From: a virus
Lineage: Duplodnaviria > Heunggongvirae > Uroviricota > Caudoviricetes
Length of the DNA stretch: 64,000 bases
Strand: one strand, 5' to 3'
Virus record (IMG/VR): IMGVR_UViG_3300027747_001395
The position numbers were made by a program, and so were the translations under genes. Of this stretch, positions 1-64,000 are shown piece by piece. Within the stretch, counting starts at the first letter, position 1. Every line of letters begins with the position of its first letter. A model generated the notes under the pieces. It worked only from the letters and a program-made list of their open reading frames with translations. It did no database searches and was not told the origin of the DNA.

Positions 1-1002
1 GATCTTTTTAAAGGCAAGACTAAATCAGTTAATCGTAAGAAAGAACGGCACGGTTATGATGCTGGAGACGATGAGAAGGTCTACGAAGAAACTGAAGATC
101 TTGATGAACTTTCAAAAACAAAAGTTAGTAACTATCTCAATAAAGCGGCACCTTCGTATGATAAAGCTACTAAGGAAGTAGTTGATGGTTCAGGTTCTGA
201 AGAAGAATATCCAAAATCTATGGGTACAATGTTAAAAAGAGCAGCCGGTGATCGTAATGCTAAATTAAAATTAGCGGGTAAAGCTAAAGTTAATGCTACA
301 AATGAAGATTTGGATGAAGCGGTAAGTGTTTCACATGATCGTTATCTTCGTAGTCATGGAAAGAAAGCAACTGGTAACGGTGCTTGGATTTTTACCAACA
401 AGAAGAATGGCAATATTGATTTAGATGATCACAAGAAATCACATATTGGTAAAGGTACATTTGCTGATGCTTCTAAATCTGCGAAGAAATGGGCAAAAGA
501 ACACGGTCATAGCACAGTCTATGTAGCTGAAAACTTTGATGAAGATTCCGTTCGAACTTATGTTCTAGAAATGGCAGACTTGTCTGGTGAAGAACTACAA
601 GAAGAGCAGATTCAGGATATTGTAGAAGCAATTATTGGTTCAGAAGCTGTAAAGAATCCATATGCAGTAGGTATGGCTGCTGCTATGAAGTCTACTGGTG
701 ATACTCCGCCTCTTAAGAAATCTACTATTAGAAAAGGCCATGAGATCGCTAAGAAACTCACCAAGGAAGATGTAATCAATCGTACTATTGAAAAATATAT
801 CGTTAGTGAAGAAGATCTTCCAACTCCAACCGACCGTCTACTTGCAAAACTTGATGGTCTTTCTGAAGCTCACATTGACACACTTGTAACTGTATTTGAA
901 AATCTCAATGAAGATAATCAAATGAAGATGTTATCAGCCGCAGATACTCATGAGGGTGTTCTAAATCTTCTTGATTTTGCAATTAAGACTAGAGGAGTTT
1001 AA
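1..1002 (+). CDS. Modular prohead core/internal head protein (gp67/gp68 position), 5'-truncated
   Basis: Frame 1 is open from base 1 (DLFKGKTK..RHGYD..DEKVYEE), so the ORF extends beyond the 220 start in the track. Basic modules are separated by acidic (D/E)LxE linkers. It lies directly upstream of gp21. Confidence 0.6.
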   Translation, partial: DLFKGKTKSVNRKKERHGYDAGDDEKVYEETEDLDELSKTKVSNYLNKAAPSYDKATKEVVDGSGSEEEYPKSMGTMLKRAAGDRNAKLKLAGKAKVNATNEDLDEAVSVSHDRYLRSHGKKATGNGAWIFTNKKNGNIDLDDHKKSHIGKGTFADASKSAKKWAKEHGHSTVYVAENFDEDSVRTYVLEMADLSGEELQEEQIQDIVEAIIGSEAVKNPYAVGMAAAMKSTGDTPPLKKSTIRKGHEIAKKLTKEDVINRTIEKYIVSEEDLPTPTDRLLAKLDGLSEAHIDTLVTVFENLNEDNQMKMLSAADTHEGVLNLLDFAIKTRGV

Positions 1003-1004
1003 GT

Positions 1005-1397
1005 ATGGCTAATACACTTCCTGCTGGCGCTAGAATGATTGCAAATAGAAAGAATCTTTCTGCTACGCTTCATTTTACTGCTAATGCTACAATCATTGTG
1101 TCAGGTAATAATTCAGTAAGTCATCTTGCTATTGGTGATGAAGTTCTTACTGGTGCTTCTATTACACAAGTATGGCACGGAAGTCAGGTACAATGGACAG
1201 TAAAACGTGGAGCAAACACTGTAGGTGTCTTTGATTCTACTTCTTATGTTGATTTTGCTGGTAATGGTAATGCTATTAATCTTGATTCTGCTGCAACATT
1301 AGTTGTTTCATTAGATTCTTCTACGGCTAATGGTTATCTTATGATTGAACTACAAAAGATCGGTCCATTTGTGCCTGATACTTATTTCCAAACTTAA
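1005..1397 (+). CDS. Hypothetical beta-rich protein in head assembly locus
   Basis: GGAG RBS; 130 aa; position immediately before gp21. Confidence 0.55.
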   Translation: MANTLPAGARMIANRKNLSATLHFTANATIIVSGNNSVSHLAIGDEVLTGASITQVWHGSQVQWTVKRGANTVGVFDSTSYVDFAGNGNAINLDSAATLVVSLDSSTANGYLMIELQKIGPFVPDTYFQT

Positions 1398-1406
1398 GAG
1401 GATAAC

Positions 1407-2078
1407 ATGAAGCTTATTAGAGAAATTTTTGAAGACGTTCAATACGTCACAGAAGCAAAAGAAGATGGCGGAAAGAACTTCTATATTGAAGGTGTTTTTC
1501 TACAGTCTGCAATCAAAAACCGTAACGGCCGTATGTACCCAGAACATATTATGGACAAAGAAGTTGCCCGCTATATGAAAGAAGCCGTAGATACTAAAAC
1601 TGCTATGGGTGAACTTGGACACCCAAATGGTCCACAGATTAACCTTGATCGCGTTTCTCACCGTATTGTAAGTCTTCGTAAGGAAGGTACTGATTATGTC
1701 GGTAAAGCTATGATTACTAATACTCCAATGGGTAATATTGCCAAGGGTATTATGGAATCAGGTGCTAGACTTGGAGTCTCATCACGTGGTATGGGCTCAT
1801 TGAAGCTCAACAAAGAAGGTGTAAATGAAGTTCAGGGCGATTTTAGATTAGCTACTGCTGCTGATATTGTTGCAGATCCTTCTGCTCCAAATGCTTGGGT
1901 GAATGGTATTATGGAGAATTGCGATTGGGTTTACGACGAACGACTAGGTTGGAAAGCAGTTCAGATTCTTGAAAATACCAAGAAACAAATTGAGGCTGCA
2001 GTTACTTCCAAATCATTAAATGAGAATACTAAACTGAAAATGTTTGAATCATTTTTAAGAAAAATTTCAAAAATCTAA
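1407..2078 (+). CDS. gp21: Prohead protease gp21
   Basis: IEGVFLQ..KNRNGRMY, GELGHP, GVSSRGMGSL, ADIVADPSAP motifs; synteny. Confidence 0.97.
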   Translation: MKLIREIFEDVQYVTEAKEDGGKNFYIEGVFLQSAIKNRNGRMYPEHIMDKEVARYMKEAVDTKTAMGELGHPNGPQINLDRVSHRIVSLRKEGTDYVGKAMITNTPMGNIAKGIMESGARLGVSSRGMGSLKLNKEGVNEVQGDFRLATAADIVADPSAPNAWVNGIMENCDWVYDERLGWKAVQILENTKKQIEAAVTSKSLNENTKLKMFESFLRKISKI

Positions 2079-2121
2079 TAAAGATAAATAACTATAATAA
2101 ATTATCCTAAAGGAGTTACAA

Positions 2122-3162
2122 ATGGAAGAATATGAAAACATTGATGATAGTAATCTTGAAGAAGTTGCTGCTGCCGATACACTTAAGCCTGGCGGTGGTT
2201 CAGGTGGTACAGAATCTAAGGCAGAAATGCTAGCTACTTTTACATCACTTCTTGCACAGCTTGGAAAAGAAGATCTTTCAAGCATCTTTGATGCAGTTCA
2301 AGCTCAGTATGGTCCTAACAACGCTCCAGGTGTGGTTGATTATTCTGCAAAGAATGCTGCCTCACATGATATGAAGCCATCAGCAGCAATAGATAAGGGT
2401 GCATGGAAAGAAGACATTGACGATATGTTCGGTGATGATCTAACTGAAGAATTCCGTGAAAAGGCTGAAACAATTTTTGAAGCAGCTGTAAATACTCGTA
2501 TCAATCTTGAAGTTGCTCGTCTTGAAGAAGAGCTTGAAACTATCACAACCGATCTTGAAGAGCAATTTAATGAAGCACTTGAAGAAAAGTCTGCAGAAAT
2601 ATTTGAAGAACTATCAGATAAGCTTGATCAGTATCTTGATTATGTGATTGAACAGTGGATGGAAGAAAATCAGCTTGCAGTTGAAAATAGTATTCGTTCA
2701 GATATTGCGGAAGACTTTATTAAAGGTCTACAAAATCTATTTGCTGAACATTATATTACTGTTCCAGATGAAAAGATTGATCTTGTTGCAGAAATGAAGT
2801 CTGAACTTGAAGAACTTAAGACAAAGCTTAATGAAACAATTGATTCAAAGCTTGAACTTCAAACCGTTCTTAATGAAGCAGTAATTGAAGCAACACTTGA
2901 TGATGTTTCAACAGGTTTAGTAGAAACACAGATTGACAAATTCCGCACTCTAGCTGAAGGAATTGAGTTTACTGATGCTGACACTTTCAAAAGAAAGCTT
3001 GAAATCATCAAGGAAACATATTTTTCTGGTAAAAAACTTACCTCTTCATCAACAGGTTTAATCACAGAAGAAATTGATGGTACAGACGATTCATTAACTG
3101 AATCAGTACCTGTACATATGCAGAAATACATGCAGGCAATTTCCAAAACAATTTCAAAATAA
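2122..3162 (+). CDS. gp22: Prohead scaffold/core protein gp22
   Basis: Acidic coiled-coil with KAETIFEAAV, LDQYLDYVIEQWM and FIKGLQNLFAEHYI; between gp21 and gp23. Confidence 0.93.
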   Translation: MEEYENIDDSNLEEVAAADTLKPGGGSGGTESKAEMLATFTSLLAQLGKEDLSSIFDAVQAQYGPNNAPGVVDYSAKNAASHDMKPSAAIDKGAWKEDIDDMFGDDLTEEFREKAETIFEAAVNTRINLEVARLEEELETITTDLEEQFNEALEEKSAEIFEELSDKLDQYLDYVIEQWMEENQLAVENSIRSDIAEDFIKGLQNLFAEHYITVPDEKIDLVAEMKSELEELKTKLNETIDSKLELQTVLNEAVIEATLDDVSTGLVETQIDKFRTLAEGIEFTDADTFKRKLEIIKETYFSGKKLTSSSTGLITEEIDGTDDSLTESVPVHMQKYMQAISKTISK

Positions 3163-3169
3163 AGAAAAA

Positions 3170-3177
3170 TATAAATA
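3170..3177 (+). promoter_or_regulatory. T4-type late promoter for gp23
   Basis: TATAAATA 45 nt upstream of gp23 start. Confidence 0.9.
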
Positions 3178-3221
3178 AAGAATAGCTTATAATAAAGCTT
3201 AAAAATAACGGAGAAGAAAAA

Positions 3222-4595
3222 ATGTCATATTTAAATGAAGAAATTCAAAATAAGTGGAAGCCAATCCTCGAGCACGACGATCTTCCATCAATTAAAGATG
3301 CTCACAAGCGCGCAGTTACTGCACAGATTCTTGAGAATACTGAGAATGCAGTTCGTGAAGCACGTGCAGCAATGTCAGGTGGTTTCCTTGGTGAAGCTGG
3401 TCCAACCAACTCAATTGGTAACCCAGATTCAACAAACGCCGGTGCAATTGATACCTTTGATCCAGTACTTATCTCACTAGTTCGTCGTGCAATGCCTAAC
3501 CTTATTGCATATGATGTTTGCGGCGTCCAGCCAATGACAGGTCCAACAGGACTTATCTTTGCTATGCGTGCACGTTATGCTAACCAGACTGGTTCTGAAA
3601 CTTTCTACAACGAAGTTAATACCGGTCAGTCCGCTCGCGGTGGTGCAAACGGTCAGTATACAGATACTGCTGCTGCTTCTGCAACTGCCCTTGGTGGTGC
3701 AAATACAAACGTAGGTACTTACCCAGCTGCTTCAAACAATGCTGGTAACAGTGCATACAACTTTGCTGCTGGTCTTAACACTTCATTCGCTGAAGGTCTA
3801 GGCAACACCCCATCAGTATTCCCAGAAATGGCATTCTCAATCGAGAAAGTTACAGTTTCTGCTAAGACACGTGCTCTAAAGGCTGAATACTCACTTGAAC
3901 TTGCTCAGGATCTAAAGGCAATCCACGGTCTTGATGCTGAAACAGAACTAAGCAATATTCTTTCTGCGGAAATTCTTGCTGAAATCAACCGTGAAGTTAT
4001 TCGTTCAATCGTTATTACTGCTAAGCAAGGTGCAGAATCCGGTACAACAACTGCTGGTATCTTTGATCTTGACACTGACTCAAATGGTCGTTGGTCTGTT
4101 GAGAAGTTCAAGGGTCTTATGTTCCAAGTAGAGCGTGAAGCAAATGCTATCGCTAAGGGCACCAGACGTGGTAAGGGTAACGTAATCATCTGTTCATCAG
4201 ATGTTGCTTCTGCCCTTCAGATGGCTGGCGTTCTTGACTACGCTCCTGCTCTAAACAGCAACAACCTACAGGTTGATGACACAGGCAATACTTTTGCTGG
4301 TGTTCTTAACGGCCGTCTCCGCGTGTACATTGATCCATATGCTGGTTCAAACTACATGGTTGTCGGTTACAAGGGTTCAAGTGCATTTGATGCAGGTATT
4401 TTCTACTGCCCATACGTTCCACTTCAGATGGTTCGTGCGGTTGATCCTAATACCTTCCAGCCAAAAATCGGCTTCAAGACTCGTTACGGTATGGTAGCAA
4501 ACCCATTCGCTGAAGGTCTTACTGCTGGTCAAGGTACTCTTACACAAGATTCCAACAACTATTACCGCCGTATTATTATTTCAAATCTCATGTAA
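3222..4595 (+). CDS. gp23: Major capsid protein gp23
   Basis: DPVLISLVRRAMPNLIAYDVCGVQPMTGPTGLIFAMR, RALKAEYSLELAQDLKAIHGLDAE, FQPKIGFKTRYG. Confidence 0.99.
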   Translation: MSYLNEEIQNKWKPILEHDDLPSIKDAHKRAVTAQILENTENAVREARAAMSGGFLGEAGPTNSIGNPDSTNAGAIDTFDPVLISLVRRAMPNLIAYDVCGVQPMTGPTGLIFAMRARYANQTGSETFYNEVNTGQSARGGANGQYTDTAAASATALGGANTNVGTYPAASNNAGNSAYNFAAGLNTSFAEGLGNTPSVFPEMAFSIEKVTVSAKTRALKAEYSLELAQDLKAIHGLDAETELSNILSAEILAEINREVIRSIVITAKQGAESGTTTAGIFDLDTDSNGRWSVEKFKGLMFQVEREANAIAKGTRRGKGNVIICSSDVASALQMAGVLDYAPALNSNNLQVDDTGNTFAGVLNGRLRVYIDPYAGSNYMVVGYKGSSAFDAGIFYCPYVPLQMVRAVDPNTFQPKIGFKTRYGMVANPFAEGLTAGQGTLTQDSNNYYRRIIISNLM

Positions 4596-4631
4596 GATTT
4601 GGTTTAATAACCAGAAACTTAAATGCATACT

Positions 4632-4662
4632 GGAGGGGAATCGAAAGGTTCCCCTCCTTTTT
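4632..4662 (+). terminator. Rho-independent terminator after gp23
   Basis: GGAGGGGAA-tcgaaagg-TTCCCCTCC followed by TTTTT. Confidence 0.9.
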
Positions 4663-4774
4663 AGTGATAAAGGGGAAATTTTGGATCTAATGGCTTCATT
4701 GATCTGTGGGTTCTTTTTACATCTCTCTGTGCCAATTCAGAATCCAAAATTGTATTCTCAGGTTCTAGTTTCAT
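4661..4774 (-). CDS. Small 37-aa ORF (MKLEPENTILDSELAQRDVKRTHRSMKPLDPKFPLYH)
   Basis: Manually read; AAGGA RBS upstream; fills the gp23-gp3 gap. Confidence 0.4.
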   Translation of the reverse strand: MKLEPENTILDSELAQRDVKRTHRSMKPLDPKFPLYH

Positions 4775-4786
4775 CTAATTTTTCCT

Positions 4787-4794
4787 TATAAATA
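4787..4794 (+). promoter_or_regulatory. Late promoter for gp3
   Basis: TATAAATA in intergenic region. Confidence 0.8.
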
Positions 4795-4845
4795 CCTCAT
4801 ATTGTTACTATAATCATTTTCTAAAATATGTAAATAGGAAACCGC

Positions 4846-5316
4846 ATGTACGATCAAAATAATTTATCGCAACTTAATTTTAAATTGAAGATACCAACTT
4901 TAAATAATCTTGAGTTGAGAGCTCAATCTGTAATTATTCCTGGACTGACATTAGGTCAAGCAATGATTCCTACTCCGTTTGTGAGATTAAGCAATCCTGG
5001 TAATCTTGAATATACCAATTTGCAATTGTCTTTTATGGTTGGTGAAAATCTTAAAGATTATATGGAAATCTTTAATTGGATGGTTCAACTAAGTTATCCA
5101 GATAGATTTGAACAATATCAAGAACGAAAACTTGATGGTAGTGTTTTAATTTTAAATAGTGCATTGAAACCTATTATGGATGTGAGATTTACAGATCTAT
5201 TCCCAATTTCTCTTTCTGATTTAAACTTTGATAGTACTTTATCAGAAATTCAATATGCAACAGCAACAGTGTCACTTCAATTTAATAGATTTTATTTTGA
5301 TGCAATGAGTAGTTGA
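4846..5316 (+). CDS. gp3: Tail completion/sheath stabiliser gp3
   Basis: NLSQLNFKLKI, PGLTLG, ENLKDYMEIFNWM, FTDLFPISLSDLNFD; position after gp23 as in cyanophage-like T4s. Confidence 0.88.
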   Translation: MYDQNNLSQLNFKLKIPTLNNLELRAQSVIIPGLTLGQAMIPTPFVRLSNPGNLEYTNLQLSFMVGENLKDYMEIFNWMVQLSYPDRFEQYQERKLDGSVLILNSALKPIMDVRFTDLFPISLSDLNFDSTLSEIQYATATVSLQFNRFYFDAMSS

Positions 5317-5340
5317 CATTTTATAGAATGTGTATATAAG
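5313..5340 (+). promoter_or_regulatory. Early (sigma70-like) promoter
   Basis: TTGACATTTT ... TATAAG. Confidence 0.75.
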
Positions 5341-5378
5341 AGCGTTATACCAATGTAATATAATATGGAGTATGTGTA

Positions 5379-5897
5379 TTGAAAATTGTTAACTTATGGT
5401 CGGGACCAGGATCAGGAAAGAGTACTACTGCATCTGATTTGTTTGCTCATATGAAGTGGTTAAATATAAACGTAGAATTGGTAAATGAATATGCCAAGGA
5501 AGTAACCTGGGATGAACGATTTAAGATTCTTGAAGATCAACTCTACATTATGGCTAAACAGAATCACAAGCTCTGGAGACTTAAAGGACAAGTTGATTGT
5601 GTTATTACAGACAGTCCTTTAGCTATGTCTCTTGTTTACGCTCAACCAGATTATCTTCCTGGATATTTTAAAAAGCTTGGCCTTGAACTTTTTAATCATT
5701 ATGATAATATCAATATCTTTCTAAAACGAGAGAAGCCATATCATAAAGTAGGTCGTAGTCAGACTGAAGATCAAGCTAGACAATTAGATTCCAAAATTAA
5801 AGATCTCATGCTTGAATTTGAAATTCCCTTTATCGAAGTTCCAGCAAATCAAGATGCTAAATATGTGATCTTTGACATTATTAAGGAACAGCTATGA
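5379..5897 (+). CDS. P-loop ATPase/nucleotide kinase (NadR/AAA_28-like)
   Basis: Walker A GPGSGKST; VITDSPL motif. Confidence 0.75.
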   Translation: MKIVNLWSGPGSGKSTTASDLFAHMKWLNINVELVNEYAKEVTWDERFKILEDQLYIMAKQNHKLWRLKGQVDCVITDSPLAMSLVYAQPDYLPGYFKKLGLELFNHYDNINIFLKREKPYHKVGRSQTEDQARQLDSKIKDLMLEFEIPFIEVPANQDAKYVIFDIIKEQL

Positions 5898-6430
5898 ACT
5901 ATGAACTAATTGATTGCAATGCAGAAGTGTTAAAAGTACCTGTACTAAAGTTTGATTTTTCTATTCCACCAGTGGATCCAATTCAATTAGCATATGAACT
6001 TGCGGGAGCAATGTTAAAACATAATGGTATGGGGCTTTCTGCTAATCAACTTGGTCTTCCATACCGAGTTTTTGCAATCAAAGCAAATCCTGTTATTGTG
6101 TGCTTCAATCCATTTATTGTAGATGAAAGCGCCGACAAGATCTATTTAGATGAAGGTTGTTTATCATATCCTAGTCTCATAGTAAAAGTAAAGCGCTCAA
6201 AGACTATTAAAGTCCGCTATACAGAACCAAATGGTAATGTCGTGACTAAAACCTTGGATGGACTGACTTCTAGAATCTTTCAACATGAATATGATCATCT
6301 TCAAGGTATTAACTTTACAAAGAGGGCAAGCAAGATTCACTTAGAACAAGCACGGAATCGACTAAAGTCTGGTAAACCATTTAAGTCTAAAAATGATATG
6401 GTAACTGCATATCTGAGTGGAGTTATCTAA
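5894..6430 (+). CDS. def: Peptide deformylase
   Basis: All three PDF motifs: GMGLSANQ, EGCLS, QHEYDHL. Confidence 0.95.
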   Translation: MNYELIDCNAEVLKVPVLKFDFSIPPVDPIQLAYELAGAMLKHNGMGLSANQLGLPYRVFAIKANPVIVCFNPFIVDESADKIYLDEGCLSYPSLIVKVKRSKTIKVRYTEPNGNVVTKTLDGLTSRIFQHEYDHLQGINFTKRASKIHLEQARNRLKSGKPFKSKNDMVTAYLSGVI

Positions 6431-6865
6431 GTGAAACTTGATGAAATTTTTGTCTTATGGGAAGTAGACTGTAAAATTGACAAAACCGATCTTACAAATG
6501 AAGCAATCAAGATCCCACAGTTACACCACAAATACTATCGTATATATATTAATGAGAGGCTTACTCTCCGCAAATATGAAACTCAACTTAAGCTCCTCAA
6601 GAAGGACAAGTTTGATTTCTATACCGAAGGACCAACCGAAGAGACTCATGCATTAGGATGGAGACTTCCGCCAAGAGGAAAGATACTCAAGGCGGATGCA
6701 AATGGTTACGTTGAAACTGATAAAGATATTATAGATCTTACTCTAAAGATTGGTCTGCAAATCGAAAAGACTGGTCTGTTAGAATCTATTATTAAATCAA
6801 TTGCCAATCGAAATTTCATCATTACTAATGCTATAGCCTTTGAGAAATTTCAACTGGGGATTTAA
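6431..6865 (+). CDS. uvsY: Recombination mediator UvsY
   Basis: W..DCKID......IPQLHHKY; upstream of uvsW. Confidence 0.88.
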   Translation: MKLDEIFVLWEVDCKIDKTDLTNEAIKIPQLHHKYYRIYINERLTLRKYETQLKLLKKDKFDFYTEGPTEETHALGWRLPPRGKILKADANGYVETDKDIIDLTLKIGLQIEKTGLLESIIKSIANRNFIITNAIAFEKFQLGI

Positions 6866-8319
6866 TGACTGATGTTCATCTAAAATATATAAATGCTGTT
6901 TATGTAAAAGTACTTGCCGAACCATCTATTGTGATGGAACTATCTGAGCATTTTACTTACTTTGCTAACAACTATAAATTTCATCCTAAATTCCGAGCTA
7001 GGCAATGGGATGGTAAAATTAGACTTCTGAATACACTTACATGTGTAATTTATTCAGGTCTTGCTGCACGTATTAAAAAGTTCTGTGATGTTCGTGGCTA
7101 TACATTTTCATTTGATGATGAACTTATCTATCAGAATATAACTGAAGATGAACTTCGAACTCATATTAAATCATTAAACATTCCAGCAAAATATGAAGAG
7201 CGTGATTATCAGAAAGAATCAATTCTGAAGTGTCTTCGTTCAGGTAAGCGAACACTTCTCAGTCCGACTTCATCTGGTAAATCGATGATGATTTATGTTA
7301 TTTCACAATGGTACAAACAAAAAGGTCTGATTATTGTTCCTACAATTGGACTTGTTACACAAATGGAAAGTGATTTTAGAGATTATGGCTATACAGGGAA
7401 GATACACACCTCGATTGGAGGACTTAGTAAAGCTAACAACATTGACGCCGACTTGGTTATTACTACATGGCAATCCCTTAACAACGGAAAGTCAAAAATG
7501 CCCAAAGCTTGGTATCAGCAATTTGGTCTCGTCTTTGGAGATGAAGCGCACGGCTGTAAAGCCACAAGTCTCATTCAAATACTTTCAAGTCTTGAACATT
7601 GTCGATATAGATTTGGTACGACGGGAACGCTTGATGGACAACCTCTTAATGAAGCAACAATTGAAGGCTTATTCGGACCAGTTTATCGAGCAATTTCTAC
7701 AAGAGAGCTTATGGACCAAGGTTATGTCTCCAAGCTCAAGATCAAATGTATTATTCTCAAATACAGCACCGACACATGCAAGTCGGTCAGAGGAAAAACT
7801 TACGCCGAAGAAATTGATTTCTTGGTTAACAACCCAGAGCGAAATAAATTTATTAAAAAGCTCACCTTATCGCTCAAGGGCAACAAACTCTTATTCTTTC
7901 GGATCGTGGATCACGGAAAATCCTTGTACGATGCAATTAAGGCAGACTCCAATAATAACGTATTCTACATAGATGGTAGTGTTAAAGCAGTAGACAGAGA
8001 ACAAATTCGTCATGCTATTGAAGATGAACATAATGCAACATTGATTGCATCATTAGGAACTACCAGTACTGGAGTGTCGATAAATAAACTACACCATATG
8101 ATTGCAGCATCACCTTCAAAATCAAAGATTAAAGTTCTACAATCAATTGGTCGTATGTTACGTATGCATGAATCTAAAGAACATGCTACATTATATGATA
8201 TTGTAGACGACTTATCGGTTAAGTCCTATCAGAATTACACATTGAAACATTTTATTGAGCGATGTAAAATTTATGATGCTGAACAGTTCGAGTACTCTAT
8301 AACTACGGTGGAATTATGA
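6865..8319 (+). CDS. uvsW: DNA helicase UvsW
   Basis: WDGKIRL, SPTSSGKS, GDEAH, RFGTTGTLDG, QSIGRMLR. Confidence 0.96.
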   Translation: MTDVHLKYINAVYVKVLAEPSIVMELSEHFTYFANNYKFHPKFRARQWDGKIRLLNTLTCVIYSGLAARIKKFCDVRGYTFSFDDELIYQNITEDELRTHIKSLNIPAKYEERDYQKESILKCLRSGKRTLLSPTSSGKSMMIYVISQWYKQKGLIIVPTIGLVTQMESDFRDYGYTGKIHTSIGGLSKANNIDADLVITTWQSLNNGKSKMPKAWYQQFGLVFGDEAHGCKATSLIQILSSLEHCRYRFGTTGTLDGQPLNEATIEGLFGPVYRAISTRELMDQGYVSKLKIKCIILKYSTDTCKSVRGKTYAEEIDFLVNNPERNKFIKKLTLSLKGNKLLFFRIVDHGKSLYDAIKADSNNNVFYIDGSVKAVDREQIRHAIEDEHNATLIASLGTTSTGVSINKLHHMIAASPSKSKIKVLQSIGRMLRMHESKEHATLYDIVDDLSVKSYQNYTLKHFIERCKIYDAEQFEYSITTVEL

Positions 8320-8633
8320 CTGAGTATTTAAGTATTAAGTTAGTATCGGGCGAGCAACTAATGGGTGAGCTTGAGGAACCAAATGATGAGTTTATTAATC
8401 TTATAAATCCAGTTGAAATTAGTCAAGGATATACAATAGAAGGTTACAGTCTTATTAAGTTAGCTCCTTTTATGACATGGACTGAAAATGAGTTGTTTAC
8501 ATTTAATAAAAAGTATATTATAGTGACAAGTGTCCCTAATGAAAAGCTTATTACTTACTATAAGCAATATATGGATTCTTTAAATGAGAGTGAATTAAAT
8601 GACAATAAATACGAATTTACCACCAGGCACTGA
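8316..8633 (+). CDS. Hypothetical protein (Sm-like N-terminus) between uvsW and gp55
   Basis: IKLVSGEQLMG..INLINPVEI; conserved syntenic position. Confidence 0.55.
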   Translation: MTEYLSIKLVSGEQLMGELEEPNDEFINLINPVEISQGYTIEGYSLIKLAPFMTWTENELFTFNKKYIIVTSVPNEKLITYYKQYMDSLNESELNDNKYEFTTRH

Positions 8634-9201
8634 ACCATACAAGAAACCCAAAGAACGAACTCACTATGTAGATAACAAAAAGTTATATACAGAAATGATT
8701 GTCTATTTAAATAAGTTAAATACGGCAAAGGAAACAGAAACTACTTTACCTAGAGTTTCAGAATACGTTGGTAAAACAATCTATCTAATTGCAACTAGAC
8801 TTGCAACAAAACCAAACTTTGCAGGCTATTCGTATAAAGATGAAATGATTTCAGATGGCATTGAAAATTGTCTGATGTATCTGCACAATTTTGATCCAGA
8901 TAAGTCTAAAAATCCATTTGCCTATTTCACTACAATCATTTACTATGCCTTTCTTCGGCGGATTGCCCGTGAACAAAAGCAACAGTACATTAAGCAGAAG
9001 AGCTTAATTAATTCGTCTATTCACAATACTCTTGTAGAAATGTCATCTGATGATGCAGCTCACTTTAATGCAGCATATGTCCACCTTGATGATGGTAGAT
9101 CTAACGATTTGATAGCCAAGTTTGAAAAACTTAAAGAATCTAAATCTACAAAAAAGAAGGGTATTGAAAAGTTTATTGGAGAGTTAGAAGATGAACTATG
9201 A
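8599..9201 (+). CDS. gp55: Late transcription sigma factor gp55
   Basis: HYVDNKK, PNFAGYSYKDEMISDGIENC, NFDPDKSKNPFAYFTTIIYYAFLRRI. Confidence 0.96.
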   Translation: MTINTNLPPGTEPYKKPKERTHYVDNKKLYTEMIVYLNKLNTAKETETTLPRVSEYVGKTIYLIATRLATKPNFAGYSYKDEMISDGIENCLMYLHNFDPDKSKNPFAYFTTIIYYAFLRRIAREQKQQYIKQKSLINSSIHNTLVEMSSDDAAHFNAAYVHLDDGRSNDLIAKFEKLKESKSTKKKGIEKFIGELEDEL

Positions 9202-9355
9202 TTCATTACCACCAATTGTTCAGCAGGCAATTTTTTCAATGTTGGATCCTGCTACTCCACCAAATGTGAAGTTCAATAATATGCAGACACTTACTAAAAT
9301 AAGAGATGGCTGTGAAACTGCACTTGCAGCATATACAAAGAAGTATGGCAAATGA
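9191..9355 (+). CDS. 54-aa hypothetical protein
   Basis: Manually read ORF; ATGA overlap with gp47 start. Confidence 0.6.
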   Translation: MNYDSLPPIVQQAIFSMLDPATPPNVKFNNMQTLTKIRDGCETALAAYTKKYGK

Positions 9356-10413
9356 AACTTGCTTTGGTTACAGATCAGCATTTTGGTGCTCGAGGTGATA
9401 ATCTTGCATTTGCAGACTATTTTGCTAAGTTCTATACTGAATGTTTCTTTCCTTATCTAAAGGAACACAAGATTGATACTATTATAGATCTTGGGGATAC
9501 ATTTGATAGACGTAAGTATATCAATTTTAATACTCTTGCTCTATGTAGAAAATACTGGTTTGATCAAATTGAGAGAAACAAACTTAATTTACATATTATA
9601 GTGGGAAACCACTGCACTTTCTTCAAAAATACAAATGATGTAAATTCACCAGATCTTCTTCTTAAAGAATATAAAATGATCAAGGCATATAGTTCACCCG
9701 AAACTGTAAAGTTTGATAATACTGATATTTCATTCATTCCTTGGATTTGCTCTGGTAACTTTGAGGAATCAATGAAGTTCCTTGAAGATACTAAGTCGCA
9801 AATTGTGATGGGTCATCTTGAGTTGGCTGGGTTTGAAATGTATCGTGGATCAATAAATGATCACGGTTTCAGTACACAGCCATTTGAGAAGTTTGACATA
9901 GTCATGTCAGGACATTTTCATCATAAATCATCTCGTGGTAATATTCACTATCTAGGTGCCCCTTACGAGATGACCTGGTCTGATTGGAACGATCCACGAG
10001 GCTTTCATATCTTCGATACTGACACAAGAGAGTTGACATATATTCAGAATCCGTATAAGATGTTTCATAAGATCCATTATGATGATTCGCTTGGAGTTAT
10101 GAATACGGTTTTGGATATTGATGCGGAAGCACTTCGTGGAACATATGTCAAGGTAATTATCCATAACAAACTCAATCCATATTGGTTCGATATGTACATC
10201 GACAAGATCGAAAAGGCTGGTGTGCTTGATCTTCAGGTAGTCGAAGATAATCTCAATCTAAATCTTGAAGATGACTCTGACATTATTGATGAAGCGGAAG
10301 ATACACTTACTATTCTCCGCAAGTTTAGTAGTAATATTGAAACTAAAGTTGACAAGAATAAACTAGATGCTTTCTTGTCTGATTTATATGCAGAAGCTCT
10401 AACTGTAGAGTAA
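9352..10413 (+). CDS. gp47: Recombination endonuclease subunit gp47 (Mre11/SbcD-like)
   Basis: TDQHFG, LGDTFDRR, GNH, GHLEL, SGHFH motifs. Confidence 0.96.
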   Translation: MKLALVTDQHFGARGDNLAFADYFAKFYTECFFPYLKEHKIDTIIDLGDTFDRRKYINFNTLALCRKYWFDQIERNKLNLHIIVGNHCTFFKNTNDVNSPDLLLKEYKMIKAYSSPETVKFDNTDISFIPWICSGNFEESMKFLEDTKSQIVMGHLELAGFEMYRGSINDHGFSTQPFEKFDIVMSGHFHHKSSRGNIHYLGAPYEMTWSDWNDPRGFHIFDTDTRELTYIQNPYKMFHKIHYDDSLGVMNTVLDIDAEALRGTYVKVIIHNKLNPYWFDMYIDKIEKAGVLDLQVVEDNLNLNLEDDSDIIDEAEDTLTILRKFSSNIETKVDKNKLDAFLSDLYAEALTVE

Positions 10414-10417
10414 AAAT

Positions 10418-10621
10418 ATGACGTTTGATAAATGGTTTAATGAAATAGAAAACTTTTCAACTCGTAATGAGCGATTCTTTGAAGAATTAGGGCAACGACC
10501 TTATGATAATCTAGAACAAGCAGATAAACGCATAATTGCTTGGCTTCAAGCAGCATATGAGGTTGGATATAAAGCTGGATATGATCTCAAAGTTTATGAA
10601 ATGATGGATGATCTTAAATGA
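10418..10621 (+). CDS. Hypothetical protein
   Basis: ORF coupled to gp46 (ATGA overlap). Confidence 0.6.
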   Translation: MTFDKWFNEIENFSTRNERFFEELGQRPYDNLEQADKRIIAWLQAAYEVGYKAGYDLKVYEMMDDLK

Positions 10622-12342
10622 TATTATTTAAAAAACTAAGATATATGAATCTGTTGTCTACTGGTAATCAGTTTACAGAGATTATTTTAAATAGATCAAA
10701 ATCAACTTTAATTGTTGGTGAAAATGGAGCTGGCAAGTCTTCATTAATTGATGCTCTGTCATTTGTACTATACGGAAAACCTTATCGGAACATCAATAAG
10801 CCTCAGCTTATTAATAGTATTACCTGTAAGGGAATGCTTGTTGAAGTTGAGTTCTCTGTTGGTAGAAAAGAGTATATGATCCGCCGCGGTATCAAACCTA
10901 ATATCTTTGAAGTATATCTAAATGACACTATGATTAATCAGAATTCTGATATTCGCGAGTATCAAGAAATGCTCGAGAAGACTATTCTAAAAATGAATCA
11001 CAAGTCATTTACTCAAATTGTAGTTCTTGGATCAGCTAACTATGTTCCATTCATGCAACTATCGGCTGGTGAACGAAGAGCTGTTATTGAAGATCTACTT
11101 GACATTCAGATCTTTTCTGTCATGAATACTTTGCTTCGTGACAAGATTACACTAAATAAGACCGCTATTCGTGATGCCGATTATCAGATTGAACTGATTG
11201 AACAAAAGATTGAAATGCAACGAAAGCATATTGACTCTCTGAAGAATAATAATGAATCACTAGTTCAGTCTAAACAGGCTTTACTTGATGATCTTGACTC
11301 AAAGATTAGTCAGACTGAATCCGAGACAAGTTTGCTTTCAGATAAAATTGAAGAATTAAATTCTCTTATTGCAGATCAAGATAAGATTTCAAAGAAGAAA
11401 AGTAAGCTAATTGAACTTGAGTCTCAACTGGAAACAAAGATCAAAAATCTTAGACGAGAGATTAAGTTCTTCCATGATCACGACAATTGTCCAACATGTA
11501 AGCAGGGTATTGATCACGACTTCAAGAATAAAACTATTGAAACTCGTGATGGAAAGACTAAAGAGATTAATGAGGCATTAGTCACACTTGAACAAGAAAT
11601 TCAAAATGTAAATAGTCGTATTGATGAAATTACCAAAATTAATGCACAGATCACTTTTCTTAATTCTACTATATCCAATAACAATGCGGATATTCGTTCT
11701 TGGAATAATAGTGTCAAGACACTTACGGCTGAAATTAAATCAATCAGATCTAATACAACTCAGATTGATATTTCGGTAACTGAAATTCAGGAACATAAAG
11801 ATACTCTAACTAAAAGTATTAAAGATAAGTATAAACTAATTGATGAACGAGAACTTCTTGAGGTGTCATCCAGTTTACTTAAAGATACTGGAATTAAGAC
11901 TCGTATTATCCGTCAGTATGTTCCAATTATCAATAAGCTAGTAAATAAGTATCTGGCAGCACTTGACTTCTTTGTCAACTTTGAGCTTGATGAAAAGTTT
12001 ACAGAGACTATCAAGTCTAGATTCCGTGATGAGTTTTCTTATGCATCATTCTCTGAAGGGGAAAAATTTCGTATTGACGTATCTTTAATTCTTACCTGGA
12101 GAGCTATAGCAAAACTCAGAAATAGTGCTTCAACTAATCTTCTAATAATGGATGAAGTATTTGATTCATCTCTAGATGTCGGTGGTACAGAAGAATTTTT
12201 GAAAATTCTTGATACTATGGGTTCAGAGAATAATATTTTTGTTATATCTCATAAAGGATCTAACTTATTCGACAAATTTCATTCTGTAATTAAATTTGAA
12301 AAACATAGTAATTTTAGTAGAATATCAGATATTGCTTTTTAA
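10618..12342 (+). CDS. gp46: Recombination endonuclease subunit gp46 (Rad50/SbcC-like)
   Basis: Walker A GENGAGKS, CPTC hook, FSEGEK signature, MDEVFD Walker B, ISHK. Confidence 0.97.
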   Translation: MILFKKLRYMNLLSTGNQFTEIILNRSKSTLIVGENGAGKSSLIDALSFVLYGKPYRNINKPQLINSITCKGMLVEVEFSVGRKEYMIRRGIKPNIFEVYLNDTMINQNSDIREYQEMLEKTILKMNHKSFTQIVVLGSANYVPFMQLSAGERRAVIEDLLDIQIFSVMNTLLRDKITLNKTAIRDADYQIELIEQKIEMQRKHIDSLKNNNESLVQSKQALLDDLDSKISQTESETSLLSDKIEELNSLIADQDKISKKKSKLIELESQLETKIKNLRREIKFFHDHDNCPTCKQGIDHDFKNKTIETRDGKTKEINEALVTLEQEIQNVNSRIDEITKINAQITFLNSTISNNNADIRSWNNSVKTLTAEIKSIRSNTTQIDISVTEIQEHKDTLTKSIKDKYKLIDERELLEVSSSLLKDTGIKTRIIRQYVPIINKLVNKYLAALDFFVNFELDEKFTETIKSRFRDEFSYASFSEGEKFRIDVSLILTWRAIAKLRNSASTNLLIMDEVFDSSLDVGGTEEFLKILDTMGSENNIFVISHKGSNLFDKFHSVIKFEKHSNFSRISDIAF

Positions 12343-12375
12343 TTTCCACCCATTAGAATGAGAATGCTTTGGGTG

Positions 12376-12441
12376 TTTGATAAATTTCATTCTATTATCA
12401 AGTTTGAAAAGCACTCTAACTTTAGTAGGATAGCTGCTTGA
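12376..12441 (+). pseudogene. Orphan duplicate of the gp46 3' end (FDKFHSIIKFEKHSNFSRIAA*)
   Basis: Encodes a near-identical peptide to 12268-12342 with synonymous divergence. Confidence 0.85.
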
Positions 12442-12590
12442 CTTTAGATGACGAATATAAAAGACTATATACAGATACTATGCAACAGATACTAGAGCAT
12501 AGAGATCATGTTTATGAATGTCTTTTAATTAAACAGAAATTTGAAGTAGAAAAGAAATATTTACTTGACAAGTATTCAAAAAAGGGTTGA
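12438..12590 (+). CDS. 50-aa hypothetical protein (TTG start)
   Basis: AGGA RBS; TTG overlaps the orphan gp46 stop (TTGA). Confidence 0.5.
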   Translation: MTLDDEYKRLYTDTMQQILEHRDHVYECLLIKQKFEVEKKYLLDKYSKKG

Positions 12591-12615
12591 CATTTTTAGC
12601 TACATATAGTATAAT
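12587..12615 (+). promoter_or_regulatory. Early promoter, perfect sigma70 consensus
   Basis: TTGACA-17 bp-TATAAT. Confidence 0.9.
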
Positions 12616-12638
12616 GAATTATTAAGTAAGGAGAAATT

Positions 12639-13013
12639 ATGAGTAAATCAAAGAAAGATGCATTACCAGATACTTCACTTGATTTTGATGCATGCATTGG
12701 TAAGAAGGAAACTGAAGGACGTCCTGGTTCATTGGCTAACTTTCTTGGACTCAGTGATGTGCCAGACACAGTTGAGGAAGCCGAGAAGGAACATAACTAC
12801 CAGAATTGGCGCAAGCTCTGGAAGGGAATGCCTTCGTATGAATCTGAAAATCTTGAGGCTTCTAAGCAGTTAATCATTAACTTCAGATCTGAAGAGGATT
12901 TTCTTGAGTTTGGTAAGCTCATTGATCAGCCATTAACTCCAAAGACTAAGTCGGTCTGGCATCCTATCAAGGAACGAGATGAGAACTCTCTAAAGCGATG
13001 GATCGAAGAATGA
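12639..13013 (+). CDS. Hypothetical partner of TAGT-like glycosyltransferase
   Basis: WKGMPSY...IINFRSEEDF..F..LIDQPLTPKTKSVWHP; ATGA-coupled to the next gene. Confidence 0.6.
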   Translation: MSKSKKDALPDTSLDFDACIGKKETEGRPGSLANFLGLSDVPDTVEEAEKEHNYQNWRKLWKGMPSYESENLEASKQLIINFRSEEDFLEFGKLIDQPLTPKTKSVWHPIKERDENSLKRWIEE

Positions 13014-13921
13014 ACAAATTTCCATCCAAGACAAGCGAACAATATCAGTCAAAATATCCTCTCATTATTATCAGTAAGGGGCGCTGGGAAACTCGTCATA
13101 CAGCTAAGGCTTTTGAAAAGATGGGTGTTCGCTACTACATTGCAGTAGAGCCACAAGAAGCTGATAACTATCGAGCTGTTATTAATCCAAAATATGGAAC
13201 TGTACTAGAACTACCTTTCAGCAATCACGGTAAGGGATCTGGACCTGCTAGAAATTGGATCTGGGAATGGTCAATTGCACAAGGTTATGAACGGCACTGG
13301 TGTATCGACGATAACATCACCGAGTTCTGGCGCTTTCACAACAATGATCGAGTCCGTGTTGAGACAGGATCAATCTTTCGAGCTATGGAAGACTTTACAG
13401 ATCGGTTTGAGAATGTAGCTCTCGCTGGCCCACAGTATAAGTTCTTCTGTCCTGATAACTATCATCATCCACCCGTGCTTCAGAATACTCGGCTTATGTC
13501 TTGTATTCTCATTAAAAATGATTTGCCTTTCCGCTGGAGAGGTAAGTATAACGAGGACGTAGATCTATCACTTCGTTGTCTCAAGGCAGGTTACTGTACT
13601 TTTCTCTTCTATGCATTCTTGCAAGGAAAGCTTAGAACTGGTACGGTCAAAGGCGGAAACACCACTGAAATCTATGGTGACGGTACTTTTGAGAAATCAA
13701 AGATGCTTGTGAATCTCCATCCTGATTGTGTCAAGCTTGTTCAGCGCTATGGTCGTTGGCATCACGATGTTGACATGCGACCATTTAGAAATAATGAGCT
13801 TATCATTAAGCCAGATGCAGAATTTCCAGATGAGCCTAATGAGTATGGAATGAAATATGTCTATGGTTATGGTACTGACCAGGCAAAGATTATTGACACT
13901 CCAGTACCAAGGAAGCGATAA
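13010..13921 (+). CDS. GT-A fold glycosyltransferase, TAGT/GREB1-like
   Basis: IISKGR, GSGPARNWIW, WCIDDNI (DxD-like), YNEDVDLSLR, KGGNT. Confidence 0.7.
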   Translation: MNKFPSKTSEQYQSKYPLIIISKGRWETRHTAKAFEKMGVRYYIAVEPQEADNYRAVINPKYGTVLELPFSNHGKGSGPARNWIWEWSIAQGYERHWCIDDNITEFWRFHNNDRVRVETGSIFRAMEDFTDRFENVALAGPQYKFFCPDNYHHPPVLQNTRLMSCILIKNDLPFRWRGKYNEDVDLSLRCLKAGYCTFLFYAFLQGKLRTGTVKGGNTTEIYGDGTFEKSKMLVNLHPDCVKLVQRYGRWHHDVDMRPFRNNELIIKPDAEFPDEPNEYGMKYVYGYGTDQAKIIDTPVPRKR

Positions 13922-14142
13922 TGAAACCTTATCCCGCATTATGTCGCGATTGTAAATGGTCTCGCAAGGAAGACAATCGCGACTGGTACCTTAGATGTGT
14001 CAATCCTATTATTAATGCTAACGACTCATGGGCACTATCAAGAGGCAGCCGTGAGTATGGTTCTGATACACAACAAGAACGAGCAAAAACAAGTTGGTTT
14101 GCAAAGTGTGGCATGAAAGGTAAACTATGGGAGCCCAAATGA
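13921..14142 (+). CDS. Small Cys-rich hypothetical protein
   Basis: CRDC...C...CG..GKLWE. Confidence 0.55.
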   Translation: MKPYPALCRDCKWSRKEDNRDWYLRCVNPIINANDSWALSRGSREYGSDTQQERAKTSWFAKCGMKGKLWEPK

Positions 14143-14987
14143 AGATTCTTGTAACTGGTGGTGCTGGGTTTGTCGGTTCTCACCTATGTGAACGACTAGT
14201 AAGTCTCGGACATGAAGTAGTTTCTCTTGATAACTATTTTACAGGATCAGTAGATAATCATATCGCTGGAGTCGTGTATATTACCGGTTCTACTGTAGAT
14301 ATAAATCATATCCTTGGAGATTATATTCCAGATCTTGTCTATCACTTGGGTGAATATTCTCGTGTAGAACAAAGCTTTGATGATATGGATCTGGTCTTTG
14401 AATATAACAAGATTGGCACATATCAAGTTCTTGAATTTGTGAAAAAGACTGGTGCTAAATTAGTCTATGCAGGTTCAAGTACTAAATTTGTTGATGAAGA
14501 AGATTATACCCAAAGTCCATATGCATGGTCTAAAGCATCAAATACAGAACTAGTCATGAAATATGCTGAATGGTTTGGCATTAATTATGCTATTACTTAC
14601 TTCTATAATGTTTATGGACCAAGAGAAATTTCTCAGGGTCACTATTCAACTCTAATTGCTAAATTTGCAGATCGAGTGCGAAATGGTCTGCCACTTGAGG
14701 TAGTAAGACCAGGTATTCAGACTAGAAACTTTACTCATGTAGATGATATTGTTGATGCTCTAATTCTTGTTGGTGAGCATGGATCTGGTGATGAGTATGG
14801 AATCGGTCATCCAGAACCATACAGCGTTCTTCAGGTAGCACATATGTTTGAGCCAACTGCGATTGATTTTCTTCCGTATCGTAAGGGTAACCGAATGTCG
14901 TCTCCAGTTATATCTGATAAGACTAGAGCATTAGGTTGGAAACCAAAGCGTAATCTTGAGGATTATATTAAAGGTTTGTATGATTAA
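14139..14987 (+). CDS. NAD-dependent nucleotide-sugar epimerase/dehydratase (extended SDR)
   Basis: TGGAGFVG, DNYFTG, YAWSK (YxxxK), YNVYGP, RNFTHVDD. Confidence 0.93.
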   Translation: MKILVTGGAGFVGSHLCERLVSLGHEVVSLDNYFTGSVDNHIAGVVYITGSTVDINHILGDYIPDLVYHLGEYSRVEQSFDDMDLVFEYNKIGTYQVLEFVKKTGAKLVYAGSSTKFVDEEDYTQSPYAWSKASNTELVMKYAEWFGINYAITYFYNVYGPREISQGHYSTLIAKFADRVRNGLPLEVVRPGIQTRNFTHVDDIVDALILVGEHGSGDEYGIGHPEPYSVLQVAHMFEPTAIDFLPYRKGNRMSSPVISDKTRALGWKPKRNLEDYIKGLYD

Positions 14988-15456
14988 TAAATGGTCAGAA
15001 AGATTTTTAAATATTGCTAAAGAAGTATCAACTTGGTCTATCGATCCTTCTACTAAGATTGGAGCGGTAATTGTAAATAATGATAAAAGAATATTAGTAA
15101 CTGGCTATAATGGCTTTCCCAGAGGTATTGATGATTCTGAAGAAAGACTCAATGTCAAGGAAGAAAAGTATAAATATGTAGTCCATGGTGAAATGAATTG
15201 CATATATAATGCATGTATCAATGGATTAAGTCTAAATGAAACTACATTATATGTTTCTGGACTCCCAGTATGCTCAGAATGTGCCAAAGGTATTATTCAA
15301 GTAGGCATCAAAACTGTAGTTACTCAATATGATAACACAGACATAAATCCAAAATGGGCTACTTCCAATCTACTTACTCAACAACTATTTTCTGAAGCAA
15401 ATGTCGCTTACTTACAGTACGACAAATTTGGTGAACTTATATTATGCGACATCTAA
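14980..15456 (+). CDS. cd: dCMP deaminase
   Basis: KIGAVIV, GYNGFPRG, HGEMNC, PVCSEC. Confidence 0.92.
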   Translation: MINKWSERFLNIAKEVSTWSIDPSTKIGAVIVNNDKRILVTGYNGFPRGIDDSEERLNVKEEKYKYVVHGEMNCIYNACINGLSLNETTLYVSGLPVCSECAKGIIQVGIKTVVTQYDNTDINPKWATSNLLTQQLFSEANVAYLQYDKFGELILCDI

Positions 15457-16061
15457 TTTTTGATATGGAAACTATGGGTACAAATACAACTGATTGTGCC
15501 GTTCTTGATTGCTCTATGTTTATCTATGATGATGAACAATTTCTAAGCAATCCATATGATTTAGATACTGTCAAGTTAATCAAAACATTAAAGCCTTCCG
15601 TCAAGGATCAGGTTTCTAATTACAAGTATAAAGTTTATGCTGATACTGTAAAGTTTTGGTCAGAACAGAGTAGGGAAGTACGAGATCGAATTAAGCCAAT
15701 GTCTACTGATCTTACATTGGAAGATTTTGTAGATCAATTCATCAAGTATGTTTCTGGTCCTAAAATTCAGTACTGGTGGTCAAGATCAAATTCATTTGAT
15801 CCGGTTATTCTTTGGAGACTAGCAGATTCTGTAGGTCGCTTGGATGAACTTAACAAGCTTCTACCTCACTGGAAGTTGAGAGATACTCGAACATATATTG
15901 ATGCAAAACTTAGATTCCCTAAAAAGAATTCATTTACTCCTATCAAGGATGAAAAGCTTTGGGAAGCAGAATTTAAACTACATAACAGCGCTTGGGATAT
16001 TTTGGCAGATATTCTAAGGTTTCAAGCTATTGCCAGAATTGAAAACGATTTGGAGATGTGA
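15444..16061 (+). CDS. dexA: 3'-5' exonuclease, DexA-like (DEDDh)
   Basis: IFDMETMG, WSRSNSFDPVIL, RDTRT, HNSAWD. Confidence 0.78.
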   Translation: MRHLIFDMETMGTNTTDCAVLDCSMFIYDDEQFLSNPYDLDTVKLIKTLKPSVKDQVSNYKYKVYADTVKFWSEQSREVRDRIKPMSTDLTLEDFVDQFIKYVSGPKIQYWWSRSNSFDPVILWRLADSVGRLDELNKLLPHWKLRDTRTYIDAKLRFPKKNSFTPIKDEKLWEAEFKLHNSAWDILADILRFQAIARIENDLEM

Positions 16062-16062
16062 T

Positions 16063-16416
16063 ATGATTTATAATGAAGCTTTATGTTATAAGAATAAAGA
16101 AGATGAGTCTGAAATTTGTTCAGACAAACAAGATATTCAGTATAAATATAATGAAGGCAAACTCCTTCAAGAAATCACAGACTATGTTAATGCAACATAC
16201 GGTGAACACTATTCCCAAAATAGATATCAGGCCACTGAGTTTATAGTAGATGGCGGCCATGGCATTGGATTTACCATTGGTAATATCTTAAAGTATGCTC
16301 AGCGATATGGTCGTAAGGGAACCCCCGAAGATTGGAGAAAAGATTTAATGAAGGTTATTCATTATGCAATTATTGCACTACACGTGCATGATCTTGAAAC
16401 TAAGGATAAAGTATGA
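16063..16416 (+). CDS. DUF3310-like protein (T7 gp1.7 nucleotide-kinase-like)
   Basis: HYS...GFTIGNILKYAQRYGRKG..DLMKVIHYA. Confidence 0.7.
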   Translation: MIYNEALCYKNKEDESEICSDKQDIQYKYNEGKLLQEITDYVNATYGEHYSQNRYQATEFIVDGGHGIGFTIGNILKYAQRYGRKGTPEDWRKDLMKVIHYAIIALHVHDLETKDKV

Positions 16417-16766
16417 CAATTAAATACTCTGAAATGATTTCAGCACTAGTAAAGCCAGGTGCTGTTATTCAAAATAGTTTAACACCAGATTCTATTAATC
16501 TCTGGCATATGGCAACAGGTGTTTCTGGTGAAGCCGGTGAATTACTAGATGCTGTTAAAAAACATGTAATCTATAATAAGACACTAGATGTAGTTAATGT
16601 AATTGAAGAACTAGGTGATCTTGAGTTCTACATGGAAGGACTTCGTCAAGTACTTAATATTACCAGAGAAGAAACAATCCAAAAGAATATTGAAAAGCTT
16701 TCAGTTCGTTACCACGGGCTGACTTATAGTGACCAAAAAGCTCAAGATCGAGCAGACAAGAAGTAA
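16413..16766 (+). CDS. MazG-like nucleotide pyrophosphohydrolase
   Basis: GVSGEAGELLDAVKK...EELGDLEFY, NIEKLSVRY. Confidence 0.85.
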   Translation: MTIKYSEMISALVKPGAVIQNSLTPDSINLWHMATGVSGEAGELLDAVKKHVIYNKTLDVVNVIEELGDLEFYMEGLRQVLNITREETIQKNIEKLSVRYHGLTYSDQKAQDRADKK

Positions 16767-16775
16767 GGAATTATT

Positions 16776-17645
16776 ATGTCAGGAATTGAAATTAAAGTAC
16801 CAATTGAGAAGTTAAGAGAACGAAAGCTTTTTGTAGCAGTTCCTATGTATGGCGGTAGCTGTATGGGTATGTTTACCAGATCAATTGCAGATCTTTCTGC
16901 ATTATGCACACATTATGGAATTCAAGTTAGATTCTACTTTCTGTTTAATGAAAGTCTAATTACACGTGCTAGAAATTATTGTGCAGATGAATTTTTGAGG
17001 TCAGGTGATACACATCTTATGTTCATTGACGCCGACATCGGTTTTAATGCACAAGATGTTATTGCTCTTCTAGCACTGTCGGATCACGAAGATCCTACAA
17101 ACGAGTATGATATCATTTGTGGTCCATATCCTAAGAAGTGCATCAGTTGGGAAAAGATTAAGACGGCTGTTGATAAGGGCTTTGCTGACGAGAATCCACA
17201 GAATCTTGAAAAGTATGTCGGTGATTATGTCTTTAATCCAGTACAAGGTAATGGATCCATTTCGCTTGGTCAACCGGTAGAAGTTCTTGAAGCAGGAACT
17301 GGCTTTATGATGATCCGCCGAGCAACATTCGAGAAGTTTGAAAAAGCTTATCCAGAACAGTTGTACACACCTGATCATATTCGTACCGAACACTTTGATG
17401 GTTCACGTCAGATTATGGCTTATTTTGATACTCCAATTTGCCCAGACACAAATCGTTATCTCTCGGAAGATTATATGTTCTGTCAATGGACTCGTAAAGC
17501 TGGTATGAAAGTTTGGTTCTGCCCATGGATGTCACTACAGCATGTTGGTATGATGGTCTTTGGCGGTTCACTTATAGATCTTGCTTCAATTGGTGCATCT
17601 GCCACTGCGGACCCAGCACTTCTTAAGAAGAATTTTAAGAAATGA
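16776..17645 (+). CDS. GT-A fold glycosyltransferase-like protein
   Basis: SLITRARN, HLMFIDADI (DxD), YPKK, GTGFMMIRR, YLSEDY, LQHVG. Confidence 0.75.
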   Translation: MSGIEIKVPIEKLRERKLFVAVPMYGGSCMGMFTRSIADLSALCTHYGIQVRFYFLFNESLITRARNYCADEFLRSGDTHLMFIDADIGFNAQDVIALLALSDHEDPTNEYDIICGPYPKKCISWEKIKTAVDKGFADENPQNLEKYVGDYVFNPVQGNGSISLGQPVEVLEAGTGFMMIRRATFEKFEKAYPEQLYTPDHIRTEHFDGSRQIMAYFDTPICPDTNRYLSEDYMFCQWTRKAGMKVWFCPWMSLQHVGMMVFGGSLIDLASIGASATADPALLKKNFKK

Positions 17646-17646
17646 G

Positions 17647-17675
17647 TTGACATTTTATCGTGTTTAATATATTAG
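17647..17675 (+). promoter_or_regulatory. Early promoter for gp45 operon
   Basis: TTGACATTTT with AT-rich -10 region. Confidence 0.7.
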
Positions 17676-17706
17676 TGATATATGCAATTTATTATGGAGC
17701 ATATTA

Positions 17707-18366
17707 ATGAAGTTTAATCAGCGTACCACACAAATTCTTAAGAACTTTTCGTCAATCAATCCGTCGATTCAGTTCAAGCCAGGTAAGACACTGTCTACTA
17801 TTTCTACTGGTAAGACCATTATGGCCAGAGCAAAGCTTGACCAGGACATTACCGGTACATTTGCCATTTATGATCTAAGTCGGTTCCTTGGAACTATTTC
17901 ACTTTTCTCTGATCCAGAGCTCAATGTTCAAGAAAAGTTTATGGAAATCCGTGAAGGCCAGCGTAAACTTAACTATACCTTTACAGCACCTGAGCTTATT
18001 GTGACTCCACCTGATAAGGAAATTAAGCTTCCTGATCCAGAAGTGAAGTTTACAATTGATGCAGTTGATCTTCAGGAAGTTATCAAGGCACTATCCGTTC
18101 TGTCTCTGCCAGAAATTGCTGTTGTTGGTGATGGTGAAACAATTACTGTACAAGCTATTGACAGTAAGAATCCATCAGGTGACGTTTATTCCGTCAAGGT
18201 TGGTGACACCAAAAATGCTTTCCGTATGATTATCCGTGCCGACAATCTCAAGCTACTACCTGGTTCATACGAAGTTGAAATTTCTGCTAAGGGCCTCTCT
18301 AAGTTTACTGGTGCTGAGGTGGAGTATTTTGTGGCTGTTGAGTCCAACTCGACTTTTGAAGGCTAA
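17707..18366 (+). CDS. gp45: Sliding clamp gp45
   Basis: ILKNFSSINPSI, FAIYDLSRFLG, YFVAVE. Confidence 0.96.
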   Translation: MKFNQRTTQILKNFSSINPSIQFKPGKTLSTISTGKTIMARAKLDQDITGTFAIYDLSRFLGTISLFSDPELNVQEKFMEIREGQRKLNYTFTAPELIVTPPDKEIKLPDPEVKFTIDAVDLQEVIKALSVLSLPEIAVVGDGETITVQAIDSKNPSGDVYSVKVGDTKNAFRMIIRADNLKLLPGSYEVEISAKGLSKFTGAEVEYFVAVESNSTFEG

Positions 18367-18386
18367 TCTTTCGGTGAAGTTACTAC

Positions 18387-18414
18387 TGGCGGGGTTTCGG
18401 CTCCGCCACCTTTT
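18387..18414 (+). terminator. GC-rich hairpin/terminator between gp45 and gp44
   Basis: TGGCGGGG-TTTCGG-CTCCGCCA then ccTTTT. Confidence 0.65.
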
Positions 18415-18417
18415 ATT

Positions 18418-19368
18418 ATGGAGACTATTATGCTTGAAGAATTCTTGTGGGTAGAGCGCTACAGGCCAGCCAAGATTGCAGATGCTATTCTGCCAGATAA
18501 TCTCAAAGCTACATTTCAAGAGTTTGTAAATCAGAAGAACATTCCAAATCTTATTTTAGCCGGCGGTGCTGGTGTAGGTAAGACAACTGTTGCTCGTGCT
18601 ATGCTTGAGGAACTCGAGTGTGACTATATTATTATAAATGGTTCGATGAATGGTAACATCGACACACTACGAAATGAGATCAAGAACTTTGCCTCGGCTG
18701 TTTCACTTTCCGGTGGCCGTAAGTACGTAATCCTTGACGAGGCAGATTATCTAAATGCCAACTCAACTCAACCAGCGCTTCGTAACTTTATGGAAGAGTT
18801 CTCAAAGAATTGTGGTTTCATTCTTACATGTAACTACAAGAATCGTATCATTGAACCACTTCATTCTCGTTGTTCAGTAATCGACTTTAAGATTACCAAG
18901 AAGGAACTACCTGAACTAGCCAAGCAGTTTATGCGCCGTGTATGCACAATTCTTACTACCGAGAATATTGAATTTGATAAGGCTGTAGTTGCAGAAGTAC
19001 TCAAGAAGCACTTTCCAGATTGGCGTCGAGTTCTAAATGAACTTCAGCGGTATTCAGCTACAGGCAAGATTGACTCGGGCATTCTTGTTAATCTTCAGGA
19101 AGTATCACTCAAGTCCTTAATGACTTTCCTCAAGGAACGTGATTATACTAATATGCGTAAGTGGGTTGCCGAGAATATTGACAATGATGCCAATGGTATG
19201 TATCGCATGATCTTTGATCAAGCAAGTCAATATGTAACAAAAGATACTATTCCAGCTATAGTTCTCATTCTTGGTAAGTATCAATACCAGCATGCATTTG
19301 CTGCCGATCAAGAGATTAACCTAGTGTGTTGCTTGACAGAGATTATGATGGAGGGCACATGGAAATAG
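18418..19368 (+). CDS. gp44: Clamp loader large subunit gp44
   Basis: LWVERYRP, GGAGVGKTT, ILDEAD, QPALRNFMEEFS, PLHSRC. Confidence 0.97.
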   Translation: METIMLEEFLWVERYRPAKIADAILPDNLKATFQEFVNQKNIPNLILAGGAGVGKTTVARAMLEELECDYIIINGSMNGNIDTLRNEIKNFASAVSLSGGRKYVILDEADYLNANSTQPALRNFMEEFSKNCGFILTCNYKNRIIEPLHSRCSVIDFKITKKELPELAKQFMRRVCTILTTENIEFDKAVVAEVLKKHFPDWRRVLNELQRYSATGKIDSGILVNLQEVSLKSLMTFLKERDYTNMRKWVAENIDNDANGMYRMIFDQASQYVTKDTIPAIVLILGKYQYQHAFAADQEINLVCCLTEIMMEGTWK

Positions 19369-20104
19369 AGGAATAATAATCTTTAGCAAATAAAGTTTTA
19401 CCCTTAATTATATTACAAATTGTTGAGTTTGTAACATTATATTTAGAAGAAATTTTTTGTGAAAATGCGGCATTATAAGTATGTTTATTTGTAGGCAATT
19501 CAAAATATGGTTTAGAAATATAAAGATCTATAATTTCTTTCACTTGCTCTTTATTAATTTTACAATAGTGAACATTACCAATTAGTCCTATTCTCATTTT
19601 ATCAATACTTTCGTTTGTTTGTTTTTTACCAAACATAGGATTATTTTCTGGATTTTTATATCTTTGTTTTGCGTTTGATGAAATTTTTTCTTTATGTTTA
19701 TCTGAAAATAATCTACCTAAAACATATCCGTTTTCTAAATGATAATTTACAGATTGTTCATCAATAAATTTAGTATGAACACCATTATTAACCCATTTTC
19801 TGCTTTTTGTATCAAAAAGAAAATCACATTCATTTATAAAATCTTGTCGTTTTGATGCTTTAATTTTCAGCAAAAATTTAGATTCCCAATTTTTTGCTGA
19901 AATCACATCTTTAAATATTTTTCTTACTTCAACATCAAACGATTCCTTTCCATATTCTTTTATTATTTCCTTCACGTAAGAAGAAGAAGTAAAATATATA
20001 TTCCATAGGTCAGAAGGTTTACAACCTTTTGCAAATCTTACTCCATAATAATATTTCTTTAATGGTCTACAATAAATTAAATATGTAAAAGGTATAGTTA
20101 ACAT
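19343..20104 (-). mobile_element. Free-standing GIY-YIG (Seg-like) homing endonuclease
   Basis: PFTYLIY...YYYGVR...YFTSS N-terminus; AT-rich; antisense; own late promoter. Confidence 0.85.
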
Positions 20105-20124
20105 GATTTTTTCTCCTATAGCTT

Positions 20125-20132
20125 TATTTATA
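20125..20132 (-). promoter_or_regulatory. Late promoter for homing endonuclease
   Basis: TATAAATA on minus strand, then GGAG RBS and ATG. Confidence 0.85.
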
Positions 20133-20147
20133 AAAATTCAATACTGT

Positions 20148-20174
20148 ATGATGGAAGGCAATTTTGATAAATGA
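20148..20174 (+). pseudogene. Orphan original 3' end of gp44 (MMEGNFDK*)
   Basis: ATGATGGAAGGCA matches 19345-19357 at 12 of 13 positions; its TGA overlaps the next ATG. Confidence 0.7.
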
Positions 20175-20365
20175 GTTGGTGGAAGCGCCGAAAGTGTGCT
20201 ACATGCAAAAAGGTTCTTAAAGCAAAGAACCCTGTGCATGAACTTAGAGTTGGTACTGCTGATGGTGTAGTAGATCTAGAAATCTGTGATGATTGTGCTA
20301 GGTTCTGGGATAAATCGGCAGAGGTTCTATCAAAAGGAAATCAAGAAAATGACGAGCCCGTTTGA
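20171..20365 (+). CDS. Small zinc-ribbon protein
   Basis: CATC ... CDDC. Confidence 0.6.
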   Translation: MSWWKRRKCATCKKVLKAKNPVHELRVGTADGVVDLEICDDCARFWDKSAEVLSKGNQENDEPV

Positions 20366-20726
20366 TTATATCAATTCTATCGGTCATAGCAAAAAGGATA
20401 TGATGGCCGATGAAGCAGGTGAAAAAGACTATAACGCATGGATGATCAATAAAGGCTTTTCATACTTTCCTGACACAATTGAATATGCCAACAATATGAA
20501 TATGCTCTATCATCTTGATAGTAGACTTCAATATGAATATCTGACTAACATTATTAGGCCTAGGAAACGCTTTTCTAAATGGTCTAAGAAAAAAGAAGAT
20601 AAAACAGTTGAACTTATTAAGACTTACTATAAATGTAGCGATAAAAAGGCTGACGAGTATCTGAAGATCTTAAACGCAAAACAAATTAAACAGATTAAGG
20701 ATTATCTTGAAACTGGTACAAAATAA
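20349..20726 (+). CDS. gp62: Clamp loader small subunit gp62
   Basis: SPFDYINSI, YNAWMINKGFSYFPDT..AN.MN, RKRFSKW. Confidence 0.93.
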   Translation: MTSPFDYINSIGHSKKDMMADEAGEKDYNAWMINKGFSYFPDTIEYANNMNMLYHLDSRLQYEYLTNIIRPRKRFSKWSKKKEDKTVELIKTYYKCSDKKADEYLKILNAKQIKQIKDYLETGTK

Positions 20727-20743
20727 TTTGTAGACTTCACTTT

Positions 20744-20751
20744 TATAAATA
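20744..20751 (+). promoter_or_regulatory. Late promoter upstream of regA
   Basis: Intergenic TATAAATA. Confidence 0.7.
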
Positions 20752-20797
20752 TTCGGTCATTTCATTACAATGATAGAACAAAAAATAAAGGTGGAAT

Positions 20798-21202
20798 ATG
20801 ACTGATGATATTTTTAAAGGTAAAGGTATAGAGATTCGTCTTGGTGAAGAAGATGATTTTCTAAAGATTAAAGAAACATTAACTCGTATTGGTGTTGCAT
20901 CACGTAAAGATAAGACACTTTATCAGTCTTGTCATATTCTACATAAACAAGGTCGATATGTAATTCTTCACTTTAAGGAATTATTTGAGCTTGATGGTAA
21001 GGCTTCAAATTTCTCTGATGAAGATGAAGGTCGCCGAAATACAATTGCTAAACTTCTGGAAGATTGGGGTCTCATTAAACTTGTAGAACCTGAAGCTGTA
21101 AAGAAACCAACTGCAACACTCAATCAGATTAAGATTCTTCCATATAAAGAAAAGAATGATTGGGTATTGACTGCTAAATATACTATAGGCAAGCGTAAAT
21201 GA
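20798..21202 (+). CDS. regA: Translational repressor RegA
   Basis: DDFLKIKETLTRIGVAS, LYQSCHILHKQGRY.ILHFKELF.LDG. Confidence 0.97.
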   Translation: MTDDIFKGKGIEIRLGEEDDFLKIKETLTRIGVASRKDKTLYQSCHILHKQGRYVILHFKELFELDGKASNFSDEDEGRRNTIAKLLEDWGLIKLVEPEAVKKPTATLNQIKILPYKEKNDWVLTAKYTIGKRK

Positions 21203-21957
21203 AGTATAAATCTATCTTTATCAGTGATATTCATCTAGGGACCAAAGATTGTAAGGCAGATTTACTTAACGACTTTTTAAAAACCAATGAATGTGAGACA
21301 CTTTATCTAGTCGGTGACATCATTGACGCTTGGAAGATCCAGCAAAATAAACTTAAGTGGAAAGAATCGCATACAAAGGTAGTTCGACGAATACTTAAAT
21401 TTGCCAAAACTGGAACTGATGTAGTTTATATTGCTGGCAATCATGATGAGTTTCTCCGACCAATGATTCCTTATGGTGTAAGTTTTGGTCGTATTAAACT
21501 TTGTAATCAGATAACGCATACAGGTCTTGATGGAAACAAATATCTAGTCATTCATGGTGACTTGTTTGATGGTATTACCAGATTAGCACCTTGGATTGGA
21601 TTCCTTGGTGATAAAGCTTATGATTTTATTTTAGACATTAATGGTAGATTTAATTGGATTCGCCACAGATTAGGTTTTGGTTATTGGTCACTAAGTAAAT
21701 TTCTAAAGCATAGAGTCAAAAAGGCAGTTGACTTTATATTCAAGTTTGAATATACTATATCTACATATGCCAAGAAACGAAACTTTCAAGGTGTAATCTG
21801 TGGACATATACACACTGCTGAAATCAAGACTATTGATGGCATACAGTATATGAATACAGGCGACTGGGTTGAGTCTTGCACCGCTCTAGTCGAACATTAT
21901 GATGGAACCTGGGAGATACTTACTTCTTTAGGAAATCGTACAATTTGTCAACTTTGA
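21199..21957 (+). CDS. Metallophosphoesterase, UDP-2,3-diacylglucosamine diphosphatase (LpxH/YbbF)-like
   Basis: SDIHLG, GDIID.W, GNHD, HGD.FD, CGHIH, NTGDWVES. Confidence 0.85.
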   Translation: MKYKSIFISDIHLGTKDCKADLLNDFLKTNECETLYLVGDIIDAWKIQQNKLKWKESHTKVVRRILKFAKTGTDVVYIAGNHDEFLRPMIPYGVSFGRIKLCNQITHTGLDGNKYLVIHGDLFDGITRLAPWIGFLGDKAYDFILDINGRFNWIRHRLGFGYWSLSKFLKHRVKKAVDFIFKFEYTISTYAKKRNFQGVICGHIHTAEIKTIDGIQYMNTGDWVESCTALVEHYDGTWEILTSLGNRTICQL

Positions 21958-21958
21958 G

Positions 21959-22011
21959 TTGACATTTTTCTCATTCCGTGGTAGTTTAAACCATAAGGAA
22001 TGGAGATCAAC
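21959..22011 (+). promoter_or_regulatory. Early promoter/RBS cassette
   Basis: TTGACATTTTT...CCGTGGTAGTTTAAACCATAAGGAATGGAGAT. Confidence 0.85.
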
Positions 22012-22161
22012 ATGATACCTGAACAGCTCATCCGTACTATTCTTCCAAATAATCTTGGTGCTAGATTTTGGCAACTTCATTTTGAACAAACTGAAGGAGT
22101 TCGTTTCTCAAAACGAAAGCTTCGTAGGCTTGCGGGAAAAGTATGGAATAAAAGTAATTGA
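22012..22161 (+). CDS. 49-aa basic early protein
   Basis: Follows promoter/RBS cassette; stop overlaps next TTGACA. Confidence 0.6.
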   Translation: MIPEQLIRTILPNNLGARFWQLHFEQTEGVRFSKRKLRRLAGKVWNKSN

Positions 22162-22210
22162 CATTTTTCCAGAACCGTGGTAGACTAAACCATAAGGAAT
22201 GGAGATTGAC
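22158..22210 (+). promoter_or_regulatory. Early promoter/RBS cassette
   Basis: TTGACATTTTT...CCGTGGTAGACTAAACCATAAGGAATGGAGATTGAC. Confidence 0.87.
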
Positions 22211-22262
22211 ATGATTACTACTCTATGTGCCGGATCATTTAAACTTAAAAAAGGATTATATT

Positions 22263-22394
22263 ATGACTATTGTTGGTATTAGTTTGTCCACTCTTGTGGA
22301 AATTTTTGTTGTTGGTTGGGTCGTAGGTGTTCTGACAGTGATTGGTCTTATTATTCTTTCATTTAATTGGTCTAAAAAGAAAAAGAAAGATTGA
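22263..22394 (+). CDS. 43-aa single-pass membrane protein
   Basis: Hydrophobic stretch followed by KKKKKD; AAGGA RBS. Confidence 0.55.
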   Translation: MTIVGISLSTLVEIFVVGWVVGVLTVIGLIILSFNWSKKKKKD

Positions 22395-22420
22395 CATTTT
22401 TCTTGATTTGGTATATATAA
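22391..22420 (+). promoter_or_regulatory. Early promoter
   Basis: TTGACATTTTT...TGGTATATAT. Confidence 0.75.
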
Positions 22421-22447
22421 AATATATGCACTTTTATGGAGGTTGAT

Positions 22448-22621
22448 ATGGATGTTGAGACTTATACTTTTCCGACTATGAATGATGGCCGGATTGTAGT
22501 CGAAGAGGCTTACTGCAACCTCATTAATGCTTATCGCAATGGTGATACTCTCAAGCCTGAAATGCTTGACTGGATGGACTCAGCCAACACGTGGCTCATT
22601 ACTACTGAGACTAAGCTCTGA
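22448..22621 (+). CDS. Hypothetical early protein
   Basis: GGAGG RBS; ORF track. Confidence 0.6.
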   Translation: MDVETYTFPTMNDGRIVVEEAYCNLINAYRNGDTLKPEMLDWMDSANTWLITTETKL

Positions 22622-22860
22622 TGCGACCTTCATCTACAGGTCGCAATCAAGTGAGAACAAATGGTTCAGTCAATCCTGCTCCTTCGCTTGGTCCTATTCT
22701 TTCCGCTTCAGGTAAGGTAGTTTATCTTACAGATAATGAATGCAACTTTTTAATAGAATGTATTAATTTTCTTGTTGAAGAAGCTAAAGAAGCTGGACCA
22801 ATCACGGACTTTGAAGAAAAGTGTAGTATTGATCTCATAAACAAACTAACGGTCCTGTAG
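22621..22860 (+). CDS. Hypothetical protein
   Basis: ORF track; TGATG coupling. Confidence 0.55.
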   Translation: MRPSSTGRNQVRTNGSVNPAPSLGPILSASGKVVYLTDNECNFLIECINFLVEEAKEAGPITDFEEKCSIDLINKLTVL

Positions 22861-22863
22861 CTC
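22851..22863 (+). pseudogene. tRNA 5' fragment (GGTCCTGTAGCTC)
   Basis: Resembles acceptor-TA-D-arm start of a tRNA; truncated just before the endonuclease leader. Confidence 0.4.
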
Positions 22864-22871
22864 CAGATTAA

Positions 22872-22929
22872 CATTTGAACCTGTCAAAATACTAAGAATT
22901 ATAAATATAAAGTATTATAGGTTCGAATG
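22872..22929 (+). promoter_or_regulatory. Late promoter (22900-22907) inside an RBS-sequestering hairpin
   Basis: CATTTGAACCTGT pairs with ATAGGTTCGAATG; inner AATACT/AGTATT; TATAAATA in the loop. Confidence 0.8.
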
Positions 22930-22937
22930 GAGATTTT

Positions 22938-23723
22938 ATGAAGTTATGTCCAAGATGCGGTAATGAAAATATTAGAGTTAAAGCAAAATATTGTAGTGAC
23001 AAATGTTCACATCAACACGATGATAAAACTAAATTACTTCTCAGTGAAAAACGTAAACAATATTTAAAGGATAATCCAGATAAGCATGTATGGAAAAGAC
23101 ATACTAAATTTAAATCTGGTCCTTGTGAACATTTAAAGAAATATTTAATTTCTAAAGGTTTAGTTTTTATTGAAGAGTGGCAACCCCTTCAATCTAAATT
23201 TTATTCTATTGATATTGCATTTCCAGATATAAAGCTTGGTATTGAAGTAAATGGTAATCAGCATTACGATAGATTTGGAAATTTAAAAGATTATTATAAA
23301 CTTAGACATAATGAAATTGAAGCATCGGGATGGATTTTAATTGAATTACATTATTCAAGTTGCTATAACATAGAACTAATAGATAAGATTATTAGTATTC
23401 AATTTCAACCAGATTACACTGAATATTTTAAGATTGCGGAAGAAAGAAAAATTAGAAAAATTAAAAGGACAAAAAAAGAAGTAGGTGAATCTGTGAGGAA
23501 TAAAACAGATTTAAGATGGAGTCCATATAAAGATTTAATTTTAACTTCTACTATAGATTTTACTAAATTCGGTTGGGTTTCAAAAGTTTCAAAAATATTA
23601 GGTATAAAAACACAAAAGGTAAACGGATGGATGAAACGACATTTGCCTGTCTTTTACGAAGAAAAATGTTTTAAACGAGCCTCTGTTGTCGTAGGTTCGA
23701 GTCCTGGTAGGCGCACCACTTAA
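22938..23723 (+). mobile_element. Free-standing endonuclease, Vsr/DUF559-like PD-(D/E)xK with N-terminal Zn finger
   Basis: CPRC..YCSDKC; IDIAFPDIKLGIEVNGNQHY; AT-rich; sits in tRNA locus. Confidence 0.72.
23688..23718 (+). pseudogene. tRNA 3' fragment (T-arm plus CCA end)
   Basis: GTCGTAGGTTCGAGTCCTGGTAGGCGCACCA; no complete cloverleaf upstream. Confidence 0.65.
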
Positions 23724-23724
23724 T

Positions 23725-23799
23725 GCTCCCGTAGCACAAAGGTCAGTGCTGATCGCTCATAACGATTAGATTGGTGTTCGAGTCACCACGGGAGTACCA
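23725..23799 (+). tRNA. tRNA with CAT anticodon (Met or Ile2)
   Basis: Full cloverleaf: GCTCCCG/CGGGAGT, GCAC/GTGC, GATCG-CTCATAA-CGATT, TGGTG-TTCGAGT-CACCA, encoded ACCA. Confidence 0.93.
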
Positions 23800-23809
23800 A
23801 GGATATATA

Positions 23810-23944
23810 ATGAAATTAAAACTACGTCTTTACAATGTTATTCATGATTTACTTCCGATTTTTGTTCTTGGTGGAACTATCGGGCTATTGTCACATACTT
23901 CTACTAAAGCACTTGAAAAGTTTAAGAAGAAAGACACAAAGTGA
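23810..23944 (+). CDS. 44-aa hydrophobic hypothetical protein
   Basis: AAGGA RBS; GTGA overlap with next gene. Confidence 0.5.
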   Translation: MKLKLRLYNVIHDLLPIFVLGGTIGLLSHTSTKALEKFKKKDTK

Positions 23945-24285
23945 AACCTCTTATTCATGCGAAAGTTTCAGTAAAGCGTTATGGTGGGCGTGTAGAAGAT
24001 TATCTCGCGATCCATGAGTTTATCGACTCTTCTAAGATTGCAATGCCAGATGTTCGGCATAGAGCAATTCTTCACAGTTCATTTGGTATCTATCTAGCCG
24101 AAAAGCAATTTGGTACTTATATCACAAATGCTGCAGGTAAAGATGTTTCGGTCAGAGATATTGCCGAAGAGCATGTTCAAGAAGATCTTGGGTTTATTCC
24201 CACAATTGAAACCTGGTTAGAAGAACTACCTTTAAAGCCATGGATGAGTGGTGCCAAGAAGCGCCGTGTTGAAAGGATTGATTGA
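23941..24285 (+). CDS. DUF6915-like hypothetical protein
   Basis: HAKVSVKRYGG..EDY..IH..DSSK...RHRAILHS.FG, AEEHVQED. Confidence 0.6.
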   Translation: MKPLIHAKVSVKRYGGRVEDYLAIHEFIDSSKIAMPDVRHRAILHSSFGIYLAEKQFGTYITNAAGKDVSVRDIAEEHVQEDLGFIPTIETWLEELPLKPWMSGAKKRRVERID

Positions 24286-24548
24286 TGCCTTATACTAATG
24301 CTGAAATTGCAATGATGTTTAATGATGAAGATCCAAAACTTACTATTATTAAAGAGAGTGATTGGATATGCCTCAGTAAGAGATCATTCAGAACATCTTA
24401 TGTAAAGATCGAAGATAAGTACTATGAAATTGAGCAATGTCGTTCGGGTTCTTATTTCACTGATTATTACTACGAAGATCCCGAGGTCTATGAGGTTACT
24501 CCTAAGGAAGTCGTGATTACCAAGACAGTTTATGAGAGGATAAAGTAA
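24282..24548 (+). CDS. Hypothetical protein
   Basis: ORF track, coupled. Confidence 0.6.
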   Translation: MMPYTNAEIAMMFNDEDPKLTIIKESDWICLSKRSFRTSYVKIEDKYYEIEQCRSGSYFTDYYYEDPEVYEVTPKEVVITKTVYERIK

Positions 24549-25021
24549 TGGCTATAATCTATAAAGCACCAGAACTTGTTCCTTATAATAACAATAAAGA
24601 GTTTCGTATCTTCCTTGCCGGTTCGATTGATATGGGTAAGGCAGAGAATTGGCAGGAACGACTAGAACGCGAACTTGCCGAATATGAAGATGATGTAGTT
24701 ATTTGCAACCCTCGCCGGGATGATTGGGATTCTACCTGGGTGCAATCAATTAACAACCCTCAGTTCAATGAGCAGGTAACCTGGGAACTTGAAAATATCG
24801 ATAATGCGGATCTTGTAGTTTTCTACTTTGATCCTAATGGGCAGGCACCGATCACACTTATGGAACTTGGTCTTGTAGCTGGATGGGAAATTCCAGCTAT
24901 TGTTTGTTGCCCTGATGGCTATTGGCGCAAGGGAAATGTCGAGATGATCTGCGATAGATATGGCATCGCACTCTGCACCAACATTGATGATTTTATTGCT
25001 TTGATTAAAGAGGAGATCTAA
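24548..25021 (+). CDS. Nucleoside 2-deoxyribosyltransferase-like protein
   Basis: IFLAGSI...NPRRDDW..QVTWEL....ADLVVFYF...APITLMELG. Confidence 0.8.
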   Translation: MAIIYKAPELVPYNNNKEFRIFLAGSIDMGKAENWQERLERELAEYEDDVVICNPRRDDWDSTWVQSINNPQFNEQVTWELENIDNADLVVFYFDPNGQAPITLMELGLVAGWEIPAIVCCPDGYWRKGNVEMICDRYGIALCTNIDDFIALIKEEI

Positions 25022-25022
25022 G

Positions 25023-25283
25023 ATGAAATATTCTACAGAACAATGGTGGCATGTCTATCTTTATCTTATTATTTCTACTTTTCTTGTTGCTGCTTTTACT
25101 GCTACAATAACTCAGATTAGTACCATTCCATTTCTTATTTCATTTGGAGCTATGGGCTTTATTTCTGGTGCTGCATTTCTAGCTGAATCTACTGTAACGG
25201 GTGCTACAGCTAAGGCGGGCGGTCTGTTTTTCACTTGTTTGACTTGTATTTTAGTTTGTTATTTTCTACCAATTCCCAACTAA
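25023..25283 (+). CDS. Multi-pass membrane protein
   Basis: Three hydrophobic segments. Confidence 0.6.
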   Translation: MKYSTEQWWHVYLYLIISTFLVAAFTATITQISTIPFLISFGAMGFISGAAFLAESTVTGATAKAGGLFFTCLTCILVCYFLPIPN

Positions 25284-26110
25284 GGAGATTTGATATGAGT
25301 GCATTTAGTTCCGTGCCATCTTCTATAATTGGCTTTATTTGTTTTCTTACCACAAAATTCACATTCATGATCTATTATATTTAAATGATTTGCTAATCCA
25401 ACTTTATTTTTATTAATTCCAACTAATTCACCTGAAATAAACTTTGGATCATCTTTAGAAACATTATATGTGTATCCTAGTTTATCTTTAACTGTTACCA
25501 TATTAATTTTACTTTTGTTTGATTTTCCAATTTTTGATTTTGATTTTTTAATTCTGGTTTCAGGCGTATCAGATAATCTTCCTTTACTCCACAGATCCGG
25601 TAAATCACCTTTTATTAATTTTTCAAATTTGCCATCGTTTGCCCAATAACTTCCTTTATTTCTTTTGCCTATAGATTCTCGAGATTCTTCAGAAAAATAT
25701 TGTCCAGATTTATATCCTAGAGATAGATAAAAATTCTTTTCTTCAGATGTAATATAAATAGTTTTACCGTTTTTGTTTACTGGAATTTTATTCTTTATAG
25801 ATCCTGAACCAAAAAAGTTCGAGTCTACTGCATTTTTCATATTAATATACAATGGATTGTGCATAACATTAAATAACACATGAATTTTTCTTTCATATAA
25901 CAAGGCATCATTTCTATTTTCAAACCTTTTTATTATCTTGATTTTAAATAGATTTAGGTTATTTTTAAGTTCCAATTTAAATATATTTTTAAATTGTTTA
26001 CTTGAGACCGAACCGAAATAACCATTTTCTACATTTTTAATTGATGAACTTCCTATATAAAATGGTGGCATTAATTTACCTGAATAAATTGTAAGATATA
26101 CGCAATACAT
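25280..26110 (-). mobile_element. Free-standing GIY-YIG (SegD-like) homing endonuclease
   Basis: YCVYLTIY...FYIGSSS...YFGS; NUMOD-like repeats; AT-rich; antisense. Confidence 0.85.
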
Positions 26111-26129
26111 AATTTGTTCTCCTTAACTC

Positions 26130-26137
26130 TATTTATA
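26130..26137 (-). promoter_or_regulatory. Late promoter for homing endonuclease
   Basis: TATAAATA then AAGGAG and ATG on minus strand. Confidence 0.85.
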
Positions 26138-26164
26138 AAATTAAACTTTAACGATGGTGATAAA

Positions 26165-26860
26165 ATGAAGGTAAATATAGGACCATATAGAAGAGATCTA
26201 GTTCCAATCTCATCTTGGCAGCGCAGATATGAACAATGGAGATCAGAAGATCATTATCTTGATGAGGCTGATTACACCTGGTATGATAAGATTATCATGA
26301 GATCTTTTGATTTTCTTTATAGTGTCTTTCTTCCATTGAACTGTTGGTCAAATAACAGACCTCGTAAAGTTAAAGTACACATTGATGATTATGATGTTTG
26401 GGGTGCCGATCACACTTTAGCAATGATTATTCATCCTGTTCTTGTCAAGCTCAAACAATGTAAGCAGGGTTCACCTAATGTAGATGATGAGGATGTTCCA
26501 GAGCATCTAAAGTCTACATCTGCCGGTCCTAAAGAAAATGAATGGGATACCGATGAGTTTCATCATACTCGTTGGGACTATGTTCTTGATGAAATGATTT
26601 GGGCATTCGAGCAGCATACAGACGAAAACTGCAATGATAATCAGTTTCATCATAATCCTGAACAACTTGATATTTTATTTGAGCCTATCACGGAAGGTGA
26701 TCTTGCTGGTAAGGCATACAGTACCATAAAGATGAACCACCAAAAAGATCCTAACAAACCTAAGTACTGGATTGACGAAGAAGGTAAGAAAGCACATTAT
26801 GAACGGATTGACAACGGCCGCCGATTGTTTGCTAAATACTTCAGTTCTTTATGGGACTAG
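26165..26860 (+). CDS. Conserved-type hypothetical phage protein
   Basis: KVHIDDYDVWGADHTLA.IIHP.L..LK; WDYVLDEMIWAF; NGRRLFAKYF. Confidence 0.7.
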   Translation: MKVNIGPYRRDLVPISSWQRRYEQWRSEDHYLDEADYTWYDKIIMRSFDFLYSVFLPLNCWSNNRPRKVKVHIDDYDVWGADHTLAMIIHPVLVKLKQCKQGSPNVDDEDVPEHLKSTSAGPKENEWDTDEFHHTRWDYVLDEMIWAFEQHTDENCNDNQFHHNPEQLDILFEPITEGDLAGKAYSTIKMNHQKDPNKPKYWIDEEGKKAHYERIDNGRRLFAKYFSSLWD

Positions 26861-26900
26861 TTTTTAATAAAAAATTAATCTCGATTTATGACTATTTTTG

Positions 26901-26930
26901 TTGACATTTTTTGTAGATGTATTATTAGTT
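26901..26930 (+). promoter_or_regulatory. Early promoter
   Basis: TTGACATTTTTT with AT-rich -10. Confidence 0.65.
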
Positions 26931-26954
26931 ATATTATAATATGTAGAAAGGGAA

Positions 26955-27323
26955 TTGATTATGAAATTGTTTCTTGGTTTGGCAATGATTTCTATTGCTA
27001 CTTCTGCTAATGCTGCTTCGGTTACTGATAAGGACTTTCTAAGGATAATTGCAAAATATGAAGCAATTGAAAATACAAAGCATAAGACAGTTACCAAGTA
27101 TGAAGCAAGTCAAAATACAAGATATAAAGCAAATGTCAATCCTGTTAATGTTGTAAAATATAAACCAGATATCACACCCGTTAATTTCACAAGTCAAAAT
27201 GCAAGGTATGAAGCAATGCAAAATGCTCAAGCTGCAGTTAATGCTGCTAATGAAGCTCGTGCTGAAATGGCTAAGTTTAAATTGAGACGCAATAGAAAAA
27301 GGGTACTTAATGCTTTTAACTGA
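26955..27323 (+). CDS. Exported protein with internal KYEAxQN repeats
   Basis: Signal peptide (FLGLAMISIATSANA); three repeats. Confidence 0.6.
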   Translation: MIMKLFLGLAMISIATSANAASVTDKDFLRIIAKYEAIENTKHKTVTKYEASQNTRYKANVNPVNVVKYKPDITPVNFTSQNARYEAMQNAQAAVNAANEARAEMAKFKLRRNRKRVLNAFN

Positions 27324-28335
27324 TTTTATTACTTTTTTATTTGTAAGTACTTCACCTCAACCCTTGGTGACTATTAGACTTGATAGACTACCTCATACAG
27401 TAGAAAAGTACAAGTACGTTAACTTTAAACCTGTTATTGCGGCAGGTATTGGTAAGACTTCGCTGAATTATCTGGGCTTTAGTGGTTCAGTCCCTTCTGA
27501 AGGTTCTATTGACTGGAATAAGAATCTTAAGAAACTTTGGGCTCAAAAACTAAAAATTCAAGATGTGAGTTCTGCTACAAAAAAATCATTTACAAAGATA
27601 ACATATAGTTACATTTCCAGTCCTGCGGAAATAATGACTATAGAAAAACATATACGATTACTTGATAATCATCTAAGTAATGTCAAATCTTCCATTAAAT
27701 GGGCTAACTTATGTTCTGACTCACATCTCTCTAAGGGGTGTGAGTCATTTAAGCAAGCTTCACTCTCAATTGATGGTACAATGCTCACAGCATACTCGAT
27801 GACTGAAATTATGCCATATCAAATTGGACGTCAGAATTACGAGATGATGAATCTCTACATGCGCTATGCTGGTCGAAACTATTTAGATAAGATTCCGTCA
27901 TTGGGTGACCCACTACTTAGTATGGGACGATATCAATTCACTTCGTATGCTTTAGGTAATGATAAAGATGGACCTCGAAGTGCTAACAAGATTGCAAAGT
28001 ACTCAGATTATCCAATTCCTCAGTCTGTGATTAGACTTAAGGGTCTTTCAAGTGATCGCGCAGCATACTACTTTTCAGTCTATAACATTCGGTCATTATT
28101 TAAAGATATGTCTGCTGTACAGATTCTAAACTATAATCGGTTTTGCCGAGGTAAAGAATCTCTGACTGAGTACATTGCTACGGCACATCACAATCCTAGC
28201 AACGCCAAACGCAATATGATTCGATGGATTGATGGGAAATGCAAAAAACCTCTTGTCACATATCTGACCGGTGATCTTCCGCTCTATGCTAAGAAGACGT
28301 CAATAAATTACGTCGAGCTAAAAAATCGCATTTAA
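27310..28335 (+). CDS. Hypothetical exported protein, possible lysozyme/transglycosylase-like fold
   Basis: Hydrophobic N-terminus; SMTEIMP, MGRYQFT and TAHHNP motifs. Confidence 0.45.
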   Translation: MLLTDFITFLFVSTSPQPLVTIRLDRLPHTVEKYKYVNFKPVIAAGIGKTSLNYLGFSGSVPSEGSIDWNKNLKKLWAQKLKIQDVSSATKKSFTKITYSYISSPAEIMTIEKHIRLLDNHLSNVKSSIKWANLCSDSHLSKGCESFKQASLSIDGTMLTAYSMTEIMPYQIGRQNYEMMNLYMRYAGRNYLDKIPSLGDPLLSMGRYQFTSYALGNDKDGPRSANKIAKYSDYPIPQSVIRLKGLSSDRAAYYFSVYNIRSLFKDMSAVQILNYNRFCRGKESLTEYIATAHHNPSNAKRNMIRWIDGKCKKPLVTYLTGDLPLYAKKTSINYVELKNRI

Positions 28336-28391
28336 CTTTAAAAATCGTTTGACATTTTTGTTGGTCCGTGGTAGACTAAACTATAAGGAAT
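28336..28391 (+). repeat. 56-bp early promoter/RBS repeat, copy A
   Basis: Identical to 29092-29147; TTGACA(28349)-17-TAGACT(28372). Confidence 0.92.
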
Positions 28392-28401
28392 AGAGATCGA
28401 A

Positions 28402-28701
28402 ATGTCTAAGTTTGAAAAAGATAACTTCGAATACTTTGGTGGATACCTTCATTATCTCATTGGTGGTCATACTATGGACTGCGAACGTAAGTTTGTAGCT
28501 CGGTTCAAACATCGTGGTCCTGTTACCAAGGGTAAGTTTGTAGCTGTTCTTAAGAAGCATTACTCGGTTGAAGATTACTTTGCCAAGCTTGATGCTGGTC
28601 GTGCTCCTCTTCAAATTCTTGAAGAGGATGGTCATCTGGTCTTCCATCCCAGTGCTGATGGAAAGCGTGCATTCTTTGTTCTTTGTGGAAAGGTTCTCTA
28701 A
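28402..28701 (+). CDS. Early hypothetical protein
   Basis: Directly after promoter cassette. Confidence 0.7.
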   Translation: MSKFEKDNFEYFGGYLHYLIGGHTMDCERKFVARFKHRGPVTKGKFVAVLKKHYSVEDYFAKLDAGRAPLQILEEDGHLVFHPSADGKRAFFVLCGKVL

Positions 28702-28877
28702 TGAATTGGTTCTACTTTCCTCAGACTGTTTATATTGAAGCCCATAAGGCCTTTATGGAAAAGACTGGAGCTAAGCCATCTGAGATGGAAGCGTATTCAC
28801 TGAAAGATCCTGCGTGGTTTATCGAGGTCGTCTTTGCCCACTTGGATGGGACTGACTTTCCTGAAATGAAAGGTTAA
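28701..28877 (+). CDS. Hypothetical protein
   Basis: TAATG coupling. Confidence 0.55.
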   Translation: MNWFYFPQTVYIEAHKAFMEKTGAKPSEMEAYSLKDPAWFIEVVFAHLDGTDFPEMKG

Positions 28878-28884
28878 GTTTAAT

Positions 28885-29097
28885 ATGAAAAAGATTATTA
28901 GTTATAATATGCTCGATTGGGGAAAATTTACTCTTGGTCGAGTAGTCCAGCTTCGTACTGCTACAGATTCGTATCTCGGTCACATTACGGGCTTTAAGCT
29001 TGTCGAGCTTGATACTTATTTTGATACAGTTGTGATGGTCAAGTGGTGTGACGGGCAAGAATATGCAGTTCATCCTACAGATGTTATTCTTCTTTAA
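28885..29097 (+). CDS. Hypothetical protein (SH3-like size and pattern)
   Basis: ORF track. Confidence 0.55.
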   Translation: MKKIISYNMLDWGKFTLGRVVQLRTATDSYLGHITGFKLVELDTYFDTVVMVKWCDGQEYAVHPTDVILL

Positions 29098-29147
29098 AAA
29101 TCGTTTGACATTTTTGTTGGTCCGTGGTAGACTAAACTATAAGGAAT
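29092..29147 (+). repeat. 56-bp early promoter/RBS repeat, copy B
   Basis: Identical to 28336-28391. Confidence 0.92.
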
Positions 29148-29157
29148 GGAGATTGAC

Positions 29158-29328
29158 ATGGACGGATTTTGGATTATTCTTGAAGGTGTTGGCGGTGAAC
29201 TTGATCGTGAGTTCGTTCGTGAAGGTGACGACGTTGCATCGGCACTCAAGGAATTGCTTGATGGTGATTGGTCTAATCTTGATGCTGGAGATAAGATCTC
29301 TATCGTTGTTGGTTGGACCGAACTTTAA
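29158..29328 (+). CDS. Small acidic early protein
   Basis: After cassette RBS GGAG. Confidence 0.65.
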   Translation: MDGFWIILEGVGGELDREFVREGDDVASALKELLDGDWSNLDAGDKISIVVGWTEL

Positions 29329-29334
29329 AGGATT

Positions 29335-29619
29335 TTGATCATGACTAATCATATATCTAGCCGTAAACGTAATACCGGAGAAGTTCCTGCATCAATTGGA
29401 ATTATCCAACGTTCAAAAGAAAAGTCGTTCGAAGTTTTTGATAATCTTCCCCCAGAAATTAGAGCTATTCTTCGGGATGCTCCACACAATGCTAATTTTC
29501 GAAGTGCTAATCCTCTGTATCTACCTACTGCGGAAACCTTGCGTAAAAATCTAAAAGAACAAAGCCGAGCAATTATTCTTGCAAATTACGGACCAGATCA
29601 TCCTGCTCTGGCTGTATAA
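29335..29619 (+). CDS. Hypothetical protein
   Basis: FDNLPPEIRAIL motif; ORF track. Confidence 0.55.
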   Translation: MIMTNHISSRKRNTGEVPASIGIIQRSKEKSFEVFDNLPPEIRAILRDAPHNANFRSANPLYLPTAETLRKNLKEQSRAIILANYGPDHPALAV

Positions 29620-29676
29620 AATGGTTTACTTTTTTCTCAATATAGATTATAAGAAACTATATTGAAAGGGATTGTT

Positions 29677-30894
29677 ATGAAGTACGAATTTCCTATCATT
29701 CAGAATATCTCGGAAGTCCTTGCTGCTATCGAAGGGCACGACGAGATCACTGTCGCAAAGCGTGACGGTTATACCATCATTAATTATGCAGTTGTGATGG
29801 AGGATACGTTCCCTCCTGTGAATGTCGCTGGTGGATCAGCTAAGATGCGTGCAGAGCGTTCTAGGCACGACGCACTTCGTCGTGAATGTCGTGGTCTTGT
29901 CTTTGATAACGAGACTGGTGCGATTCTTCGTCGTCCTTATCACAAGTTCTTTAATGTCAACGAGCGTGAGGAAACTCTTGCTTCGCATGTAGATCTTTCG
30001 GTTGGTCATGCTATACTTGAGAAGCTTGACGGCTCTATGATTGCTCCTTTCATTTTCAATGGTGAACTTATCTGGGGCACTCGTTTGTGTTCGCAGGACT
30101 TTCATGATGACGTTGCTGCTTTTGTGAAGAATAATTGGGTATATGCTGCGTTTGCGGAAAATATAATTCAAAACGGATTTACTCCTATCTTTGAGTGGCA
30201 CAGCCAAAAGAACCGCATCGTTCTTGATTATGGTTCAGATGAACAGTTGATTTTGACTGCCGTTCGCAATATGAGTAACGGCGCGTATGTCAATTATAAC
30301 GTTCTTCGTGATTGGGCACTTACAAATGGAATTCCTTATGTTCGGGCTTATGATCCTCAGACTGATATGAAGGAGTTTCTTGACTATGTGCGCGACCTCA
30401 AGGATGTAGAAGGCTTCGTTGTCCGCTTTGATGATGGTCATATGCTGAAGCTTAAGTGCGACTGGTACGTCCAGATCCACAAGGCAAAGGAAGCTATTCT
30501 TCAGGATCGCAACATTGTTGAGTTGATCTTGGATGGCAAGCTTGACGATATCAAGGCTCATCTTTTGGACGATGACCGTGATCGTTTGACTAAGTTCGAG
30601 AATGACTTCAATAAGATCATTCGTCCTTTGGCTTTGAGCATCGTTGTTCAAGTTTCAAACTGTCAGCGAATTGGTAATATGGACCGTAAGACTTTTGCTC
30701 TTGATTACGCTCCTAAGATGGATGCTTTCAGTCGCCCTATTGCCTTCTCGATGTGGGATGACGTACAGTACACTGATGCTGTTGATCTTTGCGAAGTGAA
30801 GGTTCGGGCTTCTATCCGTAACAGCCTTGGTCGTACTGTGAAGTATGAAGCTATTCGTGATGTCTGGTTTCCTGGGTTGAGCTACAATGCTTAA
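29677..30894 (+). CDS. rnlA: RNA ligase 1 (RnlA-like)
   Basis: RECRGLVFD, RPYHKFFN, EKLDGSM (motif I), TPIFE, EGFVV, LKLK. Confidence 0.92.
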   Translation: MKYEFPIIQNISEVLAAIEGHDEITVAKRDGYTIINYAVVMEDTFPPVNVAGGSAKMRAERSRHDALRRECRGLVFDNETGAILRRPYHKFFNVNEREETLASHVDLSVGHAILEKLDGSMIAPFIFNGELIWGTRLCSQDFHDDVAAFVKNNWVYAAFAENIIQNGFTPIFEWHSQKNRIVLDYGSDEQLILTAVRNMSNGAYVNYNVLRDWALTNGIPYVRAYDPQTDMKEFLDYVRDLKDVEGFVVRFDDGHMLKLKCDWYVQIHKAKEAILQDRNIVELILDGKLDDIKAHLLDDDRDRLTKFENDFNKIIRPLALSIVVQVSNCQRIGNMDRKTFALDYAPKMDAFSRPIAFSMWDDVQYTDAVDLCEVKVRASIRNSLGRTVKYEAIRDVWFPGLSYNA

Positions 30895-30997
30895 TCCCAG
30901 AAAACTCAAGCGCAACGATGTGGTAATCGAACGGCTCAATCGAGGTTATGCTGATGGTGGTAAGAAAGCCAGAGACATTCTAGAAAAGAAAGTCTAA
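30887..30997 (+). CDS. 36-aa basic ORF
   Basis: Manually read; overlaps the ligase stop. Confidence 0.4.
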   Translation: MLNPRKLKRNDVVIERLNRGYADGGKKARDILEKKV

Positions 30998-31010
30998 GCT
31001 TAAAAATCGT

Positions 31011-31058
31011 TTGACATTTTTCCACAACCATGGTAGACTAAATTATGAGGAATCTGAT
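31011..31058 (+). promoter_or_regulatory. Early promoter cassette
   Basis: TTGACA-17-TAGACT with extended TGG. Confidence 0.87.
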
Positions 31059-31232
31059 ATGAACGCGTGGCTCTTTTCACTGCTTGGTGGATATCTTGTC
31101 CTTGATGTTGTCGCATCGTTTCTTTACGCAGGCAAACCACTTGCAGTTATCTTTGTCTCACTGTTTCTGATTAATTTTCTTTGGTCAATGATTATAGTCA
31201 TTTTCGGGTTGCTTTGTGGAGAGGAACGCTAA
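31059..31232 (+). CDS. Two-TM small membrane protein
   Basis: Hydrophobic; after cassette RBS. Confidence 0.6.
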   Translation: MNAWLFSLLGGYLVLDVVASFLYAGKPLAVIFVSLFLINFLWSMIIVIFGLLCGEER

Positions 31233-31399
31233 TGTTTGAATATCTTAAGCGCGGACATGAAGGTCGATATGATTTTGTTTCGTCTCAAGAACTAAATCGA
31301 CTTGGCTCAGAAGGTTGGGAACTGGTTTCAGTTGTCATATCTCGAGTTCAGGATGTAGAACAGATGATTTACTTTTTTAAGCGTGGATTAGTTCATTGA
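31232..31399 (+). CDS. Small protein, DUF4177-like
   Basis: LNRLGSEGWELVSV. Confidence 0.55.
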   Translation: MFEYLKRGHEGRYDFVSSQELNRLGSEGWELVSVVISRVQDVEQMIYFFKRGLVH

Positions 31400-31872
31400 A
31401 TAAGACTTGTACCTTTCTGATTGGTGTTCCAGCGTCGGGTAAGTCGACTTGGATTAAGAACAATGTTGACTTTAAGAAAGTCAAGGTCATCTCGACTGAC
31501 GATATTCTTGACCAAATTGCTGCCGTTCAGGGTAAGACTTACAATGAGGTCTTTAAGGATCACATTGCTGATGCGGAAAAGCAGATGTTTAATGAACTTG
31601 AACTGGCAATGATAATACACAAGGACATTGTGATTGATCGTACCAATCTCAACAGAAAGGCTAGGAATCGCTTCCTGCTGCGGATGAAGGATAATGGATA
31701 TACCTTCCATGCTATCATCTTCCCTACTCCAGGCGACGTTGAGTGGCGTAGACGCCTGGATTCTCGTCCAGGCAAGACCATTCCCGAGTTTATTCTTAAG
31801 AATATGAAGGAAGGTTTTCAGCCTATCTCGGATGATGAAGGGTTTTCCTCAGTTAAGATTAATGGGATTTAA
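31396..31872 (+). CDS. Polynucleotide kinase domain (PseT N-terminal/AAA_33-like)
   Basis: IGVPASGKSTW, ISTD, VIDRTN. Confidence 0.82.
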   Translation: MNKTCTFLIGVPASGKSTWIKNNVDFKKVKVISTDDILDQIAAVQGKTYNEVFKDHIADAEKQMFNELELAMIIHKDIVIDRTNLNRKARNRFLLRMKDNGYTFHAIIFPTPGDVEWRRRLDSRPGKTIPEFILKNMKEGFQPISDDEGFSSVKINGI

Positions 31873-32343
31873 ATGAACATCACAGTTACTGGTACTAACG
31901 AACATTTCAGTAAATTGTTAATTGAGGCTGCTAACTTTTTTGCTAATATTCTAATGGACCCTCGTATGGTTCGCAATCTTAATATTGAAGTAGAAGTTGA
32001 CAAAAATTCAGATTATGAAGGTGAGTGTATTGACGAGGAAGGAACTAAAAATCCCCGTTGGTTCACCATTAGTCTTAAACAACAAGAACTTGAGGATATG
32101 ATTAGAGTTCTTGCACATGAGATGGTTCATGTCAAACAGCATGCCAAGAACGAACTTCAATCTGGGTATGTAGTTCCTGCCCGAGGTGGTCTAAAGATTA
32201 CTTCTAAGTGGAAAGGTACTCTTTGGAAACCTAAGCGGCAGGAAGATCCTTACTTTGACAGCCCTTGGGAGCTGGAGGCGTACGGTAAGGAAGTCGGTCT
32301 TTTTCAGCGATATATAACTTTTCGAGATAAACTTATAAAATGA
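31873..32343 (+). CDS. Zn-metallopeptidase-like protein
   Basis: LAHEMVHVKQ (HExxH), PWELEAY. Confidence 0.75.
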   Translation: MNITVTGTNEHFSKLLIEAANFFANILMDPRMVRNLNIEVEVDKNSDYEGECIDEEGTKNPRWFTISLKQQELEDMIRVLAHEMVHVKQHAKNELQSGYVVPARGGLKITSKWKGTLWKPKRQEDPYFDSPWELEAYGKEVGLFQRYITFRDKLIK

Positions 32344-32344
32344 G

Positions 32345-32398
32345 TTGACATTTTTCCTGGAATGGATTATACATAATCTATAGGGAATGGAGATTGAT
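32345..32398 (+). promoter_or_regulatory. Early promoter cassette
   Basis: TTGACATTTTT...TATACA...GGAATGGAGATTGAT. Confidence 0.8.
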
Positions 32399-32620
32399 AT
32401 GAAAACTTTCACTTTTACCGCTGAACAGATCAAAGATATCTATCGGGCTGGAATTGCTCATGGTGGAGATGAAGCAACTGCATATGAACATGGTAGTTCT
32501 ACTCATCGTGATCAGTTTGAAAACTGTGTCGATGCAGTGTTTGACATTGTCAACGATGGTAAATCTTGGAAAAATTATGATTATGTCACTTGGAATACTG
32601 TCAAAGAGTGGTTCAAATGA
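32399..32620 (+). CDS. Early hypothetical protein
   Basis: After cassette RBS. Confidence 0.65.
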   Translation: MKTFTFTAEQIKDIYRAGIAHGGDEATAYEHGSSTHRDQFENCVDAVFDIVNDGKSWKNYDYVTWNTVKEWFK

Positions 32621-32883
32621 CTGAAGTCTTTGCAGTTAGGTTCTTTGAAAAGTATGATGATAGAGCGATTTTAGGTAAAACTAAAGAAGAAATTTTTGCC
32701 AAGATTTTGAAAGAACGAATTGAAGATACATATGATGGATCTTCTGACTCAATTTGGTATGAAGATGAAACCGAACACGCACTTTATATGCTCAATTCAG
32801 GTCAGGCCGAACAATTTATGACTAGTAGAATTGATTATGAGTACGAAAATTGGGAATTTATCAATTTGGAGGAAGTTCGATGA
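32617..32883 (+). CDS. Hypothetical acidic protein
   Basis: ATGA coupling. Confidence 0.6.
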   Translation: MTEVFAVRFFEKYDDRAILGKTKEEIFAKILKERIEDTYDGSSDSIWYEDETEHALYMLNSGQAEQFMTSRIDYEYENWEFINLEEVR

Positions 32884-33083
32884 TTGATATTAAGACTATC
32901 AAGATTGGTGACAAAGTTAAGGCTACCGAAGTTTGTGGTTATATTGAAGATGGACTTAAGCTAGGTACAGTTGGGATAGTTGTGGACCTTTATCCGGATT
33001 ATTGTCCATACCCCTTTGTTGTACTATTTGAGGGGCATTTGCATAATTCGGCATGCAGTGAAAAAGAACTTGAGCTTGTCTAA
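32880..33083 (+). CDS. Hypothetical protein (KOW/SH3-like)
   Basis: IKIGDKVKA..GTVGIV; ATGA coupling. Confidence 0.6.
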   Translation: MIDIKTIKIGDKVKATEVCGYIEDGLKLGTVGIVVDLYPDYCPYPFVVLFEGHLHNSACSEKELELV

Positions 33084-33097
33084 GAAAGGTCAAACAG

Positions 33098-34168
33098 ATG
33101 ATTAAGTTTCCCTCGATAGATCAATACCGGAATGTCATTCGGCATGTACAGACACATGCTCGTTTCGTTGGTAAGGACGAAAACGGAGATGCAATTTACG
33201 ATGCATCACGTCCGCTCCCAAAGCTAAAGTTTCGTGGCACTGTAAAGCTGCATGGTACTAATGCTGGTATCGTGTATGATGTTGCTACCGATACTCTCAG
33301 CTTCCAGTCTCGTGAGCGTGAACTTTCACTGATTTCGGATAACGCAGGCTTCATGCTTACTATGCTGAAGTTTAAGACTGAACTGCTAGAGTACTTCCGT
33401 GAACTTATCAGTGATGAACGCCTTGATCCTAGTCGTTCTGATAATCCTAAGAAGATTGTTATTTTTGGTGAATGGTGTGGTCGTGGCATTCAGAAGGGTG
33501 TAGCAATCAGCGAAGTTGATCGTATGTTTGTTGTCTTTGCTCACAAGGAAGTATATGCCGACGGATATACATATTGGCAAGATCTCTTTGGGGCTGGTGA
33601 AGATGTTTCTTTATCACAGGAAGCAGATAAGGTAATTCGATGGATTGGAGAGTTTCCAACTTATGAAATCGAAATTGACTTTGCTTTCCCTGAGATTGCT
33701 CAGAACAAGATGATCGAAATCACTGAAGCTGTTGAAGCTGAATGCCCAGTTGGTAAGGCTTTTGGTATTTCTGGAGTGGGGGAAGGTGTAGTTTGGACAT
33801 GTATTACACCGGGATGGAACGATTCTGGAACCTGGTTTAAGGTTAAAGGAGAACTGCATTCAGCTTCCAAGGTTAAGACACTTGCTTCGGTAGATGTAGA
33901 AGCTGTAGAAAGTCTGCGGGCTTTTGTAGAAGCTACTGTTACTGAAGCTCGTCTTGAACAGGGTTTGGACAACCTCGTCCGTGAACAGTTGCTTCCATTT
34001 GAGATGAAGAGCCTTGGTGACTTCATTCGGTGGGTCTACAACGACGTCCTGAAGGAAGAACAGGATACTCTTGTAGCTTCTGGGATTGACCCTAAGAAGC
34101 TTGGTGGAGCAATTGCTAACATTGCACGGCCTTGGTACATTCGTAAGTTTAATGAAGGAGTTAAGTAA
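33098..34168 (+). CDS. RNA ligase 2 family protein
   Basis: TVKLHGTN (motif I), FGEWCG.GIQKG, GEGVVW, FKVK. Confidence 0.88.
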   Translation: MIKFPSIDQYRNVIRHVQTHARFVGKDENGDAIYDASRPLPKLKFRGTVKLHGTNAGIVYDVATDTLSFQSRERELSLISDNAGFMLTMLKFKTELLEYFRELISDERLDPSRSDNPKKIVIFGEWCGRGIQKGVAISEVDRMFVVFAHKEVYADGYTYWQDLFGAGEDVSLSQEADKVIRWIGEFPTYEIEIDFAFPEIAQNKMIEITEAVEAECPVGKAFGISGVGEGVVWTCITPGWNDSGTWFKVKGELHSASKVKTLASVDVEAVESLRAFVEATVTEARLEQGLDNLVREQLLPFEMKSLGDFIRWVYNDVLKEEQDTLVASGIDPKKLGGAIANIARPWYIRKFNEGVK

Positions 34169-34392
34169 TGTTGATCATTTGGATACTTGGTGCTCTTGTT
34201 ATCGGTTCAGTCGGTGCTTATTTTCTTGGTCAGCAAGATCTCAGAGCTGATGTAGTAGATTTATTTTGGATCTTGTTCATGGGTGCTATTTGTTGGCCTT
34301 TTATTCTTGGTTTTGCTCTTATTATAGCTCCTTTTGCAATTCCTTTTATTTTAGGACAACGAAAGAAGAATAAGGAAAAGAAAACAAAATGA
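34168..34392 (+). CDS. Membrane protein
   Basis: Two hydrophobic helices, basic tail. Confidence 0.6.
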   Translation: MLIIWILGALVIGSVGAYFLGQQDLRADVVDLFWILFMGAICWPFILGFALIIAPFAIPFILGQRKKNKEKKTK

Positions 34393-34628
34393 GTACTATA
34401 ATAGAAGATGGAATTAAACTTATAAGCATCGACGATGAGTGGATGGATGGAAATTTCACTGTGTCTGGTCCTCGATGTGGTGATGTAGTGACAGTAAGAA
34501 AAGTTGCTGTTTATTATGCTGGTGGAGAGTTTGAACCAATTGCATGGTTTGATGAATTTCCAGGTGACACACTTAATGATGGCTTTTTTATAGGTCGAGG
34601 TGGTTTTGTGTTGGGTATTAACGGTTGA
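34389..34628 (+). CDS. Hypothetical protein
   Basis: ORF track; stop overlaps TTGACA. Confidence 0.55.
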   Translation: MSTIIEDGIKLISIDDEWMDGNFTVSGPRCGDVVTVRKVAVYYAGGEFEPIAWFDEFPGDTLNDGFFIGRGGFVLGING

Positions 34629-34654
34629 CATTTTTATAGAACTGTGATAAGACT
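34625..34654 (+). promoter_or_regulatory. Early promoter
   Basis: TTGACATTTTT...TAAGACT. Confidence 0.8.
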
Positions 34655-34673
34655 AAAATATAGGAGATAAGAT

Positions 34674-34985
34674 ATGTTTTCATTTTTTAAACGTAAAAAG
34701 ATTGTAGAAAAAGTACCAACTAGATTGGTAGAAAAAGTACCAAGTGGATTGATAGAAACTTCCCGGACTACTGGTGTACGAAAGTCAACCAATTCTAACT
34801 TTACTGAGTCTCGAGTCTACAATAACACTGATGATGTCTCGGACACATTCGGTGCAATTATGGCAGCTCAGGTTATCAGCGATGTTTCGAGCTATTCATC
34901 TTCAAGTGATAGCAGTAGTTCGTCTGATTCGTTTAGCGGCGGTGGCGGTGACTTCGGCGGCGGTGGCTCATCTGGTGATTGGTAA
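34674..34985 (+). CDS. Ser/Gly-rich tail protein
   Basis: C-terminus SFSGGGGDFGGGGSSGDW. Confidence 0.65.
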   Translation: MFSFFKRKKIVEKVPTRLVEKVPSGLIETSRTTGVRKSTNSNFTESRVYNNTDDVSDTFGAIMAAQVISDVSSYSSSSDSSSSSDSFSGGGGDFGGGGSSGDW

Positions 34986-34996
34986 GGAGAAGAAAT

Positions 34997-35224
34997 ATGC
35001 GTTATACAGGTTTATTTGAAGATTTTGATAACATTCGCGAGACACAATCTTATACCGTCTGTAAGATTATCGACGAAGCACAGAATTATATTGAGTATCT
35101 TGAAGCCAAGGAAGATACTCTTGAGCGTGTCGTAGCTTATCTTAATGAGCTTGATGCCTCGCCACTGAATGAGACCAAGGCTGAAATCCTGGCTCATCTT
35201 GCAACTCTTTTTCCTAGTGAATAA
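34997..35224 (+). CDS. Hypothetical protein
   Basis: AAGGAG RBS. Confidence 0.6.
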   Translation: MRYTGLFEDFDNIRETQSYTVCKIIDEAQNYIEYLEAKEDTLERVVAYLNELDASPLNETKAEILAHLATLFPSE

Positions 35225-35230
35225 GGATAC

Positions 35231-35845
35231 TTGATTATGTTTAAGAAGTTTACGATTGCATTTATGGCTGCTCTCATGGTTGCTACTCCTGCTATGGCAG
35301 GTAAGTTCGGTGGCGGCAGTTCGTTCTCAAGCTCGAAGTCATTCTCGAGTGGATCCAGTTTCCGATCCAGCAGCTTCAGTTCGTCCAGCTATCGTCCTAC
35401 AACCACATACCGTTCGAGCTATCAGGCAACGCGTCCTGCAGCCGTTGCTGCGGCACCTCGGTTCTCTTCTGGCTCATCATATAATACCTCACGGCCTGCT
35501 CAGTCGACTGTGGTGAATCGTTCTACGGCATCCTATGGTCGTCCTTATGGCGGTAATACCTACGTCAACCATAACTACGGTGGCGGATATGGTGGCGGTA
35601 CTTTCAGCAGCCCTTGGTTCTGGATGTGGGCAATGGATCGGCATCAGTCTCCTGTGTATGTAAATGGCGGTGGTGGATATGCTGGCGCTCCTATGATGGG
35701 TCAGCCAGGTTATGCGGCTCCTGCTTATGGATATGATGGTGGTATTCTCGGGTATATCATTTCCGTGATTGTGCAGATCATTATTCTGGTTCTTCTCATT
35801 GCTGTAATCTGGTGGGCAATCCGCAAGTTTATCTTCCGTAAGTAA
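35231..35845 (+). CDS. Gly/Ser/Tyr-rich membrane protein with signal peptide
   Basis: N-terminal signal (AALMVATPAMA), low-complexity core, C-terminal TM. Confidence 0.72.
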   Translation: MIMFKKFTIAFMAALMVATPAMAGKFGGGSSFSSSKSFSSGSSFRSSSFSSSSYRPTTTYRSSYQATRPAAVAAAPRFSSGSSYNTSRPAQSTVVNRSTASYGRPYGGNTYVNHNYGGGYGGGTFSSPWFWMWAMDRHQSPVYVNGGGGYAGAPMMGQPGYAAPAYGYDGGILGYIISVIVQIIILVLLIAVIWWAIRKFIFRK

Positions 35846-35864
35846 AATCAACTTTAAAACTTAA

Positions 35865-35898
35865 AAAAAGTGCGGCAGACTGAACCACCGCACTTTTT
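35865..35898. terminator. Bidirectional intrinsic terminator
   Basis: AAAAAGTGCGG...CCGCACTTTTT. Confidence 0.85.
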
Positions 35899-35899
35899 G

Positions 35900-35928
35900 T
35901 TGACATTTTTATCAGAATAGGTTAGACT
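35900..35928 (+). promoter_or_regulatory. Early promoter
   Basis: TTGACA-17-TAGACT. Confidence 0.85.
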
Positions 35929-35934
35929 AAGAAT

Positions 35935-36126
35935 ATGAGGATGTTAATTGTAATTCTGTTCATCACTTTGCTTGCTGCACTGATGTGGACTCCATCTGTT
36001 GATGTGTCTCCGGGTACTGAAGTCTATACTCACGAAAAGATGTGTGAGAAGAATAAGACTCTTCCCGAGTGTCAAGAGACTAAAGATAACTCGGCAGTTA
36101 TTGCCGGTATTGTAGGACAAATGTAA
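35935..36126 (+). CDS. Small exported protein
   Basis: N-terminal hydrophobic helix, Cys pair. Confidence 0.55.
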   Translation: MRMLIVILFITLLAALMWTPSVDVSPGTEVYTHEKMCEKNKTLPECQETKDNSAVIAGIVGQM

Positions 36127-36777
36127 ATGAGTAATCGTTTTGTAATCAGTGACACCCACTGGGGTCATACTAATTCGTGGGAAAAGTTTAAACTCCCTAA
36201 TGGTGATCCACTGCGTCCGTTCACCTCTACTGAAGAGATGGATGAGACTATGGTTGAGCGCTGGAATGCCAAGGTTGGTCCACATGATGTGGTCTACCAT
36301 CTGGGTGACGTTGTCATCAGCAAAAAGTCTCTGCATCATGTCAAGCGACTGAACGGTAAGAAGCGCCTGGTCCGTGGTAACCATGACATCTTCAAGGATC
36401 AGGACTATCGTGACGTTGGTTTTGATTCACTGTATGGTGTTCGTGTGTTTGTGGATAAGTTCATTCTTTCACATATCCCACTCCACCCTGATAGTGTGAC
36501 TGATCGGTTTCGCGCTTGTATCCACGGCCACCTGCACACAAACCGAGTGATGAAGCAGGTAATCGATCGTGATAATCCAGTTGGGACCAAGTATGATGGG
36601 TCTACTATCTACTCGACAAAGGAAGAAATCGATCCAAGGTATATCAGCGCATGTGTCGAATTGAACGACTATACTCCTGTTAGTTTCGAGGAAATGGAAA
36701 TCAAAATCCAAAAGCAATTTGATGATTGCGGATACCAACCACCAAAAGGATATTTTAACGGGTCTGGTCCTTCTTAA
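36127..36777 (+). CDS. Calcineurin-like phosphoesterase
   Basis: SDTHWGH, HLGDV, GNHD, LSHIP, IHGHLH. Confidence 0.9.
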   Translation: MSNRFVISDTHWGHTNSWEKFKLPNGDPLRPFTSTEEMDETMVERWNAKVGPHDVVYHLGDVVISKKSLHHVKRLNGKKRLVRGNHDIFKDQDYRDVGFDSLYGVRVFVDKFILSHIPLHPDSVTDRFRACIHGHLHTNRVMKQVIDRDNPVGTKYDGSTIYSTKEEIDPRYISACVELNDYTPVSFEEMEIKIQKQFDDCGYQPPKGYFNGSGPS

Positions 36778-36818
36778 TTCTACCAGTCTTATAACCTAGA
36801 GCAAAAGGCAGAAAGTAG

Positions 36819-36871
36819 TTGACATTTTTCCAGAACCATGGTAGTTTAAACTATAAGGAATGGAGATTGAC
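36819..36871 (+). promoter_or_regulatory. Early promoter/RBS cassette
   Basis: TTGACATTTTTCCAGAACCATGGTAGTTTAAACTATAAGGAATGGAGATTGAC. Confidence 0.87.
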
Positions 36872-37318
36872 ATGAAAACTAAAAAAGTACTTCTAGGATC
36901 GGCTCTGTTTCTTGCGGCTAATGCTCATGCAGGTCAGTTTGACAAAGGCGGTCAACCCTATCTTCTGCACCCTCTTGCGGTCATGCAGTTTCTGAACACT
37001 GATGACGAAGAGCTTCAATGCATTGCAATCCTTCATGATGTTCTGGAAGATACGGCTGTAACAGTAGGCGAACTTCTTGCCATTGGATTTACAGACCGTG
37101 TGGTTGCTGGCGTTGTAGCTCTCACTAAGCTCTCTGGTCAAAGCTACGAAGACTACAAACTTGGCGTCTTTGCTAATGTCGATGCTATGAAAGTTAAGAT
37201 GGCTGATCTTCGGCACAACACTGACATTCGTCGACTCGAGGGTGTTACTCAGAAGGATCATGATCGGATTGCTAAATATCATGAGTTCTATTTTGAACTT
37301 CAGGAAAGGCTTGCTTAA
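36872..37318 (+). CDS. HD-domain (p)ppGpp hydrolase-like protein (SpoT/Mesh1/SAH family)
   Basis: AHAGQFDKGGQPY..HP..V, AILHDVLEDT, VKMADLRHN. Confidence 0.85.
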   Translation: MKTKKVLLGSALFLAANAHAGQFDKGGQPYLLHPLAVMQFLNTDDEELQCIAILHDVLEDTAVTVGELLAIGFTDRVVAGVVALTKLSGQSYEDYKLGVFANVDAMKVKMADLRHNTDIRRLEGVTQKDHDRIAKYHEFYFELQERLA

Positions 37319-38106
37319 TGAAACTTCAACTTATGTCAGATCTTCATCTGGAGTTTGAGCCACACTTTAGGCCAACAAATGTAGGTTCTGATGTTCTTAT
37401 TCTTAGTGGTGATATCTGTGTTGCTGAATATTTTAACTATTCACCACATTCTCCACAGAGAAATAGAGCAAAACTCTTCTATGATTTCTTCAAGCATTGC
37501 TCGGATAACTTTAAGCATATAATCTATATTATGGGTAATCACGAGCATTACTATGGTAATATCGGTACTACATTTACTAATCTCAAGCTTCTTCTAGATG
37601 ACTTTGAGAATATTCATTTTCTAGATGGAACATATGTTGATATAGACGATGTTCGTTTTGTCGGTGGGACGTTGTGGACGAATGTAAACAACGGTGATCC
37701 TATTGCAGAGATGAGACTTACCCAGGTTATGAATGACTTTCGTCTTATTACAAATAAAGATGGACTTAAATTTACACCTTATGATTCTACAGTTATTCAC
37801 AAAGCAGATAAGGCTGCTTTTGATAATGTAGCAAATGAACACCCTAAGGTAGTTGTTGTGGGTCATCATGCACCCTCAGATCAAAGCATTAGTGATCGGT
37901 TTAAAGATGACTATTATATGAACTTTGGTTACTTTAGTAATCTAGAGTCTTTTATTGAGGCTCATCCTTCAATTGTTCTGTGGACTCATGGGCATATGCA
38001 TAATTGTTCTGATTATATGATCGGAACTACTCGTGTTGTTTGTAATCCACGAGGTTACAATGATGAAAATAGAGATTTTAAACCTGACTTGCTTTTGGAG
38101 ATTTAA
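37318..38106 (+). CDS. Metallophosphoesterase
   Basis: SDLHLE, SGDI, GNHEHY, GHHAP, WTHGHMH, CNPRGY. Confidence 0.9.
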   Translation: MKLQLMSDLHLEFEPHFRPTNVGSDVLILSGDICVAEYFNYSPHSPQRNRAKLFYDFFKHCSDNFKHIIYIMGNHEHYYGNIGTTFTNLKLLLDDFENIHFLDGTYVDIDDVRFVGGTLWTNVNNGDPIAEMRLTQVMNDFRLITNKDGLKFTPYDSTVIHKADKAAFDNVANEHPKVVVVGHHAPSDQSISDRFKDDYYMNFGYFSNLESFIEAHPSIVLWTHGHMHNCSDYMIGTTRVVCNPRGYNDENRDFKPDLLLEI

Positions 38107-38109
38107 GTA

Positions 38110-38409
38110 ATGGCATATTCACTATATAGAACTCGTGATGGTGCAGGTGACTCTGGACAAATGTCAGAAGCAATTACACCAATCTGGGATGAAACTGGAA
38201 AGCTAATTGATAAGACCATCGAGCAAAATGGTCGACCTAAAGTAGGTGTTGTTATGCGAGTAGGAAGTCTTTATGCAAGATCTTACTCAGCACAGGATTG
38301 GTGGCAGACTACTTTGATCACTGAAATTCTTGAAGATAAGATGGAAGATGGAATCGAATATGTTCGCTTCAAGACTGGCAACTCAGAATATGAATGGAAG
38401 AGTTTCTGA
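38110..38409 (+). CDS. Hypothetical protein
   Basis: GAGDSG, WWQTT, FKTGNSEY. Confidence 0.65.
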   Translation: MAYSLYRTRDGAGDSGQMSEAITPIWDETGKLIDKTIEQNGRPKVGVVMRVGSLYARSYSAQDWWQTTLITEILEDKMEDGIEYVRFKTGNSEYEWKSF

Positions 38410-38699
38410 TGAAAAAATATAGACTTAAAAGTCACTTTGATGGGCAATATTCAGTAGAAACAAAATTTCTATTCTTTTGGGTTTCTGCGTGGGTTGACTA
38501 TGACGGAAATACACATTATGGAACTCGTTATGGAACTTATGAAAATGCGAGCTGGCAGTTGCATAAATTCGAACAAATGTCGAGAGTTGATGATGAACGG
38601 CGACAACGACTAAGGATTGAATCTAACCTTAGAAAGGCTCATGTTCCTACTTACATCTATCCACCACTACCAGAAAATGAACCATTGGTTTTGCCATGA
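38409..38699 (+). CDS. Hypothetical protein
   Basis: TGATG coupling. Confidence 0.55.
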   Translation: MKKYRLKSHFDGQYSVETKFLFFWVSAWVDYDGNTHYGTRYGTYENASWQLHKFEQMSRVDDERRQRLRIESNLRKAHVPTYIYPPLPENEPLVLP

Positions 38700-38929
38700 C
38701 TGAGGTAGATGAATTAACAAAGCTCAGAGAACAAGTAAGACTTTATGAGAAGATCTTCATGCACTCGTTTGCTGCTGATAAGATAGGCAATGTTTACTTT
38801 ATCTGTGGTGATTCTGGTAATATTGATCAAAATGCATTACCAGATAAAATTCATATTTGTCCTGCCTATGGATTAGATTGGTTTCAGATCTATACTAAAA
38901 CAGATCAAACAGAAGGACCTGAGTACTGA
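38696..38929 (+). CDS. Hypothetical protein
   Basis: ORF track. Confidence 0.6.
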   Translation: MTEVDELTKLREQVRLYEKIFMHSFAADKIGNVYFICGDSGNIDQNALPDKIHICPAYGLDWFQIYTKTDQTEGPEY

Positions 38930-39102
38930 TGACAACAGGTAATGAGTTTATTGATGAGTCATTGGATATGCTTGCATACGGACTTGCTCATATGAAGGAA
39001 AGTGGATCATCAGTTCAAGAACTAAGAGAACTTTGTTCTGATTATATTACAGCAATTAGTAAGTTTACAACTGAATTTTTAGGAGAAGAATCAAATGGCT
39101 AA
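38929..39102 (+). CDS. 57-aa hypothetical protein
   Basis: Manually read; TGATG coupling. Confidence 0.5.
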   Translation: MTTGNEFIDESLDMLAYGLAHMKESGSSVQELRELCSDYITAISKFTTEFLGEESNG

Positions 39103-39376
39103 GTTTGTTATTACAACCGTTTCAACATTTGTCAACAGATATGCAATTGAAGCAGATTCAGCACCACTTGCTGAAGAGGAATGGGAAAAGCTTGATCAAG
39201 GTGTATATGAAGATCTTGATCCAACTTATTGTCTTATCTCACAGGTTTTTTGCGATGAAGAAGTAAAAAACATTACTGAAGCTACTGATAGTGAACTAAT
39301 CGAAAGTGCTGACGATTATATGCGTGACAATATGAGAGAAAATCTACATCTTTATGTCCGCCGAGCACCTTCCTAA
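39095..39376 (+). CDS. Hypothetical acidic protein
   Basis: AGGAG RBS. Confidence 0.6.
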   Translation: MAKFVITTVSTFVNRYAIEADSAPLAEEEWEKLDQGVYEDLDPTYCLISQVFCDEEVKNITEATDSELIESADDYMRDNMRENLHLYVRRAPS

Positions 39377-39384
39377 TATAAATA
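39377..39384 (+). promoter_or_regulatory. Late promoter
   Basis: Intergenic TATAAATA. Confidence 0.8.
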
Positions 39385-39408
39385 TATCACTTATGATAGG
39401 AGAACAAG

Positions 39409-39495
39409 ATGAATACAGTATTTGCAAGTAGAGCATTTGGCCTACTTATTACATCACTTTGCTTTATTACTACTGCAGCAATTATTTTTAGTTAA
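39409..39495 (+). CDS. 28-aa hydrophobic late peptide (MNTVFASRAFGLLITSLCFITTAAIIFS)
   Basis: AGGAG RBS; late promoter; single TM. Confidence 0.6.
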   Translation: MNTVFASRAFGLLITSLCFITTAAIIFS

Positions 39496-39499
39496 GTTT

Positions 39500-39532
39500 A
39501 AGAAGGGAAGGGCTTTGCTTCTTCCCTTCTTT
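39500..39532. terminator. Bidirectional terminator between convergent late units
   Basis: AAGAAGGGAAG...CTTCCCTTCTT. Confidence 0.8.
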
Positions 39533-39534
39533 AG

Positions 39535-40167
39535 TCAGATCCAAAGACTGAATTGTTTAGTTTTTTCAATTCGCTCTGTAAGGCCATTAGTTCCACCATT
39601 AATTCTTTTAGTTAGAGCAGTAATGGTAGCATTATCTAATCCCTTATCTGCAATAGACCAAAGATTATTTGAACCAAAGAAGAATAGAGCAGATTCAAAT
39701 GCCAATTCAGATTCAACTATATCGGGATTTGTCATCACATCTGGTCGATTAATATGAGTTGAAAATAGAAAATAGTTTGTCTTGCCTGTAAGTTGAATAG
39801 CACCTCGGCCACGATACAACCAACCGTCGCCAGAATCTTCATCATTATTACCCAGTCTATTTGCATAGACTCGATTGGCAATTTTTTGCGGATTTCTTGC
39901 ATAACCATTTGTAGATGCAATTGTGGGAAAATATCTTTTAAATGTTTTTACAAGACCATCTGCAGAATAATTTAAATTTTCGGAGAAAAGCTTAAAGCCG
40001 CCAGTCTCGTGATAGCATTGCCCAAAGAAGTGTGCTGCCCTAATATCTGAAAGTTTAAAGTAGTCTCTTGCTGCTTTATATGAAGTTGGTCCCCAGACTC
40101 CATCTGCAGTCACTTCACATTTAGCTTGTAAATCAATAATTGCTGACATTTGTTTCTTCATTTTCAA
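39535..40167 (-). CDS. Endolysin, glycoside hydrolase family 19 with short PG-binding-like N-terminus
   Basis: ADGVWGP; HFFGQCYHETGGF, ENLNYS, YANRLGN, YRGRGAIQLTGK.NY. Confidence 0.92.
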   Translation of the reverse strand: MKMKKQMSAIIDLQAKCEVTADGVWGPTSYKAARDYFKLSDIRAAHFFGQCYHETGGFKLFSENLNYSADGLVKTFKRYFPTIASTNGYARNPQKIANRVYANRLGNNDEDSGDGWLYRGRGAIQLTGKTNYFLFSTHINRPDVMTNPDIVESELAFESALFFFGSNNLWSIADKGLDNATITALTKRINGGTNGLTERIEKTKQFSLWI

Positions 40168-40237
40168 TTAAGTCATCAACTAGTTTTAGTTCATTACCAA
40201 AAATACATGCTTTTAAATAGTTCCACATACTAAACAT
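40133..40237 (-). CDS. 34-aa ORF overlapping the endolysin start
   Basis: AAGGAG RBS immediately after the late promoter; manually read. Confidence 0.55.
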   Translation of the reverse strand: MFSMWNYLKACIFGNELKLVDDLIENEETNVSNY

Positions 40238-40253
40238 AATAACTCCTTTTTAG

Positions 40254-40282
40254 TTGACATTTTTATTCATATGGTATATTTA
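40254..40282 (+). promoter_or_regulatory. Early promoter for gp43
   Basis: TTGACATTTTT...TGGTATATT. Confidence 0.75.
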
Positions 40283-40284
40283 TA
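40277..40284 (-). promoter_or_regulatory. Late promoter for lysis unit
   Basis: TATAAATA on minus strand. Confidence 0.8.
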
Positions 40285-40307
40285 AGTAATAGGCAAGGAG
40301 ATACAAT

Positions 40308-42803
40308 TTGGATTTTTATACCTCAGTAGTTCAGAATAAAAATAAGATGTTTGTTCGCGGCATTGAAAAGGGTAAACCTGTAAAGCGGATCTATGACTAT
40401 GCACCATATTTATTCATTCCTACTACAAAAGAGACAAAGTTCAGAACACCTACTGGACAACCGGTGGGTAAGATGGATTTTGATTCCATCTGGGATGCAA
40501 GAGAATTTGCAAAGCAGTATGAGAATGTTGAGGGTATGCCAATCTATGGCATGACCAATTATCTATATCCATTTATCTTTGACCACTTTCAAGGCGAGAT
40601 CAAGTACGATCCTTCGCTTATTTCAGTTACTTCTTTAGACATTGAAACTAAGGTTGGTGATGAAGATATTGCCACTGCTATTCAGACCACACCAAATGAA
40701 GTGACAGCTATCACGATTAGTCGCAATGGCAAGAAGGCAGTGTTTGGTTGTGGCAACTTTGTTACTGATGATCCAAATATTACTTATTGGAAGTGTGAAA
40801 ATGAAAAACATCTTCTATTGGAATTTCTAAATGTCTGGAATTCATCTGACTATTCACCTGATGTTCTTACAGGTTGGAACGTAGAGTTCTTTGATGTACC
40901 TTATTTGGTCGGTCGTATTATTAAGATCCTAGGTGAGGAAGTAGTCAAGCGCCTCAGTCCTTGGGGTCTAATTCGACCTTACGAGGTTGAGATCAAAGGT
41001 AAGAAAGTCACTTCATATGAACTGAAAGGTATTGCTGTACTTGATTATCTGGCATTATACAAAAAGTTCACATATACTAACCAAGAATCATATCGCCTTG
41101 ATCATATTGCTTCGGTAGAACTAAAGCAGAAAAAGATTGACTATCGAGATGAAGGCTATGCTAATCTCAATGATCTGTATGCTCGAAACTTTCAGCGGTA
41201 CATCGAGTATAATATCCACGACGTGGTTCTTGTTGATATGCTTGAAGATAAGATGAAGCTTATTGAGCTTGTCTTTGCTATGGCATATGATGCAAAGATT
41301 AATTTTACAGATACTCTTGCGTCGGTGAACCAGTGGGATGTTATCATTCATAATTATCTGTTGGAGCAGAACATTGTTGTTCCTCAGAAGTCACCTTCAA
41401 TTGTTTCTGAACTTGTTGGTGGTTATGTCAAAGATGTTCAGACTGGAATGCATCGTTGGCTTGTCAGTTTTGACTTAAACAGCCTATACCCGCATCTTAT
41501 CATGCAGTATAATATTTCACCTGAAATGTTCGTCGAGCGCATTCTGGGTTGGCCTTCGATTGACCAAGTTCTTGCTGGATGTGAGCTTAAGAATACTGGA
41601 TATTCAGTTGCTGCAAATGGCTGTGCTTACTCAAAGGACCATCAAGGCTTCTTGGCCGCAATTATGGCAAAAATGTACAATGATCGAGTTGTCTATAAAA
41701 AGCAAATGATCAAGGTCAAGCAGGAATATGAAAAGACAAAGAATTCTGAATTGCTCAAGGAAATTTCTCGACTTGACAATCTTCAAATGGCGAAGAAAAT
41801 CCAATTAAACGCTGCCTATGGTGCGCTTGGGAACCGATACTTCCGCTGGTTCGATATTAATCATGCTGAGGCCATTACAATGTCGGGTCAGTTGTCCATT
41901 CGTTGGATTGCAGATCGAATGAATGAGTATCTCAACAAGCTTTGTAAGACAGAGAACTTTGATTATATTGTAGCTTCAGATACAGACTCTATTTATGTAT
42001 CGTTTGGTAATCTTGTTGACATGTTCTTTGAGGATCAATCAGATACTAAAAAGATTGTAGCATGGATTGATAAAGCTTGTAAGGAAAAGTTCGAACCATT
42101 TATTGATAAGTCATATCAGGATCTTGCTGAAAGAGTTGGCGCATTTGACCAGAAGATGGTTATGAAGCGTGAATGCATTGCTGATAAGGCAATTTGGACC
42201 GCCAAGAAGCGCTACATTCTCAATGTCTGGAATCAGGAAGGTGTAGCATACGAAACAGCCAAACTAAAGATGACTGGCATTGAAGCTGTTAAGTCATCTA
42301 CACCTCAAGCTTGTCGTGATGCACTCAAGAGTGTTTTCGGTCTCATTATGAACAAGACAGAGGCCGATCTTCAGACGTACGTGATGGCTTTCCGTGAGAC
42401 ATTCAAGACACTACCATTCGAGGATATTGCGTCTCCTAGAAGCGTTTCTAACCTCTCTCAGTACGTTAGCCGTGGAAGTGATATGTTTATCAAGGGAACT
42501 CCAATCAACGCTAAGGGCAGCATTCTCTACAATCGACTCGTTGCTGATATGAAACTTGGCGGTAAGTATGAGACTGTAACAAACGGTGACAAGATCAAGT
42601 ACTGCTATCTTAAAAGTCCGAACCCTTATGGAACAAATGTTATTGCTTGCCCTGGCGAACTTCCAACTGAGTTTGGTCTTGAAAAATATCTTGATTTTGA
42701 TCTACAATTTGAAAAGGCATATCTTGACCCACTCTCTATTGTACTCGACTCAATTGGTTGGTCAGCAGAAAAGAAATCCACACTTGATAGCTTCTTTGGA
42801 TAA
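40308..42803 (+). CDS. gp43: DNA polymerase gp43 (family B)
   Basis: DIET exo I, GWNVEFFD, SFDLNSLYPH, KKIQLNAAYG, SDTDS. Confidence 0.98.
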   Translation: MDFYTSVVQNKNKMFVRGIEKGKPVKRIYDYAPYLFIPTTKETKFRTPTGQPVGKMDFDSIWDAREFAKQYENVEGMPIYGMTNYLYPFIFDHFQGEIKYDPSLISVTSLDIETKVGDEDIATAIQTTPNEVTAITISRNGKKAVFGCGNFVTDDPNITYWKCENEKHLLLEFLNVWNSSDYSPDVLTGWNVEFFDVPYLVGRIIKILGEEVVKRLSPWGLIRPYEVEIKGKKVTSYELKGIAVLDYLALYKKFTYTNQESYRLDHIASVELKQKKIDYRDEGYANLNDLYARNFQRYIEYNIHDVVLVDMLEDKMKLIELVFAMAYDAKINFTDTLASVNQWDVIIHNYLLEQNIVVPQKSPSIVSELVGGYVKDVQTGMHRWLVSFDLNSLYPHLIMQYNISPEMFVERILGWPSIDQVLAGCELKNTGYSVAANGCAYSKDHQGFLAAIMAKMYNDRVVYKKQMIKVKQEYEKTKNSELLKEISRLDNLQMAKKIQLNAAYGALGNRYFRWFDINHAEAITMSGQLSIRWIADRMNEYLNKLCKTENFDYIVASDTDSIYVSFGNLVDMFFEDQSDTKKIVAWIDKACKEKFEPFIDKSYQDLAERVGAFDQKMVMKRECIADKAIWTAKKRYILNVWNQEGVAYETAKLKMTGIEAVKSSTPQACRDALKSVFGLIMNKTEADLQTYVMAFRETFKTLPFEDIASPRSVSNLSQYVSRGSDMFIKGTPINAKGSILYNRLVADMKLGGKYETVTNGDKIKYCYLKSPNPYGTNVIACPGELPTEFGLEKYLDFDLQFEKAYLDPLSIVLDSIGWSAEKKSTLDSFFG

Positions 42804-42813
42804 GGAATACTTT

Positions 42814-43032
42814 ATGGACTTTGATGACGACTTTGGTTTTACGGCAGTAGACAAGTATGATCTAGAGCCTGGCAGTGATTATAGAGAACGACTATATTCA
42901 ATGTACAATCTAATCGAACCACTAATTAAGAATCTACTTAAGGATACTGATAAAGATATTATCAAGTGGCCTAATAGAAAAGAGAAACTTGAGTACTTTC
43001 TTGCTCAACTACAAGAACTATTGGATAAATAG
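42814..43032 (+). CDS. 72-aa conserved-type hypothetical protein
   Basis: MDFDDDFGF...IKWPNRKEK; AAGGA RBS (track start 42586 overlaps gp43). Confidence 0.65.
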   Translation: MDFDDDFGFTAVDKYDLEPGSDYRERLYSMYNLIEPLIKNLLKDTDKDIIKWPNRKEKLEYFLAQLQELLDK

Positions 43033-43085
43033 GCATGAGGGTTAGTGACCCTCAATAAAACAATCAACCAACAAAGGAACTACAT

Positions 43086-44165
43086 ATGAGTGAACTACTA
43101 CAACGCATGCTTAAGGCAGGCTCAATCAAGTCAGTGACACTTGATGACTCCGCACTCTTTAATGAAAAAGACCAATGCGCGACTGATATTCCTATTATTA
43201 ACCTTGCCCTAGGTGGTAAGCTTACTAGTGGTTTAATCTCTGGACTTACATTTCTAGCCGGACCTTCCAAACACTTTAAATCACTTCTAGGTCTTGTCCT
43301 AGTCAAAGCCTATATGAAGAAGCACAAAGATTCAATTTGTATCTTCTATGACTCTGAGTTTGGTATCACACCAGACTATATCAAGTCAAATGGTATTGAC
43401 CCAAGTAGAATGATTCATGTTCCAATCGAACATCTAGAACAATTAAAGTTTGACATTGCCAAGCGCCTTGACGAAATCAAGCGTGGTGACAAGGTCATCT
43501 TCTTCATGGACTCAGTCGGCAATCTTGCTTCTAAGAAGGAAGCAGAAGATGCTCTAAACGGAAATGCCGCAGCAGATATGACTCGTGCTAAGGTGATGAA
43601 GTCACTCTGGCGCATTGTCACTCCTCACTTGACCACCAAGGACATTCCTTGTATTGCTGTGAATCACACATATCAGACTATGGAAATGTTCAGCAAGGCC
43701 ATCATGTCTGGTGGTACTGGCGGTATGTACTCTGCTATGCAGGTGTTCATTATCGGTAAGTCTCAGGAGAAGGAGAAGATTGACGGTAAGGATCAACTTG
43801 CGGGATATAACTTCACCATCAACATCGAGAAGTCTCGCTTTGTGAAGGAAAAGTCTAAGTTCCCATTCACGGTCAAGTTTGCTGGTGGTATTAACAAGTG
43901 GTCTGGTCTGCTTGATCTAGCTCTTGAGTCTGGTCATGTTATCAAGCCTAAGAATGGATGGTACCAGAAGGTTGATATGGAGACCGGTGAGATTGGAGAA
44001 AAAAGTTTCAGAGAAAGGGACACTAACTCTGCTGACTTCTGGGATGCTGTTGTAGAATCTCCTTCATTTAATAAGTTTGTTGAAACAAAATTCTTAGTTA
44101 GTAATAGTACTCTTGTATCTGATGAAGATGATGCATCAGTATATGAAACACTAGACGAAGAATAA
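43086..44165 (+). CDS. uvsX: RecA-like recombinase UvsX
   Basis: AGPSKHFKS, FYDSEFG, DSVGNLASKKE, DMTRAK, SGGTG. Confidence 0.96.
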   Translation: MSELLQRMLKAGSIKSVTLDDSALFNEKDQCATDIPIINLALGGKLTSGLISGLTFLAGPSKHFKSLLGLVLVKAYMKKHKDSICIFYDSEFGITPDYIKSNGIDPSRMIHVPIEHLEQLKFDIAKRLDEIKRGDKVIFFMDSVGNLASKKEAEDALNGNAAADMTRAKVMKSLWRIVTPHLTTKDIPCIAVNHTYQTMEMFSKAIMSGGTGGMYSAMQVFIIGKSQEKEKIDGKDQLAGYNFTINIEKSRFVKEKSKFPFTVKFAGGINKWSGLLDLALESGHVIKPKNGWYQKVDMETGEIGEKSFRERDTNSADFWDAVVESPSFNKFVETKFLVSNSTLVSDEDDASVYETLDEE

Positions 44166-44175
44166 GAATATATCT

Positions 44176-44220
44176 GTTGACATTTTACCCATTGTTTGAT
44201 ATAGTGGGTAAAATGTCAAC
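44176..44220. repeat. Perfect 16-bp inverted repeat embedding an early promoter
   Basis: GTTGACATTTTACCCA ... TGGGTAAAATGTCAAC; TTGACA(44177)-17-TATAGT(44200). Confidence 0.92.
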
Positions 44221-44235
44221 GATAAAGGAGGTCCG

Positions 44236-45621
44236 ATGAAGATAGAAGAAGTAATTTTCAACAATTTACTATACAATGAAGATTTTGCTCGGAAGTCATT
44301 GCCTCACCTCAAGCAAGAATATTTCTCTGACTTTATTGAAAACAAAATCTATTCTACTATTGAAAAGTATGTTGGTGACTATAACAAGATCCCAAGTAAA
44401 GAAGCTCTTATTATTGATCTCTCAAATACAAAGGGTATTACTGACGATCAATTTTCCAAAGCCAAGACTTATGTTCAGGACATTAAGGAACCTGAGCGCC
44501 AAGATGTAGATTGGCTTGTTAATCAGACTGAAAAGTTCTGTCAAGACAAAGCAATCTATAATGCAATTGTGAACTCTATCAAGATTTTGGATGGTGATAA
44601 CACAAATCTCTCTAAGGGTAGCATTCCTGGTTTGTTAACTGATGCACTTTCGGTCTCATTTGATACCAGTATTGGGCATGACTTCCTTGAAAATGCCGAT
44701 GCTCGATATGATTACTATCACACCAAACAGCATAAAATCCCATTTGATCTAGAGTACATGAACAAGATCACAAAGGGCGGTTTACCACGCAAGACACTCA
44801 ACGTAGTGATGGCAGGTACTGGGGCTGGCAAAAGTTTGTTCATGTGTCATTGCGCAGCTAACAATCTGATGAACGGACTCAACGTCCTCTACATTACCCT
44901 GGAAATGGCAGAACAGGAAATTGCCAAGCGTGTTGATGCCAATCTGCTAAACGTCACTATGGGTGAACTTGAGGAACTACCCAAGGAATCCTATGTCAAG
45001 ATGATGGATCGACTCAAGGGTAAGACTAAGGGCAAATTCATTGTCAAGGAATATCCTACTGCTTCGGCAGGTGCAGCTAACTTCAGGCATCTTCTAAATG
45101 AATTAAAGCTCAAGAAGAACTTTATCCCTGATGTTGTTTATGTTGACTATCTCAATCTTTGTACTTCAAGCAGAATTAAAGGTGGAGCAAACGTCAATTC
45201 ATATACGATGATCAAGTCTATTGCAGAAGAACTTCGTGGTCTGGCAGTAGAGTTTAATATTCCACTGATTAGTGCTACACAGACTACAAGATCAGGCTAT
45301 GGCAATTCTGATGTTGAGATTACCGACGTATCTGAGTCGTTTGGTCTACCTGCTACATGTGACTTCATGGCAGCATTGATTGTCTCAGAAGAACTTGATC
45401 AACTTGGTCAGATCATGGTCAAGCAGTTAAAGAACCGTTATAATGACCCAAGTTACTATAAACGCTTTGTGGTTGGTATTGATAGAGCAAGAATGAAATT
45501 ATATGATGTAGAAACTTCTGCCCAAAATCTAATGGATGACAGTCCGGTAATGGATAAGACTCCATCTGGTGATAAACCCACTTCTAAGTTTAACCGTGAT
45601 AAATTTAAGGACTTCAAGTAA
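44236..45621 (+). CDS. gp41: Replicative helicase gp41
   Basis: EKFCQDKAIYNAI, AGTGAGKS, ITLEMAE, VKEYPT, VDYL, SATQTTR, SESFGLPATCD. Confidence 0.97.
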   Translation: MKIEEVIFNNLLYNEDFARKSLPHLKQEYFSDFIENKIYSTIEKYVGDYNKIPSKEALIIDLSNTKGITDDQFSKAKTYVQDIKEPERQDVDWLVNQTEKFCQDKAIYNAIVNSIKILDGDNTNLSKGSIPGLLTDALSVSFDTSIGHDFLENADARYDYYHTKQHKIPFDLEYMNKITKGGLPRKTLNVVMAGTGAGKSLFMCHCAANNLMNGLNVLYITLEMAEQEIAKRVDANLLNVTMGELEELPKESYVKMMDRLKGKTKGKFIVKEYPTASAGAANFRHLLNELKLKKNFIPDVVYVDYLNLCTSSRIKGGANVNSYTMIKSIAEELRGLAVEFNIPLISATQTTRSGYGNSDVEITDVSESFGLPATCDFMAALIVSEELDQLGQIMVKQLKNRYNDPSYYKRFVVGIDRARMKLYDVETSAQNLMDDSPVMDKTPSGDKPTSKFNRDKFKDFK

Positions 45622-45622
45622 C

Positions 45623-45808
45623 ATGAACTATAAGATCATCAAGCAGAACGACGTCGTCTCCTCAGTCTTTGAGACTCGTACCGATCAATATGTAGCAATG
45701 AGTATTCCTGCTAATGAAGCTAAAGATCTTTGCAGGCACTTAAACTTTGGTGGTGGATTTGACGGAGCTACTCCTTCATTTTTCTTACAGCAGATCAAAG
45801 TACTTTAA
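45623..45808 (+). CDS. Conserved-type small protein downstream of gp41
   Basis: HLNFGGGFDGATPSFF. Confidence 0.65.
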   Translation: MNYKIIKQNDVVSSVFETRTDQYVAMSIPANEAKDLCRHLNFGGGFDGATPSFFLQQIKVL

Positions 45809-45819
45809 AAACAAATTGG

Positions 45820-45874
45820 TTGACATTTTTGTTGGTCCGTGGTAGACTAAATTATCAACTGAGGAGATATTATC
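45820..45874 (+). promoter_or_regulatory. Early promoter cassette
   Basis: TTGACATTTTTGTTGGTCCGTGGTAGACT. Confidence 0.9.
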
Positions 45875-46108
45875 ATGGCTAAGGCAATCGAATCTTTCAC
45901 TGGCATCGACTCTTACTGTCGCTCGGTTGAAGTTGCTATCCGTGAGGATGGTCAGTGGTTCTCTCGGACTTATGGCTATAACGGCTATGGTAATTGCTGG
46001 GGTAAATGGAAGAAAGACGAAGAACTTCCTCGGACCGAAAATGGTGTCGAGTGGGGTTTTAAGACTCTTCAGCCCATCAGCCCTAAGGGTCTTCGTCTTC
46101 CTAACTAA
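45875..46108 (+). CDS. Early hypothetical protein
   Basis: GAGGAG RBS. Confidence 0.7.
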   Translation: MAKAIESFTGIDSYCRSVEVAIREDGQWFSRTYGYNGYGNCWGKWKKDEELPRTENGVEWGFKTLQPISPKGLRLPN

Positions 46109-46122
46109 GATTGGAAATTAAA

Positions 46123-46332
46123 ATGACTATGCTCGTGCTCTATCCATCAAAAAAGGTTCTCAAGGAAAATATTGGCAAAGTTCTCAAGTATCAAGAGACC
46201 TCGATGTTCGGCCCTGAATACAAAAATAATGGTACTCTGACTGTTGCAAATCGCCCATCCATGACTGGCATGGGTCGGGAGTTCTTTGCTCAAGTCACCA
46301 TGGAAAACGGACTAATCTCAAAGGTAACTTGA
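46123..46332 (+). CDS. Hypothetical protein
   Basis: YPSKKVLKENIG..L.YQETSMFGPEY..REFFAQVTM. Confidence 0.65.
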   Translation: MTMLVLYPSKKVLKENIGKVLKYQETSMFGPEYKNNGTLTVANRPSMTGMGREFFAQVTMENGLISKVT

Positions 46333-46346
46333 TAATTAAGAAACGG

Positions 46347-46399
46347 TTGACATTTTTGTCGGTCCGTGGTAGACTCAACTATCAACTGAGGAGATAATC
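46347..46399 (+). promoter_or_regulatory. Early promoter cassette
   Basis: TTGACATTTTTGTCGGTCCGTGGTAGACT. Confidence 0.9.
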
Positions 46400-46615
46400 A
46401 TGGTTATTCGTACTAAGCAACATCGTATGCCGGTCATTGATCTTACTGGTCCGGGTGGTAATGCATTTGCTCTTATGGGTCACGCTCAAACCCTCGCTAA
46501 GCAGACTGGTGACGATGCTACCACGATCATCAATGAGATGATGGAAGGTGACTACGAAAATCTTGTTCAGGTCTTTGATAAGTACTTCGGTGATTATGTA
46601 ATTTTGGAAAGGTAA
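46400..46615 (+). CDS. Small conserved-type phage protein
   Basis: IDLTGPGGNAFALMG...EMMEGDYENLV. Confidence 0.7.
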   Translation: MVIRTKQHRMPVIDLTGPGGNAFALMGHAQTLAKQTGDDATTIINEMMEGDYENLVQVFDKYFGDYVILER

Positions 46616-46619
46616 TAAA

Positions 46620-46718
46620 ATGTTTGAAATTGGCCCAAATCTCAAAGAATTGCTTGAAACCATTGCCATTGTTGGTACTATGATCGGATTTATGGTTTGT
46701 CTAGTTAGAAGTTTGTGA
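46620..46718 (+). CDS. 32-aa membrane peptide
   Basis: Manually read; GTGA overlap with next gene. Confidence 0.45.
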   Translation: MFEIGPNLKELLETIAIVGTMIGFMVCLVRSL

Positions 46719-47119
46719 AACTTACTCGAGCTTGGAATATACTAGAACGAGTCGCACTTGCGAATGAACCTGTTTCTAGGTCGCGCATTGCGGCTCTTCT
46801 TGTGCATCGAAATGAGATTGTAGCAGTCGGCTACAATAAAATGAAATCGCATCCAATGGCCAAGCGATTTCAGAAGCACGAGGAAGCACTTTACCTACAC
46901 GCCGAAATCGACTGCATTAAAAATGCACTTCGAGTGGTTGATGTAGACTATCTTCAAAAGTGTGTCATGTATGTCCTGCGGGTCAAGTGTGACGAGGCCG
47001 ATCATAAAAAGATTATCCGCGGTATGGCCAAACCATGCTGCGGCTGTGCTATGGCTATTGAGACATTCGGTATTAAACGAGTTTATTTTACCACTAACGA
47101 AGGCTATGATATACTGTGA
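46715..47119 (+). CDS. Zn-dependent cytidine/deoxycytidylate deaminase-fold protein
   Basis: HAEIDC and PCCGC motifs. Confidence 0.8.
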   Translation: MKLTRAWNILERVALANEPVSRSRIAALLVHRNEIVAVGYNKMKSHPMAKRFQKHEEALYLHAEIDCIKNALRVVDVDYLQKCVMYVLRVKCDEADHKKIIRGMAKPCCGCAMAIETFGIKRVYFTTNEGYDIL

Positions 47120-47664
47120 ATATTTTCTATGTGGACCAGTCACCAGTTAAAGCGGCGCAAGCTCTAGTAGATAAACATGTTGTAAAAATGCTGGTAGAAA
47201 GCGCACAGCTTTTATCAACGGCGCATCGAGTTATTGACGGACAAGAAGTAAGACTTAAAGTCGAGAAGAATGGTAAGATCCGGAACAAAAAAGTCTGGGT
47301 TCTAAATGATGCTCGAAACGAGATTCTATATAATGCTACGCATCGCAATCATCCATCTGCCATCTGGGTTCGTCAGTCAGTAGAAAATTACAATTGGCTT
47401 GTAGAACATCTATTTGCGCTCTCAGATGAGTATACATATAGGTATGACAAGAAACATAAGACAATTACTCGTCTTGGTTTTGAGATTCAATCTCCACCGT
47501 ATGGCTTACAAAGTTGGGATTGGACTCCAATGCCTAGCTGTATGGATGACGAGTATAAAATATCAGATGATCCAGTTTTAAATTATCGAGAGTATTACCG
47601 CAGAGGTAAAGATCATTTACATAAATGGAAACGGCGAGAACCACCGAATTGGATTGATATATAA
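47116..47664 (+). CDS. denV: Pyrimidine-dimer DNA glycosylase/endonuclease V-like
   Basis: MNIFY......A....DKHVVKM..ESAQLLSTAH; HRNHPS.IWVR; YREYY. Confidence 0.72.
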   Translation: MNIFYVDQSPVKAAQALVDKHVVKMLVESAQLLSTAHRVIDGQEVRLKVEKNGKIRNKKVWVLNDARNEILYNATHRNHPSAIWVRQSVENYNWLVEHLFALSDEYTYRYDKKHKTITRLGFEIQSPPYGLQSWDWTPMPSCMDDEYKISDDPVLNYREYYRRGKDHLHKWKRREPPNWIDI

Positions 47665-47684
47665 AACATAATAATGGAGTTGAT

Positions 47685-48500
47685 ATGAAGAATTTGATTA
47701 TTGGTGGATATACTAATTATCAGTATGATCTGATTAAACCTTGGGTAAAATCAATTGCTGAGGTTTGTAATCCGGAAACAACAGACAAGGTCATGGTTGT
47801 TGGAAATACCACACAAGAAGCAATTGATGCATTAACATCTGATGGATGGATTCTGGTTCCTATGGCTCAGGGTCAGCCGCACGTTGTGCGGTTTTTTAGC
47901 ATCTTTGACTATCTCAAGGACAATTGGAAAAAGTATAAGTATGTAGTCACTACAGATGTTCGTGATGTAATTTTTCAGAAAGATCCATTCGAGTATCTTG
48001 AACAAACCTTAACAGACCGAAAGCAGTTAATTTGTGGGTCGGAATCTATTTGTTATGAGCACGAGCCTTGGGGTAATGAAAACCTTCAGCAGTGCTATGG
48101 TGATTACATTCACAGTCTATATAAGCATGAGGAAATCTTTAATGTTGGTGTTCTTGGCGGTACCTCTGAATATGTCAAAGATCTAGTCTTAAATATTGCA
48201 TTGAACTCGATCAATAGACCTATTCCTATTGTTGATCAAGCTGTATTTAATATGCTGATAAATACTCAGCCATACAAGGATACAACATTCTTTGCAAGAC
48301 AACTTGATGGTTGGGCATGTCAAGCCGGAACTGTTGCTAACCCTAAGCACATCGACGAATTTAGACCATATTTAACTGAACCGGAACCTGTTTGGAAAGA
48401 TGGAAAGGTTTATACGGCAAATGGTGATCTTTTCACTATCGTGCATCAATATGATCGTGTTCCCGAATGGAATGAAACTATTAATAAAAGGTATCTATAA
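47685..48500 (+). CDS. Glycosyltransferase-like protein (GT-A)
   Basis: VTTDVRDVIFQ.DPF, FNVGVLGG, DQAVFN, IVHQYDR. Confidence 0.7.
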   Translation: MKNLIIGGYTNYQYDLIKPWVKSIAEVCNPETTDKVMVVGNTTQEAIDALTSDGWILVPMAQGQPHVVRFFSIFDYLKDNWKKYKYVVTTDVRDVIFQKDPFEYLEQTLTDRKQLICGSESICYEHEPWGNENLQQCYGDYIHSLYKHEEIFNVGVLGGTSEYVKDLVLNIALNSINRPIPIVDQAVFNMLINTQPYKDTTFFARQLDGWACQAGTVANPKHIDEFRPYLTEPEPVWKDGKVYTANGDLFTIVHQYDRVPEWNETINKRYL

Positions 48501-49012
48501 TGGAATGTTCAGGTTTTGGATTATTAGAACTTATTACGGATCTTCAAGATCCTATTGGTGTGGAAATTGGTTCGGATGTAGGAGACACTACAGAGTTTCT
48601 TTTATCAAACCACACCTCGCTTAGATTAACATCAATTGATCCTTATATTGATTATATTGATTGGAACGGTAATAATCTTATAGGTAGAGATTCTACATAT
48701 AATGCATTTATCAATAGAATAGAAAAATTTGGATCTAGATTTAATCAAATACGAATGTTTTCTGATGATGCTTCTGATTTAATTGAAGATGAATCATTAG
48801 ATTTTATTTTTATTGATGGTCTTCATACATATGATCAATTAATCAAAGATTGTAATAATTACTATTCAAAAGTAAAAAGCGGCGGCATATTTTCTGGCCA
48901 TGATTATCATGCTATTTCTGAGGTTGCTAAAGCAGTAGATGAATTTTCGCTTAAAGTAAATGCTCAAATTTCACACGTCAAGTATGATGTATGGTATTGG
49001 GTGAAGCCATGA
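48500..49012 (+). CDS. Class I SAM-dependent methyltransferase (Methyltransf_24-like)
   Basis: GVEIGS..G, SIDPY, LDFIFIDGLHTY, GGIFSGHDY. Confidence 0.85.
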   Translation: MECSGFGLLELITDLQDPIGVEIGSDVGDTTEFLLSNHTSLRLTSIDPYIDYIDWNGNNLIGRDSTYNAFINRIEKFGSRFNQIRMFSDDASDLIEDESLDFIFIDGLHTYDQLIKDCNNYYSKVKSGGIFSGHDYHAISEVAKAVDEFSLKVNAQISHVKYDVWYWVKP

Positions 49013-49701
49013 AAGTTGCTTTAATACTTTCAGGTCATATGAGAGGATATAAACATACTTTTAATGATTTTAATAAGCATCTTTTAAGTAAGTATGATGT
49101 CGATACATATATCTCGACTTGGGATATTTATGGTTGGTGGTCGGCTTCGAGCAATCTTGATAAGTCTCTTGATATGATTGATATTGATGAAGTTAGAAAT
49201 TATTATAATCCAATTGCATTAAATGTTGAAACATATCACAACTTCGATGAACGGTTTTCCAATGAAGCTAAAACACCACTTTATCATAATGCTTTAAAGA
49301 ATCAAGAAATCAGAATACAAAATACACTAAGTATGTATTATAAAATACAAGATTCAATTAAACTCTTTAAAAATACAAATAAAGACTACGATATAGTGAT
49401 TCGAACAAGACCAGATTTGGTAATGGATCGTGATTATGTTTCAATTAGTCAATCTGTAAAAATTGATGGTGGGTATGGCTTTGGTGGTAGGGGAATAGGA
49501 GACCTATTCTATATGGGAATGCCTATTCAGATTGAAGCTCTTTCTGATGTATATGATAGCATCCCTAACATTATTAAAGAAACTCAATATTTTTGCCCGC
49601 ATGTAATATTGGAACAACACCTTAAAAATAAACAGATAGCTTATGAAAGAATCAATACTTTCAATATTTTTAATGGTAAATCCGGGCAATGGAGTAATTA
49701 A
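49009..49701 (+). CDS. Putative glycosyl/phosphoglycosyl transferase, paralogue 1
   Basis: KVALILSGHMR, YDIVIRTRPD. Confidence 0.6.
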   Translation: MKVALILSGHMRGYKHTFNDFNKHLLSKYDVDTYISTWDIYGWWSASSNLDKSLDMIDIDEVRNYYNPIALNVETYHNFDERFSNEAKTPLYHNALKNQEIRIQNTLSMYYKIQDSIKLFKNTNKDYDIVIRTRPDLVMDRDYVSISQSVKIDGGYGFGGRGIGDLFYMGMPIQIEALSDVYDSIPNIIKETQYFCPHVILEQHLKNKQIAYERINTFNIFNGKSGQWSN

Positions 49702-50399
49702 TGAAACTTGCAATTTGTATATCTGGTCATTTTAGAGATTATGAAACCAAAATTCAAACTCTTTTTGACAACGTATTGATCAATCACGATTATGATATTT
49801 TTGTTCATTCGTGGGATAATCACGGATTTTCATATCAAGGTGTGTGCAGAGATCTTTATCTTAAAGATGGTTTCAAAAAAGATTCACCAGAATTAAATAT
49901 TGAAGCTGTACTTGAAAAACTAAAACCTAAGAAATATATATTTGAAACATACTCTGATGTTGAAAATCAAATTAAAGAAGAAGCTTCATATTTTACAAGA
50001 ATAAACCCTTGGGAAAATCCGGAAGTTACATTATCACTACAACGTAAAATCTATCTTTGTGATAGATTGAGATATGATTTTGAAATTGAGACTAATACTA
50101 AATATGATGCTGTTATAAGAACAAGACCAGATCTTCTTTTTACTCGCAGAATTAATATACAAGATTATGATTTAAATTATATTAGTATGCCAGAAGAAGA
50201 ATCTTATACTACAGCTTCTGATACATTTGCTTTTGCTAACCCTAAACTTATGACTCAATATAGTTCTCTGTATTGCAATATGAAAGAAATCTATCATAAT
50301 ACAACCAGGACCTTTAATCCTCATTGTATGCTATATGAACATTTAAATCAGAATAAGCTAAATTATAAATTATTGCCGATGGGAATAGTAATACGATGA
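49701..50399 (+). CDS. Putative glycosyl/phosphoglycosyl transferase, paralogue 2
   Basis: KLAICISGHFR, YDAVIRTRPD. Confidence 0.6.
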   Translation: MKLAICISGHFRDYETKIQTLFDNVLINHDYDIFVHSWDNHGFSYQGVCRDLYLKDGFKKDSPELNIEAVLEKLKPKKYIFETYSDVENQIKEEASYFTRINPWENPEVTLSLQRKIYLCDRLRYDFEIETNTKYDAVIRTRPDLLFTRRINIQDYDLNYISMPEEESYTTASDTFAFANPKLMTQYSSLYCNMKEIYHNTTRTFNPHCMLYEHLNQNKLNYKLLPMGIVIR

Positions 50400-51097
50400 A
50401 AATTGCACTTTGTTTATCTGGTCAACCTAGAGCATTTGATAAGGGCTATCAATTCTATAAACAAAATTTATTTGATCATTATGATGTCGATACATATATT
50501 CATACTTGGACCAATTTAGATTCACATCTAAAAGATTCACTTGAAGACTTATATAAGCCAAAATTAATTAAATATGAAGATGAACCGATAATAGATTTCA
50601 GTAAATATACTAGAACTCCTAATATAATTAGACATCCACCGAAAGCAACATATTGTGCATTCTATTCCATATATCAATCTTCGTTATTGATGAATTCAAC
50701 ACAGATTCATTATGATTGGGTACTTAAGTCAAGAACTGATTATGCTTTAAATGTAGTAATCCCATTTGAAGAATTAGATTCAACAAAACTTCATATACCT
50801 GACTGCCGAATGGTTCCAGAAAGAGATTTTGGTAATGATCAATTTGCATTTAGTTCAAAACAAAATATGATGAGATACATGTCTACATTTGAAAATATAG
50901 ACAAATATTACGATAATGGTGCGGTTTTTATCGGAGAGAATCTCATGCAAGCTAATATCCGTGAGCATAATCTTTATGGCGAAAATCTAGTATATTGTGG
51001 AATGAATAATCCGTTCCCACCAGGAATATATAATGGAAGTTGGCATTCATTAATACGAGATGATTATGAGTTATGGCAGAAGAAATTAAAAGACTGA
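50396..51097 (+). CDS. Putative glycosyl/phosphoglycosyl transferase, paralogue 3
   Basis: KIALCLSGQPR, YDWVLKSRTD. Confidence 0.6.
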   Translation: MKIALCLSGQPRAFDKGYQFYKQNLFDHYDVDTYIHTWTNLDSHLKDSLEDLYKPKLIKYEDEPIIDFSKYTRTPNIIRHPPKATYCAFYSIYQSSLLMNSTQIHYDWVLKSRTDYALNVVIPFEELDSTKLHIPDCRMVPERDFGNDQFAFSSKQNMMRYMSTFENIDKYYDNGAVFIGENLMQANIREHNLYGENLVYCGMNNPFPPGIYNGSWHSLIRDDYELWQKKLKD

Positions 51098-51819
51098 ATG
51101 GACATTCTGGTAGTACAGTAAGTTTAATGAAAGATTCTTCCGGACTCTTTATAAGAAAAACTAACAATGTATCTAGAAATTATGAAAGAATATCGACCCT
51201 CAACAGTTTAGGATATAGTTTACCTAAACTATTGAAATATTCGGATAATATTTTAGATATGGAATACATCCAAGGATTGGATATGAAAACATATTTGATT
51301 CATAATAACACGGATAATCTTAGCAAGTTTATTCTTTCTGTGCTTAATAGTTTTTCTAAAAATTCAACAACCAAGGATTACTCCGATATTTATGAAGCAA
51401 AATTGAATGTAGTGAAGTTTAAAGACCTTCCATTTTCTAAAAATGATTTATTAGACAAATTGCCAGTTAATTTACCATCATCGACTTATCACGGTGATTT
51501 TACCTTAGAAAATTTATTATATTCAAATTCAAATTTCTATATGATTGACGCCGTGACAATCGAGTATGATTCATATATCTTTGATATTGCTAAATTAAGA
51601 CAAGATTTATCATGTGGGTGGTTTTTAAGACATACAAATGAACACATAGAAACCAAACTGATAAATTTGGAAAGTTCAATTTTAGATCAATTTCCTGAAG
51701 CCAGAAATAATGCACTATTAATTCTAATGTTACTCAGAGTATTTAATAATTGCATTGAAGGAGATTTTAACTATAAGTTTTTGTTGAAACATATAAACAG
51801 ACTTTGGACTTTTTTGTAA
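51073..51819 (+). CDS. APH/choline-kinase-like phosphotransferase
   Basis: GHSGS loop, YHGDFTLENLL, MID, DIAKL. Confidence 0.8.
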   Translation: MAEEIKRLNGHSGSTVSLMKDSSGLFIRKTNNVSRNYERISTLNSLGYSLPKLLKYSDNILDMEYIQGLDMKTYLIHNNTDNLSKFILSVLNSFSKNSTTKDYSDIYEAKLNVVKFKDLPFSKNDLLDKLPVNLPSSTYHGDFTLENLLYSNSNFYMIDAVTIEYDSYIFDIAKLRQDLSCGWFLRHTNEHIETKLINLESSILDQFPEARNNALLILMLLRVFNNCIEGDFNYKFLLKHINRLWTFL

Positions 51820-52565
51820 TGTATAACATAATATTCTTATTACCGCATCATGAAAATAAAGAAAGTCTTGAAGATACCATTTCTAATCTGTTTAAATTTA
51901 ATTCAAATATTTGCGTCTATATTAATAATGGTTCCAATGAAAACCTGGATGATTTAAATAGTGATAGAGTTTGTATAATAGACAGAAAGGTTCAATATAA
52001 AAAATTTGATACTATGATTCCATTACATATAGAATTATACGATCAAATTAAAAAAGATAATGTACATTCTGAATATGTCTGTTTATTAGCAACAAATCAA
52101 CTTTTTGTTAAATCTAATCTATATGAGCTAATGCGTAATTATGATGCTTCTTTCTTTGAACGTGAGATAGATTCAGGGTGTATATCAAGTTTATGTAATA
52201 ATCAAATATTCAGGATTTATTACGATAAACTCAATAACAATTTCAAATATCAATCCAATCCAGATGGTATGTTTTTTAAATATTCTATATTTACTGAAAT
52301 GATCGAATATTTTGATAAATTTAGAGACACACAGGTTGAATATCACGCAGATGAATTTCTATACGTTGCATATCTTTTATTCAAAAATTATTCTTTATTA
52401 GAATTTAAAAATTACAACTATTGGCAAGTTGATTGGAGAGTGAATCTAAACCCTGTGGATTTAAATGAGATAAAATCTATAGTGAAGAATGATAAATTTT
52501 ATATAGTTAAACGGATAGCAAGAAATATTAATGATGAGGCTAGAAAATATGTCAAAAATTTATAA
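51804..52565 (+). CDS. Hypothetical protein, glycosyltransferase-like
   Basis: Operon context; IVKRIARN C-terminus; weak motifs. Confidence 0.45.
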   Translation: MDFFVMYNIIFLLPHHENKESLEDTISNLFKFNSNICVYINNGSNENLDDLNSDRVCIIDRKVQYKKFDTMIPLHIELYDQIKKDNVHSEYVCLLATNQLFVKSNLYELMRNYDASFFEREIDSGCISSLCNNQIFRIYYDKLNNNFKYQSNPDGMFFKYSIFTEMIEYFDKFRDTQVEYHADEFLYVAYLLFKNYSLLEFKNYNYWQVDWRVNLNPVDLNEIKSIVKNDKFYIVKRIARNINDEARKYVKNL

Positions 52566-53595
52566 TATGGAAGTAATTGTTCCAGCTGCTGGGTTGTCAA
52601 CAAGGTTTCCTGGTATGAAACCAAAATATCTGTTATATGATTATAAGCACAATTTGATGATTTCTAACGCTATTAAACCATATTTAGATTTAAAGATCCC
52701 TGTCACTATTGGAATACTTAAAGAACATGATAATGAGTATGATGCCACCATGTTTCTTAAGCATGAATTTGGAGATTCTATAAATATTATAATTTTAGAC
52801 GAGCCAACCAAGGGCCCGGCAGATACTGTTTATCAAATACTTAAAAAAGCAAATATTAGAAATACTCAAATTTTAATTAAAGATTGTGATAGTTTCTTTG
52901 ATCATAATATAATCAAGGGTAATTATGTATGTGTATCAAGAATATCTGACCATTCTGTACTCAAGAAAATTTCTTCTAAAAGTTTTGTAATAGCAAATGA
53001 TCAACATATAATCACAGACATTATAGAAAAGCAAGTAGTGTCGAATACGTTTTGTGTTGGTGGATATTCATTTGAAAACTCTGATAACTATATTGAGGCT
53101 TATGAAGAATTACAAACTCAAAATGAAGTATTTGTTTCGGATGTGATTTCTCGCTGTATATTTAATGGTCATATTTTTTCTGAAAACTTTATAAGAAATT
53201 ACACAGATGTGGGAACTTCATCAGATTGGTTTGAATATAATGACAAGCCTGTAATTTTTTGTGATATTGACGGAACAATTATTGTAAGTCAGACAAGAGT
53301 TGGAAAGAATAATTTTCAATCAGAACCCATAGCACTTCAAAATAATGTAAATAGGCTATTGGAGTTGCAGAATTCAGGTGCTCAATTTATTTTTACGACG
53401 GCTAGACAAATTGGATATGAAAAGGTTACTAGAGAACTACTAAATAAACTAGGGTTTATCAATTATCAACTTATAATGAATCTATTGAATAGTAAGAGAA
53501 TTATTATTAATGACTATAATAAAAGTAATCCATTTCCACGAGCAATAGCAATAAACGTTCCTAGAAATAAAGATGAATTGAGTGATTATCTATGA
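52531..53595 (+). CDS. Sugar-phosphate nucleotidyltransferase fused to HAD phosphatase
   Basis: VPAAGLSTRFP..KPK, KGPADT, DCD; C-terminal FCDIDGT, FTTAR, IIND. Confidence 0.85.
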   Translation: MMRLENMSKIYNMEVIVPAAGLSTRFPGMKPKYLLYDYKHNLMISNAIKPYLDLKIPVTIGILKEHDNEYDATMFLKHEFGDSINIIILDEPTKGPADTVYQILKKANIRNTQILIKDCDSFFDHNIIKGNYVCVSRISDHSVLKKISSKSFVIANDQHIITDIIEKQVVSNTFCVGGYSFENSDNYIEAYEELQTQNEVFVSDVISRCIFNGHIFSENFIRNYTDVGTSSDWFEYNDKPVIFCDIDGTIIVSQTRVGKNNFQSEPIALQNNVNRLLELQNSGAQFIFTTARQIGYEKVTRELLNKLGFINYQLIMNLLNSKRIIINDYNKSNPFPRAIAINVPRNKDELSDYL

Positions 53596-54263
53596 GTAAA
53601 AATTGTTTCATTATAACATCTTCAGTTAAACCTTTAATGGGTTTGATTTCCCACGAACAAAGATATAAACAGACCATAGACTGTTTAACTCAATTGAGAA
53701 TAAAATTGCCAAATGAAATCTTGGTTTTGGCTGATTGTTCGGTTATTCCATTATCAGATAAAGAAAAAATGGAATTAGAATCTAAAGTAGACTTATTCAT
53801 TGATCTTTCTATGTGTGAGAGAACATTTAATTATTCTAAACAAGGTTTAAAAAGTCATGCAGAAAATTCTTTATTATATACTGCAATAACAAAATTGAAA
53901 GAAGAAATATTTTTTAAAGACTGCAAAAGGATCTTTAAATTTTCTTCTAGATCATGGCTTACTGAACATTTCAATTTAAGTGATTATGATAATACTTATG
54001 GTAAGTATGTATTTAAAAAGCGAATACCTACATGGATGTCATCAGCTAACATAACTGATCTTCTTATTACTAGAATGTATTCTTTTTGTTCGTCCTTAAC
54101 TAATGACTATTTGGAAGTAATTGACAATAATATGAAAGTTCTAAATAGTTTAGATACAGAGCACGCACATTTTCTTAATACACCTAAAGACAAATTGATA
54201 GAATTTAATAATATTCATTGTTGGGGTGTTTTGGCAGGGAACGGAAATATAGAACATTATTAG
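53592..54263 (+). CDS. Hypothetical protein, glycosyltransferase-like
   Basis: FIITSSV...RYKQT, RIFKFSSR; operon context. Confidence 0.45.
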   Translation: MSKNCFIITSSVKPLMGLISHEQRYKQTIDCLTQLRIKLPNEILVLADCSVIPLSDKEKMELESKVDLFIDLSMCERTFNYSKQGLKSHAENSLLYTAITKLKEEIFFKDCKRIFKFSSRSWLTEHFNLSDYDNTYGKYVFKKRIPTWMSSANITDLLITRMYSFCSSLTNDYLEVIDNNMKVLNSLDTEHAHFLNTPKDKLIEFNNIHCWGVLAGNGNIEHY

Positions 54264-54266
54264 AAA

Positions 54267-54274
54267 TATAAATA
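54267..54274 (+). promoter_or_regulatory. Late promoter
   Basis: Intergenic TATAAATA. Confidence 0.8.
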
Positions 54275-54300
54275 ATTCTTTTAATAGAGGAATTATTTGA

Positions 54301-55512
54301 GTGGCATCTACAGGGGCTATGGCTTGGAATAAACACTTTAAAGATAAGTGTCCTATTCTTACTACTATAAAAAAAGAAAGTATTGTCTATAATCAAGATA
54401 ATAAACCTGTAGGAAGAGTCAGAGCAAATCAGCCTGTTATTGCACTTGAATCTAAAATATATTTAGAAAAATATCCTGTTCAATTAACAGACAAACGAAT
54501 TGTTTACGTCACTTTTAATAATATACAAAAACCTAAAAGTAAAAGAGTCTCTGGTATTAAATTAAAGCCACAAGACTTTAAAGCATTTCAAAATAAGACA
54601 TTATGGAAATCTAAAGATTTAGCTAAAGCATTAGTTGATGAAATAGAAGAACGTCAAGATCTTGATCCAGCATTAAAAACATACTTAATTGCTATTACAA
54701 AGTATTATGCTAAATTGAATAATACTTCACCACAAGATGTAGATAGTGTTTATTCTTCATCCATGCCTGGTTTGGCTGAAATACAAAAAGATTATGGTGA
54801 AATTCTTGGAGCATTAGCAGCAATAAATTATGGTTTACTTTCTCAGACTGGAATTAGATTAAATGAGTCTAATTTTTTGGAATTTCCTTTAAGAGGCAAT
54901 GAACCTATAGTTGACTATTATATTCATACAGGAAAGAATAAATTGTCAATTTCTGCTAAAAGCGGTTCGACTACAAATACATTAAAACCTGCCGATGTGA
55001 TAACGTTATTAGGTAAAAATAATTCAAAATGGAATACTAAACCTATCTATAAAGTTATGGAATTAGTTCGAGATAAATCTGTAACTGAATTTCCATTTTA
55101 CGCTTTAAATCTAATTAAACCAAATATTATCACAAATAAAGCACTTCAAGAAGTTAGTTCTAAATTTAAAAATGTAAATTTTCAAAGTGATAAGTATCAA
55201 TATCATCTTTTTGATAGTGTTTACAAATATTTAGGATTAAATATCACGAAACCTTTAAAAATTGGTGAATTATTTTATCGGGTAGAAAAATCAATTGTAA
55301 ATAGTTTAAACGAAAAATATTCACCAGATGACATATTTAAAGATGCAATAAATGGTTTGGTCATTTATGTTAAATTTCAAATCTCTTCTCAAAATAAACA
55401 CGGGAAATTTGAGGTGATGACTTCTGATATGATGAAACCAAATAAAAAAATAAAATGGAGATCTAAAAATTATGCAGGAAAGGCTGCAGATAAAGTCGGA
55501 TTCCAAACATGA
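54301..55512 (+). CDS. Late protein with restriction-endonuclease-like PD-(D/E)xK motif
   Basis: DYGEILGA...EPIVDYY...ISAKSG; AT-rich. Confidence 0.5.
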   Translation: MASTGAMAWNKHFKDKCPILTTIKKESIVYNQDNKPVGRVRANQPVIALESKIYLEKYPVQLTDKRIVYVTFNNIQKPKSKRVSGIKLKPQDFKAFQNKTLWKSKDLAKALVDEIEERQDLDPALKTYLIAITKYYAKLNNTSPQDVDSVYSSSMPGLAEIQKDYGEILGALAAINYGLLSQTGIRLNESNFLEFPLRGNEPIVDYYIHTGKNKLSISAKSGSTTNTLKPADVITLLGKNNSKWNTKPIYKVMELVRDKSVTEFPFYALNLIKPNIITNKALQEVSSKFKNVNFQSDKYQYHLFDSVYKYLGLNITKPLKIGELFYRVEKSIVNSLNEKYSPDDIFKDAINGLVIYVKFQISSQNKHGKFEVMTSDMMKPNKKIKWRSKNYAGKAADKVGFQT

Positions 55513-55515
55513 TTG

Positions 55516-55544
55516 TTGACATTTTTTCAAAAATAAATTAGAGT
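55516..55544 (+). promoter_or_regulatory. Early promoter
   Basis: TTGACA-17-TAGAGT. Confidence 0.75.
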
Positions 55545-55550
55545 TCTAAT

Positions 55551-56156
55551 ATGGTAAAACAAAGATTCAAAGAGTTTATAGGTTCTGGTACACTTACAAT
55601 CTTCGATATTGATGAGACCCTCTTCCATACAAAGGCTAAAGTCGGTGTGGTTAAGGACGGCAAAGTCATACGAAAATTAGATAACCAAGAATTTAACACA
55701 TACGAGCGTAAACCTGGGGAAACCTATGACTTCGGCGAATTTCGATCCGCCGAAGTTTTTCGTAGAACTTCGGTCCCAGTAGTTCGGATGATTGAAAAGG
55801 CTAAGGCAGTTGTCAAAGCTAAAAACAATCCACACAGCCGTGCTATTATCTGTACTGCCCGTGCTGACTTTGATGACAAGCATATGTTTCTTCAGACGTT
55901 CCGTGATCATGGAATTCCAATTGATGATATGCACGTCGAGCGTGCTGGTAATCTTGGTCTTGATTCAAGTGCTGAAGCCAAGAAGGTTATATTTCGTCGT
56001 TATATAAATACTAAAAATTATACTAAACTCCGTCTATATGATGATGCAATGAGTAATCTAACTGCATTTCTGGATCTTGAAGATGAATATCCACATGTCA
56101 AGTTTGAAGCTTATTTTGTGAAGCCAGACGGCTCTACCAAGGTTATTAAACGATGA
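55551..56156 (+). CDS. HAD-superfamily phosphatase (polynucleotide 3'-phosphatase-like)
   Basis: FDIDETL, CTAR, YDDA; N-terminus QRFKEFI. Confidence 0.8.
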   Translation: MVKQRFKEFIGSGTLTIFDIDETLFHTKAKVGVVKDGKVIRKLDNQEFNTYERKPGETYDFGEFRSAEVFRRTSVPVVRMIEKAKAVVKAKNNPHSRAIICTARADFDDKHMFLQTFRDHGIPIDDMHVERAGNLGLDSSAEAKKVIFRRYINTKNYTKLRLYDDAMSNLTAFLDLEDEYPHVKFEAYFVKPDGSTKVIKR

Positions 56157-56308
56157 AAACATTTGCTGAATTTAAAGAAGAACTGTCCATTAGAGATGCT
56201 TCTGGTAAGCCTACAAAAGTAAAGAATGTGCCTATCAGAATGGCTGATGGAACAATTAAAAATCTACCACCTGGTAAGTCTGGCTCATCTGGCGGAGGTG
56301 GTGACTGA
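56153..56308 (+). CDS. 51-aa internal-protein-like ORF with capsid-targeting N-terminus
   Basis: MKTFAEFKEE; manually read; ATGA coupling. Confidence 0.7.
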   Translation: MKTFAEFKEELSIRDASGKPTKVKNVPIRMADGTIKNLPPGKSGSSGGGGD

Positions 56309-57267
56309 TGCAACGCTTTAAATCTTTCATTACTGAGGCTTCAATTCGCCAAGGCCTTCCTCATCTCTACTCCACCAAAACAGCTGCTGGTAATGACACA
56401 CCTTCACTTTCTACCGACCAGTTCCATCATCTCACAAAAGGTGGTAAAGTTTTAATCCACCATATAACTGAAAAGACCGATGGTCAGACTTTTAAGATGG
56501 GTCATGACGAACACGGCTTTTATACTCAGCACTCTGGATCTGGTGACGAAAAGATTCGTACAGCTCAAGGTCATATTGATCGAGCCAAGCGCCGGGCACA
56601 AGAAACTGGTAAGCCATATGACCCTACCGCACCTGAAGCATTTGCTAAATTCCATGATGCTCTTCATAAGAATAAAGCATTACAAGCTCATTTAGCATCA
56701 GAATATAAGCGCACAGGTAACGAAGTTGTAGTGAAGGGTGAAGCATTTAATAATGCTCTTGCTCGCCCATCTGACACAAAGAAGGGTGAAGTCAAGTTTG
56801 TTCATACTTCATACAAGAAGCCAAGAGGTTTAGGTACATTTGTCATTCATTCAAGACTACCTGAAAATCAAGGGCATGATACGGAGCACTTCAAGAAACA
56901 TCTATCAGATTCTAATATTAACTTTGAAGATGATAAGATTGCTCACAAGCCAGGTCATGTTGATGTTGCAGATGAAGTAAAAGAGTTTCATGGACTCAAT
57001 CACGAGCTTATTAATTCACGAACCACACCAAAAAATAAAGCAGCAAAGACCGCAGAGCTTGACAAGTTTAATGCAGTCAAGAAAAAAGTTAGTGATAAAG
57101 TAACCAGACACCTCGGATCACTTGGTATTAAGAATAAATTTGGTTCTGGAACCGAAGGTCTTGTTGTTCATCCATCTGCTGCAAATCCAGAAGCACCTCG
57201 CTTCAAAGCCATCAATCCTGCTTTCAAGGAAGCAAAAGCCAAAAGTTCAAGATTCGGAGCCAAGTAA
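56308..57267 (+). CDS. Ligase-like covalent nucleotidyltransferase with capsid-targeting N-terminus
   Basis: MQRFKSFITE; TEKTDG (KxDG), KGEAF, EGLVV, FKAIN. Confidence 0.7.
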   Translation: MQRFKSFITEASIRQGLPHLYSTKTAAGNDTPSLSTDQFHHLTKGGKVLIHHITEKTDGQTFKMGHDEHGFYTQHSGSGDEKIRTAQGHIDRAKRRAQETGKPYDPTAPEAFAKFHDALHKNKALQAHLASEYKRTGNEVVVKGEAFNNALARPSDTKKGEVKFVHTSYKKPRGLGTFVIHSRLPENQGHDTEHFKKHLSDSNINFEDDKIAHKPGHVDVADEVKEFHGLNHELINSRTTPKNKAAKTAELDKFNAVKKKVSDKVTRHLGSLGIKNKFGSGTEGLVVHPSAANPEAPRFKAINPAFKEAKAKSSRFGAK

Positions 57268-59093
57268 TGCAGAGATTTAAAGCGTTTATTCTAGAGGGTG
57301 GCAACATCCGTGTCGGACCAAAAGGTCAGGAAACATCTGCTGCGGCATTTCCGGTAACTGCAGGTACTCGCCATCAGGTCCGCCATGACATTCACCATGC
57401 TTTAACAGCAATTGGTGACACATTTCATAAGGAACACGGCGAGCATCTATTCGGTCAGGATCATCAGCGCCTTCATGATGCTACTGCATATACCGGCTCT
57501 ACTCACGATCTCATGGGTCACCACGTATCACATGCTGAATTTGCAAAGCATAAACCAATGGTTGGTGACGTTGACACTCAGGTGACACCAGAACATAAAG
57601 AAAAACTAGCTACTCATCTTACACCAGGCAGAAAGTTTGGTAAGTATACAGTTGTCGGAACCAAGAAGCATGGTAATGAAATCTCTGCAGTTATGCGTCA
57701 TGAGAATGGTGAACATCATCAGTTTGATTTCCAAGGTGTAAATCACCCAGGTTCGGAAGCTTCGAGATTCTTACATGGATCAAACTGGGAAGACACAAAG
57801 GCAGGAATTAAAGGTGCTCACCACAAAATCCTTCTAAATGCGGTTGCCGGTGATACTCATAAGTTCTCAATTACACACGGTCTTCGCTCACGTACTGATG
57901 AATCTGATCCTGGTGTACAACACCCACATGAAGTTACCAAGAAGCTATTTGGTGCTAATGCCGATCATAATAATATCCATTCATTCCATGGTGTAACTCA
58001 ACTGATCAAGAAGCACATCCCTAAAGAACAGCACCAGGCAATCTACGATAAGTTTAAGGGTGCCGTATCTAAAATGAAGGGTATGGATCATGGTCCTGCT
58101 CTTGCTCATATGCGTAAGCATCTCGGTGTGGTTGATACGGTTAATGAAGCTAGAGAAGCACAAGATCCTGGTGAGAATCATGAAACGACCATAGGTCGCA
58201 AACTTGCAGCACATCGACTTATTAATAGCTTAACTGATAAGAATGAGAAAGATGTAATAAAGCATAGATATATTCATGGTCGTACATTAGAACAGACTGC
58301 TAATGTTTTAGGTCTAAGAAATAGAGAACATGCTAGACAAATTGAAGCCAAAGCTTTACGTAGTATGAGAAATAGATCAGATCTATACGATAAAGATGGT
58401 GCACGTGATTATGTAAAAGAAGCTATGAAAGATGATCCCTGCTGGACAGGTTATAAAATGATCGGCAAAAAGAAAAAGAACGGCAAGGAAGTTCCTAACT
58501 GCGTTCCTGTTCACGAGGAAGAAACACATCACGTCCACGTCTCATATCTAGGCGCTTCACCATTCCCACACATGGGACACCATACTGATATTGGCGGTTC
58601 AATGGAAGCAGCACCACACGGCAAGAAGTTTATCGGTCTATCTGGTAAGTCTGATGCATTCTCAGATAAGGAACGTGAAGATATTGCCAACAAGCAGTCA
58701 GGTGGTAAGGTTGATTTCCAAACAGTAAAGTCACCAGGTGTTACAATTGCCAAGGCTCATGCGAGTATGCCTGCTACTGGTAGAAAGGTTCTTCATCTTC
58801 ACTTTGGGCATGACCGTCAGAAGTTTGCGGAAGGTCTTAAGCACTCAGTAGAGAATGGCAAGATTCCAGAGCTTCAAGGTCACAAGTTTGACGAAGTTCA
58901 TGTTCATCTACCAAAAGATGAAAATCGTTCACATGGTCTATCAGGTACAAAGATGCGAACTGCTGCGGAATCCGGCGACCTAAATACATTTAAGAAACAT
59001 GTCGGTCCTAACTTCTCCGATAAGGAAGTTAAAGGTCTTATGGATCGAACACGTGTAGGTTTAATGGCAGGCAAGATCAAGGTAAAAAGATGA
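57267..59093 (+). CDS. Multidomain cargo protein: Pol-beta-like NTase, sigma70 region 4, Cys module, HIGH-type cytidylyltransferase-like domain
   Basis: MQRFKAFILE; GS...GDVD; LTD.NE.DVI..RY...TLEQ.A..LG..RE..RQIEAKALR; DPCW..NCVP; PHMGH, GHDR, SGTKMR. Confidence 0.75.
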   Translation: MQRFKAFILEGGNIRVGPKGQETSAAAFPVTAGTRHQVRHDIHHALTAIGDTFHKEHGEHLFGQDHQRLHDATAYTGSTHDLMGHHVSHAEFAKHKPMVGDVDTQVTPEHKEKLATHLTPGRKFGKYTVVGTKKHGNEISAVMRHENGEHHQFDFQGVNHPGSEASRFLHGSNWEDTKAGIKGAHHKILLNAVAGDTHKFSITHGLRSRTDESDPGVQHPHEVTKKLFGANADHNNIHSFHGVTQLIKKHIPKEQHQAIYDKFKGAVSKMKGMDHGPALAHMRKHLGVVDTVNEAREAQDPGENHETTIGRKLAAHRLINSLTDKNEKDVIKHRYIHGRTLEQTANVLGLRNREHARQIEAKALRSMRNRSDLYDKDGARDYVKEAMKDDPCWTGYKMIGKKKKNGKEVPNCVPVHEEETHHVHVSYLGASPFPHMGHHTDIGGSMEAAPHGKKFIGLSGKSDAFSDKEREDIANKQSGGKVDFQTVKSPGVTIAKAHASMPATGRKVLHLHFGHDRQKFAEGLKHSVENGKIPELQGHKFDEVHVHLPKDENRSHGLSGTKMRTAAESGDLNTFKKHVGPNFSDKEVKGLMDRTRVGLMAGKIKVKR

Positions 59094-59347
59094 AAACATT
59101 CTGTCAGTGGATTAAGGAAAGTTTACCAACAAATAGTACTGGTGGTGGAATCAGAGGTCTAGGTAATGTCACTGGAGTACCTGGTGGCACTATTTCTAGT
59201 TATGCCGCATTTAATGCATCTGATACTAGTGTTAGCGACGCTGTGAATGCTATGCATGCTACCACTAATAATACTGGTGATGTTAAAGATAGTAATACTG
59301 CTGACACAAAAAATAATATCTTGAAAGTAGGTAAAGGTAAGAAATAA
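59090..59347 (+). CDS. Small internal-protein-like ORF with capsid-targeting N-terminus
   Basis: MKTFCQWIKE then SLPTNSTGGGIRGLG. Confidence 0.65.
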   Translation: MKTFCQWIKESLPTNSTGGGIRGLGNVTGVPGGTISSYAAFNASDTSVSDAVNAMHATTNNTGDVKDSNTADTKNNILKVGKGKK

Positions 59348-60255
59348 TGGCACAATGGAGAATTGACCAACAGAAGAAAGTTGAACAGAACAGTAAGACA
59401 CTATATGAATTGGGGATGATTGCTACAGTAAATGGTGATCCAGTTACTAATGTGAATCCGTTCCCAGTAACACTTGGTTCCAATAATATTACAATCACTG
59501 GAAATGTTAATGTTGGAACAACTGTACAGGTGTCTAGTACTCCTGAAAATCCAATACACAGCCATATTACTGAAGTTGGTAATAGTGGTATTCTAACAGT
59601 TTCGTATATGCCTATTAGTGGTAATGTAGTAATTACATCAGGCAATCTAAATGCAAATGTTACTGGTATTGTTAACGTAGGCAACTTCCCTGCATCACAG
59701 AATGTTGTTGTAACTTCTGGTAATATAAATATTACTAGTACTGTTACTGTTATTACAACACAAGAAGCGGGTGATTTATATTCCTTTAATAATCATGCAA
59801 TAAATACGAATCGTGGTTGGACTATGGACGATACTATGCGTCCTGTTGTTAGTTTTAGAAATAATAGTGCAAGTGTTGCGGATTTAATAAAAATTATTGA
59901 ATATGAAATTGGAAACAACAACGCTAATCAAAGCACTATTGTGTATGAGTGGTATGAAGGTGATCTAACAATAACTGGAGCAGCTATACCTGCTTGGACT
60001 ACGTTTGGTGTTCACAGTCAATATCGTGTATATCAAGACAAATATTCTTCTAATCAAGGAAACACGTTTACTCCAAATGGTTCAATAATGAGACACAGTG
60101 GTATCATTATTGGTAAGAATACATCTGGTGATGAAGGCCCAAAATCAATGCATGGCGGTGGAACTCCAAATATGCTTACTTTGTGTATGAGACGTGTTGA
60201 TAACTCAACCAAACTAGACGTATGGTTTGCATTTACTATTAAGGAACTAGCATAA
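59347..60255 (+). CDS. Putative virion structural protein (beta-rich)
   Basis: Repeated GNVNV/SGNV motifs; TPENPIHSHITEVG. Confidence 0.6.
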   Translation: MAQWRIDQQKKVEQNSKTLYELGMIATVNGDPVTNVNPFPVTLGSNNITITGNVNVGTTVQVSSTPENPIHSHITEVGNSGILTVSYMPISGNVVITSGNLNANVTGIVNVGNFPASQNVVVTSGNINITSTVTVITTQEAGDLYSFNNHAINTNRGWTMDDTMRPVVSFRNNSASVADLIKIIEYEIGNNNANQSTIVYEWYEGDLTITGAAIPAWTTFGVHSQYRVYQDKYSSNQGNTFTPNGSIMRHSGIIIGKNTSGDEGPKSMHGGGTPNMLTLCMRRVDNSTKLDVWFAFTIKELA

Positions 60256-60256
60256 A

Positions 60257-60550
60257 ATGAAAACATTAAAAGCTTTTATATTAGAATGTATCTTATTAGA
60301 ACGAGGTGAGGATTCAAAAGGATATAAAAGATCCACAGAAGATGGGGCTGGGTTAACTAGAAAAGGCGCTAAAGCTGCAGGTGTTAAAACAGCTGTTACA
60401 ACACCACCAAGTAAACTAGACCCAAATGGTAAAGCAGCAAAAAGACGTAAGTCATTCTGCGCTCGTATGAGTGGTGTGCCTGGTCCAATGAAAGATGAAA
60501 AAGGTCGTCCAACTCGTAAGGCTGCATCACTAAAGCGTTGGAACTGTTAA
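60257..60550 (+). CDS. Basic internal-protein-like ORF (DUF6321-like) with capsid-targeting N-terminus
   Basis: MKTLKAFILE; GAGLT.KG, RRKSFCARM, RWNC. Confidence 0.7.
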   Translation: MKTLKAFILECILLERGEDSKGYKRSTEDGAGLTRKGAKAAGVKTAVTTPPSKLDPNGKAAKRRKSFCARMSGVPGPMKDEKGRPTRKAASLKRWNC

Positions 60551-60562
60551 AAATCTTATTTG

Positions 60563-60570
60563 TATAAATA
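60563..60570 (+). promoter_or_regulatory. Late promoter
   Basis: Intergenic TATAAATA. Confidence 0.85.
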
Positions 60571-60575
60571 TATTG

Positions 60576-60770
60576 TTAAGGCTAAGGCAAACACGTTTTT
60601 AATAACAGATAAGCCCAAGGGAAACTCTGATGGAAAGAATAATACAAGTACCAACCCGCAACACACTCATTTCTTCTCCCAAACTAGACTATGTTGTCGG
60701 AGAAATAGGTTGTCTTAGCCTTAATCAAACAAAGTTACAAGTCTCTTGATCGTTTGATCTTGGGGCTGTT
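60576..60770 (+). ncRNA. Putative structured RNA or 5' leader with pseudoknot
   Basis: 15-bp P1 (60576-60590/60710-60724), 7-bp hairpin (60724-60730/60752-60758), crossing helix (60612-60619/60759-60767). Confidence 0.6.
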
Positions 60771-60788
60771 TTAGTATTAGAGGAAGTT

Positions 60789-63700
60789 ATGGACAAAATA
60801 AACGAAATTACTGAAGGTGATTACAAATTAAAAAAGACCGGACTAGAAAAAACTATTGCTCACCCAGAAGGTAAAGCAACTTATGAAGTTCATCATAATG
60901 GACAAATTATTGGTAAAATAAAGCCATATAGTTCATATCTTGATAAGAAAAAACCTGGTTCTAGAATAGTATCAAGTCGAAAAAATATTACTAGTTATTC
61001 GTTCGATTTCAATGGTAATCATGGCCCAAGGTCTCATGAAATGGGTACTTTTGTTTATATGGGTCACTCTAATCCTAAAGTGGCACTTCAACGAATGTCT
61101 AAAGAACATCAGACATTTAAAGCAAAACAAAAGAATGAAGAAGTAAACCTAGATGAAAATATTTTAAACATTCAGCAACGTCAAAAGCGTGCTATTGAAA
61201 TGCGTAGAAATGAACCAAGAATTGAAATTGCCAGAGAACGAGCTAAGAAAAAAGTGGCGCCTGAAGCAAATATCAAGAAGCGTTCATATGCAATGGCAAG
61301 ACAACTTGTTCGTAGCAGACTTACTAATGTTTCACAAGCTGAATATGCTAAGATGGGCCCATCTGAAAAGATGGCAATTGACCGAGTTATCGAAAAGAAA
61401 GGACCTGCTATCAAGAAATTAGCAATGCGTCTAATTCCAAAAGTCAAGAAGGCTGAATATGCCCGACTTCAATCTTATATGCATGGACAGCAAATGGCTA
61501 ACCATGGAGCACCGGAAGGAAATCACGTGTCAGAATCTTTAAATAACCTGTTCCTAGAATACTTTGGTGATTCCGCACCAGGTAATAGTGGATCCACAGG
61601 TGAGCGTTCAGATAGTCCAATTAATTCTAGCGGTCGCAAGATTGCTAAATCAAATACTAAAGGTGATTCTCAGGGTAACGCCAAAGGTGGCACAAAGACT
61701 AAAGGATCTCCCATTGTCCAATATGGCAAGTTCGGTGAAGATCTAGAAGTTGATAGTCCTGTTTTTAAAGCTCTTATTAAAAAGGCTGATGCTACTAATC
61801 TTGATCTAGAGATTCTTGGTGAAGTCTATAATCGTGGGCTTGAAGCTTGGAACGAGGATTGCTCAGTATCACAACAGCAGTACGCATTTGCTCGTGTAAA
61901 CTCATATATCAATCAGGGTAGAACATACTTTAATGAAGATGCTGATTTGCACGAACTTTCAAAGTCAACACTTAAATCGTACCTAGCTAAAACTAAAGAA
62001 GGTGGAAAACAATATCCAACACCACTATCATTTAGAAAATCAATGGAGTCTCAGGGTATTGCTAAAGGTAAACTTGGACTAAAATATAAAAGACGTCCAG
62101 TACCTGATGTGAAAATTAAGGCTACAAATGAAGAAGTAGAGCTTCAAGAAGATGAAGCTCCAGCTAAGGTAGGTGACAAAGTTTATCTCAAAACAAAAGT
62201 ACACGCTAATTCCCCACATACTGGTAAAGTAAAAAAAGTTACACCTACTCATGTTCATTTAGATACTGGTCATGGAATTTATAAAGCACCTCATTCTGCT
62301 ATTACTAAAGATTATAAGCAATCTCATCTTCATGTTAACTACGGTAGTAAGAATGAAGAAGTAGAAGTAACTGAAGGTAAATTTACTGCTCATGTAAGCA
62401 AGAATGGTCGTAGTCATGGAACAGTTAAGCTTTCTGCTATTGATCGAGAAAATGCTGAATATCAGATGAAGAAGCATCCTTATTACAAGCACTTTACAGT
62501 TGATAAAGTTGTAAAAGAAGAAAATCTTGAAGAAAAAAGAGGTCTGTGGGATAACATTCATGCTAAGCAAAAAAGAATCAAAGCTGGTTCGGGTGAACGT
62601 ATGCGTAAACCAGGTTCGGAAGGAGCACCATCTAATTCTGATTTAAAAGCTGCTCAGGAATCAGTAGACTTTGAAGAATCAAAGAATACGCCATATGTAA
62701 AAGCATATTTTGAAAAAGGTCAGACAAAGCAAAATTCATGGAAAGCTATGAACAAGCATGGTCATGTCAAGCACTTTGGTCTTCCTTTTAAGAAAGCAGC
62801 TGAATTACATGCTGGTCTTTCTGAGGGAGTACAATCAGATTTTTTAGATGAAATGGCCGGAGCGAATATGGATCGCCGTGCTCTGGTCTCACACATTACA
62901 AATAAAGGATGGCAGAAGAAGGCAAGTGGTGGAAGCGGCGACCATGATGTATTCACACATCCAAAGTCTACACACCGTCTAGCAGTTCCTAGGCATAACA
63001 AGCTTAAGGCACCTTTAATTCTTGATGTGCTCAAGAAGTCCAAAATTATGGACAAGACCAATGAGGAAATAGAATCAGTAGATGAACATATAGTCAAGGT
63101 CAAGAGCGGTTACCGTCTAGTTTCTAAATCATCTGGTAAGAATCTAGGTACTTATCCTACTAAGGAGGGTGCTGAGAAACGTGAAAAGCAAGTTCAATAC
63201 TTCAAGCACCAGAACGAAGAAGTAGAACTTGATGAGGTTCTGTTAAGTTCATTTAAAAAGACTGAAAAGTTTGGCGGTAAAGATCTAGGTAAACATATCT
63301 CTACTATTGAAGGTACTAAGCATATTGGCACACTAGAAAATGGACATCATGTTTATCATAGTTATGATCCAAAAGATAAAATGCATGACTATCATGTAGT
63401 AGACCCAAAGACCAAGCGAATCAACATTCACCTTACAACCAAGCAGCAGGCGGCTCCTGGTGCTGAAGAAGTTAGTGTTCTAACTGCTAATGACAAATCA
63501 CTTGGTGCACATCATCTCTACCAGCACCTTGTGACAAAGCACAACAAGATTATCTCATCTAATGACCAGTCACCAGGTGCTAGAAGTGTATGGGCAAAAG
63601 TTGGAAAGCATAAAGGCATTCATATTCATGGATATGATCCTATCAGCAAGACAACATTTCACATGAAGCCATCTGATGATGAAGAATACATAGATAGAGA

Positions 63701-64000
63701 TAATAAGGAAGTAAATACGGTCAAAGCAGATCGTAAACTTACTGCTCCAAAATCCAAAGATCGTGCCGCACATGATGCAGAATTAGAAGATCTTGATAAA
63801 AAGAAATATACATACATTGTAATGCACAAAAAGAGTGGTCTCAAGGAAGATCTTGAATCATATCTTTCAGAATCAACACTACCTAAAAGTTATACCAAAG
63901 GTCTCACTCCTGCTGAAATAAAAGCAAAAAAAGCACATATTGAAAGAAATAATAAACTTTCCGATAGGGATCCAGATGCTTATAAAGATATGCCTGGAGA
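60789..64000 (+). CDS. Large modular internal head polyprotein (>1070 aa, runs off the window) containing HicA-like and GNAT-like modules
   Basis: Manually translated with no stop from ATG 60789 to the window end; GAGG RBS; repeated acidic NEEVxLxE-like linkers; absent from ORF track because it is 3'-open. Confidence 0.88.
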   Translation, partial: MDKINEITEGDYKLKKTGLEKTIAHPEGKATYEVHHNGQIIGKIKPYSSYLDKKKPGSRIVSSRKNITSYSFDFNGNHGPRSHEMGTFVYMGHSNPKVALQRMSKEHQTFKAKQKNEEVNLDENILNIQQRQKRAIEMRRNEPRIEIARERAKKKVAPEANIKKRSYAMARQLVRSRLTNVSQAEYAKMGPSEKMAIDRVIEKKGPAIKKLAMRLIPKVKKAEYARLQSYMHGQQMANHGAPEGNHVSESLNNLFLEYFGDSAPGNSGSTGERSDSPINSSGRKIAKSNTKGDSQGNAKGGTKTKGSPIVQYGKFGEDLEVDSPVFKALIKKADATNLDLEILGEVYNRGLEAWNEDCSVSQQQYAFARVNSYINQGRTYFNEDADLHELSKSTLKSYLAKTKEGGKQYPTPLSFRKSMESQGIAKGKLGLKYKRRPVPDVKIKATNEEVELQEDEAPAKVGDKVYLKTKVHANSPHTGKVKKVTPTHVHLDTGHGIYKAPHSAITKDYKQSHLHVNYGSKNEEVEVTEGKFTAHVSKNGRSHGTVKLSAIDRENAEYQMKKHPYYKHFTVDKVVKEENLEEKRGLWDNIHAKQKRIKAGSGERMRKPGSEGAPSNSDLKAAQESVDFEESKNTPYVKAYFEKGQTKQNSWKAMNKHGHVKHFGLPFKKAAELHAGLSEGVQSDFLDEMAGANMDRRALVSHITNKGWQKKASGGSGDHDVFTHPKSTHRLAVPRHNKLKAPLILDVLKKSKIMDKTNEEIESVDEHIVKVKSGYRLVSKSSGKNLGTYPTKEGAEKREKQVQYFKHQNEEVELDEVLLSSFKKTEKFGGKDLGKHISTIEGTKHIGTLENGHHVYHSYDPKDKMHDYHVVDPKTKRINIHLTTKQQAAPGAEEVSVLTANDKSLGAHHLYQHLVTKHNKIISSNDQSPGARSVWAKVGKHKGIHIHGYDPISKTTFHMKPSDDEEYIDRDNKEVNTVKADRKLTAPKSKDRAAHDAELEDLDKKKYTYIVMHKKSGLKEDLESYLSESTLPKSYTKGLTPAEIKAKKAHIERNNKLSDRDPDAYKDMPG

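What the first reader, a model, noticed from the sequence alone, without database searches (positions are those of the whole stretch)
62853..63065. HicA-family RNase module embedded in the virion polyprotein
Seen: the module between SDFLDE and TNEE reads MAGANMDRRALVSHITNKGWQKKASGGSGDHDVFTHPKSTHRLAVPRHNKLKAPLILDVLKKSKI. Established: HicA toxins are ~60-aa dsRBD-fold RNases with the pattern helix-GW-x-G(S)H-x-F-x-HP-x-VPxH-x-L-x-IL and a catalytic His; every element is present here. No hicB antitoxin is visible in the window. Inference: a toxin kept inert as part of a precursor, released by head maturation and injected. It could cut host mRNA or a defence RNA, or titrate host HicB to trigger or silence TA systems.
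Basis: partly seen in the sequence, partly recalled or inferred. Interest (0 to 1): 0.9.

Follow-up and report, generated by a model that had tools for sequence, protein, structure and literature searches.

The report
Antitoxin-less HicA RNase in phage head-cargo polyprotein
An uncultured freshwater T4-like phage carries a genuine HicA toxin-type RNA-cutting domain with no antitoxin, as one swappable bead in a long late protein whose joints match the cut site of the phage's own head protease, so it is probably loaded into the capsid, cut free and injected with the DNA; none of this has been measured.

Summary
Observation confirmed. window:62853-63065 translates as written and lies inside a 3'-open ORF of at least 1070 aa (60789-63998).

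The module is a real HicA:
- Pfam PF07927 scores 30.7 bits against a cut-off of 27.
- A family profile hits PDB HicA at E 8e-10.
- The AF2 model (pLDDT 84) has solved HicA structures as its seven best PDB matches.
- Its Gly and His align with B. pseudomallei Gly22 and His24.

The virion-polyprotein reading is supported by sequence only:
- The window encodes a T4 gp21-type prohead protease.
- Five neighbouring genes start with leaders like the T4 capsid-targeting sequence (CTS).
- TATAAATA lies upstream of the ORF.
- The module starts directly after L-D-E.
- Among 1.84 billion protein representatives, 108 clusters carry this HicA subfamily, mostly inside long modular proteins.
- In 87 of 89, the module is directly preceded by hydrophobic-x-Glu (background 2.8%).
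- Short relatives consist of a CTS-like leader plus HicA (MLTFKEFIAE...) at the same locus of other T4-like phages.
- Two relatives have nothing, or an unrelated cassette, at this junction.

No HicB was found in the protein, among 57 small window ORFs, in any of the 108 carriers, or in three neighbourhoods.

Packaging, cleavage, injection and RNase activity are inferred. I found no paper describing this. This scan has noted the same kind of module before in other genomes.

The parts
60789..63998 (+). Modular polyprotein ORF, at least 1070 aa, runs off the window end. About 10 basic modules (pI 8.9-9.8) are joined by acidic NEEVELxE-type linkers.
   Evidence: Homologues L001 1784-6448 (1554 aa) and L002 8618-11302 (894 aa).
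62844..62852 (+). Upstream junction L686-D687-E688, the predicted gp21-type cut site directly before the module's first Met.
   Evidence: In the family, 87 of 89 modules are preceded by [LIVMF]-x-E against 2.8% per position background.
62853..63086 (+). HicA cassette as delimited by the two flanking hydrophobic-x-Glu sites (residues 689-766, 78 aa, pI 9.6).
62877..63044 (+). HicA_toxin core (PF07927, residues 697-752) with helix, three strands, helix.
62937..62945 (+). G-D-H loop. Gly717 and His719 (G29 and H31 of the module) are equivalent to Gly22 and His24 of B. pseudomallei HicA.
   Evidence: Invariant in 59 aligned modules. His is kept in 105 of 108 carriers and Gly in 107 of 108. Aligned to the H24A position of 4c26/6g26. 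Role of the residues: PMC3969222.
63078..63086 (+). Downstream junction V764-D765-E766, the predicted cut site before the next module (HIVKV...).
   Evidence: The next module occurs free-standing behind a CTS-like leader (MRKTFNQFVAE) in L003 9980-10417.
60563..60570 (+). TATAAATA, a T4 late-promoter-type box about 220 nt upstream of the polyprotein start.
   Evidence: 16 copies in the window against 6.45 expected. Other copies lie just upstream of gp23 and of a gp19-like gene.
1407..2078 (+). gp21-type prohead serine protease (Peptidase_S77), the enzyme predicted to cut the linkers. It is followed by the gp22 scaffold (2122-3162) and the gp23 capsid protein (3222-4595).
   Evidence: E 5e-38, 6.5e-66, 8.8e-152. 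A candidate gp23 propeptide site GGFLGE|AGP is seen.
56153..60550 (+). Cluster of five genes directly upstream whose products start with T4 CTS-like leaders: MKTFAEFKEE, MQRFKSFITE, MQRFKAFILE, MKTFCQWIKE, MKTLKAFILE.
   Evidence: The T4 CTS is MKTYQEFIAE (PMC8442874).

Best explanation
The module is a catalytically competent HicA-type endoribonuclease domain that this T4-like phage makes late in infection as one bead of a long polyprotein. The proposed sequence of events is as follows. The precursor is co-assembled into the prohead core. The phage's gp21-type protease cuts after the hydrophobic-x-Glu joints, here LDE|MAGAN... and ...SVDE|H. This frees a basic HicA of about 78 aa that stays in the head with the DNA. 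It enters the next host cell with the genome, where it cleaves host RNA before any phage gene is expressed, for host shut-off or to destroy an RNA needed for defence. No antitoxin is needed because the producing cell is already doomed and the protein is sequestered in capsids. Fusion at the N-terminus may also keep it inactive until it is cut. Shown by tests here: HicA identity, conserved catalytic residues, absence of HicB, the junction motif and its conservation across the family, the presence of gp21, the CTS-type leaders on neighbouring genes and on free-standing HicA relatives, and the cassette polymorphism. Inferred: packaging, cleavage, latency, injection, activity and target.
For: HicA identity:
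- PF07927 scores 30.7 bits against a cut-off of 27.
- A profile of 59 modules hits PDB HicA chains: 4c26 at 8e-10, 6g26 at 3.4e-9, 1whz at 4e-7.
- The AF2 model has pLDDT 84.2. Its top seven Foldseek PDB matches are all HicA, with query TM 0.52-0.75 and rmsd 1.6-3.2.
- Module Gly29 and His31 align with Gly22 and His24, whose mutation abolishes toxicity (PMC3969222).
- They are kept in 107 and 105 of 108 carrier clusters.

Head-cargo context:
- Peptidase_S77, the T4 scaffold and Gp23 are all in the window.
- gp21 cuts after L/I-X-E, and the first 10 residues of IPIII suffice for packaging (PMC9026906).
- The T4 CTS is MKTYQEFIAE, and foreign proteins fused to it are packaged (PMC8442874). Staphylococcal nuclease has been packaged this way (PMC3012670).
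- Five upstream genes begin with CTS-like leaders.
- TATAAATA lies at 60563.

Family evidence:
- phmmer against 1.84e9 representatives gave 111 hits, 108 of them genuine. About 85% are proteins of 200-1100 aa.
- In 87 of 89, the module is directly preceded by [LIVMF]xE, and in 78 by [LI]xE. Background is 2.8% per position.
- Such sites are 7.7-fold depleted inside the HicA cores.
- Short forms are a leader plus HicA only: P0069 MLTFKEFIAE..., P0101, P0106.
- They sit at the same locus (polB, UvsX, DnaB ... HicA, DUF5824/DUF6321 protein, ferritin) in other T4-like contigs of up to 171 kb.
- Between the same two flanking modules, L001 has no cassette and L002 has an unrelated one of about 150 aa.
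- Other carriers hold an ADP-ribosyltransferase domain (the same kind of enzyme as T4's injected Alt), a Zeta-toxin domain or an HD domain.

No HicB: and the neighbourhoods.
Against: - There is no proteomic, biochemical or genetic measurement of any step.
- The polyprotein's own start (MDKINEITE) is a poor match to the CTS, although it ends in I-x-E.
- L/I-x-E is a three-residue motif, and acidic linkers could be plain spacers or recombination handles.
- A precursor of more than 1000 aa in a T4-type core has no documented precedent that I found.
- Within the whole protein the Pfam score (23.6 bits) is below the cut-off.
- The window's copy has a two-residue insertion in the loop just before the catalytic Gly and His. 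It also lacks the V-x-E that most relatives have about 7 residues after the last helix.
- An injected, unspecific RNase would also threaten the phage's own early transcripts, and no protection mechanism is visible.
- Only 64 kb of the genome could be read, so a HicB elsewhere is not excluded.
Confidence: 0.55

Rival explanations
1. The protein is cytoplasmic and not packaged. It would be a late multi-domain protein whose acidic linkers are flexible spacers or recombination handles. HicA would then act inside the producing cell, for example to clear host or early phage mRNA late in infection, as T4 RegB clears early mRNA.
For: The polyprotein's own N-terminus fits the CTS poorly. Linker DNA is repetitive and cassettes are swapped exactly at linkers. 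A variant linker with the same LDE|M joint occurs in a second metagenome. Nothing measures packaging.
Against: Free-standing relatives carry near-perfect CTS leaders directly on HicA. The joint is conserved at the amino-acid level as hydrophobic-x-Glu in 87 of 89 diverse clusters, and such sites are depleted inside the domain. This is what a protease substrate predicts and a spacer does not. The same linkers occur in the gene next to gp21.
Confidence: 0.17
2. The cargo is packaged but non-catalytic. The HicA (dsRBD-like) fold would be reused as a small basic nucleic-acid-binding internal protein that helps condense or escort the DNA, like the basic T4 internal proteins, without cutting RNA.
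For: The module core is very basic (median pI 10.6 in the family). All modules of the polyprotein are basic. T4 internal proteins are highly basic and embedded in the DNA (PMC8442874; PMC3012670).
Against: The two residues required for HicA toxicity are kept in 105-107 of 108 clusters that are at most 50% identical to one another, along with the other HicA signature residues. A mere binder would be free to lose them.
Confidence: 0.15
3. The module interferes with host HicAB systems as a HicB decoy or anti-toxin-antitoxin factor. It would bind host HicB or compete with host HicA.
For: It is a HicA homologue and lacks its own HicB.
Against: Sequestering HicB would free the host toxin, which favours abortive infection and not the phage. 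The subfamily is distant from cellular HicA: tblastn gives only weak hits to toxin-antitoxin HicA genes of temperate phages. No host is known.
Confidence: 0.05
4. The conserved Met at the start of the module is an internal translation start, so HicA is also, or only, made as a separate small protein without proteolysis.
For: The first residue after the joint is Met in most modules shown. A few database entries begin exactly there (P0038, P0063, P0088).
Against: No clear Shine-Dalgarno sequence lies before the ATG in the window. The entries that start there may be cut gene calls. Internal starts would not explain the conserved Glu at -1 and Leu/Ile at -3.
Confidence: 0.05

Closest known systems
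HicA toxins of type II HicAB toxin-antitoxin systems (Pfam PF07927; B. pseudomallei HicA 4C26/6G26, T. thermophilus TTHA1913 1WHZ, S. pneumoniae 5YRZ, Y. pestis HicA3 4P78, E. coli 6HPB)
   Same: Same domain of about 60 aa with the helix, three strands, helix dsRBD-like fold. Same GW, G-x-H, HP and VPRH signature, with Gly and His at the positions needed for toxicity. Strongly basic surface.
   Different: No HicB anywhere in view. Not a free-standing gene but a bead in a polyprotein of at least 1070 aa, or behind a capsid-targeting-type leader in relatives. A family-specific N-terminal extension (M-x-G-A-N-M-D-T-R) follows a protease-type joint. Encoded by lytic T4-like phages next to late genes.
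Phage T4 internal proteins IPI, IPII, IPIII and Alt (capsid-targeting sequence plus gp21 processing, co-injected with the DNA)
   Same: T4-type protease, scaffold and capsid genes in the same genome. Leaders like MKTYQEFIAE on neighbouring genes and on free HicA relatives. Cut-site type L/I-x-E. Small basic products. A hypervariable, cassette-like locus. Alt also shows that an enzyme can be delivered this way.
   Different: T4 internal proteins are single proteins cut once behind the leader. Here about ten modules are strung on repeated acidic linkers in one precursor. The cargo is an RNase toxin domain, which is not among described T4-type internal proteins. The precursor's own leader is atypical.
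Polyvalent proteins of phages and conjugative elements (Iyer et al. 2017, PMC5512222)
   Same: Many unrelated effector domains in one polypeptide, proposed to be delivered with the invading DNA and processed into parts.
   Different: None of that class's anchor domains (MuF, DarB-type helicase or methylase, built-in peptidases) was found by Pfam. Processing is predicted to use the head maturation protease at conserved linkers. HicA is not mentioned in that paper (0 occurrences).
Ejection and inner-body proteins of phiKZ-like and SPN3US-like giant phages, cut by gp21-related proteases after S/A-X-E (PMC9026906)
   Same: Many head proteins matured by a gp21 homologue after Glu at a short motif, then ejected into the host.
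   Different: A different phage group and motif. Those are separate genes and not bead-on-a-string polyproteins, and no HicA cargo is reported.

Membership tests
HicA toxin family (PF07927) | Profile match above the curated cut-off over the full domain | tested here: met
   The module alone scores 30.7 bits against 27, covering profile positions 2-57 of 58. All 108 carriers match at E<=0.001. As part of the whole protein the score is 23.6 bits, below the cut-off.
HicA toxin family (PF07927) | dsRBD-like fold: helix, three-stranded sheet, helix | tested here: met
   AF2 with 59 sequences gives pLDDT 84.2. The top seven Foldseek PDB hits are HicA structures, the best being 6g26_E with TM 0.75/0.82 and rmsd 1.6.
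HicA toxin family (PF07927) | Gly and His of the G-x-H loop required for toxicity (Gly22 and His24 in B. pseudomallei) | tested here: met
   Module G29 and H31 align with G22 and with the H24A position of 4c26. Their functional role is from PMC3969222. They are conserved in 107 and 105 of 108 carriers.
HicA toxin family (PF07927) | RNase activity and growth arrest | not testable with these tools
   Needs expression and RNase assays.
Type II HicAB toxin-antitoxin system | Adjacent hicB antitoxin gene in a two-gene operon | tested here: not met
   No HicB family in the polyprotein, the neighbours, 57 small window ORFs, 108 carriers, or in +/-10 kb of three relatives. It is therefore a HicA domain but not a HicAB system.
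T4-type capsid-targeted, gp21-processed internal proteins | Genome encodes a T4-type prohead protease and scaffold | tested here: met
   Peptidase_S77 at E 5e-38, T4_CASP at 6.5e-66, Gp23 at 8.8e-152.
T4-type capsid-targeted, gp21-processed internal proteins | N-terminal capsid-targeting sequence of about 10 aa ending in L/I-x-E | tested here: inconclusive
   The polyprotein starts MDKINEITE, which has I-x-E but lacks the aromatic pattern. Five upstream genes and the free-standing HicA relatives P0069, P0101 and P0106 fit well. Targeting function was not measured.
T4-type capsid-targeted, gp21-processed internal proteins | Cleavage after L/I-x-E at the boundary of the mature protein | tested here: met
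   The motif is present at both boundaries (LDE, VDE) and in 87 of 89 family members. This concerns the motif only; actual cleavage is not testable here.
T4-type capsid-targeted, gp21-processed internal proteins | Presence in the virion and injection into the host | not testable with these tools
   Needs virion proteomics and infection experiments.
Polyvalent proteins (Iyer et al. 2017) | Anchor domains of the class (MuF, DarB-like, ArdC, built-in Zincin or other peptidase) | tested here: not met
   Pfam on the 1070 aa at E<=1 gives only DUF5824 and HicA_toxin. The C-terminal part beyond the window could not be read.

The most novel reading that the evidence does not exclude
A widespread lineage of aquatic T4-like phages uses the capsid and its maturation protease as a loader for a shuffled set of effector cassettes. 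One recurrent cassette is an antitoxin-less HicA RNase. It would be latent while fused, activated by the cut that creates its conserved N-terminus, and injected with the DNA to cut host RNA in the first seconds of infection. That would make a toxin-antitoxin toxin a virion-delivered weapon, with proteolysis and sequestration taking the place of an antitoxin.
Probability: 0.35. Interest if true: 0.85.

Novelty: new variant of a known kind. Interest (0 to 1): 0.68.

Why it matters
HicA is known as a toxin held in check by HicB inside bacteria. Here the same catalytic domain recurs, without any antitoxin, in more than 100 sequence clusters of phage proteins that carry the address tag and cut sites of the T4 head.

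If the prediction holds, it adds a ribonuclease to the short list of enzymes that phages inject with their DNA. It would show a way of controlling a toxin by fusion and capsid sequestration, with no antitoxin. It would also show that T4-type internal proteins can be made as protease-cut polyproteins with exchangeable cassettes.

The prediction can be tested directly with the established T4 expression-packaging-processing system and with virion mass spectrometry. The module has no match in 50,697 deposited phage genomes at tblastn sensitivity, so the phenomenon currently rests on metagenomes only.

Tried and rejected
- The word-indexed homologue search with the 71-aa module found no candidate.
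- Single-sequence phmmer against PDB sequences found nothing. A profile was needed.
- The single-sequence AF2 model was poor, with pLDDT 59.5, and was replaced by the alignment-based model.
- Megablast of the polyprotein DNA and tblastn of the module against 50,697 phage records found nothing. A consensus-like family member gave only weak hits to ordinary toxin-antitoxin HicA genes of temperate phages.
- No whole genome is held for the window.
- Exact-pattern scans of viral contigs and metagenome contigs did not find the source contig. An identity look-up of the upstream gene gave a contig that ends before the polyprotein. The C-terminal part of the protein therefore could not be read.
- No RNA holder was listed for the stretch, so nothing can be said about expression.
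- Hits P0012 and P0111 were inspected and are repeat artefacts; with P0115 (matched only through five short stretches, not inspected) they were left out of all counts.
- The loose ends in run X2 at 62804 and 62845 first looked like a HicA-less variant. Read in frame, they overlap into one variant linker (KHAYGVTNEEIELDE) that still precedes the HicA cassette, so I make no claim of a HicA-less strain in that sample.
- No complex-prediction job was sent, because the report claims no protein-protein binding.
- Literature searches for HicA together with prohead protease, internal proteins, virion, or polyvalent proteins gave nothing relevant.
Full report
**1.

It is not a gene of its own. It lies in frame inside an ORF that starts at ATG 60789 and is still open at the window end, so it is at least 1070 aa. 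The module follows ...SDFLDE and is followed by ...TNEEIESVDE.

**2. It is a genuine HicA domain**

- Pfam HicA_toxin (PF07927) matches the isolated module over nearly the whole profile (positions 2-57 of 58) at 30.7 bits, E 3.4e-7. The curated cut-off is 27.
- Scored within the whole protein, the same stretch gets 23.6 bits, below the cut-off.
- PHROG 353 'toxin' matches at 2.4e-9.
- A single-sequence search of PDB sequences found nothing, and a single-sequence AF2 model was poor.
- A profile of 59 related modules (alignment A1) hits B. pseudomallei HicA at 8e-10 (4c26) and 3.4e-9 (6g26), and T. thermophilus TTHA1913 at 4e-7.
- The alignment-based AF2 model has pLDDT 84.2, with helix, strands, helix.
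- Its seven best Foldseek matches in the PDB are all HicA structures. The best is 6g26_E, with TM 0.75/0.82 and rmsd 1.6 A.

In the HMMER alignment, the module's Gly29 and His31 (Gly717 and His719 of the polyprotein, nt 62937-62945) fall on Gly22 and on the H24A position of the 4c26 chain. Butt et al. showed that G22C and H24A abolish HicA toxicity, and that 4C26 is the H24A protein (PMC3969222).

**3. The phage and the locus**

The window is from a T4-like phage.
- It has a gp43-type DNA polymerase, UvsX and a gp41-type helicase.
- It has RegA, UvsY and clamp and clamp-loader families.
- It has a Peptidase_S77 prohead protease (1407-2078, E 5e-38), the T4 scaffold family (2122-3162) and Gp23 (3222-4595).
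- The polymerase is only about 50% identical to those of cyanomyophages.
- The DNA occurs in freshwater metagenomes from at least two studies.

T4-type late-promoter boxes (TATAAATA) are enriched: 16 against 6.45 expected. One lies at 60563-60570, ahead of the polyprotein.

The five genes just upstream (56153-60550) start MKTFAEFKEE, MQRFKSFITE, MQRFKAFILE, MKTFCQWIKE and MKTLKAFILE. The T4 capsid-targeting sequence is MKTYQEFIAE, and proteins fused to it are packaged (PMC8442874). The first 10 residues of IPIII suffice for this, and gp21 cuts after L/I-X-E (PMC9026906). T-even internal proteins are described as a diverse, fast-evolving set that shares only this tag (PMC3012670).

**4. The polyprotein**

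The 1070 aa fall into about ten basic modules (pI 8.9-9.8). They are joined by acidic linkers of the type NEEVELxE, each ending in hydrophobic-x-Glu.
- The gene next to gp21 (1-1002) has the same NEDLDE linkers.
- gp23 has a candidate propeptide site GGFLGE|AGP.
- Two IMG/VR relatives encode homologous polyproteins of 1554 aa (L001) and 894 aa (L002) with partly different module sets.
- Between the same two flanking modules (SKNTP... and HIVKV...), the window has the HicA cassette, L001 has nothing, and L002 has an unrelated cassette of about 150 aa.
- The module after HicA occurs as a separate gene behind the leader MRKTFNQFVAE in L003.

**5. Family-level evidence**

phmmer of the module against 1.84 billion cluster representatives gave 111 hits. 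Three were left out: two were inspected and are repeat artefacts, and P0115 matched only through five short stretches.
- All 108 remaining hits match PF07927. None matches a HicB family.
- About 85% are proteins of 200-1100 aa with the module at varying positions.
- In 87 of the 89 carriers with at least 8 residues upstream, the module is directly preceded by [LIVMF]-x-Glu, and in 78 by [LI]-x-Glu. Background is 2.8% per position. The logo is E-E-V-E-Q-L-D-E|M.
- Such motifs are 7.7 times rarer inside the HicA cores than in the rest of the carriers. The next one ends a median of 7 residues after the last helix.
- The catalytic His is kept in 105 of 108 carriers and the Gly in 107 of 108.

Short members are just a leader plus HicA: P0069 starts MLTFKEFIAE (7 of 10 identical to the T4 tag), P0101 MLSFKEFIVE, P0106 MLSFKEFISE.

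Their genes sit in T4-like contigs in the order polB, UvsX, DnaB..., YkuD, HicA, DUF5824/DUF6321 protein, ferritin (L004 and L007). A 928-aa carrier sits at the corresponding place, just upstream of the ferritin gene, on contigs of 171 and 118 kb. HicA is therefore either a separate tagged gene or a fused bead at one locus of this phage lineage.

Other carriers hold an ADP-ribosyltransferase domain (the same kind of enzyme as T4's injected Alt), a Zeta-toxin domain or an HD domain.

**6. No antitoxin**

HicB families were absent from:
- the polyprotein at E<=1;
- the neighbouring genes;
- 57 small ORFs of the window at E<=0.001 (nine weaker families were not displayed);
- all 108 carriers;
- +/-10 kb around three relatives.

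The rest of this genome could not be read.

**7. Most likely mechanism**

The precursor is made late and is probably taken into the prohead core. It is then cut by gp21 at the linkers, which frees a basic HicA of about 78 aa (residues 689-766) that stays with the DNA and enters the next cell. There an active HicA would cut RNA before phage genes are expressed.

Tests here support the identity of the domain, the cut-site grammar, the tag on relatives, the protease gene and the missing antitoxin. Packaging, cutting, latency of the fused form, injection, activity and the RNA target are all inferred.

Weak points:
- The polyprotein's own start (MDKINEITE) is atypical.
- The cut-site motif is short.
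- The window's copy has a small insertion in the loop just before the catalytic Gly and His, and lacks the family's usual V-x-E after the last helix.
- It is unclear how the phage's early transcripts would escape an injected RNase.

I put the full chain at about 0.55. The rivals are a cytoplasmic late role, a non-catalytic basic DNA-binding cargo, HicB interference, and internal initiation at the conserved Met.

**8. Comparison with known systems and novelty**

It is a member of the HicA domain family, but not a HicAB system, because the antitoxin test fails. It works like T4 internal proteins and Alt, but as a multi-module polyprotein with an RNase cargo. It resembles the 'polyvalent proteins' in concept but lacks their anchor domains, and that paper does not mention HicA.

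Searches of the paper library for HicA with prohead protease, internal proteins, virion or polyvalent proteins found nothing relevant. The module has no tblastn match in 50,697 deposited phage genomes. I class it as a new variant of known kinds.

This scan has already noted and followed up the same kind of HicA cassette in other genomes. Those notes agree with this report but are not independent evidence.

A second freshwater metagenome holds the HicA DNA unchanged. It also holds a variant upstream linker that still ends in LDE before the Met (low-depth contigs).

Noticed in passing
window:57267-59093: A 608-aa protein with a CTS-like leader (MQRFKAFILE) contains a Sigma70 region-4 domain (PF04545, E 6e-10) and a stretch matching a phage 'cytidyltransferase' PHROG. 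A sigma region 4 in a probable head-cargo protein is unusual.
   Followed up: partly
window:1-1002: The 5'-open gene just upstream of the gp21 protease gene has the same acidic linkers (ETEDLDE, NATNEDLDE) as the polyprotein 60 kb away. It has no Pfam hit.
   Followed up: partly
L004:4150-4590; L007:11453-11893; L008:13563-14000: A ferritin/Dps-like gene (PF00210) lies just downstream of the HicA/polyprotein locus in three related T4-like contigs. A secreted YkuD-domain protein lies just upstream in two of them.
   Followed up: no
L001:1784-6448: The 1554-aa homologue continues past the point where the window ends. By eye, its C-terminal part holds an HD-type motif and a conserved tail (RLIGTDSLVK...) shared with L002. 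Pfam at E<=0.01 reported only DUF5824, so the HD reading is unverified.
   Followed up: no
window:62805-62844 (run X2): A second freshwater metagenome holds contig ends that replace LHAGLSEGVQSDFLDE by KHAYGVTNEEIELDE in front of an otherwise identical HicA cassette. The linker varies but the L-D-E|M joint is kept (single low-depth contigs).
   Followed up: partly
P0005..P0114 (carriers of the module): Single carriers combine HicA with an ADP-ribosyltransferase exoenzyme domain, a Zeta-toxin/AAA_33 kinase domain, an SfsA nuclease domain or an HD domain in one protein. I did not record which proteins these are.
   Followed up: no
L003:7474-9516 and L003:10798-11619: In a related viral contig, a 680-aa membrane protein looks by eye like a sensor-linked adenylate/guanylate cyclase. 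A 273-aa secreted protein looks like a DRGH-type non-specific nuclease. Neither was checked with profiles.
   Followed up: no
window:60571-60788: About 220 nt lie between the TATAAATA box and the polyprotein start codon, which is long for a T4-type late leader.
   Followed up: no
window, small ORFs between 4846 and 49012: The small ORFs include matches to peptide deformylase, MazG, an HD_4 domain, class I chitinase/lysozyme-like, two dCMP-deaminase-type proteins and nucleoside 2-deoxyribosyltransferase-like families. The call does not say which ORF matches which family.
   Followed up: no
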